A stretch of DNA of 63,621 nt, filler included, from Octopus bimaculoides (taxonomy: Eukaryota): the NCBI RefSeq assembly GCF_001194135.2. It is 5 parts of 5 records of this genome, joined end to end, with 100 filler letters (N's around TTAATTAATTAA, not from the genome) between each part and the next. Parts side by side here need not be neighbours in the genome. Positions count along the whole stretch, not along the records: positions 24,134 to 37,450 come from NC_069005.1; 4 more parts are not named here. One strand, given 5' to 3'. Position 1 is the first letter of the stretch. Each line of letters opens with the position of its first letter. The notes beneath the pieces are model-generated. The model had not been told where the DNA came from and made no database searches. It worked only from the letters and a program-made list of their open reading frames with translations. Positions 1-63,621 of this stretch are shown in pieces. The position numbers and the translations under genes are program-made.

Positions 1-144
1 AATAGCCCTGTCTACCTCCTTGTTCCACCACCACGTTACTCTGGGTTGGGAGGGGACCTTACACCACCCACAAATCTGGTCGGTGGCTTTCAACAGGTTG
101 TCCCGCAGAAATCTCCAATTGTCTTCCACGTTGTATGATGCTAT
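1..144 (-). mobile_element. RTE-type LINE ORF2 fragment, 5'-truncated and running off the window edge
   Basis: Uninterrupted 48-codon minus-strand frame [48 protein letters not shown]. TWWWNxEV is the motif of the endonuclease-RT linker in RTE-clade LINEs. Confidence 0.8.
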
Positions 145-237
145 AATTGTCTTCCACGTTGTATGATGCTATAATTGTCTTCCACGTTGTATGATGCTAT
201 AGTTGTCTTCCACGTTGTATGATGCTATAATTGTCTT

Positions 238-240
<3 letters not shown>
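117..240. repeat. 28-bp tandem repeat, about 4.4 copies, derived from the LINE 5' truncation point
   Basis: Unit AATTGTCTTCCACGTTGTATGATGCTAT at 117, 145, 173, 201 (one substitution) and partial at 229; no spacers. Confidence 0.95.
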
Positions 241-276
<36 letters not shown>

Positions 277-321
277 CATATATATATATATATATATGAG
301 TGTGTGTATGTATTTGTATAA

Positions 322-372
<51 letters not shown>

Positions 373-545
373 TATATATATATATATGAGTGTGTGTGTG
401 TAGTTGTATAAGTGTGTGTGTTTCTATATATATGGGTGTGTGTGTACATATATGTCTATGTATATATGTGTGCATTCATATAAGTGTGTGTGTGTGTGTG
501 TGTATGTGTCTATTTGTATAAGTATTTGTTTGTGTGTGTGTAGAA
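241..545. repeat. Compound (TA)n/(TG)n microsatellite
   Basis: Direct reading. Confidence 0.95.
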
Positions 546-1254
546 TGCTTTTAGGGCCATTTCATCAATTTAGGGTCTCTGTATTATCACATTGTTCATT
601 AAGTACTTTTACTTACTTTATTTTTTTAATTTTTTTTTTTTTGCAGACAGTAGGGCATGGTTTGAGGGAGATTTGGCTGCTTTTTTTAGCGGGTTAAGCG
701 ACCATATAGAGGCTCTGACAATAAATTGATATTGTGTGATATCTGGACTGTCTGCATGCCTGTAAATGTGTGTGTATGTATCATATCTGATTGTGTGTGT
801 GTGTCTGTCTCTGTGTGATATCTGATTGTGTATACAAATGTGTGTGTGTTTATGTATGTATGTGTGATGGTTGATTTGTGTATATGAATGTGTGTGTGTG
901 TGTGTGTGTGCATAAATGTGTAGAATGGAAGAGAGAATGGGAAAGGTTCACACACGAAAATTAAAAGTCAGCAATTGATGAAGCCAGTGGTGGTGGTGGT
1001 GGTGGTGGTGGTGGTTGGTGATGGAGAATCCCATAGGCTGGATGTTCGTTTCCACCCATTGGACCATATCCAGTTAATGGCCAACCTTAGTTTTATGCTA
1101 TGCTTGGTTGGCTTCACTTCATTAAGAATGCAGTGAGAAAAGTCCACTCCAGACCTTCTCATCCCTGTAGTCTCCTCCTCCTCTTCTTCCACCCATTCAT
1201 TATCCTTCCCTCTTTCTCCTCCTCCCATTCTCATCCTACCCATTTGTTGCTAGC

Positions 1255-1505
1255 ACTACCACCACCTATATGACATCAACCAGCTACTACCACCACCACT
1301 ACACAACCACCCAACACTACCACCCACCACTGCCACCACTGTCAGTACCACAACCACTGCTACCACCATCAATACCACAACCACAACCCCACTATCACCA
1401 ATACCATCAGCACCACCAATATGACAACCATTGGTAATGCTGTAACCACCAATACCACCACCACCACCACTGGCAATGCTACAACCACCACCACTCACCA
1501 CTGTA
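1255..1505. repeat. Degenerate (CCA/CTA)n low-complexity tract
   Basis: Direct reading. Similar tracts at 3290-3636, 12400-12540, 12985-13155 and 25525-25685. Confidence 0.9.
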
Positions 1506-1554
1506 AATGTCAATGATGATGTTGTTAATGTTCTAGGCCTTCCCTTTTTTGGAG

Positions 1555-1880
1555 GTTGTTGTTGTTTAGCCCTGGGACATCTTATAAAAGATAGCAGGTT
1601 TGGGTTTGAGAGGGACTTAGGTGCTATTTCTAGCCAGTTGGACAGCCACATACAACAAGCTTGTGGGCTTATGGTGCTGTAAATGTTAGTTGGTGGTGGT
1701 CATGTTTAAACCCCAGGTCACCCCCTGATCAAGTATAACTGTGATCAGTGACATTCCACCCATGACCATCTTGTCTTTTTAAGGGTATTTTCGGCAGACT
1801 GACTACATCAGATGTATCCCTTCCCTCTTCAAAGAAGATAAACTGTGATTATAAGCGAAATTTAACTGTTATTTCCAGGA
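1555..1880 (+). mobile_element. Fragments of dispersed repeat family E (GTTTAGCCCCAGGTCAGCCCTGATC...GATTTGGCTGCTATTTCTAGC)
   Basis: Homologous pieces at ~645-720, 6630-6810, 12540-12650, 12780-12965, 20485-20680, 21195-21270 (minus strand) and ~43965-44085. Class not determined. Confidence 0.65.
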
Positions 1881-2198
1881 GGTTAGGTATATCAGTGGAT
1901 ATTCCTGAATTCTTTGACTAATTTCAGCCATTAGATTGTGGCCATTCTAGGGCAGCACACTGAGTTTTTTAAAAATATTTTTTTTATTTTTGTAGATAAG
2001 GTGTCTGATTTTGAGAAATTTGTTTGTGAGATAATTTGTAGTGTTGAGTTGATGTTTTTGCTATTGTTTGCAATGATGACGATGAGTTGTGGGATTTCTG
2101 TTTCCACCTAGAGAAGGGGCTAGATTGTACACACTGACATTTAGTGAGGAATCATATGAAGTACACAGTGTGAAAGTCAAAACGTTGTATAGATACAT

Positions 2199-2660
2199 TG
2201 TGATGATCTGGACGAATTGTGTGGGTCCAATGTGAGAGTCTGGACATTTTGTATAGGCACAATGTGACTGTCTGGACATGTTGCATGGGCACAGGACGAC
2301 GGTTTAGATATTGTATGAGTGGGTCTGTTAAAACAGTCTGGATATATTGTAAAGTCATGGTGTAATGGTTTGGACAAATTGTATGGGTACGGTGTGACAG
2401 TCTGGACATGTGTACAGATGACAGTTTAGATATTGTGTGAGTAAATTGTGGCAGTCTGGATATATTGTATGCCCATGGTGTGATGGTCTGGACAAATTGT
2501 ATGGGTACATTGTGACTGTTTGGACAGTTTCAATGTGACGGTTTAGACATATTGTATGGGTTCATTGTGATGGTCTAGATATATTGTGATGGTGTGATGG
2601 TCTGGGTAAACTGTAATGGTCACAGTCTGACAATCAGGGCATATTGTATGGTTGTCGAGT
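2199..2660. repeat. Degenerate ~32-bp minisatellite (TGTGATGGTCTGGACAAATTGTATGGGTACAT-like)
   Basis: Recurring GTCTGGAC(A/T)..TTGTATG units; several consecutive units are 32 bp. Confidence 0.8.
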
Positions 2661-2872
2661 TTATCTGCACACCTATACATGCATACGCACGATAAACAAA
2701 TGTGTACATCAACCGATTCAGATAACCACAAACCTTGAAGAACTGTTATGACTTACAACAAAAGAGCCTTGCCAATATTAGCGACCAGATTGAAAGCCGC
2801 AAAGGGGGGAAAAAACAAACTTAAATAAACCTCCAAATAAGTACATACACATATACGTAGATGCATACAAAA

Positions 2873-2942
<70 letters not shown>

Positions 2943-2946
2943 GCAT

Positions 2947-2998
<52 letters not shown>

Positions 2999-4738
2999 GC
3001 TTACATATAAATACATACATAGACAAAACAGTCCACTCATACACGTATACACATCAGGACGCCCTTCCCCTGCCCATCACTCCCGGCTGCACTGGGCACC
3101 TGTCAAATTAAAACAACACCACTTCTACATTGCACATGGCCACCCACCTCCATTCCGATCCTCATTTCCCTGATTTCTCCCTCCCACCCAACCTCCTACG
3201 CTTTCCTCACCCCCACCCCCACCGTCTCTGTCTATGTAACAAAGGTTCTGCAACTGTACAAGAATGTGAAGTGGGGTGGGAGGAGACAAATAGCTTTGTG
3301 GTGGTGGTGGAGGAAGTGGTATTGATGTTTAGTGGTGATGGTGGTGGGAGGGTGGTTGCTCTAGGTGTGATGTGGATAGTGGTATATGGTGGTAATGGTG
3401 GTCCTGCAGTGGTAATGGTGATGAGGTAGGGTGATGGTGGTGGTGGTAGTAGTACTGGTGGTGACGGTGTTGGCGGTCATGGCAGAAATGATTCGGTGGT
3501 GGGGGTGATGTAGTGATGATGATGATGTGGTGGTGGTGATGGTTATTATAGTGGCTATGATGGTGGTGGTGGTAGTGGTTATAATGGTAGGTACAGTGAT
3601 GGTGATCACACAAAAGGTTAGAGTTGCGGTAATGGGGNNNNNNNNNNNNNNNNNNNNNNNNNNNNNNNNNNNNNNNNNNNNNNNNNNNNNNNNNNNNNNN
3701 NNNNNNNNNNNNNNNNNNNNNNNNNNNNNNNNNNNNNNNNNNNNNNNNNNNNNNNNNNNNNNNNNCAGGGGGCGGTTCAGGAAGTATGGTCCATGTTCCT
3801 TTAGTCTTTGTGGTGGTGGTGGTGGTGGTGTTTCTTGCCTTCCCTACTTCCTCCTCTCCCCTCCCCCTCTCATCCCAACACCCCACCACTTGCAAAGCCT
3901 CTTAGCACAAGTGTTAAAACTAAGTTGGCTGCCATCACCCCCACCCCACCCTCTGCCTCACATACTTAAACATGCAGCAACTCACATGCATGCAACTCAC
4001 ATGCAACATACAATTATGAGCCAAATGCCCCAACCACTAAGCCACATGCCTTCATTCATGAACACTTACACACACATGTATACAAACACACACAAATGTA
4101 CATTTACATACAGCAAAACACAGATGCAAGCATACATACAGAAAAGCACTTACATCCACACAATATATACCTTTTCACACCAGCACATGTGTATACATAC
4201 AAGCATACACACATACAAACAGTATACATGTAATCATTCTTTCTGCAATAAGCACAAGGCCTGAAATTTTGAGGGGAGGGGACAGTCGCTTACATTGAAG
4301 CCCAACGCACGACTGGTACTTATTTTATCCTGAAAGGCTGAAAGGCAAAGTCAATCTTGGTTAACGATTCTGCCAGCTCACTACCTTAGTACACATATAA
4401 TAATAAATTCAACGCACAAACTCACATAAAGAATCTTGCAAACCAAATCTCAAAATGAAATAAATTATATATACATTTATATAACCACACATGGGCCATT
4501 GACAATTTTCCTTCTTCTTTGGACATTTTCCTTTCTCCTTTCCAATGAAGAGCCATGCTCGAAACATTAAAAACTATCTCCTTTCACTGAGCATCAAACT
4601 AACATTGGTTTTTTTTTTTTTTCCTCTTTTCATTTTTTGAATTGTTTGTTCATTCAAATCGTCCAACTCATGCTAGCATGGAAAGCGGACGTTAAACAAT
4701 GATGATGATGATGATACATATATATATATATATATGCT

Positions 4739-4774
<36 letters not shown>

Positions 4775-5406
4775 CAAGTATAATGTTCTCTCTCTCTCTC
4801 TGTATATATATATGTGTGTGTGTGTGTGTGTATACACACACATACAGTCATGCATACAATATGTATGTACAATGCTATGCGATCTGTCAAACCAGCTGCT
4901 GCTGATGTATTTCTAAGTTGTCATCAAGTGGTCTCAGGACTACTACTGTTACTACTACTACTACTACTACTTTCACCTTTGCTTTTTTCCTTCCTTATAA
5001 CCACGACCATACCAAATCCTGTCTCCTACTTCTCCTGTTTCTCACCACCACCGCCGCCGCCACTGTCCTGCCTTAACTGCTGCTGGGCCTCAATGACTGC
5101 CTGTCTTCTTTCTACTTTGGTGGACCTGTATACCTTCTGTAATCTACCTGTGTGGGTCACCAGATCAGTTGACTATCAGCACCTGTACCAGTGACACACT
5201 ATAACTTGCTGTGCTCTCAGTCACACACACACACACACACACACGCACAAGCACACATGCAACACAAACCCCTCATCCATTCATATCGCAGTAGAGCAAA
5301 CATAATATATAAATACATGCATACAAACATATGTATATAGATAAACATATATAAATATATTTGCTCACATTATTATACATATTTATCTGTATATATTTTT
5401 GAAACA

Positions 5407-5448
<42 letters not shown>

Positions 5449-6058
5449 ATTGTATGTATGCATCCTCTTCCAAGTAAGTTTTATATATATATATAATATA
5501 TAGACGTAGAAAAAAGGAGGCAATATAGACTTTTATTTATCACATTTGTATTTTGATATATATACACACACACATACATACATACACACATACACATACA
5601 TTTTATTTATTCAAGGCGGAATTGTACATAATTACATATACAATGTTCAAAATTAATTGTCCACACTCAAACTGACATATCTATCTATCTATCCATCTAT
5701 ACACATACACACAGATTTACATGTATTTATATCTATTTATATATTTATTGTTTGTAATATATCTATATACACCATTTTTTTCTTCAACTTTTTAACACAA
5801 ATACATGCATACACACACACACACACACACACTTTTTCACACACAGAAACGCATATATATATATATAGATAGATCTGATATTCTAAGGCGAGGAAATTTT
5901 CATGTGGAAAGCTGTCATAGAAAAGAGAGTCTGGAATTAAATCTGATCTCTTTTGAAATTTTTGGAATTGTTAAAAAAAGTGGAATTGATATCTTAGTCA
6001 TATCTTGACATACAAGGCATTGACTCCGACTTATATACATCCATATTTATACATCTCT

Positions 6059-6089
<31 letters not shown>

Positions 6090-6227
6090 GGGGAGTAGGT
6101 GCCTGTTAGTGTATTCACACATGCGTACATACCCATGAGAGTGTACTCAATACAGTATATTAAGTGATATTTGAAACTAAAACTTAATTATTTCTACTCG
6201 GAGTTACTCTTTGCACACACACACACA

Positions 6228-6263
<36 letters not shown>

Positions 6264-6431
6264 CATTTCATGACATTTACAAAGTTTGGTGAGGATAAAG
6301 AACACATACACAAACAGAGCACTCATTTGCTCAGCTGTCCCCTATAAACAATCAGAATCAAAGGGACAGCAGTGTACACACATACCTCACCGTCCCCCAC
6401 CTCTCTCTCTAGCTGTTCCCTTTCTCTGTAA

Positions 6432-6469
<38 letters not shown>

Positions 6470-6823
6470 GAGAGACTATGCTGGAATGTTCTAATTTACA
6501 ATGGAGAAATTAAGGACTTTTAACCTCTTACTTTGGATTATCATAATTTGTAAGTTGATGACTTTTCCCCCCCCTATTTTAGTTGTTGTTGTTGTTTGTG
6601 TAATATGTGTATGTTTGTTAATGTTATTTAGTCCTGTTTAGCCCCTGGCCAGCCTCCATTGATCAAAGGCATTCTAGCTGTGATTGATCGTTCCTTGATT
6701 TTTAGGGATATCTGGTGCTATATTATGTAATGTGTTAAATGTGTCCGTTTTATCTTTCTTTTTATAAGACAACAGAATGTGAGTTCAGTGATGTTTAGCT
6801 GTTATTTCAATGTGCTTCTCTTT

Positions 6824-6858
<35 letters not shown>

Positions 6859-7007
6859 TGTGATAAACTTACTTTTGTCTGTGTTTGTATAACAGAAGAC
6901 TACGTTTATATACGTGTGCTTGTGTGTGCATGTGTGCATGTAGGTATGCATGTGTTATGATTGACTATACTTTGTGTGTGTATGTATGTTAAAGAAGAAA
7001 ACTTCAC

Positions 7008-7117
<110 letters not shown>

Positions 7118-7395
7118 TAATTGATGTTTACATTGAATATAACCTCCTTGTAGTGTTGCAAAAATCCGCATTTGCAGATCCTTCTTCTTCGTTGTTGTTG
7201 TTGTTGTTGCTGTATTAGTTGTTGTAGGATGTATAACAGATCTTGTTATTCTAAAGGTAACTTTTTTTCTTTCCTACAATAGTTGTTTTTGTTGTTGTTT
7301 TCAACACACAAATACTTCCTTTTGTTGTTGTTATTGTTGTATCTTCTCTCTGAGCGGTTTCTTTCACTCTCTCTTGCCATCTTTTTTTTCTCACC

Positions 7396-7472
<77 letters not shown>

Positions 7473-7571
7473 TTATTGTTGCCTTCTCTCCCCACTACTC
7501 CCCCCTCTCTCTCTCTCTCTCTCCACAAACATTTTGCGTTTGATATTTTAAGAATTTTTTTACTCTTTTAG

Positions 7572-7985
7572 TCTTTTCACTTGTTTCAGTCATTGGGCTG
7601 TGGTCATACTGGAGCACTCATTTGTCGTGTTAGTCAAATAAATTGACCTGACGACTTCCTTCAAGTCTACTACTTAATCTATCAGTCTCCTTTGCTGAAT
7701 CGCTAAGTTACAAGGACATAAACAAACCAACACCTGTTGTCAAGCAGTGGGACAGGGAACAAATACAAAGACCCATATGCACACACATATATACTCACAT
7801 ATACACACACAAAAACATACACAAAATGGGCTTCCTTACAATTTCCACTTACCATATTCACTCATATGACATTGATTGATGACCTTGCAGGGCTATAGTA
7901 GAAGACATTTGCCCAAGGTACAGCACATTGGGACTGAACTCTGAAACCATGTGGTTGTGAAATGAATTTCTTAACCACGCAGCCA
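7572..7985 (-). mobile_element. tRNA-derived SINE family B, CpG-decayed copy
   Basis: Reverse complement aligns with 37985-38436 over head, core and tail. Confidence 0.85.
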
Positions 7986-8144
7986 GATCTGCATCCAAAA
8001 TATTTATTCGTTTATTAAAAGTTCCTTTGAATGAAAGACCGGTGGTTGTAGTACGGGGGTGTGTAGGGTGGGGAAATAAGACACTACCCCTTTCCCCCAC
8101 CCAGCATCTTATTTGCCTTCTGTTCTTCTGTTACTTCTGCTGTG

Positions 8145-8540
8145 AAGACATGTGGCTTAGTGGTTAGGGTATTCAGCTCACAATTGTAAGGTTGAGAGTT
8201 CAAATCCCTGTGGTGCATTGTATCCTTGGGCAAAACACTTTATTTTAAGTTGCTCCAGTCCACCCAAATTGGAAAGTCAAGAGTTCAGTTCCCAATGGCA
8301 TTTTGTGTCCTTTATTTCACATTGCTCCAGTCCTCTCAGCTGGTAAAAAGGAGTTGTACCTGTAATTCAAAGGGGCCAGTCTTGCCACATTCTGTTTGTG
8401 CTGAATCTCCTTGAGAACCACATTAAGGGTACATCTGTGGAGCGCTCGGCCACTTACATGTTAATTTCATGAGCTGACTGTTCCGTTGATTGGATCAACT
8501 GGAACACAGCATTATAATTGTAACTGACAGAGAGCCAGTT
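8145..8540 (+). mobile_element. tRNA-derived SINE family C
   Basis: A box TGGCTTAGTGG, B box GAGTTCAAATCC, CORE-like CCTTGGGCAAAACACTT. Related pieces at 11690-11950, 19705-19790, 25220-25400 and 58280-58495 (minus strand). Confidence 0.8.
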
Positions 8541-8818
8541 TTTCTCTCCTACCCCCACCAAATGTCCACATCTACCTGTTATTACTTTATAAAGTTTTAA
8601 TCCTAACACCCTCCACCACCCTTATCAAATATGTGCGTAGGACAACGCTGAATGTATTGTGTGTGCACAGGGTTCACTCTCCAAGTAATTGCTGATTTGT
8701 GGTGTTAGGGAGAATAGCTGGTTATCAGCTGCCAGATTCATTTGGTCCCTGAGTCTATCGTAAAAATTATTCCAGTACCTTTCATTCGCTGGTAAGGGCT
8801 GGTAGTTTTCATCTAGGG

Positions 8819-8900
8819 CAGTGTTTCTCAACCATTATTTATCAATGAAACTCTTGGATTACTTTTTTTACTCTGGTAGACCCTCATAGCTGTTGGATGT
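8819..8900 (+). mobile_element. hAT (Charlie-like) non-autonomous end
   Basis: CAGTGTTTCTCAACC terminus preceded by ATCTAGGG, resembling the NTCTAGAN target. Confidence 0.55.
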
Positions 8901-8954
8901 TTAAAAACTAATTTTACAGATACTTCTTTCCAAATTCCCATTTTGTTAATACTT

Positions 8955-9290
8955 TTCTATATACTTTTGAGATGAGGAATTATCTACATTATTTACAATT
9001 GGACCGATAGGTGTCCTCACCTTGTTTGTTGTTACCACAACATTTCGGCTGATGTACTCTCCAGCCTTCATCAGATGTTCTTTTGGAATTTCAAACCCAA
9101 CCCTTTATTTGACTAATGAGGTACTCTGTTCTCATTTTTAAGATATTCTTTTTTGCTCATGTTATTTTTTTCTGTTGATATTATTTCCCAAGTCCCTGCC
9201 TGGGATTGAACTCAAAATTTGAAGGTTAGTAACCCGTGCTCTTATCCACTACGCCATATGCCTGTGGGCATAGCATAGTGAATAAGAGCG
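8955..9290 (-). mobile_element. tRNA-headed SINE-like element with hammerhead motif, copy 1
   Basis: Minus strand: A box TGGCGTAGTGG (9246-9256), B box GAGTTCAATCCC (9202-9213), body, hammerhead core (9034-9079) and AT-rich tail. Homologous to 54012-54367. Confidence 0.8.
9034..9079 (-). ncRNA. Minimal type I hammerhead ribozyme motif, partly decayed
   Basis: AACAT-CTGATGA-A-GGCTG-GAGAGTACAT-CAGCC-GAA-ATGT-T-GTGGT; stem I has one mismatch. Confidence 0.55.
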
Positions 9291-9402
9291 TTATTCACAC
9301 ATTCGCTTGTTAAGGTTGAACTGTGTAAAATGTTAGAAAAGCAAACCTAGCTGCTTCTTGCAGCATATCAATACATTTAAATCCAAAGCTTTTCATGGAT
9401 GC

Positions 9403-9571
9403 TTAACCCTTTAACATTTAAACTGGTCACATCGAACCCAGATATTCTATCTATTTTACAATGGTTGCATCATTGGAATTTCAAAGCTATGAGATAATGC
9501 AGGATTAATTAAACAACTGTAATTAAATAAGCATTACATTTGATACAGTAATCTGAATACTAAAAAGTTAA
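9403..9571 (+). mobile_element. piggyBac-like MITE (TTAA-CCCTTTA...TAAAGGG-TTAA family), internally deleted
   Basis: TTAACCCTTTAACATT start and TAAAAAGTTAA end; homologous to 14212-14448 and 20896-21126. Confidence 0.75.
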
Positions 9572-9578
9572 AATACTA

Positions 9579-9668
9579 CAGTGGATCCCCAACTTTTTTG
9601 CTAGTGTGAACTCCCCAAAATCTTCTATGGACCCCAGGGGTCAGATGGATTCCAGTTCAGAACCACTA
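9579..9668 (+). mobile_element. Short hAT-like MITE
   Basis: Imperfect TIRs CAGTGGATCCCCAAC and GTTCAGAACCACTA; no clear TSD. Confidence 0.5.
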
Positions 9669-9934
9669 GTCTGGGTAGTGGTTACAGTGAAAGGAGGTTT
9701 ATGGAAACACAACCGAAATGATCGAACACAGATATTCCTCACCACCTTTTTTTAGTAGTCAAAGCTTCTTTAGATAGGAAAGTGTTGGCAGTTTTCCTTT
9801 GTGGGGTGGCTATGGTGGAAGGCATTGTATGACACTACCATGAGGGCAGATATTTTCCTCCTTTGTTAATCACACACCTGGAGCTTTGCTGAGTTTCATT
9901 CAGAAAGAAAGGTGAGTCTGCAGAGGCAGGTGGT

Positions 9935-10400
9935 GCCCTCCTTTATGAAGATCGATGTGCCCATCATGACTGCCTCTCTGATAAGGGTACACCAGGCACA
10001 TGCTTCACAACCATGTGTGTATGACAGGGTGATCTTGTCTCAAGAGAAATAGTGCATGACCTTAGAGATGGGCCTAGTTTGAATTTTCTTCAAGTCAAGT
10101 AACCCATCCTGCTCAAAATGCTCCTGAATAAGGGTTTTTTAAGGATGATGAATGAAACGCCCATATTTCTTGGGGTGAATTATTCAAACCCCAAAGAATC
10201 CCCCTCAACACGACTATGATGCTCCCCCACTACTTCTGCTCATGGTCAGAGATGCACATATCGTCAGACACCAAGGGACATGCTCAACTGGTTAAGGTCA
10301 AACAACTGACAAGCAAATCTGTGATATTAAGCAGAATATTTGCTGTAGCCCATCTTTTATACCAAGACAAAACATGTACATGATAACACTTCCAATCAGG
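9935..10400 (+). mobile_element. Unclassified dispersed repeat
   Basis: Its 3' part recurs in reverse orientation at ~35115-35270 (AGCAAATATTCTGCTCAATACCACAGATTTGCTTGTCAGTTG). Confidence 0.7.
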
Positions 10401-11244
10401 GCATTTATTATTATTATCATCATTATTATTATTATTATTATTATTATAAAAGTATAGATTGTTTTTGTTATTACTGGGGAGTCTCTAGCTAAGTAAGTTC
10501 AAACTCTGCCCATATTGTCTTTGTCTTTTCATTCTCACTTTAAGTCAGTGAGAGAGACACCAATCAAATATCTGGTGGTGGTGGTTGTAGTGGGTTTTAT
10601 TCCATCATTTTATCTTTTTCCCGCTACAATGTCTCGGTCAACAAGCAATAGATTACATATAGACTATAGATCATATATNNNNNNNNNNNNNNNNNNNNNN
10701 NNNNNNNNNNNNNNNNNNNNNNNNNNNNNNNNNNNNNNNNNNNNNNNNNNNNNNNATATATATATATATATATATATAGATAGATATATATAGATTCACA
10801 TATCTACAACCAAATTTCAAAATCCCGCCACTTACTTAATAATCCGTTACTTGAAAATCTCAAAGCCCTATCGCTGCACCTGCTTATGTAAATGTCTTTG
10901 TATTTCTTGTAATAAAGGCACAAGACTATGTTTTGTTGGAGCAGGTATAAAACAGTGCAGTTGATTGGTTGTGTTAGGGTTACTGTTAAGATATCACTGG
11001 TGTTTATAGTGAGCTAACAAGAAAATCATTAAGTTGTTGATCAATATTTTAAATGAATTTTTAACATTTTGTTGTTATTAATTACACCTTGCTGCTTAAA
11101 AAACATGAGGGGACACATGGGATAGTGTAGTTTTCTATATACTGTTTGCAAAAGCATCCAATTTACTAATTTGTAAGAGCAGGCTATACTTAATCTCTTT
11201 GTTTAAATGTGTTGCCTTCATTTCAATTAATTGTTTCCAAGCCA

Positions 11245-11370
11245 TATAGTTCTAGGTTCAGTTCCACAACATGGCACCTAAAGTAAGTGTCTTCTACTAT
11301 AGCCCAGGGGCAACCAAAGCCTTGTGAGTGAATTTGGTAGATGGAAACTGAAAGAAGTCCATGGTGTGTA
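11245..11370 (+). mobile_element. SINE family B, 5' half
   Basis: GGTTCAGTTCC B box and GCCTTGTGAGTGAATTTGGTAG core. Other partial copies at 23541-23690, 24134-24190 (minus), 32894-33090 (minus), 36357-36470 and 40665-40815 (minus). Confidence 0.8.
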
Positions 11371-11689
11371 TGTGTATAGGATAAAAAAAAAATGGTTAAA
11401 GCTCCTTCATTGGTCATATAAACTCATAAGGCTGGTTTCCCTGTTTGTAGAGTATATATTACCTCCTGGATGGGACACCTGTCCTTCACAAGATTACTCA
11501 CTTTTGCCAGCTGAGTGGACTGGAGTTCTGTGAAATAAAGAGTTTTGCCCAAGAATACAACGCATTGCCCAGTCCAGGAATCAAAATCACCAAGCCACAT
11601 TCCTTCACTGTGTGTGTGTGTGTGTGTGTGTCTGTCTGTGTTTGTCTGTGTCTGTGAAAACATGCCCAGTGATGGAGAAATATTACTGT

Positions 11690-12110
11690 GCATTGTGTTC
11701 TTGAGCAAGTCACTTTATTCCACGTTGCTCCAGTTCACTCAGCTGTAGAAACACGTTGTGATGTCACTGGTGCCAAGCTGTATCATCCCCTTTGCCTTTC
11801 CCTTGGATAACATCAGTGGTGTGAAGAGGGGAGGCTGGTATGCATGGGCGATTGCTGGTCTTCCATAAATAACCTTGCCTGCACTTGTGCCTTGGAGGGG
11901 AACTTTTTAGGTGCAATCCCATGGTCATTCATGACTGAAGAGGGTCTTTACCCTTTACCCTAAGTACATATAATGACGTAAATGCTGTTATGCATGGGTG
12001 ATTGCTGGTCTTCCATAAACAACCACGCCCAGACTTGTGCCTCGGAGGGGAATTTTCTTGGTGTAAACCCATGGTCATTTATGACTGAAAGGGGTTTGTA
12101 CCCTTTTACA
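11690..12110 (+). mobile_element. SINE family C/G 3' region with a second tail copy in tandem
   Basis: The ~125-bp tail GCTGGTATGCATGGG...TACCCTTT occurs at ~11833-11960 and ~11984-12108. Confidence 0.75.
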
Positions 12111-12485
12111 TTTGACAGACGAATCTGAAAGCTAAAGAGTTAATCTCTTGTGTGGAACATAAACTAGCATGAAATTTTGATGGAAAATTTTAATTTGTAT
12201 CATTTTAAAACAGGAAGTTTTTGTATCATAGAACCAGGGTCTGAGGAGGCAGGTTGGTCATAAGTGAATTTAAGCCATGTGGTCAACACGTGTGGCCTTC
12301 GTTTGTAAACACAGTTGGATGTTGATTGTGTAAGATTTTTGGATGGTCGTTGTCTGTATTAAATGGGTCAAGTGACTTGTTAGAAGTTCCAGTTTTTGGT
12401 TACAATATGGTGGTGGCAGTAATTGCGGTGGTGGTAGTGGCAGTAGTTGTGGTAGTGGTGTTAGTATTAACGATGGTTGTGGTGA

Positions 12486-12529
<44 letters not shown>

Positions 12530-13370
12530 TTGTCAGTGGTGTTTAGCCCTAGGTTTGTCTTAATCGAACAAAATCCATGGATCAAAGGTCTTCTGGTTGA
12601 CACCATCCCATATTTTTCTTCCCCAGATGTACTATAATCTACAACTACATTATTCAGTGTGTCCTTCCTTGTTTCGTTGCTATTCCTAGCAGGACAAGTG
12701 ACTATGCAGGGGCTTTCTCCTTGGCTAGCTGCTCATAATTTCGTAGTGATGATGGTGTTGTTGCTGGCATTCATAACGTTGTTGTTTTTTAACCCCAGGT
12801 CAATCTGTGATCCTCCCACTTTCCCTACTTGTAAAGGGCACACAACGCCACATCACCCCCCCCCCCACCCACATGTTTCTTGAACCTTAATGTTTTTTTA
12901 AGACAATGTGATTTGAAAGAGATTTGGCTGCTATTTTTAACAGGCTGATTGATCACTTATAGGCTTCCCTTCTTTGCCTGTAATGGTGATGTTGTTTTTG
13001 TTGGTGGTGGTGTTGATGATGCTGGAGATAGTGATAATGATAATGATACTGGTAGTGTTGATGGTGATGATGATGATGATGATTGTGGAGCTGGTGACGT
13101 CATTGATGATGATGATGTTGATGGTGGCGATAGTGATGATGGTATTGATGGTGTTACATATAAATATCAAATTTCCACTTGTCAGTCAATTTTCATTTGA
13201 AATATTTGAGTATAGAGTTGTATATATATAATGTTGTGTGTGTATATACAGTGTTGTGTGTATGTATAGTTTGGTGTGTGTAATGCGTATGCATGTATAG
13301 TATGGTGTATAGTTATAGTGAGGATGCATGTATATGCTGCATATTATGTATATATCATGTATATATGTAT

Positions 13371-13422
<52 letters not shown>

Positions 13423-13523
13423 GTATATATATATATGTATAGTGTGGTGTATATAATGTATGTGTAATACATATACATGCATATACACACAACACCCACA
13501 CACACAAATATATATGTATTGTG

Positions 13524-13606
<83 letters not shown>

Positions 13607-13617
13607 ATGTATATATA

Positions 13618-13654
<37 letters not shown>

Positions 13655-13685
13655 TATGTATGTATATGTGTGCATGTGTAGTGTG

Positions 13686-13719
<34 letters not shown>

Positions 13720-13878
13720 TATTATATGTGTATGCATGATCAGTATGCTGTGTGTATAATGTTAAGTATGTGTAGGGGTTGGCACAACTGTCTCCAATCC
13801 TTTCTCTTTGTAACAAAGAACTACTGTAAGTCATAGTAGTTGCTGTAGTGGTGGTGGTTGTTGTTGTTCTGGTAGTCT

Positions 13879-13911
<33 letters not shown>

Positions 13912-14211
13912 ACAGTCCTAATAGTCTTGTAGTAGTAATTTTAGTAGCTACAGCAGTGTCAACAGCAGTAGTTGTTAGTAGACCTGATAGTCTTCTGGTC
14001 CTCATTTTACTAACTGTAGCAGTATCAGCAGTTGTTGTTCTTAGTAGTAGTAGTAGTAGTAGTAGTGGTAGTGGTAGTAGTAGTAATCCTTGTAGTCTGG
14101 TTGTTTTTATTTTCTAGGTCACTAAGTTATCAAGCATTGAGATAGAGGCACCACCAGACCATATTAGGTTTCACCTCCCCACAATCAAGGTTCAAATCCA
14201 AACATAGAGAT

Positions 14212-14448
14212 TTAACTCTTTAGAATTCAGCTTACTCTCTTGAATCTAATGCTTGTTTATTCGCCTTGTTTTGATTTTATTATGCATTTATCTCATAGCT
14301 TTGAGATTTTGATGGGTGAATTGTTTATTTCTAGAATGATATTGTAGGGTAGATGTGAGAGGCCAAATCTGACTGGTTTGAACATAAAAACAGAATATTT
14401 TGGCTGCATATGTCTGATTGAAATGCTAAAGGGTTACTAAAGGGTTAA
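14212..14448 (-). mobile_element. piggyBac-like MITE, full length, with one terminus duplicated
   Basis: TTAACTCTTTAG start; ends TAAAGGGTTAC-TAAAGGGTTAA. Confidence 0.75.
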
Positions 14449-14888
14449 CACGCTGTTACTTCAAAAACTCAAGAGCCTTAACTTCCCTACTGCACCCCTT
14501 CCTCTTTCCATTGTCCCACACATTCCTGCTCATCTATCTTGGTATTCTTATTGGTTGCATGAACCTTAGTATATCCCTGGTATTTACTTTGTGTCGGTGA
14601 GAGAGCCTCTATGTCAGCAGGTCTCAGATAGGGTGTACCACAGAGCACTGGTGTACCACAAGGAGTATCTAGATGTGCTGTGGTGTTTTAAAAATGTAAT
14701 TTAAGTTCTTTAGGAAATCGATACTAGTTCTTGAGAAAGTTTAAACTTCCCCTACAAATTGCCATTAATTGGCATACACACATATAGATACATATGCACA
14801 TGTATGTATGCATACATACATACATACATACATACATGCATATGCTTATATATAAGTAAATACATATGCAAATGTGTGTGTGTGTATG

Positions 14889-14919
<31 letters not shown>

Positions 14920-15463
14920 GTGTGTATATATATGTGTGTGTGTATGTTTATATATGTATGTATAGATATGTATATGTATAGATATGTATGTGTATATATA
15001 TATATGTCATATGTATTTATATATATGTGTGTGTGTGTGTATAGATATGTGTGTGTGTATATATATATGTATACACACACATATATATATACATATATAT
15101 ATATTTTTGCACAAAAGCCTGTTTATGCACATGCACGCGTACGCTAACACGTGCAAAGTGCTTTAGTTACACCCCTTTAAATTATGTTAAAACTGTGTCT
15201 TTGAGGCCGGCAGCTGTTTGGGTCTCGTGTTTGCCTCGAGATCCTTTTGGAATCAATAAAATAAGCTATATATGTTTGATGGTATTTCATTCCATTCTAC
15301 TTAGATTGACTTTCATTTCCCCAGGGTAGTGGAAGATGGATGGGGAATTGATAAAATAAGTACTTGTTATATGTTTCTCTTCACTAAAACCTCATATTAA
15401 GAAAGAAAAAAAATGCAAACTGTTGCTTTGTTTCCATGATAGACATCATTATAAATTAATGTA

Positions 15464-15498
<35 letters not shown>

Positions 15499-15561
15499 TA
15501 CCCTTGTGGTTAATAAAGAAATCATTATTATTATTATTATTATTATTATTACTACTACTAA

Positions 15562-15893
15562 GGCGGTGAGCTGGCAGAATTGTTAGCACACTGGACAAAA
15601 TGCTTAATGGTATTTTACCCATCGCAACATTCTGAGTTCAAATTCCACTGAGGTCAATTTTTACCTTTCATCCTTTTGGGGTTGATAAAACAAATACTAG
15701 TTGAACACTGGGGTCGATGTAATTGACTCATCCCCTCCCCCAAAATTATTGCCCTTGTGGCAAAATTTGAAACCATTATTATTATTGTTATTCCTTTCGG
15801 AGTCGATAAATTAGTACCAGTTGCTTACTGGGATCGATCTAATCGACTGGCCCCCTCCCCAGAATTTCGGGCCTTGTGCCTAGAGTAGAAAAG

Positions 15894-15949
<56 letters not shown>

Positions 15950-16090
15950 AGCAGCTAGCTGGCAGAATTGTTAGCACAATAGGTGAAATGCTTAGCAACA
16001 TTTCATCCATCTTTATGTTCTGAGTTCAAATTCTGCTGAGGTTGACTTTGCCTTTCATCTTTTTGGGGTCGATAAAATAAGTACCAGTCA
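15562..16090 (+). mobile_element. Cluster of tRNA-derived SINE family A copies separated by (TTA)n
   Basis: GGCGGTGAGCTGGCAGAA head, GAGTTCAAATTCC B box and GTCGATAAAATAAGTACCAG core. Confidence 0.85.
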
Positions 16091-17325
16091 AGCATTGATA
16101 ACAATGGCAGGCAAGAGTACAAGTGAAGTACACAATGAAACCCAGAAAGACAACAGGATGAACATTAAAATGCACCACAAAGAGGAAAAGGTTTATAGGC
16201 ATGGAAGCAGTTAGGTTGGCTAATTTCAGGAAACAGAATCATGGAAGGCTGCAGTGTCCTGACAGCTAACAGTTGATGCAGTTAGTTTATTGCATTCTTT
16301 GTCAATTCGAAGAAAGAAAAACCCACGCCCGAAAGTCAGAAAGTCATGGGTGCCGTGCTGTTTTTTTTTGTTTTGTTTTTTAATTAAAAAAATTTCCATC
16401 GTATTGATCATCCTGTCGTACACGTGACAACAGTTGCGTGACCAAATTCCTCTGATTTTTAACACAGGCACAAGGCCAGGCGTTTTATTTACTTCTTTTT
16501 TGAAGGGAATAAAGAACAGCACTAAATACACCAGGCAGTACACTGTGTGTAATTGTGGGGGGTGGGAGATTGTTAGGGCATTGCCTGCCAATACACAATG
16601 TTATTTATAAGGGGTTAGGGAGACTGAGAGAGGGCTTGTGTACCTTAAGGACAATGAAAATCAGTTGTTGTTGTTGTTGGCACTGCTACTGTTGTTGTCA
16701 TTAAGTATATAATTGGTGTAGGAGGTGTAGAGAGGGTGGGGGAGAGCACCAGTGGTAGGGGCTGCCAGGGTTTCTGAGCTTCTTTCCAATTAAGCAGAAT
16801 GAACCAACGAATGAACAGTAAATGAGGTTTTGATATAATTAATACTTGAACCTGTGAAATTAATTAAACAAAACCTTAAACTACAACAGAGGTGTTGTGT
16901 GAGACAAAGAAAACCCCGCGATTGCTATATGGTCCCCTCTATCTCCCTATTCAGGTTACTGCCCTGTTTCTCAGCTCCCTTCATTTCTACTTTTCTTTAC
17001 CCTTTATTTTTACTCTTCCTTCACCCCCCCCCCCTCTTGTTTAAGTTGTCCTTTCTATTTCTCTCATCCCACTCCTCCTCTCCTTTCTCTTTCTTTATTC
17101 TCCTCCCTCATCTCCTTTATTCTGTTTCTTTTTCCCCACTTTTCTCCTTTCCCTTCTCCTTTTTACTACCAGCTTTTCTACTTTTCTTCCTCAACGCTTA
17201 CTTTTTGTCCCCCCCCTCCCCCCTTTAAATTAACTAATTACATCACATCTAATGACTCTCCTTACACAGTTTTACTCTTTCCAGTATAATGTCCTGTTTT
17301 TGGTAATTTAGTACCACTACTGCTG

Positions 17326-17365
<40 letters not shown>

Positions 17366-17419
17366 CACTGGTTTGACAATCATCAAAGTGCTTTGCAATA
17401 TTTCTTTTCCTTCTTTTCA

Positions 17420-18020
17420 TTCTGAGTTCAAATCATGTCCAGATCTCGCCTTTCATCCTTTTGGGGTCATTGAAATTAAGTACCAATGAAGCACTGTGTT
17501 TTGATAGTATCAACAAAGCCCCTCTCCACAAAACTGCTGGCCCAGCTCCTTGCGTCTTGAGTTCAAATCCTGCAGAGGTCGACTATGCCTTTTATCCTTT
17601 CTGGGTCAATAGGGTCAATGTAATCAACTTGCCCCCTTCCCTAAAATTCCTGCTGAGGTAGACTTTGCTTTTCATCCTTTAAAAGGTCGATAAATTAAGT
17701 ACCAGCGAAACACTGGGGTCAACATAATCAACTTAGTCTCCTTCCGAAAAATTTCAGGCCTTGTGCCTTTAGTAGAAAGGATTATTATTATTATTATTAA
17801 AGTGCTGAGCTGGCAGAATCATTAGCACACCAGGCGAAATGCTTGGCAATATTTTGTACCTCTTCACGTTCTGAGTTCAAATTTCGCTGGGGTTGGCTTT
17901 GCCTTTCATCCTTTCAAGGTTGATAAATTAAGTACCAGTGAAACACTGGGGTTGACATAATCAACTAGTCCCAACCCCCAAAATTTCAGGCCTTGTGCCT
18001 TGAGTAGAAAGGATTATTAT
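17420..18020 (+). mobile_element. Head-to-tail chain of SINE family A copies and fragments
   Basis: GAGTTCAAAT B box and core motifs recur about four times. Confidence 0.85.
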
Positions 18021-18617
18021 TTCCAATATAGATACAAAGCTTAAAATTCTGGAGAGTGGGATATAAGTTGATTATGTTTACCCCAGAACTTGAATTTTAT
18101 TGGTACTTATCTTATGGAGCCCACAAGAGATAAAAGGCAAAGTGGGCCAGGCAAAATCTTGGTACAGCAGGACCTCCATTTATGGTCAGTCGAGGAACCC
18201 CACCAATCCAACATCACTCCGGACACCACGGGCTTACGTCCTCTCCACCTGTCATTGTCTGACCTACCGACATATTCTTTGAGTGGTGCTGTCCAGGGTT
18301 GTTCATTTTGTTGTTCTTACCCACCTTTCAATAAATTCACTCCAAGATAAAGGATGGGATCCCTCTCTCTATCCTTGTCTCCATTTGGCAACTTGAGGCC
18401 AAGGTGTGAGGGACAGTACAATAGTGAAATACAAGAAAAGAGGGGTTGTACATTTTAAGTAAAAGGGCACAATAAGGAAATAACAATAAAGAACTTGCAA
18501 GACAATCAATGTCTGAGATCAGTTTCCAAGAAATGATTTTGGGAAGATTATTAGTATGTGTGTGTATGTGTGTGTGTGTGCGTGTGTGTGTGCATGTGTG
18601 TGAGAGAGAGAGAGAGC

Positions 18618-18698
<81 letters not shown>

Positions 18699-18991
18699 TG
18701 TGTGTGTGTGTGTGTGTGTGTAAGAGTGTGTGTGTGAGAGAGTGTGTGTGAGTGAGTGAGTGTTGGTGTGGTAGTATTTATGTCTGTCAACAGTGCTTTG
18801 AGATTCATTATAAAGGCTGAAAGATTGGGTTTTTACACAGACACATTTAAATACTTCATAAACAGTGACCCACATAGTCTCTATATCTCTCTCTTCCTAT
18901 ATATATATGTGTATGTATGTGTGCATGTGTGTGTATATATATATATATTTATGATTATATATGTGTGTGTGTGTATGTATGTATGTATGTA

Positions 18992-19096
<105 letters not shown>

Positions 19097-19253
19097 CTTA
19101 TTGTGTTCTACTAACATTTCAAGTAGTTCACTGTTGCATCCTGTCACTGAATTCTGCTCCTCCCTCTCAGAATCTGCTCTTCCTTCCCCCTTCATACCAT
19201 TGCTATTTCCTCTTCATCTCACACCTTGATTCTTCATCAACTTCATCTGTTTC

Positions 19254-19286
<33 letters not shown>

Positions 19287-19360
19287 TATGTGTGTATATG
19301 TGAGTGGATGGAGACCATTGTGTGTGGGCAGGCATTCTAAGTACATGCCTTGCATAAGTT

Positions 19361-19406
<46 letters not shown>

Positions 19407-20895
19407 TGTATATTGATGTGTATATGGTAGATTGTTTTTTAACCATGGCAGTCAATTGTTAGAGGCTTCCAACAACAGGCTAGTCACTGGTTCCTTACAT
19501 TTCTGATGCTCTCATTGACGAGGGAGTGCCATGGGTGACTTGGCACAATGAATATCGAAAAATATTTTTTCACTTTGTGATTTATTGATAATGTTTCTTA
19601 CTGCAGTTTACATATTTTGCTGATGACTATTAACAGAATGTATTACTTTGTATGTGCGTGATGATGTTGATGATGATTATGTAAGCGCACACACACACAC
19701 ACAATTCATTTCACATTGCTCCAGTCCACTCAGCTGGTAAAAAGGAGTATAATCCTGCAATTGACTGGGTGTCCTGCCGAAAGAGGAATATATACATCAG
19801 GAAAAAAATGGGGAACCTCGCCATATACTCCTTAAAGAGTAAAATGTACTCGCCACTTATTTACATTCATTCCTATCTGTGTTAAAATGGTACCACATAT
19901 TCCAGTCCATGTTTTGATACAAGCTTACTCTGTGAATATTATAATTCATTTGGAATTTCCACTTATATCTATAATTTTCTCCTTTAAAATAAAACATTTA
20001 CAGACATGCAATTGATAGCCAGATATGCTTAATGAGGGCACGGCTTGGGTTAGAATTCCTTCTATATACTATTTCATTCCTATTCTATACAGTATGTTTA
20101 GAGGCCACCAGTTGGAAGATGAGTGGCCAATTCACAGCCCTCACCCCTTCAACTTCCCTTTCTATCCTACCCCCTCTGTTCATATCTGCCACCGTCTACT
20201 TTGTCATCCTAGTATGTTCTTTTGTAAACCTTTCCTTTTAACACCATTTTCTCTTGAGAAATCTTTTTCATTTACTTGTTGTTACTAAAGAGAATAAGTA
20301 ATAATAATATAATTATAATAATTAGTAATAATTAATTATTTATTTTTCCCTGGCTTGTGTAGTCTGAATTTGCATATCTTATTTGGAAAAGTTTATTGTT
20401 TTCATTATGTTGTGTGGTGGTGGTGGTGGTGGTGGTGGTAGCTGTGGGTGACATGTTTGCAGAAAGTGTTGGTGGTGACTATTGTTTAGCCCTAGGCAAA
20501 CCCTGATTAAGTAAAACCTGATCAAAGATATCAACTGTAACCATCTTGGTTTTGTCCCCACCCCACCCCACCACATGCAGGAAACCCTGTACAACATTAT
20601 CCAAGGTGCCCTTTTCTAAGATAGTGGGTTAGGATTTGAAAGAGATTTAGTTACTATTTCTAGCAGGTCAAGCAAATTTGTCAATGGTCTTTAAAGTGGG
20701 CAGGGATTATGAGAGAATTTCTACTCATCTCAACCCTCCTTGCTTATTAAGATCTGGTGGTATTTCTCCTGGGGTGGAATTTTGCTATTGATTTTTCCCT
20801 GGAATAGTAGGGTTTTCAATAAAATATATACCTGTAATATACTGGTGTTTATTCAGTCAACTAAGTACCTCCTAGAAATAACAGCCAGATTCCCC

Positions 20896-21126
20896 TTAAC
20901 CTTATAGCATTTAAACCAGTCCTATCTGGCCCAAATATCCTACCTGTTTTTTTATTATTCAAACTGGCTAGATTTGGCTTCTCACACCTATCCTACAATG
21001 TCATTTTCAAAATATCCTACCACATTATGGGAATCTTGAAGCCATGAGATAGCACATGATTAATTGCAAATAATGTGATTATATATGCATTATATTTGAT
21101 AGAGTTATCTGAATGCTAAAGAGTTA
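20896..21126 (+). mobile_element. piggyBac-like MITE, full length
   Basis: TTAACCTTATAGCATTTAAAC...GAATGCTAAAGAGTTAG. Confidence 0.75.
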
Positions 21127-21712
21127 GATCACAACCCAGCTTTAGAAAAGGCCACCTTGAATAATTTTGTGCTAGGTTCCCTGGGGGAAAAGGTAGAATG
21201 AAAAGACAAGACGATCATGTCTTTGATCATGGACTTTATCCAATCATGGCTGACCTGGGGTTTAAACAAGTCATTGTTTACAACATTCTTACAATACAGT
21301 AAATATAGTGAATAGCACATTATGTGAGTTGAAAAAAGGAAATCAGCAGAAGAAAATCGTGTAGAATATTCTCACACTCGTGGAAAAGTGAACTCAGAAG
21401 TAAACTACTTACATAAGGTCAGCAATAGCAGTGAGGTGCTGAGTTCAAATTTAGGTGATGTCTGGTATTGGTTATGGATAAATTCTAGTTTTAATACCCT
21501 GCTTTTTTTCTTTTTATGTATTTTTATGCTAAACGGTGCAAGTTGTGCTGGTTTTGTGGGTAAGGAATTTTGCATCTCTTACCATGCATTTTTGCATCTG
21601 ATGCCACTATGTGTTGTTTTGGGAAAGTGTCTTATGTAACACTGGGTTGGTCAGTGTTTTCAGAATGGAATTTGATGAATGGGAAATTATGAGGTAGGGA
21701 AAGACTGTAATG

Positions 21713-21775
21713 TGTGAGGGAGTGCTGAAAAGTTCCTGGCTTTAAGGGTATCGCAAAAGACCTGGCTGAAGGCCC
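21713..21775 (+). mobile_element. Solitary mariner-type terminal repeat fragment
   Basis: TGAGGGAGTGCTGAAAAGTTCCTGGC resembles TACGAGGG-type mariner TIRs; recognition only. Confidence 0.45.
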
Positions 21776-22261
21776 GCACTGGGGTCGATGTAATTGACTT
21801 AATCCCTTTGTCTGTCCTTGTTTGTCCCCTCTATGTTTAGCCCCTTGTGGGCAATAAAGAAATAGGAAACAGGTAAGGGTTAGCAACTGGAAGGGCATCC
21901 AGTTGTAAAAACATCTACCGTTAATGAACTCCATCCATCCCATGCAGGCGTGGAAAAGTGGATGTTAAAATAACAGAGATAGTAATCCCAATCTACTTGT
22001 ACGAATTCTCTTTTGTCATCACCTATCATCAGCAACGTTGTTGTCGGCTGTCCATCACAGGTCAAAGGTGCCTATGGTAACTTGTTGAGCATTCATTGCA
22101 TCAATAACGGTGTATAGATGTATGTTTGCATCTGTGTGTGTGGATGTGTATATATGTATTGATACGTAATGATATGAAAGTAATCAACTTTTGACTGAAC
22201 GTATAACGAGGTAAAAACCATTCTAAACACATGCACACACACAAAGCATATACACCTGCAC

Positions 22262-22299
<38 letters not shown>

Positions 22300-22539
22300 C
22301 ATTTACACACACACATTTTTAGTTTTTTTCTGTCGGTCATCATGAATTCAGCATGAATCATACACAGAACAATCTCTGTACTTAGTGTGACCCTCTACCC
22401 ACACATTTATTGATGTTGTTGCTGTTGTTGTGGGCAGTGGTGGTGGTGTTCTTGCATTTTTTGTTCCATTTTATTATTGTTGTTGTTCTTGAAGACAAAT
22501 TCAAAAATGTCATTAATTTTTTCACACACAAGCCCATAT

Positions 22540-22595
<56 letters not shown>

Positions 22596-23829
22596 CATAC
22601 ATATATCTTTATCTCCCCCCACTCTCTCTCACCTCTATAATATATAACGTATAATATTTTAGTCATTTGACTGTGGCTGTGCTGGAGCACCTTCTTAAAG
22701 GGGTTTAGTTGAGTGAATCAACCTTTGTATTTGTTTTTGAAAACCTCGTACTTGTTCTATCAGTCACACTTGCTGAACTGCAAAGTTACAGGGATGTAAG
22801 CAATATCAGCGATTCCATTCGTCACTTTATATATGTATATATAGGTGTCTGTGTATGTGTGTGTACCATGCACAGATCTCTCAGGTCTTGATTCATTTTG
22901 AACCTTCTTTTAGGTAAAAATAATAAAATACATATATACAAATACATTAATTTTTTTGAGTTGTAGTTTTCCTATTTGTTCTTCCAGACCTATGTGTGTT
23001 CACATGCACACACTCACACACACACATATATACATGTGTGTATATATATATGAATGTACATATAGATATACATGTATATGCATATATGAATATATACATA
23101 TTTACACACAAACCATATGTGTATATATATGAAAGAGATGTACGTCCCTATTGACACACACACACACACACACACATGCTTACGTACCTACTTATATGTC
23201 TGTATCGAGATTTAGTCAATAAATCTTTTCATAAAAAAAAAAACAGAAAATGATCCGCAAGTGAAACCCATACACATACAAGCATATCAGATGTGCGAAG
23301 AATAGGGATTATATTTATGAAGATTTTCCTTAATCCATATAAGAGGCACTCCCTAATTCATTCTTGTTGGGGCCCGTTAAGTTTTGCTCTATGGCTTATG
23401 CAACCAAACTGGTCAACTAAGCAGAGTTTCAATTAAATTAAATTTCAGATCTGATTTCACTTTTGATATTGAATCTTGACATAAGTAAATATTTTCTTGG
23501 TCTTGCATTGGTATTCCGAGTATTATATCATATAGATATAGGCGCACGTGTGGCAGTATGGTAAGAAATTTGCTTCCCAACCACATGGTTTTGGGTTCAG
23601 TCCCACACCAAGGCACCTTAGGCAAGTGTTTTCTATGATTATTTCAGGCCTACCAAAGCCTTGTGAGTGGATTTGGTAGATGGAAACTAAATCTTAAGTG
23701 GCAATATACTACACTTTATCGTGCAGTTACTGTTAATACTTCATTTAGAGAATTAACATTGCTTGTTTTCACCTTTTCAATATCAGTGAAGAATTTCACT
23801 GGAAAAGAAGATATAAGTTTGCCAGGTTT

Positions 23830-24033
23830 TTGTCTCTCTCACCAAGGTCATCAGCTGTCGGACGCCGACGAAGGGAAATAACCCTGAAATCCGGATACGT
23901 TCGTGCTGCAGATCGAGGTGAGAGGGATAACTTCCCTTGGCAAACAGGACACAGTCGTGTGTCGATAAGCCAGCTGGAGGAGATGTCCTCCTGGGGCTAA
24001 AAGCAACAGTAACATCCACCCCTAGGGTTCAGC
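23830..24033 (+). mobile_element. CpG-rich unclassified repeat (family H) ending at a contig join
   Basis: 23945-24010 aligns with the reverse complement of ~59480-59535 (AGGACACAG..TCGTGTGTC..AGC.AGCT.GAGG.GATG...GCTAA). Confidence 0.65.
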
Positions 24034-24077
24034 NNNNNNNNNNNNNNNNNNNNNNNNNNNNNNNNNNNNNNNNNNNN

Positions 24078-24089
24078 TTAATTAATTAA
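24078..24089. other. Artificial six-frame stop linker TTAATTAATTAA in a 44N+12+44N spacer
   Basis: Identical spacers at 24034-24133, 37451-37550, 50367-50466 and 59574-59673. Confidence 0.97.
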
Positions 24090-24264
24090 NNNNNNNNNNN
24101 NNNNNNNNNNNNNNNNNNNNNNNNNNNNNNNNNACCCAGAACCATGTGGTTCGTAAGCAAGCTACTTACCACACAGCCACTCCTACGCCTATATATATAT
24201 GTGTGTGTGTGAGTTTGCGTGTGTGTGTGTGTGTGTGTGTGTACATGTGCGTGCATGTGTGTGT

Positions 24265-24304
<40 letters not shown>

Positions 24305-24836
24305 CAGCCAAAATTTCGTGCATTACATCCAATAGGGCAATTCTGTTGACCAAAGTATGTATGTGTGTGTGTGTGAGTGTGTGTGCGTATGCGTTCGTGT
24401 TTGTGTGCGCGTGTGTTTATGTGTATGCGTATGTGTGTGTGTGTGTGCATCACAGCCAGAATTTCTCGCTTTTGATCCAAGAGTGCCATTCTGTTAACCA
24501 AAGTGTAACCAAGAATATAGCTGATCTGAAAGACGATAGCGTTGCGATACAGCTTCCCCCATTGCTTATAAACGCATGGTTTCACATTTTACTCCTGTCT
24601 ACTGCGGCGATGTATTTGACTACACAGAACCAAAATCTGATATCCGTCCCCTCAAATGCCTTTCAATAAGTATGTGGTGGAGCGTACTGAACTTATTTCA
24701 TTTCTATATGATATCCTTATAAAATGGCGGTGCATCTTATGCGAAAATGCGTTTTTTGTGCCTGTTAATGCGGTATTTGTGTTCATATTCGCAGATCACA
24801 GATGCTTAAACCCTGATGCTTTATCTCATTCTTTTT

Positions 24837-24870
<34 letters not shown>

Positions 24871-26253
24871 TATATATATATGTGCATACATACACCATAT
24901 ATGCATACATATATATGCACATACACACACAGAAATTGACACACACAAACACACATGTGTGTAAAGAAAGCCATCATGTGAGGCTTGCAAACTGACAGCC
25001 ATAAAAGGTTTCTTGTGAGTGTTTTTATGCGTGTGTGTACGCGTTCGTGTGTGTGTGTGTGTATGCGTGTGTGTGTGTGTATGCGTGTGTGTGTGTATGC
25101 GCGTGTGTGTGTTCGTGTGTAAGAAAGATGACAAAGGAATAAATGATTATCATATATATCTACGTGTGTGTGTGTGTGTCTGTGTGTGTGTGTGTGTAAA
25201 CACATTCACATGTATGATTGAAGGCGCGTGGCTTAGTGGTTAGGGCATTCAATTCACGATTGAAATCGGGGCAACCTTTCTGCCGCACCCTGTGAGTTTT
25301 GCGAGTTGCATGGTAACATCGCAAGTACCCTGATCGTACGAAAAAGAAGATAAAATAAAATGCACGTAGAGCACATTGGAAAGTGGTTGCCGTTAGGAAG
25401 GGCCTCTAGCCCTAGGAACCATGCCAAAGCAGACACTTGAGCAAGATGCAGAGCCATTGGAGCCATTGGAGCCATTGCGTCTTTTAACAAAATTCAGCAC
25501 ATGCCAGCATAGAACAATTGGACATGAAATGACGACGACAACAACGACGATGACGATGATGATAATGATGGCTAGGATGACGACGAAGACGATGATGATG
25601 ATGATGATGAGGAGGATGATGATGAGGAGGAGGAGGATGACGATGGCGATGATGACAACGACGATAACGATGATGATGTTGATGCAAAGTGAAAGTGAAA
25701 GTGAAATCAACTTCATAAAAAGCCTGTAACCTTAAAAAGCCAGCGACTTTTTGCTTTTGTAGGGGATTCCATACAAATGTAATGGTAATAAAGTACCACA
25801 CACACATATACACAAGGAAACACATACACACACACACACTCATACGCACACACGAGAAACACACACACTCTCTCTCTCTCTCTCTGACGCACATACACTC
25901 ATACGCACACACGAGAAACACACACACACACACACACTCTCTCTCTCTCTCTCTCTCTCCCACACACACACACACAGAAACAAANNNNNNNNNNCCCACA
26001 CACACACACACAGAAACAAACACAAATAACGTACAAACACACACATATACCACAGATGCACAAACATACACAACACCGCCAAATAAACACAAATAGACGC
26101 ACACACACACACACACGCAACCATACACACACAAATACACAAACACAGACACACAAAGACATACGCCCCACATATACATAACCTTTTATATAAGCACACA
26201 TACACACATACAGCTTTCTCTATCCAATGCTACCAAGCATTTTGTCAGAAACG

Positions 26254-26810
26254 CTAAGTCGGTGAACTAGCAGAGGCGTTAACATGCCAGGCAAAATGCT
26301 TAGCCGAGGTCGACTTTACCTTTCGGGGTCGATTAAATAAGTACCATTTAAGCAATGGGATCGATGTAATCGACTTAATCCCTTTGCCTGTCCTTGTTTG
26401 TCCCTCTGTGTTTAGTCCCTTGTGGGCAATGAAGAAATAAATATTTCCCTCTGAAGGGCGGAGAGCTGGCAGAAACGTTAGCACGCCGGGCGAAATGCTT
26501 AGGGTTTTTCGTCTGTCTNNNNNNNNNNTGGTCTGACTTTACGGTCAGGGTTCAAATTCCGTTGAGCTCGACCTTGCCTTTCGTCCTTTCGGGATCGATA
26601 AAATAAGCACCAGTTGAACACTGGGGTCGATGTAATCGATTTATGCCCTGCTTCGTCTTTACGTTCTGAGTTCAAATTCCGCCAAGGTCGACTTTGCAGT
26701 TCAGCCTGTCCGAATCGATAAAATTAAGTACCAGTTACATACTGGGTCGATGTAATGAACCGTAGTCCCTCTCCCGAAACTGCTGGCCTTGTGCCAAAAT
26801 TCGAAATCAA
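26254..26810 (+). mobile_element. Cluster of SINE family A copies with CpGs intact
   Basis: GAGCTGGCAGAAACGTTAGCACGCCGGGCGAAATGC heads; repeated B box and core. Confidence 0.85.
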
Positions 26811-27214
26811 TATTCCCCTTGGTTCATTAGCACTGGATTTCAAAAGCTATCTTCTCACGCGCATGAGTTCCTATATATATATATGTGAGTATATGTGTGT
26901 GTGTGTATTAGTGTGTGTGTGTATGTGTGTGTGTTTGTGTGTGTTTGTGTGCGCATGCGTGCGTATCAGAGCGCCGTATTCCTATTGATGTAATATATTT
27001 ATATGGCCACCAAAAGAAACCCCATAATTTTCGCGCGCGCTACAAACGCAACAGCAGCGATTTTGTAAAGCTTCTTTCTCTTTCAGGTTTAAAGTATGGA
27101 AACTCCACAGATACAAAATTCACTGCTTTTCTGATCGTTAACCGCTAATAATTGCAGTTTTCAATGCAATCATCAATTGGTTCAATCGAAAAAATTAAAA
27201 ATAAAATCTTTTGT

Positions 27215-27314
27215 ATCTTCATTTCTCCAACGTTCACTGTTTTTCTTTGCTCTCCTGTCTTTCTGGCAATCTTTTACTATTTCCTTCCTACATCCCTTTC
27301 CACCGCTCTTTCTC

Positions 27315-27346
<32 letters not shown>

Positions 27347-27745
27347 ATTTTTTCTGTCTTTTTCTCTTTCTTTTTCCCTTCTCCTTCCTTTCCTTGTTTC
27401 TTGTTTTTCTTTCATTATTTTTTTTCTTTTTTCTTTCCTTTCGTTCTGTTGCTATTCAGTCTTTCTTCCTTCGCCTCATCCTTCCCTTCTTCCTCCCTCC
27501 CTTTCTTTCTTTCTTTCTTTCTTTTTCGCTTTCCTTATTTCTGTCTGTCTTTCTTCTCTCTTTCTTTTCCACTTTTCCTTCTTTCTTTCTTTGATTTGTG
27601 TTTCTCTTTTCTTTCACAAGTTCTTCTTTCATTCTTCTTTCTTTCTTTTTTTTTGTTTCTTTGTTTTCCTTTCTTTCCTTGCTTCTTTCTTTCTTCCTCC
27701 CTTTCTTTCTTTTATTTCACCTTTCATTCTCTCCAAAATTCCATA
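27215..27745. repeat. ~530-bp pyrimidine-rich (TTTC/TTC)n low-complexity tract
   Basis: Direct reading; it explains the Phe/Leu/Ser-rich ORFs at 27152-27763. Confidence 0.9.
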
Positions 27746-27809
27746 TACCTATCTTTAAGGTGATATAACTAGGTTCCTCTTGAAATCTATAGATCTCAGC
27801 CTCTCAGTT

Positions 27810-27840
<31 letters not shown>

Positions 27841-28009
27841 CTCTCTCTTCATATACATATATGTATATGCGTGCTCACACACGCACACACGCACACACAT
27901 ACACATACGAACACATGAGTCTCTTTGATTTTATAATTCTCTCTGTAACTCTCCTCTCTTTAATACCCCGCACCTCTCTCTCCCATATGTGTGTGTATTT
28001 ATGTGTGTA

Positions 28010-28049
<40 letters not shown>

Positions 28050-28147
28050 CACATGCAAATACACACAAACATATCTTTGATTTTACAATTTTCGTGTATC
28101 CTAGTTCTCTTTAACTCCCCTCATCTCTCTTTCTCTGTGTGTGTGTA

Positions 28148-28197
<50 letters not shown>

Positions 28198-28437
28198 TAT
28201 ATATATATTTTAATTCGCACACACATACGTATATATATGTGTGTGTATATATACACATACACATACATATACTTATACATACATATACATACAAACACAT
28301 CCTTTTTAACTATAACACACTAACTCGAGATAAACTCCTTCTCCCAAACTCTATACAACTCTCCGTCTCTCATTCTCTACATGTCTCTCTTGAATTCCGC
28401 ATCTCACTTATGATGCATGTCTCTTTTTCTGTTCGTT

Positions 28438-28496
<59 letters not shown>

Positions 28497-29476
28497 NNNN
28501 NNNNNNNNNNNNNNNNNNNNNNNNNNNNNNNNNNNNNNNNNNNNNNNNNNNNNNNNNNNNNNNNNNNNNNNNNNNNNNNNNNNNNNNNNNNNNNNNNNNN
28601 NNNNNNNNNNNNNNNNNNNNNNNNNNNNNNNNNNNNNNNNNNNNNNNNNNNNNNNNNNNNNNNNNNNNNNNNNNNNNNNNNNNNNNNNNNNNNNNNNNNN
28701 NNNNNNNNNNNNNNNNNNNNNNNNNNNNNNNNNNNNNNNNNNNNNNNNNNNNNNNNNNNNNNNNNNNNNNNNNNNNNNNNNNNNNNNNNNNNNNNNNNNN
28801 NNNNNNNNNNNNNNNNNNNNNNNNNNNNNNNNNNNNNNNNNNNNNNNNNNNNNNNNNNNNNNNNNNNNNNNNNNNNNNNNNNNNNNNNNNNNNNNNNNNN
28901 NNNNNNNNNNNNNNNNNNNNNNNNNNNNNNNNNNNNNNNNNNNNNNNNNNNNNNNNNNNNNNGTTTTTTTCTTTAACGCTTAAAATATTTCAACATGTTT
29001 GTTGCTAATGTATACAAGGGAACGTGTGAAAAACAAAATAGAAATTTTGAAAGAAGTTTCTATAAAAATAGTTTCTAAAACATCGAATGGCTATGGGGGT
29101 TCACCAGAATAAATCAGAAATCGAAAGGTTCTGTAAGTAAAAAAAAAATAAATAATGGCTGATAATAACTACCCTAGATCAGAAACGATATTGTTCAATG
29201 TGTCTATTCTTCCTTAACTCTTTTACTGCGGAAATCAGATATATCTATTCAAAGTTCCATTATCCTTACCTGAAACAGCGGAAAGAGGTTTTATTTACCA
29301 ATCTATCTTTCGTTGATGAATATCATGTCTGAAGCTATTTTCTGTTGAGATATGCCCAAACTTATTGAGACACTAATACCTGTTCATTGATTTCACTGGC
29401 ATCTCTCGTGCTGCGAACTAACTAGTCATCCTTTTGTAATGAACGTGTTTTAAGATTGCGGTGAATACCTCTAGAT

Positions 29477-29548
29477 CAGAGGTTCCCAAACTTTTCACAG
29501 TGGTTCCCAACCCTTTTATTTAAATGACTTTCCCCACGGACCCCCTTT
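29477..29548 (+). mobile_element. hAT-Charlie-like left end(s), rest lost in the gap
   Basis: CTCTAGAT (matches NTCTAGAN) followed by CAGAGGTTCCCAAAC, then a second terminus CAGTGGTTCCCAACC about 20 bp in. Confidence 0.6.
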
Positions 29549-30447
29549 AATATGATTATCCTTATATATATATNNNNNNNNNNNNNNNNNNNNNNNNNNN
29601 NNNNNNNNNNNNNNNNNNNNNNNNNNNNNNNNNNNNNNNNNNNNNNNNNNNNNNNNNNNNNNNNNNNNNNNNNNNNNNNNNNNNNNNNNNNNNNNNNNNN
29701 NNNNNNNNNNNNNNNNNNNNNNNNNNNNNNNNNNNNNNNNNNNNNNNNNNNNNNNNNNNNNNNNNNNNNNNNNNNNNNNNNNNNNNNNNNNNNNNNNNNN
29801 NNNNNNNNNNNNNNNNNNNNNNNNNNNNNNNNNNNNNNNNNNNNNNNNNNNNNNNNNNNNNNNNNNNNNNNNNNNNNNNNNNNNNNNNNNNNNNNNNNNN
29901 NNNNNNNNNNNNNNNNNNNNNNNNNNNNNNNNNNNNNNNNNNNNNNNNNNNNNNNNNNNNNNNNNNNNNNNNNNNNNNNNNNNNNNNNNNNNNNNNNNNN
30001 NNNNNNNNNNNNNNNNNNNNNNNNNNNNNNNNNNNNNNNNNNNNNNNNNNNNNNNNNNNNNNNNNNNNNNNNNNNNNNNNNNNNNNNNNNNNNNNNNNNN
30101 NNNNNNNNNNNNNNNNNNNNNNNNNNNNNNNNNNNNNNNNNNNNNNNNNNNNNNNNNNNNNNNNNNNNNNNNNNNNNNNNNNNNNNNNNNNNNNNNNNNN
30201 NNNNNNNNNNNNNNNNNNNNNNNNNNNNNNNNNNNNNNNNNNTAGATATAAGAGCGAATTTGTTCATATCGGGTTGTGAATGACAGACGCTGTGTTAGTA
30301 GCTGACAAAATGAACGCAGAAACGCACGCATCTTAACGCACCAATCAAAACTTTAACAGCCTAGGGCGTTTTCACACGCCATCTTGGGAGTGAGGTTTTT
30401 TTTTCCTGTAAGAATTTCCTCATTGGGAAATCTTATATCCGAATACA

Positions 30448-30501
<54 letters not shown>

Positions 30502-30970
30502 GATATATGTCGTCAATCAAAAATACTTGTCGAACATCTGACAAAAGAAATGCTTTACATCAAATCTTCGTAATTTTGTAAAATTATGCCGATATCTACA
30601 TCACAGTTGTTCCTTTATTCCTTGACAACTCATCTCATTTGAAGGTCTCAACATGTTTGTTTTGCAATAACATATTTAGAAACATCTTACCAGTCTGCAT
30701 TGACTCTATCGCATCGAACTTCCCACCATCGTTTCCTCTCATCACTTGTAATTCACACATGTCAATGGTAAAAATCCCGAATGTCAGTTATTTGCCAACG
30801 TCTGTCCTACGTCTTTCGCAAATCTTTATTGCAATAATATATATCCACGCCATTATGTATCTCAAAAGTAAACAAACCCCACCCATCCTCGTTATACCGT
30901 TTAATTTGTGCAGATACTTCCTGGTGTTTCAAACTTATTAATGCATCATTCAAAAGACATGTCTGCTGAA

Positions 30971-31232
30971 TACTAAATTAAGTTCAAATATGAAATAGCA
31001 GCAACGCTGGTGCAATCAACATTATCGACATCATTTACTTAACGTAAAATCTCCTTGTATTTGCCTCTAGGCTACCATTAGGCGTGGTGAAGATTACTTG
31101 TATACTAAATACTAAATTAAGTTCAAATATGAAATAGAAGCAGCGCTAGTGTAATAAATATTATCGACCACATATTCTTAACGTATATAGTTTGTGCATT
31201 TGCCTGTAGGCTGCCCTTTGGCGATGTGGAGA
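30971..31232. repeat. Diverged tandem duplication, period ~139 bp
   Basis: TACTAAATTAAGTTCAAATATGAAATAG starts at both 30971 and 31110, and similarity continues for ~120 bp. Confidence 0.85.
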
Positions 31233-32259
31233 ACGCTCTCTGAAAGTGCCGGATGTTAAGACACCTGAAAACCGAAGTTGCAGCCTAGCGGCGAAAACTG
31301 AAGCCTTACACGTTAAGTATATGAGGTCGATAATGTTTACTAAATTAGATATTTAAATGTATCAAATGACATTAATTCGCCCCGAGAAATATCTTTTCGA
31401 AATAGAGGTGTCTATTTGATTATAAGATTCTGAGTATAGCGTTTCTGAGGAGACGCGGACTCCCTAACCACTGGGCTGCAGTGGACCAGTGCCTGGCCAC
31501 ACAGGGATGCCTTTAAAAATTGTTTTCTATTTTATTGGGTCTCGCAGTCTACACAGCGTTTTTGCATTATGCGATTATCTTATATGTATTATCGAATATG
31601 TATTATATACATAATATAATTATTATATATGTAAGCATAGATGTGAAGGCACATGGCTCAGTTGTTAGAGCGTGTCAGTCTTACGTCCTCTATTTAGATT
31701 ATCTGCCTCTCCGTTTTCACCCCTAGTTAACCCAAGTTACCAGTATCTCAGATTTCACTTCTACTTGGGAGGACACGGAGCAATAGCATATCATATCATA
31801 TCATATCAAATCATATCTCTAATAATAGATCAAAGTTTCCTTTAAATATAAACTCTCCTTTAAATATATCTATATCAATCAAAATTGTATGATATACATA
31901 ATATATGTCATATATTTTATATGTATTTGTATTATATTCTATATAATTGTATATATATATATACACCTAAATATTCCGTATATGTATTTTATATATAAAT
32001 ATATATATATATACATATANNNNNNNNNNNNNNNNNNNNNNNNNNNNNNNNNNNNNNNNNNNNNNNNNNNNNNNNNNNNNNNNNNNNNNNNNNNNNNNNN
32101 NNNNNNNNNNNNNNNNNNNNNNNNNNNNNNNNNNNNNNNNNNNNNNNNNNNNNNNNNNNNNNNNNNNNNNNNNNNNNNNNNNNNNNNNNNNNNNNNNNNN
32201 NNNNNNNNNNNNNNNNNNNNNNNNNNNNNNNNNNNNNNNNNNNNNNNNNNNNNNNNNNN

Positions 32260-32298
<39 letters not shown>

Positions 32299-33335
32299 AC
32301 AGTCTGCCCTCACCCTGCCGCATTGATTACTTGTTTTATTGATTGTGTGTATGCAGATCTGTTGAATGAAGTGGCCGGTAGCCAATCAAATGTCGACAAT
32401 GCCTGTCATACATAATATATTGTGGACATTTATTATTGATTCGGTTGGACTTTGCTCTTGACTTCGTTCTTCTTTGTCTTTTGTAGTTTGCAGTTGTTGT
32501 TGTTGTTGTTGTTGTTTTTCTTTTGATGGTGTTAAAATCTATATTCTGTCATTTTTAGACAGTTCACTGACACTTCAATGTAATGTACTGCACTGCTGCG
32601 GTGATTTTTCACTCGATACATGCTTCGAACTGTTATATATTCTCATAGATATATATACATATAGTATTGAGACTGTCGCTTTGGTAATGGAGTTAATATA
32701 TGCAAAGTAAAGTCGTCACTTGGCACAGGTTGACCTTAAACTCTGTTGCATATGCGCACCAACTTATCCGGTTCTCGTTCACTTTCATCGTTTACAACTG
32801 GGCAAGAAAGTGAAGTGTGTAAAGTGTGGTCGTTTCGAAAAGGGGACCAGGTTACAACTTCGCAAGATCTCCTTGATTGTGTCGAGGAAGATACTCTTTT
32901 ACTCTTTTACTTGTTCCAGTCATTTGACTGCAGCCATGCTGGAGCACCGCCTTTATAGTCGAGCAAATCGACCCCAGGACTTATTCTTTGTAAGCCTAGT
33001 ACTTATTCTATCGGTCCTATTTGCCGAACCGCTAAGTTACGGGGACGTAAACACACCAGCATCGGTTGTCAAGCAATGTTGCGGGGACCAGGGGACAACT
33101 GATGAAGGGAATGTTCTTAATGTTGCATGTCTCATTTCTCTGTTTGTTTTTCGATGTTCGAAAAAATGTTCGTTTTCTATGTTTTTGTTTTTTGTTCTCG
33201 TTTCTCATTCTGTCTACGTTTTTCTGATGTCCTGTACCCATATATGCATGTATATATACATATATATGTAGGTATGTACATATATGCATATATTTATATA
33301 TAATTATATATTATTTATATTATATTATATTATAT

Positions 33336-33371
<36 letters not shown>

Positions 33372-33789
33372 NNNNNNNNNNNNNNNNNNNNNNNNNNNNN
33401 NNNNNNNNNNNNNNNNNNNNNNNNNNNNNNNNNNNNNNNNNNNNNNNNNNNNNNNNNNNNNNNNNNNNNNNNNNNNNNNNNNNNNNNNNNNNNNNNNATA
33501 TATATAGTGAGCGAGAGAGTGAGAGAGAGAGTGAGAAATATATATGTTTACGTATATAAATATCATTAATCCTCATCATGTTGAAATGATATACGCTAAG
33601 TGAAGTATTCATAACTACCTGGAGCCGCCGCCATAGCATGGCTTTATTCTCTCACACCAATTCTATCTTTGAGTAAATCAATCATTCATAGTAAATTTGC
33701 TTTTCTATTCACATAGAGACTGTCATCAACAATCGTATAAAATCGTACACTCGCTCTGGTTACCAACCGCATAGTGTCCATAGTCATGT

Positions 33790-34075
33790 TTCGTAAATGA
33801 GCTGTGATTATGATTCAATATTGTCTATGGTTTTGAGTTACATACAAGCTGTTGATATGACTTATAAAGAGGATATGGATGCGAGTTACATAGAAAATGT
33901 GCTTGTGAGTCATATACATAGTCTGTGGTTATGAGTCACAAATAACCTGGGCTTACGAACCGTATGGCTGTTGTGGTTCTGAATCACATGCGTAAGCTTT
34001 GTTTTTTTAGACACGCATAAGCTGTGTCTATGAGTCACATCAACAAGCTTTGGTAATCTAGGGCTTCTGGTTTCG
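33790..34075. repeat. Degenerate ~26-bp tandem repeat with a TGAGTCA core
   Basis: Units resembling TGTGGTTATGAGTCACATACAAGC; perfect TGAGTCA at 33906, 33932 and 34031. Confidence 0.65.
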
Positions 34076-34584
34076 AGTAACACACAGGCCGTACAAATTT
34101 GTTTTAAAACGTGTCATAGGCGGTAGGATTGCGGGTGCGATAGGTCGCTTGGAGTCACCTGAGTCGTGTCGTGTCGCTGACTCAAAGTGACCATCTCTGA
34201 TTGGTTTATTTTATATTTTGATTAGTAGAGGTCACAGCCGTGAAGATTCACTGCTATAAGCCGGAGCATGAGTGTAAAAAGAAATATTACAATGGCTCGA
34301 GGCTCGCAGCAGCAGGATACAGTCAAAAGCGAAAGGAGGATCTGTATTCAGGGGTCTCAATTGAAACTTAATAAGGAAAAAATATGTCTCGTTGAGGTTT
34401 AATTTTCATTCATCCATTCAAAATTAAAAAAGGAATCCAGGGAAACGGATTGGCAGAACTGTCAGATGGTCGGACCGGATCCTTTTGTAATCAATTTTGC
34501 ATACAGGGTTCAAATTCAGCTTTAACTCAGTTAACTGATAGCTTTAATCCATAATCCAGTTTAATAGCACTACAAAACTTTTAA

Positions 34585-34615
<31 letters not shown>

Positions 34616-34756
34616 TTGCTTTGGTCAGTAAGTGTCGTTTCCTATTTGCTCTTGTATAGAAACGAAACTTTGCTTTTTTCACCTGGACATCAATATTTTG
34701 AAACTGACCTATTTTCCGTTAACATTTCAAGCATTCAGTGCTGAGTTTCTGAAGCA

Positions 34757-34833
34757 GAATTTTCTAGATCTTTCTAGAGATTTCGAGAACGTTCAAGAAA
34801 TTTCTAAAAGTTTCAAGAATTTCTAGAACATTC
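34757..34833. promoter_or_regulatory. Extended heat-shock element (HSE) array
   Basis: GAAttTTCtaGATctTTCtaGAGatTTCgaGAAcgTTCaaGAAatTTCtaAAAgtTTCaaGAA (13 in-register pentamers, 10 perfect), then TTCtaGAAcaTTC offset by 1 nt. Confidence 0.75.
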
Positions 34834-34850
34834 TGGTAACTTAGATGACA

Positions 34851-34887
34851 GTATAAATACAGGAATTGGAAGCTCAGCAGTTCAGTT
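34851..34887 (+). promoter_or_regulatory. TATA box plus initiator core promoter
   Basis: GTATAAATA at 34851-34859 and TCAGTT at 34882-34887; the Inr A at 34884 is 32 nt from the first T of TATA. Confidence 0.65.
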
Positions 34888-34904
34888 TACTTCTAACTGT
34901 CAAA

Positions 34905-35048
34905 ATGGAGACTAGCTTGAGGAAAGCAAAGCTGGAAGGAAATATTAGCAATTCTTCACATTTTTCTAGGGGTGCTTTTATCAAGAAATCAAAGGAAATC
35001 ACTATTTTCCCCTCCAAACTCTGCTTTTGTGACATGTTTCGAAACTGA
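34905..35048 (+). CDS. Hypothetical 47-aa ORF downstream of the HSE promoter
   Basis: CAAAATGG start context; METSLRKAKLEGNISNSSHFSRGAFIKKSKEITIFPSKLCFCDMFRN. No recognised homology, and its end runs into a duplicated segment. Confidence 0.15.
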   Translation: METSLRKAKLEGNISNSSHFSRGAFIKKSKEITIFPSKLCFCDMFRN

Positions 35049-35665
35049 TCTATTTTCCATTACATTTCAGACAGATCCAGTGCTGAGTTGCTGAAGCAGA
35101 AATATCATTATAGCAAATATTCTGCTCAATACCACAGATTTGCTTGTCAGTTGCTTGACCATGTTCCTTAGTGGCTGACAATATGTACGTCTCTGATCAT
35201 GAGCAGGAGTAGTGAAGGAGTGCCACAGCCATGTGCTGAGAGAGATTTTGAGGGGTTTGAATAAATATAAGAATAATCACATGCGCAGTTGCAGAACACT
35301 GAATAGTACAAGAGTAACAAGTTTGATTTTCTCGATCTAAATGGAAAATTCTATGAAAATATTTGTAATACCATCAGGTAGGATTTCAAGTAAAACACGC
35401 TTAATGTCATTTCTCTGGCACGAAATCAAGGAAACATCGAATCGAATCAATCTATTTTAGTAAACCTGGAAGGATAAGGTGATGGTGATGACCTCGGCAG
35501 GAAGCGAACTCAGAACGTTAATGGAGAAAAATCCATAATCTTGTGTAGCGTAGCAGATGTGAGGTTTCTAAGGAAATAGTTTTCTAATAAATATAGAGAT
35601 CGTCATACATAGTGAATGACCACACAAACATACACAGTAGTTTACACAGAGGAATATATATTTAA

Positions 35666-35717
<52 letters not shown>

Positions 35718-36512
35718 ACACATACACAAACATACACACACAGAGGCAACACATACACACAAATAGTATACGGGGCGTGCTGTAATGTGAGACAATACTT
35801 TCAGTTTTAATAGTTTCACTATGTGCATGTGTATATAGAGATAGTGAAACAATTAATACTGCAGCTATTAAAAGCCANNNNNNNNNNNNNNNNNNNNNNN
35901 NNNNNNNNNNNNNNNNNNNNNNNNNNNNNNNNNNNNNNNNNNNNNNNNNNNNNNNNNNNNNNNNNNNNNNNNNNNNNNNNNNNNNNNNNNNNNNNNNNNN
36001 NNNNNNNNNNNNNNNNNNNNNNNNNNNNNNNNNNNNNNNNNNNNNNNNNNNNNNNNNNNNNNNNNNNNNNNNNNNNNNNNNNNNNNNNNNNNNNNNNNNN
36101 NNNNNNNNNNNNNNNNNNNNNNNNNNNNNNNNNNNNNNNNNNNNNNNNNNNNNNNNNNNNNNNNNNNNNNNNNNNNNNNNNNNNNNNNNNNNNNNNNNNN
36201 NNNNNNNNNNNNNNNNNNNNNNNNNNNNNNNNNNNNNNNNNNNNNNNNNNNNNNNNNNNNNNNNNNNNNNNNNNNNNNNNNNNNNNNNNNNNNNNNNNNN
36301 NNNNNNNNNNNNNNNNNNNNNNNNNNNNNNNNNNNNNNNNNNNNNNNNNNNNNNNNAATGAGTACTAATCTTACAAAGAACAAGACCTGGGGTCGATTTA
36401 GTTCGACTAAAGGTGGTGCTCCAGCATGGCTGCAGTCAAATGACTGAAATAAAAAAGAGAGTAAAAGAGAATATATATGTATGTATATATACATATATAT
36501 ATACATACATTT

Positions 36513-36569
<57 letters not shown>

Positions 36570-37334
36570 CACTACTCTGTATCTGCTTGCATACTTGCTT
36601 GTATGTGTGCTTGTCTGTAATTTAATACAGCCAAGTGCATAATGGGAAGACTAAGATGTTTCCATTATTTTGTCCAACTCCTGTATATATCGAAGACGTA
36701 CTTGTCTGCCATGTAAATTTTGCGTATTATACATGTGTGTGTGTGTGTATGTAGCTCTGTATGCATTTATGTATGTACGAATGTACTTATATATGTATTT
36801 ATGCATGTGTTTGTATATAGATGACTTCTTTATCTGTTAGGATTGTAAATTTAGCAAGTGTATGATAAATCAAATAAAGTACGTTAATGCGTTCCTTACC
36901 TACATTTATCATCAACTCTGTCGGCCGTATAGAATTCGAGATGTTTATAACTCTGAAAATTTGCAAAACCGCCAAACCGTCAGCAAAAATATTTTTGTTG
37001 GAAAATCTGAAAGTCTGCCATAATGACATTGGAGTTTTATGAGAATGGCTGCTGGCTAACAGTTCCGTTAATTAATTAATTGATTAATTTATTAATTATT
37101 CATACAAACCAATGTATAGCAATGAAAATTGTTCCTCTAGCCATCCGAAAGAACCATAGCCTTGAACAAAGTTATGTAATAACATCGATTCATATTTTAG
37201 CCTGATTACGAATCACACACAGACACACATGTACACACACACACACACACACATATATACATATATATATATTTATACATACATTTATACATGTATGATC
37301 CGGTCACACATATATGTGTGTATGATGTGTGTGT

Positions 37335-37375
<41 letters not shown>

Positions 37376-37821
37376 CGCATGCGTGTGGATAAACATGCAT
37401 ACATATATGTACGCGCGCATATATATATATATACATATATATACATGTGTNNNNNNNNNNNNNNNNNNNNNNNNNNNNNNNNNNNNNNNNNNNNTTAATT
37501 AATTAANNNNNNNNNNNNNNNNNNNNNNNNNNNNNNNNNNNNNNNNNNNNATGTATATATATATAATTGATATGTAATTGTAAGATCCAAGAGTCTAGGT
37601 GTAGGAAGCTAGTAACTTTCGATCAGTCCGTGATAGGTATAAAAAACAATTTTAGAAAGTACTATAATTTGACATCAAAGGTTGCAGAATTTTCCCCATA
37701 TTGAAGTTTGATATGCTGAAAAATGTGTTACAGCTCACTGTTAGCAGCGGGGCTTGCCATGTATGTGAATAAAAAATCAAATGAAGGGAATGAGGCAGAT
37801 AAAATCCAAACTACATATGTT

Positions 37822-37950
37822 TCTTAGCTTAGCGGATTCTCTGACATAATAATTACTCAACGAGGAGTAATTAGCTAGCTACTCACCTGGCCAAAAATAC
37901 CTTAATTATATGAAGGTTAGATTGTCGTTAAGGAATCCCAAGTTAACTGG
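37822..37950 (+). repeat. Unclassified dispersed repeat, second copy inverted at 42010-42168
   Basis: Shared TAATAATTACTCAACGA and TTGTCGTT...CCAAGTTAACT blocks in opposite orientation. Confidence 0.7.
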
Positions 37951-37984
37951 CCGAAAATGTAATTTGAAAAGTAATACATCTATA

Positions 37985-38436
37985 GGCGCAGGAGTGGCTG
38001 TGTGGTAAGTAGCTTGCTTACCAACCACATGGTTCCGGGTTCAGTCCCCCTGCGTGGCACATTGGGCAAGTATCTTCTACTATAGCCTCGGGCCGACCAA
38101 GGCCTTGTGAATGGATTTGGTAGAAGGAAACTAAAAGAAGCCTGTCGTATACACCCCCCCCCACACACATATATATATACACAGGTTGTCGTATATATGT
38201 ATATAGGTATATATATATATGTATGTGTGTATATTCGTGCGTCTGTGTTTGTCCTCCCAGCATCGCTTGACAACCGATGTTGGTGTGTTTACGTCCCCGT
38301 AACTTAGCGGTTCGGCAAAAGAGACCGATAGAATAAGTACTAGGCTTACAAAGAATAAGTCCTGGGGTCGATTTGTTTGACTAAAGGCGGTGCTCCAGCA
38401 TGGCCGCAGTCAAATGACTGAAACAGGTAAAAGAGA
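37985..38436 (+). mobile_element. SINE family B, near full length and well preserved
   Basis: GGCGCAGGAGTGGCTGTGTGG head, GGTTCAGTCCC B box, CORE-like TTGGGCAAGT, internal microsatellite, tail ...GACTGAAACAGGTAAAAGAG. Confidence 0.9.
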
Positions 38437-39234
38437 GTATATATATATTATTATTAATGGACACGTTCATTTTCTTTCTTGCAGCCGAGACTAGCACGTA
38501 TATTTTTTACAGGCGTTGTATAATTTCAACATAATTAATGTGTCCCTCAAAATAACTCAGTACCTTAGAGAGGTTTGACTGATATTTACAAGTGGGGTAC
38601 CACGAACATTTGGCAGCAGTTACGTCCCCTGTTTCGAAGAATTATTTCCCTTGCTTCAGTTTTCTTTTTACAAACAAATAAATTGATCCATGTTTAAAAC
38701 AGAATGAAAGCTACTTTTTCAACCATCACTATCACTCAAGATTTTCTTATTACATTAAAAAATATTTTATTACTACTATGAGTACCTCGAATGTCTCCTC
38801 GAGTTTGTTATTGTTATTTTTATAGTTATTATTGTTATTGTTGTAATTTTATGTGTTTACAGTGGCGGATGCAAGAATGTTGTCCTAGTTGCCCTGGCAA
38901 ACCCTTTCTAACCGAGCCGACACCAAAAAAAAAAAAAAAAAAAAATCGGGACCAAGGTTTTTAACAGCATAACTATTTCATATGCATACTGTCTGCTGCA
39001 ACAAAATTAGAATACGTCAAAACGTATGCATTTGTTATGAATTGCGATTCTCACCTTACATAACATTTTTCTCGAAACTTTTGGGCAATACACCCAAAAA
39101 AATCCTCCTTTGGTTTCTGTTTGTGTCCCCGGGACCGATAATGTACATCGTATATCTAGAGAATTCTGGAAGTTCCAACAGGAATTAATCGTATTCCACA
39201 TGAATACTCCCACATAGAGCTGTTGCTGAAACAA

Positions 39235-39608
39235 CGTGGATGAGTGGTAAGAAGCTTGCTTCCTAACCCCAAGGTTCCGGGTTCAGTCCTACTGCGTGAC
39301 ACCTTGGGCAAGTGTCTTCCATTATAGCCTCAGGTTAACCAAAGCCTTGTCAGTAGATTTAATAAATGGAAATTGAAAGAAACCCGTCGTAATATATATT
39401 TATATGTATGTATTGGTGTATCTGTGTTTGTTCCCCCACTATCGCTTTGACAACCGATGTTGGTGGGTTTACGTTCCCATAACATTAGCGGTTCAGCAAA
39501 CGTTACTGATAGAATAAGTACTAGGCTTATAAAGAATAAGTCCTGGTGTCGATTAAAGGCAGTGCTCCAGCATGGCCGCAGTCAAATGACTGAAACGAAT
39601 AAAAGAAT
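39235..39608 (+). mobile_element. SINE family B, near full length
   Basis: Aligns with 37985-38436. Confidence 0.88.
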
Positions 39609-39610
39609 AC

Positions 39611-39655
<45 letters not shown>

Positions 39656-40630
39656 ATAGTATGATTGACCGTTGACCGAACACTATTCAATTTTTTTCTC
39701 CCTGCTTTTCTCCTTGTCTCCGCATTCTTTCTGTTGAAGAGCGTAGCTGGAAACGTTAAAGACTTTCCGTATTCCCGAGCGTCATTGTTTACACCACCTG
39801 TCCTCGTCTGTTGTTGTTGTTTTTTCGTACATTCTCCCATATATNNNNNNNNNNNNNNNNNNNNNNNNNNNNNNNNNNNNNNNNNNNNNNNNNNNNNNNN
39901 NNNNNNNNNNNNNNNNNNNNNNNNNNNNNNNNNNNNNNNNNNNNNNNNNNNNNNNNNNNNNNNNNNNNNNNNNNNNNNNNNNNNNNNNNNNNNNNNNNNN
40001 NNNNNNNNNNNNNNNNNNNNNNNNNNNNNNNNNNNNNNNNNNNNNNNNNNNNNNNNNNNNNNNNNNNNNNNNNNNNNNNNNNNNNNNNNNNNNNNNNNNN
40101 NNNNNNNNNNNNNNNNNNNNNNNNNNNNNNNNNNNNNNNNNNNNNNNNNNNNNNNNNNNNNNNNNNNNNNNNNNNNNNNNNNNNNNNNNNNNNNNNNNNN
40201 NNNNNNNNNNNNNNNNNNNNNNNNNNNNNNNNNNNNNNNNNNNNNNNNNNNNNNNNNNNNNNNNNNNNNNNNNNNNNNNNNNNNNNNNNNNNNNNNNNNN
40301 NNNNNNNNNNNNNNNNNNNNNNNNNNNNNNNNNNNNNNNNNNNNNNNNNNNNNNNNNNNNNNNNNNNNNNNNNNNNNNNNNNNNNNNNNNNNNNNNNNNN
40401 NNNNNNNNNNNNNNNNNNNNNNNNNNNNNNNNNNNTAAAAGCACAATATTAATTTTTCTATATGTGATAGTGGATTTTCATCGATGAGTTCTTGAAAATT
40501 GGTTATTTTCCCTAAAACTATATATATTTTATATATACTTTATCTATAAGGCTCAATTTAATTTTAATTTTTTATAAATTGATTTTAATTGAGTTTTTTA
40601 CCTGTAATTTTGGATTTTGTCCCTAATAAT

Positions 40631-40665
<35 letters not shown>

Positions 40666-40901
40666 GATGGGCTTATTTCAGTTTCCGTCTACCAAATCCA
40701 TTCACAAAACTGTGTTTAGACAGCCGCTATAATAGAAGACACTTGCCCAAGGTACAATGTAATGGGACTGAACCTGGAACCACGTGGTTGGGAAACAAAC
40801 TGCTTAACACATAGCCAAGCCAGCCAGCATTTTTTATAATAATTCATAAATGAATTCTAATAAAAAATTTTACGTATCAGTATCGTAATATGAACCTACT
40901 G

Positions 40902-41375
40902 GGCGGTGAGCTGGTAGAAACGTTAGCACGCTGGGCGAAATACTTAGTGGTCTTAATGTTCTGAGTTCAAATTTCGCCGTGGTCGACGTTGCCTTTAATC
41001 CTTTTGGGGTCGATAAATTAAGTACCAATTGCATACTGGGTCGATCTAATCAACTGGCACCCTCTCCAAAAAGTTCGGGTCTTGTGCCTAGAGGAGAAAC
41101 AAATATCTAAATATAGGTAAAAAAAAACAAAAAAACTGTAGAAATGAAATTTAGAAATTATCTAAGGGATACAACTGCGGTTGTAGGCAGAATCAGCACA
41201 CTGGGCGAAATGTTTAGCGATATTTCGTCTGCCGTTAAGTTCTGAGTTCAAACTCTGTCGAGGTCGACTTTGCCTTTCATCCTTTTGGAATTAAGTACCA
41301 GTTAAACACTGAGGTCAATGTAATCGATTTAACCCCTTTGTCCTTGTTTGTCCCCTCTATTACCTTGTGGGTAAT
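40902..41375 (+). mobile_element. Two SINE family A copies (40902-41098 and ~41180-41375)
   Basis: Head, B box and core motifs as in other family A copies. Confidence 0.85.
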
Positions 41376-42306
41376 AAATATATAAATATTGTATATATTG
41401 TATGTATGTATATATGTATGTATGTATGTGTGCATGCATGCATATGTATGTATGGATGGGTGAATAGATGCATGCATACATCCATACATGTAGATCTCTC
41501 TCCCTCTCTCTGCATATATAAATGTGTGTATGTGAGTGTATGTGTGTGTGTGTGTCTGTGTGTGTCTGTGTGTGTGTGTCTGTGTGTGTTTGAGCATGCG
41601 CGTATATATATATATATATACTTATTTTGATATTACGAGTGTGAAGCGTGTGTGCGTATATGTGTGTGGATGCGTGAGTGTGTATGTATAATGTAACGTA
41701 TACCAACGGCCAACTGCACTAGCTCCAAGTATCCGCTAAGAATTCAGTACCTCGGGCTCAGCTAGGCTCTATCTATACCCATTTCAGTTAAATATGATAA
41801 TTATTCCTTCTCCTTGCCGGCACCAACTATCTGCTCCTATTAACCCCTATTTCTTCCACTTCTCCTTTTCTTCATTTTTATGAACCTCATACGACTCTCA
41901 TTCCCATATATATGATCTCAGTCTTCTCTTTCTTACTTCTTGAGCGTTTGTTGTTTTCTTTTATTCCGTTCTTCAGGCTCTGCTGTTCATTTCAATTCAC
42001 ATCTGCAGTGAGTTAACTTGGAAATACCAAACGACAATGTAACCTCCTTAATTAAAGAATACCGTGATTAAGATAGTCTCCGTAATTAAGATATTCTCAG
42101 CTTAAGGATTAGCTAAGTTGAGTAACCTTCGTTGAGTAATTATTACATCAGAGGATCAGCTAGCTAAGATGAAGCATGTGTAACCTGGATTTTACCCGTC
42201 CCACTCTTTCAATTTGGGAATTAATGTGTGTCCATGTGTGTGTTCGAGTGCGCATGTGTGCGTGTGTGCGGGTGTGTGTATGTGCGTGTGTGTGTGTGTA
42301 TGTGTT

Positions 42307-42368
<62 letters not shown>

Positions 42369-43404
42369 TGTGTATATGTGTGTGTATAAATGTGTGTGTG
42401 CGTGTGTGTATGTGTGTGTGTGAATAATAACAAAATACTAATATTTCGAAGTGGTTTTGCTGATATCTACTACATTCATTGCACAAATTATCTTCTCATA
42501 TTCTATATACGACTTTTCTGAATATCGAGCAAAGCAACTTCCAAGATGACAACACGGTTCCATATTCTTTCTTATTAAAACCTTTGTCTCCACTAGATAT
42601 ACTTTTAGATATCTAGATTCTATGTTTCTGCTCCTGTGTTTGAAACATTTCTTCTGGTTCCTCAACAGATTAGGCTATATGAACTAGCATAGTTGAGGCC
42701 GTCGACATGTTGATGGTTTATGATAAGTAATAGTCTGCCTAAATCTAATCCGTGATGGACAACTTCTAGTATGCTAAGTTACTTACTAAACTCGCTGACT
42801 ATTCTCACATTGCTAACGATACGTACGAGACACCTGTGTATTGCTTGCATAACTCTCATAAGCCATTTATATAGATATAGTTTTATTATCGCCATACTAT
42901 AAAGCGTGAAACTCTGTCAACCTACTTCTACAGGTCAATGAATGCTAGATATTACGGCTTGCTACTGGCTAAGAATTTCTCTTGAAATTATCTCATTAAG
43001 AATAGGTCAAAGGAGGTTCCCATAGTAAGACAAATCCAAACTAAATAGCATCTAAGCTAATTTTCTTTTTAAATAGCTGTATTATAACAGTTTCTACAAT
43101 TTTTACAAAATGTTCCATCAATATCCTGCCTCTGTTCCCGTTTTTGGATCTTTTGTTTGGCTGCACCTGTGAAAATTTTAAAGTTGATGTATTGATGTAA
43201 TTTTTTACGCTGAACCTCTTGAGCTAATTCAATTTCCCTAGAAACATTTTTGTGAAAAGCTATAAAGGTTTAAAGTTTGATCATTTTTACCCAGTCAGAA
43301 AACAGGATTTGGAAGCTGTCATTTTGTGCGTGACTGCACGTGTTGTCAACTCTAAACAAATTAAATATTACGAAAAAGGAGCGCTAAGCAGTGATAAATA
43401 TAAT

Positions 43405-43811
43405 TGTAATGTTATTATTAGTCCGAGCGTGCTTGATGCACGTTCAAACTGGGGAACAAGCTACTCACTGCATTTTGTCACGGAGAGTGTATCTCGCTCG
43501 TTGGCAAATGGTGTGTATATGCCTAGATCAGTTCGCAGCGTCACTGTATGGTGACTGTAAAAGTATAAGAGAATCAATCTCTTCAATCAGATCGTAGCGT
43601 CGTCTGCCTAGTGTCTGTGACCGAAGAGGAAATAACTACTCCGAAATGCTAGCATCTCACAGTGTAGGTAGGTGGCGCTGCCAACTGATCTAGGTGTATA
43701 CGTACCATTTATCAACGAGCGAGATATATTCTCCGTGACAAAACGCAGTGAGTAGCTTGTTCCCCAGTTCGAACGTGCATCAAGCATATTCGTACTGATA
43801 ATAACATTACA
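43405..43811. repeat. Long inverted repeat with 140-bp arms and a 127-bp spacer; MITE/fold-back candidate
   Basis: Arm 43405-43544 versus reverse complement of 43672-43811: 17 mismatches, no indels; AAT on both outer flanks. Confidence 0.9.
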
Positions 43812-45637
43812 AATGAAATAGTGGTGGAATTCTGCTTTACGCACGCAATATAACCCCCCACATAATATTTTTTTTTAATTTTGGGAATTTTCAATAAAGT
43901 TCAGCGAATTTGTATATTACACAAAGGAATTCATACAATTATGCAAAAAAAAAAATGGTGCGTGATTTAAGGCCTATTTAGCTATTATTTTTAGCAAATC
44001 TCGCGACTACCTGTGTTTTAAGCATTTAATAAGCAAAAATGTCTACGTGGATAAGCAGCTCCGTACCAATTTAGCTTGTTACTAAGGAAACAGGCAACTA
44101 TATGTCTGTGGCTTTAAATTGGCCGAAATTACCCTAAATTACCCTAAATTTGCAAACTTTAAAAGCTATTAATTCTTTATTTATTAATTTATGGTGAAAA
44201 TGAATTTCCTGTCAATGATTACCATACAGAATTACATCAATACATCAAATGTGAAATCAATTGGAATGAAAATTGAAGAAATTGAAAAATGGCAGCCAAA
44301 CAGAAAAGACCCCGTTCTTTTCTTGAATATCTCATTTGTCCTTGTAGCAGGTGACAGTGATATGGTTTGTACTTACAATGCCACTAACTGTGCGGTTGGC
44401 TATAGCGTATACTATTTCACCAGATAAATACAGAATCACTGGCTATCCTAAATGTATTCCCACCTTTCATATTCTTAATAGCTATTTAGGCTGAAAGCTG
44501 TGAATTTCAATAACTGATCCTTCTGTTACTTCGACCTGGAGTAGTCTCTCTCTCTAAAATAGTCCCTTCATTCGTGATGGAATTTCCCTGTCTTTTGTCG
44601 TCAGTACGACCCCTACACCATATCATTACGCACACACATTTCACCAGCGACAATTTGATTTACACTGACTCATTGCATTGAAATCTGGAACACCTCATGC
44701 CTGATTCATACTATACAGAACACTGTAGTCAAGGAATCTTTCAGTTTCTCCGGGATTCTTGTTTTTGAGTCTTACTAGCTCTTACTCCGACGCCAAACAT
44801 CGCTAGTTAGTCTTGAATGTTATATTCCACACCGACGAACAGCTCAGTATGGACAACATTCACACTATTTCGTTTCCTGGTGAGGGTAAAGTCAACCTGG
44901 CTCACACGTTCGCCTAAGTGGTGGAAGAATAAAAATTTCCCGCAATTATAAACATTTCATGGGAATGGTGCAATGTATCTCTTAAAGTCACCATGATAAC
45001 GACGAAGTTTACTGAGATAGTCAACAAGAAGATTTCATATAAGTGGTTCTGATCAAGATACATATGTAAGGATTACTGTTACTGCCGTGTATTCTATAAA
45101 TAGTTATACATATAGACAACGCAGCAACACAAGATATTCTATCAAATACTCTGGCTGTCTTAATCCTTTATCTAAACATTCTCAACTAATATTACGCCTC
45201 CTTTACCGGTTCCAATGATGTTACTTTCTTCAGAATAGGTACTGAGGGCCCCAGTTTTGGTGAGTTTGGCTGAAGCTCTTGTCCATCACATCACTTTTTA
45301 TTGAATATACTTCTTATCTCCACGGAGAATCACTATACAAGCTTTTCCTGATGCCAATTTTGAAAGTAGACAGACTGTTGGAGAATCTCAATTGCTCAAC
45401 ATGTAGTTTTCTTAATGTTCATTGGCCCTGAAAATATTTTACTTTAAATATTCGAAATGCAAACTTATTTTATCCTATATGTTTGTAAATTGTATAGAGT
45501 GTGAATTGAAACAATTGTAGGCATTATCAAAAATGTTAATAAATTAACTCATATCCGTTGAATCTCTCCATTTTCTTACGTAATTATATATATCTGTCTG
45601 TGTGTATGTATATACGTGTGTTTGTGTCTTTATAGAT

Positions 45638-45700
<63 letters not shown>

Positions 45701-46618
45701 NNNNNNNNNNNNNNNNNNNNNNNNNNNNNNNNNNNNNNNNNNNNNNNNNNNNNNNNNNNNNNNNNNNNNNNNNNNNNNNNNNNNNNNNNNNNNNNNNNNN
45801 NNNNNNNNNNNNNNNNNNNNNNNNNNNNNNNNNNNNNNNNNNNNNNNNNNNNNNNNNNNNNNNATCAGTTGTCCCTGCTCCATCTACTCCGCGTTTTGAA
45901 ACCAAGGACAATACGCGACTTCGTTGGAACAGTCCTTCCCGCAAAGCAAATTAAATAAAATTTGGAAATTTTTGCGGAGGGTGAAAGTGTTAACAAAAAC
46001 AGAACAGTGAGACAGTAAAAACAAACAATAAGGGCTGTTAGGCCAAGACGATAGAAAAATTATTATTTCTTGAACGCTAGTAGACGTGAATGAGAGAAGA
46101 GACAAGAGACAGAAAAATCACGTCTTCTCTATAAGAAGCCAGCGGATAGAAAGAAAGAATCCCTTTCGTCACGTGTCAGCGACCAGAGGGTCAAGGAGGA
46201 AGAGTGAAAGAGAGAGTGAACGGTGAAGAGGAGAGAATAGGGAAACGGTGGGAAAGAAAAACAGAAAGGATGAAGAACAAGTGAGGGAGAGAGATAGATA
46301 GGGAAGTAGTAGTAATAGTAGTGTATGTGTGTGTGGGTGTACACAGTCGCATGTATTTATAACAAAACAGCAAGTTGCAAAATTTATGGGTATTTAATAT
46401 TTATTCGCCGTTATGTTTCATTTCTTAAAAGAAATTATTGAATTTTACACGTTAGAGAGTCCTATAAGGTAATTCTTATAAGAAATTCTCTAGACAAAGA
46501 ATTAAATAATACATCGATACAACAACGAGAGCAACTGGAATTAAAATAATGGAATGTACAAATGTGCTTCAAATGGAAACAGCTGGGATTTTACCCTACT
46601 TACCTACATAATATATAT

Positions 46619-46671
<53 letters not shown>

Positions 46672-47978
46672 NNNNNNNNNNNNNNNNNNNNNNNNNNNNN
46701 NNNNNNNNNNNNNNNNNNNNNNNNNNNNNNNNNNNNNNNNNNNNNNNNNNNNNNNNNNNNNNNNNNNNNNNNNNNNNNNNNNNNNNNNNNNNNNNNNNNN
46801 NNNNNNNNNNNNNNNNNNNNNNNNNNNNNNNNNNNNNNNNNNNNNNNNNNNNNNNNNNNNNNNNNNNNNNNNNNNNNNNNNNNNNNNNNNNNNNNNNNNN
46901 NNNNNNNNNNNNNNNNNNNNNNNNNNNNNNNNNNNNNNNNNNNNNNNNNNNNNNNNNNNNNNNNNNNNNNNNNNNNNNNNNNNNNNNNNNNNNNNNNNNN
47001 NNNNNNNNNNNNNNNNNNNNNNNNNNNNNNNNNNNNNNNNNNNNNNNNNNNNNNNNNNNNNNNNNNNNNNNNNNNNNNNNNNNNNNNNNNNNNNNNNNNN
47101 NNNNNNNNNNNNNNNNNNNNNNNNNNNNNNNNNNNNNNNNNNNNNNNNNNNNNNNNNNNNNNNNNNNNNNNNNNNNNNNNNNNNNNNNNNNNNNNNNNNN
47201 NNNNNNNNNNNNNNNNNNNNNNNNNNNNNNNNNNNNNNNNNNNNNNNNNNNNNNNNNNNNNNNNNNNNNNNNNNNNNNNNNNNNNNNNNNNNNNNNNNNN
47301 NNNNNNNNNNNNNNNNNNNNNNNNNNNNNNNNNNNNNNNNNNNNNNNNNNNNNNNNNNNNNNNNNNNNNNNNNNNNNNNNNNNNNNNNNNNNNNNNNNNN
47401 NNNNNNNNNNNNNNNNNNNNNNNNNNTATATATATATATATACATACATACATACATACATACATACGTACATACATACATACATATATAACACACACGC
47501 ACATATACACAGACGCATGAAATGAGAGAATAGTAATAGAATAAATTTATAATTTAAATCTTCATACACACAGAAGCATGGTGTCACACTTGGGGAGTTA
47601 TATGCCTGTAATAAACACAGCTAGAGAACAAAGTCTAGTGTTACATTCCACTCTGATGACCCTCATCTCAATAAGAATTCTTAATTTAATTAATTCATTT
47701 AATTGTTATTGTTTTAACCATTTGGATTATATTTTTAAAAACTTACTTGATGGACAAGAGAAAGCCATTGGACCAAATTAATTATATATATAATTAATGA
47801 TATGAAGTTAATGAATAATTTTTTCCTCAAATGTTAAAACTTTAAACTGATTTCCGCCATTAGAATGTTGTAAAGACTGGGAGACCGTCATCAAATACAA
47901 TGACACCGGAAAGGTCAAACTTAGGCCCAAATACACGTGTGCGTCCATATATATATACTTATGCACGCATATACACAA

Positions 47979-48010
<32 letters not shown>

Positions 48011-48039
48011 ACACACACACACACACACATACATAATAC

Positions 48040-48113
48040 ATATATACGTACATACATACATATATACATGCATACATACATTACATACATACATACACAC
48101 ACACATACATACA

Positions 48114-48177
<64 letters not shown>

Positions 48178-48318
48178 CATGCATACATACATACACACAT
48201 ACACATATATACATACATACATACATACATATATATACATACATACATATATACATACATACATTCATACATATATACANNNNNNNNNNACATACATACA
48301 TATATATACATACATACA

Positions 48319-48352
<34 letters not shown>

Positions 48353-48422
48353 CATGCATACATACATACACACATACACATATATACATACATACATACA
48401 TACATATATATACATACATACA

Positions 48423-48456
<34 letters not shown>

Positions 48457-48605
48457 CATACATACATACATACATACATGCATACACACATACATAAATA
48501 CATGCATGTATACATACATATATACATACATACATTCATACATATATACATACTTACATACATACATACATGCATACATACGAACATGCATACATACATA
48601 TATAT
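48040..48605. repeat. Long (TACA)n satellite-like tract
   Basis: Direct reading; interrupted by a 10-N gap. Confidence 0.95.
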
Positions 48606-50298
48606 ATTCTGTTAGTTGTTTTAATGATAGGATTGGTGCGATGCTAGGAAAATACCTTGAATGGCATTTTAAATGATGAGGCCTGTCAGCTCTATTGTTG
48701 CCCATCTAAGAGAAAGTAAGTTGATACAAACCATTCATCCTGATATCGACCGTGTCCGTGACATTTGTTGAACGAGACAAATACAAATTTTAAGGACGAG
48801 TAGGACAAACACTGTACAAAACAAACCCAGTGTAATAATATCCATCATTCATGTTGTTCACCCCACCAAGATACCAATACCGACACCGTCATACAGTTTT
48901 CTTCGTGAATTCAGAAACAAAAGGAACAGCAACGACGGGACACAGGAAGGGAAATGCTATTGGAAGTCTACAGCTTTGACTCAACACACAGGTGCCCGAA
49001 GGATGATTCTTATTTATAGTTGTGTCTTGCTGAACCTTCAAAGTGACGAAAGAGTCCAGTTACACACACATACACACATACACTATACCTGTGAGTGATG
49101 GAAAATTAAATCGAGGTTGTAGCAAAGGCACTTGCACAGTGTTTTGTACAGTAGACCGAACTTCATAAGTGTGTGTGTGTGTGGAGGGAGGGGCGTGCGC
49201 GTGCATGATCTTTGTGATAGGAACATAGTCTCGTGCAGCTCGTTCCTTATCGTGGTGGCTGGCTTGCAAGGTACAATCACTAGGTGAGCGATACCGTTGG
49301 GAGTCTAGTACTTCAATAAGGACAACACCTGGTGGTGAGATGCAGCTTGTGAACCCGGTCATAAACACGGCTAAACTTCTTTCAAGTCTCCCAACGCTGG
49401 CATATGTGTATGTAGACCAGGTTAACGATTGAAATTGGGAGGAAGAAAATATCTGTCGGACTGACTAAAAAGATGCGACTCAAGATTAAACCTAAGTCAA
49501 CAACAGTTAAATGTGATTTCATCATATGTTGCTGCTTGTCTCGTTCTAAATGTGTCACAGAGGATGATACAGATGTAAGAGTGTATGGGTCACATCCTGG
49601 CGAGTTGAAATCCACTGTACACAAGTTAATGCCATAGATTTTTCATTGTACATATGTACATGTGTATACCTCTCAATCTAACGGTCTAAGCTAAATATCT
49701 ATCTGGCAAATCGTCTGAAAAAACGTTTAGGCATAAAAAGCGTAACAAACGAACATCTATCGTCTGTTATAATACTTTGTTATTATTCTAAGATTCTGTC
49801 TTTCTCCTGAATTAATTTCTTACGTCACAACAAACCACTAATAATTGTAACGACTCAGTACCCACATTTATGTACATACAAATGTTAATAAGTATAAAAT
49901 GTCATAGAAGTGCTAACTAGCATGGATTTGCATTCATGCGTGTACAAAATACCGTCTCTACACAGTCTGTATACACAAAATATATGCGTACGACCAGTAA
50001 GAAAGTAACTATCACGTATGTATTCAATACCAAATATACATCTTTACGAATATACACCACCACCACCACCACCACCACCACCATTATCGGCGTCATTGCC
50101 TCTACCACCACCATCTCCATTATTGCTGCTATCACTTCTAATACCACCACAAACAACAACATTAAATACAGACAAATGTTTTTATTTCACAATTTTCTCA
50201 TAAACCCACATCCTTTACCTGGAACGATGAATCTCTTAATATCTACCTTTCACTTTGTTAAACATTTGATATTCAAACTTATGTGCACTCATATCCAA

Positions 50299-50366
<68 letters not shown>

Positions 50367-50466
50367 NNNNNNNNNNNNNNNNNNNNNNNNNNNNNNNNNN
50401 NNNNNNNNNNTTAATTAATTAANNNNNNNNNNNNNNNNNNNNNNNNNNNNNNNNNNNNNNNNNNNN

Positions 50467-50510
<44 letters not shown>

Positions 50511-50519
50511 GTAGATAGT

Positions 50520-50558
<39 letters not shown>

Positions 50559-50567
50559 TTAGATAGT

Positions 50568-50622
<55 letters not shown>
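50467..50622. repeat. (GATA)n microsatellite
   Basis: Direct reading. Confidence 0.97.

Positions 50623-50624
<2 letters not shown>

Positions 50625-63621: not shown

What the first reader, a model, noticed from the sequence alone, without database searches (positions are those of the whole stretch)
34757..35048. Orphan heat-shock promoter: very long HSE array, TATA and Inr, but no HSP gene
Thirteen alternating nGAAn/nTTCn pentamers in register (10 perfect) plus a perfect 3-unit HSE end 18 nt before TATAAATA, with TCAGTT at canonical distance and a CAAAATGG start 21 nt later. This is the architecture of the Drosophila hsp70 proximal promoter, with far more than the three pentamers HSF needs. 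Downstream there is only a 47-aa ORF with no recognised homology. Options: a heat-induced lncRNA or micropeptide, a beheaded HSP gene copy, or an HSF-binding cassette carried by a mobile element.
Basis: partly seen in the sequence, partly recalled or inferred. Interest (0 to 1): 0.75.

Follow-up and report, generated by a model that had tools for sequence, protein, structure and literature searches.

The report
Heat-shock-type promoter without visible chaperone gene
A real and statistically striking heat-shock-factor binding array sits at textbook distance from a TATA box and start site in repeat-rich animal DNA, but no chaperone gene is visible within the short, gap-ridden stretch available, so "orphan" is unproven and the design itself is a known kind.

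Summary
Sixteen alternating nGAAn/nTTCn pentamers lie at 34756-34834: 13 in register (10 perfect), a 1-nt slip, then a perfect 3-unit HSE. TATAAATA follows 17 nt later, TCAGTT puts A+1 at 34884 (TATA at -32), and caaaATGg at +22 opens a 47-aa ORF. Three-unit HSEs are expected 0.05-0.12 times in the window; all 8 hits are here. The TATA-Inr pair occurs only here. The pentamer logo is A-G-A-A-n with a near-random fifth column, which is HSF's specificity rather than a plain slipped 10-mer.

My best reading is an HSF-responsive Pol II promoter, live or recently live, firing rightward. Its product is unknown. No Pfam relic appears in 2.5 kb downstream or 1.3 kb upstream. The 47-aa ORF has no homologue among 1.84 billion representatives.

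"Orphan" is not shown. The piece ends 2.5 kb downstream, a 480-N gap lies 1 kb downstream, and donor-like sites (35378, 35479) could splice to distant exons.

New here: a ~90-nt direct repeat (34665-34759 / 35016-35101) brackets the cassette, pointing to a duplication or insertion.

No related locus could be retrieved, because the collections hold no comparable animal DNA. HSE promoters outside HSP genes are already known (hsr-omega, Helitron HSEs, ONSEN, satellite III).

Verdict: new member of a known kind, moderate interest.

The parts
34665..34759 (+). Direct repeat X, copy A. It sits immediately upstream of the HSE array and runs into it: its 3' end TTTCTGAAGCAGAA already contains HSE-like pentamers.
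   Evidence: Gapped local alignment to 35016-35101 scores 91, against 21.8 +/- 2.7 (max 34) for shuffles. The ungapped core 34693-34759 vs 35034-35101 is 84% identical, E=1.4e-14. Also families D7 and D9.
34756..34820 (.). Distal HSE array: 13 alternating nGAAn/nTTCn pentamers in one register, 10 with a perfect core.
   Evidence: 3-unit HSE patterns are enriched over shuffles. TRF reports period 10 and 20.
34820..34834 (.). Proximal perfect 3-unit HSE (TTTCT AGAAC ATTCT), shifted 1 nt relative to the distal array. It lies at -64 to -50 relative to the inferred start.
34852..34859 (+). TATA box TATAAATA, beginning at -32.
34882..34887 (+). Initiator-like TCAGTT. The inferred transcription start is A at 34884.
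   Evidence: This is the only TATAAA-N22-28-TCAGTY match in the window. Start-site use is inferred, not shown.
34905..35048 (+). 47-aa ORF (METSLRKAKLEGNISNSS...), with its ATG in caaaATGg context at +22. It ends inside repeat copy X'.
   Evidence: No homologue and not in the 15-billion-protein collection. It is probably not a conserved coding gene.
35016..35101 (+). Direct repeat X', copy B. It contains an acceptor-like site, tttccattacatttCAG|ACAG, at 35071.
35260..35265 (+). First AATAAA downstream of the inferred start (+377). It is a possible 3' end for a ~400-nt unspliced transcript.
   Evidence: pattern only.
35375..35383 (+). Best donor-like site downstream, CAG|GTAGGA (7 of 9 to consensus). 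It is a possible end of a ~495-nt first exon. A second donor-like site, AAG|GTGATG, is at 35479.
   Evidence: pattern only.

Best explanation
This is an RNA polymerase II promoter of the heat-shock type, either active or active until recently. Inferred mechanism: under proteotoxic stress, HSF trimers bind cooperatively to the 16 contiguous inverted nGAAn units, which give room for about five trimers. The perfect proximal site lies at -64 to -50. The bound HSF activates a TATA (-32) and Inr core promoter, so transcription starts near 34884 and runs rightward. The transcript does not encode a recognisable chaperone within the 2.5 kb that can be seen. I judge it most likely a non-coding or merely short-ORF-bearing RNA. 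It could be a stand-alone heat-inducible transcript of about 400 nt ending after AATAAA at 35260, or the untranslated first exon of a gene spliced from 35378 or 35479 to exons outside the piece. The ~90-nt direct repeat on both sides shows that the cassette reached its present context through a local duplication or insertion event. Shown: the motifs, their spacing, their improbability by chance, the HSF-like logo, the flanking repeat, and the absence of detectable coding homology. Inferred: HSF binding, start site, inducibility and the nature of the product.
For: The array and spacing were read directly. 3-unit HSE patterns: 4+4 observed against 0.05 and 0.12 expected, all at this site. TATAAA-N22-28-TCAGTY is unique in the window, lies directly 3' of the array, and is expected 0.09 times window-wide. 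The pentamer logo is A13/16, G15/16, A16/16, A14/16, then a near-random fifth column at 0.3 bit. Core mismatches are 3/48 against 8/16 in the fifth column, Fisher p=3e-4. Against a 20-nt-period consensus the contrast is still p=0.019. The variation therefore sits where HSF does not read the DNA, which a freshly slipped minisatellite would not show. No TATA-like element was seen on reading the opposite strand to the left of the array (reading), so the design looks unidirectional. There is no HSP or other Pfam relic downstream or upstream. HSF-driven promoters for non-HSP and non-coding products are established elsewhere (PMC6765114, PMC6927752).
Against: There are no expression, binding or comparative data of any kind. 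Not one related locus could be retrieved. Three core changes in 48 is what neutral decay since the X/X' duplication would predict (expected 2.3), so present-day constraint is not demonstrated. The array also scores as a tandem repeat. The putative transcript has no unusual structure (z=-0.35) and no Rfam family. Inr and TATA consensus rules come from flies and mammals, not from this presumably molluscan lineage.
Confidence: 0.55

Rival explanations
1. The promoter is not orphan. It drives a bona fide chaperone or stress gene whose coding exons lie in the 480-N gap or beyond the piece's edge, with 34884-35377 as an untranslated first exon.
For: Donor-like sites CAG|GTAGGA (35378) and AAG|GTGATG (35479) lie downstream. 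The piece ends 2.5 kb downstream and has a gap at 35878-36357. The region is a gap-ridden, repeat-rich draft in which genes can have long introns.
Against: By my own knowledge, strongly inducible hsp70 and small-HSP genes are typically intronless and directly abut their promoter. No HSP-like relic is seen at E<=1 in any forward frame on either side of the gap. A 480-nt gap cannot hold an hsp70 gene and barely a small HSP. An ATG in good context at +22, followed by a stop after 47 codons, would act as an upstream ORF.
Confidence: 0.25
2. The cassette is cargo or part of a mobile or dispersed repeat (Helitron-like, LTR-like or another element). It spreads HSF sites and a promoter around the genome, and this locus is one copy.
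For: A ~90-nt direct repeat brackets the cassette. The locus is surrounded by interspersed repeats, including an inverted pair at 32891-33007 / 36357-36472. There is precedent for TE-borne tandem HSEs (PMC6927752). An unrelated metagenome contig shows HSE repeats plus TATAAATA next to copia-like RT ORFs.
Against: There is no second copy of the cassette in 13 kb. No RT, transposase or Rep-helicase relic was found in the frames scanned around the cassette, which covered only 33498-37450 and not every frame of that stretch. No terminal inverted repeats or LTR pair were found. The cassette lies in an uninterrupted 2.4-kb contig of a short-read-type draft, which is weak evidence against a young high-copy family. 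A 90-nt target duplication is far too long for ordinary transposition. The inverted pair is most simply two copies of an abundant interspersed repeat.
Confidence: 0.2
3. It is a dead relic: a once-functional heat-shock promoter left behind after its gene was deleted, rearranged away or duplicated incompletely, and now decaying neutrally.
For: Three of 16 pentamers are already damaged and there is a 1-nt register slip. The number of core changes fits neutral decay since the flanking duplication. The flanking direct repeat shows that a rearrangement happened here. No gene is visible.
Against: No HSP coding remnant is present at all. TATA, Inr and the proximal perfect HSE are all intact. Four overlapping perfect 3-unit HSEs remain, which should still bind HSF.
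Confidence: 0.2
4. It is a chance product: a 10- or 20-nt minisatellite (AGAAnTTTCT)n made by replication slippage that merely resembles HSEs, with a coincidental TATA and Inr.
For: TRF reports period 10 and 20 arrays. The genome is extremely rich in simple repeats. The 3' end of repeat X contains a seed-like TTTCTGAAGCAGAA.
Against: Variation is concentrated in the position HSF ignores (p=3e-4, or p=0.019 with a 20-nt unit). The only TATA-N-Inr composite in 37.5 kb lies 17 nt from the array, and the joint probability of that placement is of order 1e-4 or less (inference).
Confidence: 0.05

Closest known systems
Drosophila hsp70 proximal promoter (HSE1/HSE2 - TATA - Inr); comparison from my own knowledge
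   Same: Inverted nGAAn pentamers with a perfect 3-unit site centred near -57. TATA near -32. A TCAGTT-type initiator. Unidirectional design.
   Different: There is one contiguous 16-pentamer array instead of several separate 3-4-unit HSEs. The sequence bears no resemblance to the fly promoter as I recall it from memory (not aligned here). The leader is 21 nt instead of a ~240-nt A-rich one. No HSP70 reading frame follows.
Heat-inducible non-coding genes with HSE promoters: Drosophila hsr-omega (own knowledge); C. elegans HSF-1-dependent ncRNAs, miR-239 and pseudogene dct-10 (PMC6765114)
   Same: An HSE-bearing Pol II promoter whose product is not a chaperone. hsr-omega also carries a tiny non-conserved ORF.
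   Different: No sequence homology. No downstream tandem repeat block as in hsr-omega. Inducibility here is untested. The hairpin at 35794-35869 is far below the threshold of any miRNA family (29.9 bits against a gathering score of 97).
Helitron-borne tandem HSEs in Caenorhabditis (PMC6927752)
   Same: Overlapping tandem HSEs located outside HSP genes, able to confer HSF-1 binding and heat inducibility on whatever lies nearby.
   Different: Helitron ends and insertion site were not searched for, and no other copy was found in the piece. Here a complete TATA and Inr core promoter accompanies the array. The lineage is different.
Heat-activated LTR retrotransposons such as ONSEN/ATCOPIA78 (own knowledge); compare the HSE repeats plus TATAAATA beside copia-like ORFs in contig L001
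   Same: An HSE cluster followed by TATA, forming a self-contained stress-inducible promoter outside host chaperone genes.
   Different: No LTR pair and no gag-pol relic. A primer-binding site was looked for only by eye, not with a tool. L001 is not homologous: it matched a generic pattern, and with a different spacer from the window.
Human satellite III / HSF1 nuclear stress body repeats (own knowledge)
   Same: A repeated GAA-containing array bound by HSF that yields non-coding RNA on heat shock.
   Different: Satellite III is a megabase-scale GGAAT satellite without a defined TATA and Inr. Here the array is 79 nt long with a precise core promoter.

Membership tests
HSF-dependent (heat-shock) promoter | At least three contiguous, alternately oriented nGAAn pentamers (NGAANNTTCNNGAAN) | tested here: met
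   16 pentamers, 13 of them perfect. There are 4+4 perfect 3-unit matches against 0.05 and 0.12 expected.
HSF-dependent (heat-shock) promoter | HSEs placed just upstream of a core promoter (TATA about 30 nt before an initiator) | tested here: met
   The proximal HSE ends 17 nt before TATAAATA. TATA is at -32 from the A of TCAGTT. This composite is unique in the window.
HSF-dependent (heat-shock) promoter | HSF occupancy and heat-inducible initiation | not testable with these tools
   No expression or binding data are available, and the source organism is not identified by any tool.
HSF-dependent (heat-shock) promoter | A chaperone gene (HSP70, HSP90, small HSP or DnaJ) downstream | tested here: inconclusive
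   No Pfam match at E<=1 in the forward frames of 34884-35877 and 36358-37450. The 480-N gap and the sequence beyond 37450 are unseen.
Truncated or pseudogenised HSP gene copy | Recognisable remnants of an HSP coding sequence behind the promoter | tested here: not met
   One search found none. The 47/60-aa ORF has no homologue.
LTR retrotransposon (LTR or solo LTR) | A second LTR copy, or gag/pol remnants | tested here: not met
   The only local repeat of the region is the ~90-nt X/X' pair. No RT, integrase or gag appears in Pfam.
LTR retrotransposon (LTR or solo LTR) | TG..CA ends with a 4-6-nt target duplication | not tested
   I did not run this search. My rough estimate is about 1-2 chance solutions in this interval, so a single copy cannot discriminate.
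Helitron | 5'-TC and 3' hairpin-CTRR ends inserted at A|T; multiple genomic copies; Rep/helicase in autonomous members | not tested
   Boundaries cannot be defined from a single copy. No Rep or helicase relic was found. No genome is available in which to count copies.
Plain minisatellite (slippage product) | Near-identical units with differences spread evenly over the unit | tested here: not met
   Unit identity is only 68-74%. Differences are concentrated in the HSF-neutral column (p=3e-4 and p=0.019).
Conserved micropeptide gene | Homologues of the short ORF in other genomes or transcriptomes | tested here: not met
   0 hits at E<=0.001 among 1.84 billion representatives. No word-sharing candidate among 5.8 billion clusters.

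The most novel reading that the evidence does not exclude
This is a lineage-restricted, strongly heat-inducible gene that makes a long non-coding RNA or a 47-aa peptide rather than a chaperone. It is driven by an unusually long 'super-HSE' of 16 pentamers (about five HSF trimers). That would make it a functional analogue of Drosophila hsr-omega in, I suspect, a cephalopod mollusc.
Probability: 0.2. Interest if true: 0.55.

Novelty: new member of a known kind. Interest (0 to 1): 0.35.

Why it matters
If the promoter is active, it would mark a non-chaperone branch of the heat-shock response in a poorly studied animal lineage. It would also supply a compact (~130-nt), very strong natural heat-inducible promoter, potentially useful for inducible transgenes in that lineage. 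If it proves to be one copy of a dispersed family, it would be another case of repeats distributing HSF sites and rewiring stress-responsive transcription, as Helitrons do in nematodes. If it simply belongs to a gene beyond the gap, it is ordinary promoter annotation.

Tried and rejected
**Homologues of the ORF**
- Word-index search with the 60-aa version: no candidate.
- Exhaustive phmmer of the 47-aa ORF against 1.84 billion representatives: 0 hits.

**Reaching the same locus in public assemblies**
- Exact look-up of 10 local ORFs: none is in the collection.

**Organism identification**
- A 96-aa translation of an interspersed repeat gave no hit.
- Calling the source an octopus-like cephalopod rests only on my recollection of its interspersed repeats.

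**DNA pattern scans for other copies**
- Repeat X in metagenome contigs: 0.
- HSE-TATA pattern in metagenome contigs: I miscounted the spacer (N17 instead of N15), so this scan could not have found a true copy. It hit one unrelated contig, L001.
- Corrected pattern in GTDB genomes and IMG/VR: 0.
- These collections hold essentially no animal DNA, so the negatives say little.

**RNA**
- Rfam and tRNA scans found nothing at gathering score.
- The only weak hit was a palindromic hairpin to mir-5879, rejected as a member at 29.9 bits against a gathering score of 97.
- The putative transcript is no more structured than shuffles.

**Repeat structure**
- A tandem duplication of the whole ~342-nt unit is rejected, because the sequence after X' does not align with the cassette.

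**Other checks**
- The bacterial promoter and terminator scan is irrelevant to this DNA.
- From memory, the sequence matches neither the Drosophila hsp70 promoter used in vectors nor synthetic multimerised HSE promoters, so I do not think it is a transgene or vector fragment.
- No paper in the library combines heat shock elements, transposable elements and cephalopods.

Full report
**Context**

The piece (24134-37450) is eukaryotic draft sequence. It has five long N gaps, very dense microsatellites and several interspersed SINE-like repeats. Rfam and tRNA scans find nothing at family thresholds. No long non-repetitive ORF is present. From memory, the interspersed repeats resemble those of octopus genomes. 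No tool confirmed this (one search found nothing), so the organism is only suspected.

**The observation**

Reading 34750-34900 in five registers gives the following:

- Thirteen alternating pentamers lie at 34756-34820. Ten have a perfect GAA or TTC core; AGATC, AGAGA and AAAAG are imperfect.
- After a one-base slip comes a perfect TTTCT-AGAAC-ATTCT at 34820-34834.
- TATAAATA is at 34852-34859.
- TCAGTT is at 34882-34887, so A+1 = 34884 and TATA begins at -32.
- caaaATGg is at 34905 and opens a 47-codon ORF whose stop ends at 35048.

The chance controls are clear:

- Both orientations of the 3-unit HSE pattern occur four times, all within 34782-34833. Shuffles predict 0.05 and 0.12.
- The composite TATAAA-N22-28-TCAGTY occurs once in 37.5 kb, at this place, with 0.09 expected for the entire window.
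- Landing 17 nt from the array by chance is therefore of order 1e-4 or less (inference).

**Minisatellite or binding-site array?**

Tandem Repeats Finder reports the array as period 10 (68% matches) or period 20 (74%), so slippage had to be considered.

I oriented all 16 pentamers the same way. The column counts are A13, G15, A16, A14, then a fifth column that is almost random at 0.3 bit. This is the aGAAn specificity of HSF.

- Mismatches to the column consensus are 3/48 in the core against 8/16 in the fifth column (Fisher p=3e-4).
- Allowing a 20-nt founding unit weakens the contrast to 3/48 against 5/16, but it persists (p=0.019).
- A young slipped repeat decaying neutrally would not put its differences in the one position the protein ignores.

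This does not prove present-day selection. Three core changes is about what neutral decay since the flanking duplication predicts (expected 2.3).

The cassette is bracketed by a direct repeat:

- 34693-34759 and 35034-35101 are 84% identical (E=1.4e-14).
- A gapped alignment extends the pair to 34665-34759 and 35016-35101. It scores 91 against 21.8 +/- 2.7 for shuffles.

The upstream copy runs straight into the first pentamers. The downstream copy contains the ORF's stop codon and an acceptor-like tttccattacatttCAG|ACAG.

The sequence after the second copy does not align with the cassette, so this is not a simple tandem duplication of the whole ~342-nt unit. The repeat is far too long to be an ordinary transposon target duplication. 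It does show that a local duplication or insertion event created the present arrangement. No other copy of the cassette or of X exists in the piece.

**What lies downstream**

- Stop-masked translations were scanned for the three forward frames of 34884-35877 and 36358-37450 and the three reverse frames of 33498-34760. They give no Pfam match at E<=1 apart from a sub-threshold DUF hit at 13 bits against a cut-off of 26.
- There is therefore no hsp70, hsp90, small-HSP or DnaJ relic, and no transposase or reverse transcriptase.
- The 60-aa and 47-aa versions of the ORF have no homologue in the word-indexed 5.8-billion-cluster database or among 1.84 billion representatives read exhaustively by HMMER.
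- Between the inferred start and 35377 there is no donor-like site of 7/9 or better. The first ones are CAG|GTAGGA at 35378 and AAG|GTGATG at 35479.
- AATAAA occurs at 35260 and 35586.
- The putative transcript folds no better than shuffles (z=-0.35).

Two transcript models are compatible with this: an unspliced RNA of about 400 nt, or a ~495-nt untranslated first exon spliced to something outside the piece.

**Why 'orphan' is not established**

Only 2.5 kb downstream is available, and 480 nt of it are N. The assembly is fragmentary.

An hsp70 gene cannot hide in the gap, and a small HSP could only barely. A multi-exon HSF target gene further downstream cannot be excluded.

**Attempts to bring in related sequences all failed**

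The collections on hand do not contain comparable animal DNA.

- Ten local ORFs are absent from the 15-billion-protein collection.
- The X pattern has no match in metagenome contigs.
- The corrected promoter pattern has none in GTDB genomes or IMG/VR.
- One scan used a wrong spacer, which was my error. It returned an unrelated contig (L001) in which HSE-like repeats and TATAAATA lie next to copia-like RT ORFs. That is a convergent example, not a relative.

**Interpretation**

The most economical reading is a genuine heat-shock-type Pol II promoter, alive or recently alive. HSF trimers would bind cooperatively to an unusually long array and drive a TATA and Inr core promoter rightward from about 34884. 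I put this at 0.55. The binding, the start site and the inducibility are inferences.

The rivals are:

- A spliced chaperone or stress gene beyond the gap or edge (0.25).
- A cassette belonging to a dispersed or mobile repeat (0.2).
- A neutrally decaying relic (0.2).
- A chance minisatellite (0.05).

These overlap in part. A mobile cassette or a 5' exon would still be a working HSF promoter.

**Comparison with what is known**

In function the locus resembles the Drosophila hsp70 proximal promoter. That has a proximal HSE near -57, TATA near -32 and a TCAGTT initiator (my own knowledge).

HSE promoters that do not drive chaperones are also established:

- hsr-omega (own knowledge).
- HSF-1-dependent ncRNAs, miRNAs and pseudogenes in C. 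elegans (PMC6765114).
- Tandem HSEs carried by Helitrons that rewire the nematode heat-shock response (PMC6927752).
- ONSEN LTRs and human satellite III (own knowledge).

Membership in the class 'HSF-dependent promoter' is met for the two sequence criteria and untestable for the two functional ones. Membership in LTR retrotransposon, plain minisatellite, HSP pseudogene or conserved micropeptide classes was tested and not met. Helitron features were not tested, because boundaries cannot be defined from one copy.

**Verdict**

The feature is real and well described, and its architecture is convincing. Its kind is known and its claimed orphan status is unproven. It is a new member of a known kind, with interest 0.35.

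The most novel reading still open is a lineage-restricted heat-inducible lncRNA or micropeptide gene under a 'super-HSE'. I give it about 0.2.

Noticed in passing
window 32891-33007 (+) and 36357-36472 (-): Two copies of an interspersed repeat (86% identical over 118 nt) lie in inverted orientation with matching outer ends. They bracket the 3.35-kb segment that contains the HSE cassette. The right copy is cut by the N gap. They are probably two independent copies of an abundant SINE-like repeat rather than transposon termini, and I saw no convincing target duplication.
   Followed up: partly
window 35794-35869 (both strands): An imperfect palindromic hairpin with a 10-bp perfect stem, GTTTCACTAT/ATAGTGAAAC, folds with z about -2.5. 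It gives a weak Rfam hit to mir-5879 (29.9 bits against a gathering score of 97), so it is not a family member. It lies about 910 nt downstream of the inferred start, at the edge of the gap.
   Followed up: partly
window 26319-26383, 26537-26649, 26657-26756: Three adjacent copies of a SINE-like repeat (79-83% identical), with tRNA-like B-box-like 'GGTTCAAATTCC' motifs. A degenerate fragment of the same kind lies at about 34440-34560, followed by a (TTA)11 microsatellite at 34581-34615, just upstream of repeat X.
   Followed up: no
window 30957-31093 and 31096-31232: A local tandem duplication of 137 nt (79% identical).
   Followed up: no
window 24134-24190: The piece starts inside a repeat ('acccagaaccatgtggttcgtaagcaagctacttaccacacagccactcc'). 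From memory, I associate this with a very abundant octopus interspersed element. It is the only basis for my guess at the organism, and no tool verified it (one search found nothing).
   Followed up: partly
window 25530-25685: A long (GAT/GAC/GAG)n trinucleotide tract would read as poly-Asp/Glu or poly-Met/Thr in open frames. It is a microsatellite, not a gene.
   Followed up: no
L001 7740-7959 (metagenome contig ERZ1034375 NODE-531): An unrelated contig ends in three to four blocks of TTCTAGAAnnTTCTAGA HSE-like repeats, partly within a ~75-nt tandem duplication, followed by TATAAATA. The minus strand upstream carries a copia-like RT ORF (4786-7401) and a second RT-like ORF (2843-4681). This is a convergent HSE+TATA cassette in a retroelement-rich context.
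   Followed up: partly
window 34629-34634: A perfect donor-consensus GTAAGT (tcaG|GTAAGT-like: ggtcaGTAAGTg) lies 125 nt upstream of the HSE array on the + strand. The same spot also reads as an acceptor (T-rich tract + CAG). Its significance is unknown.
   Followed up: no
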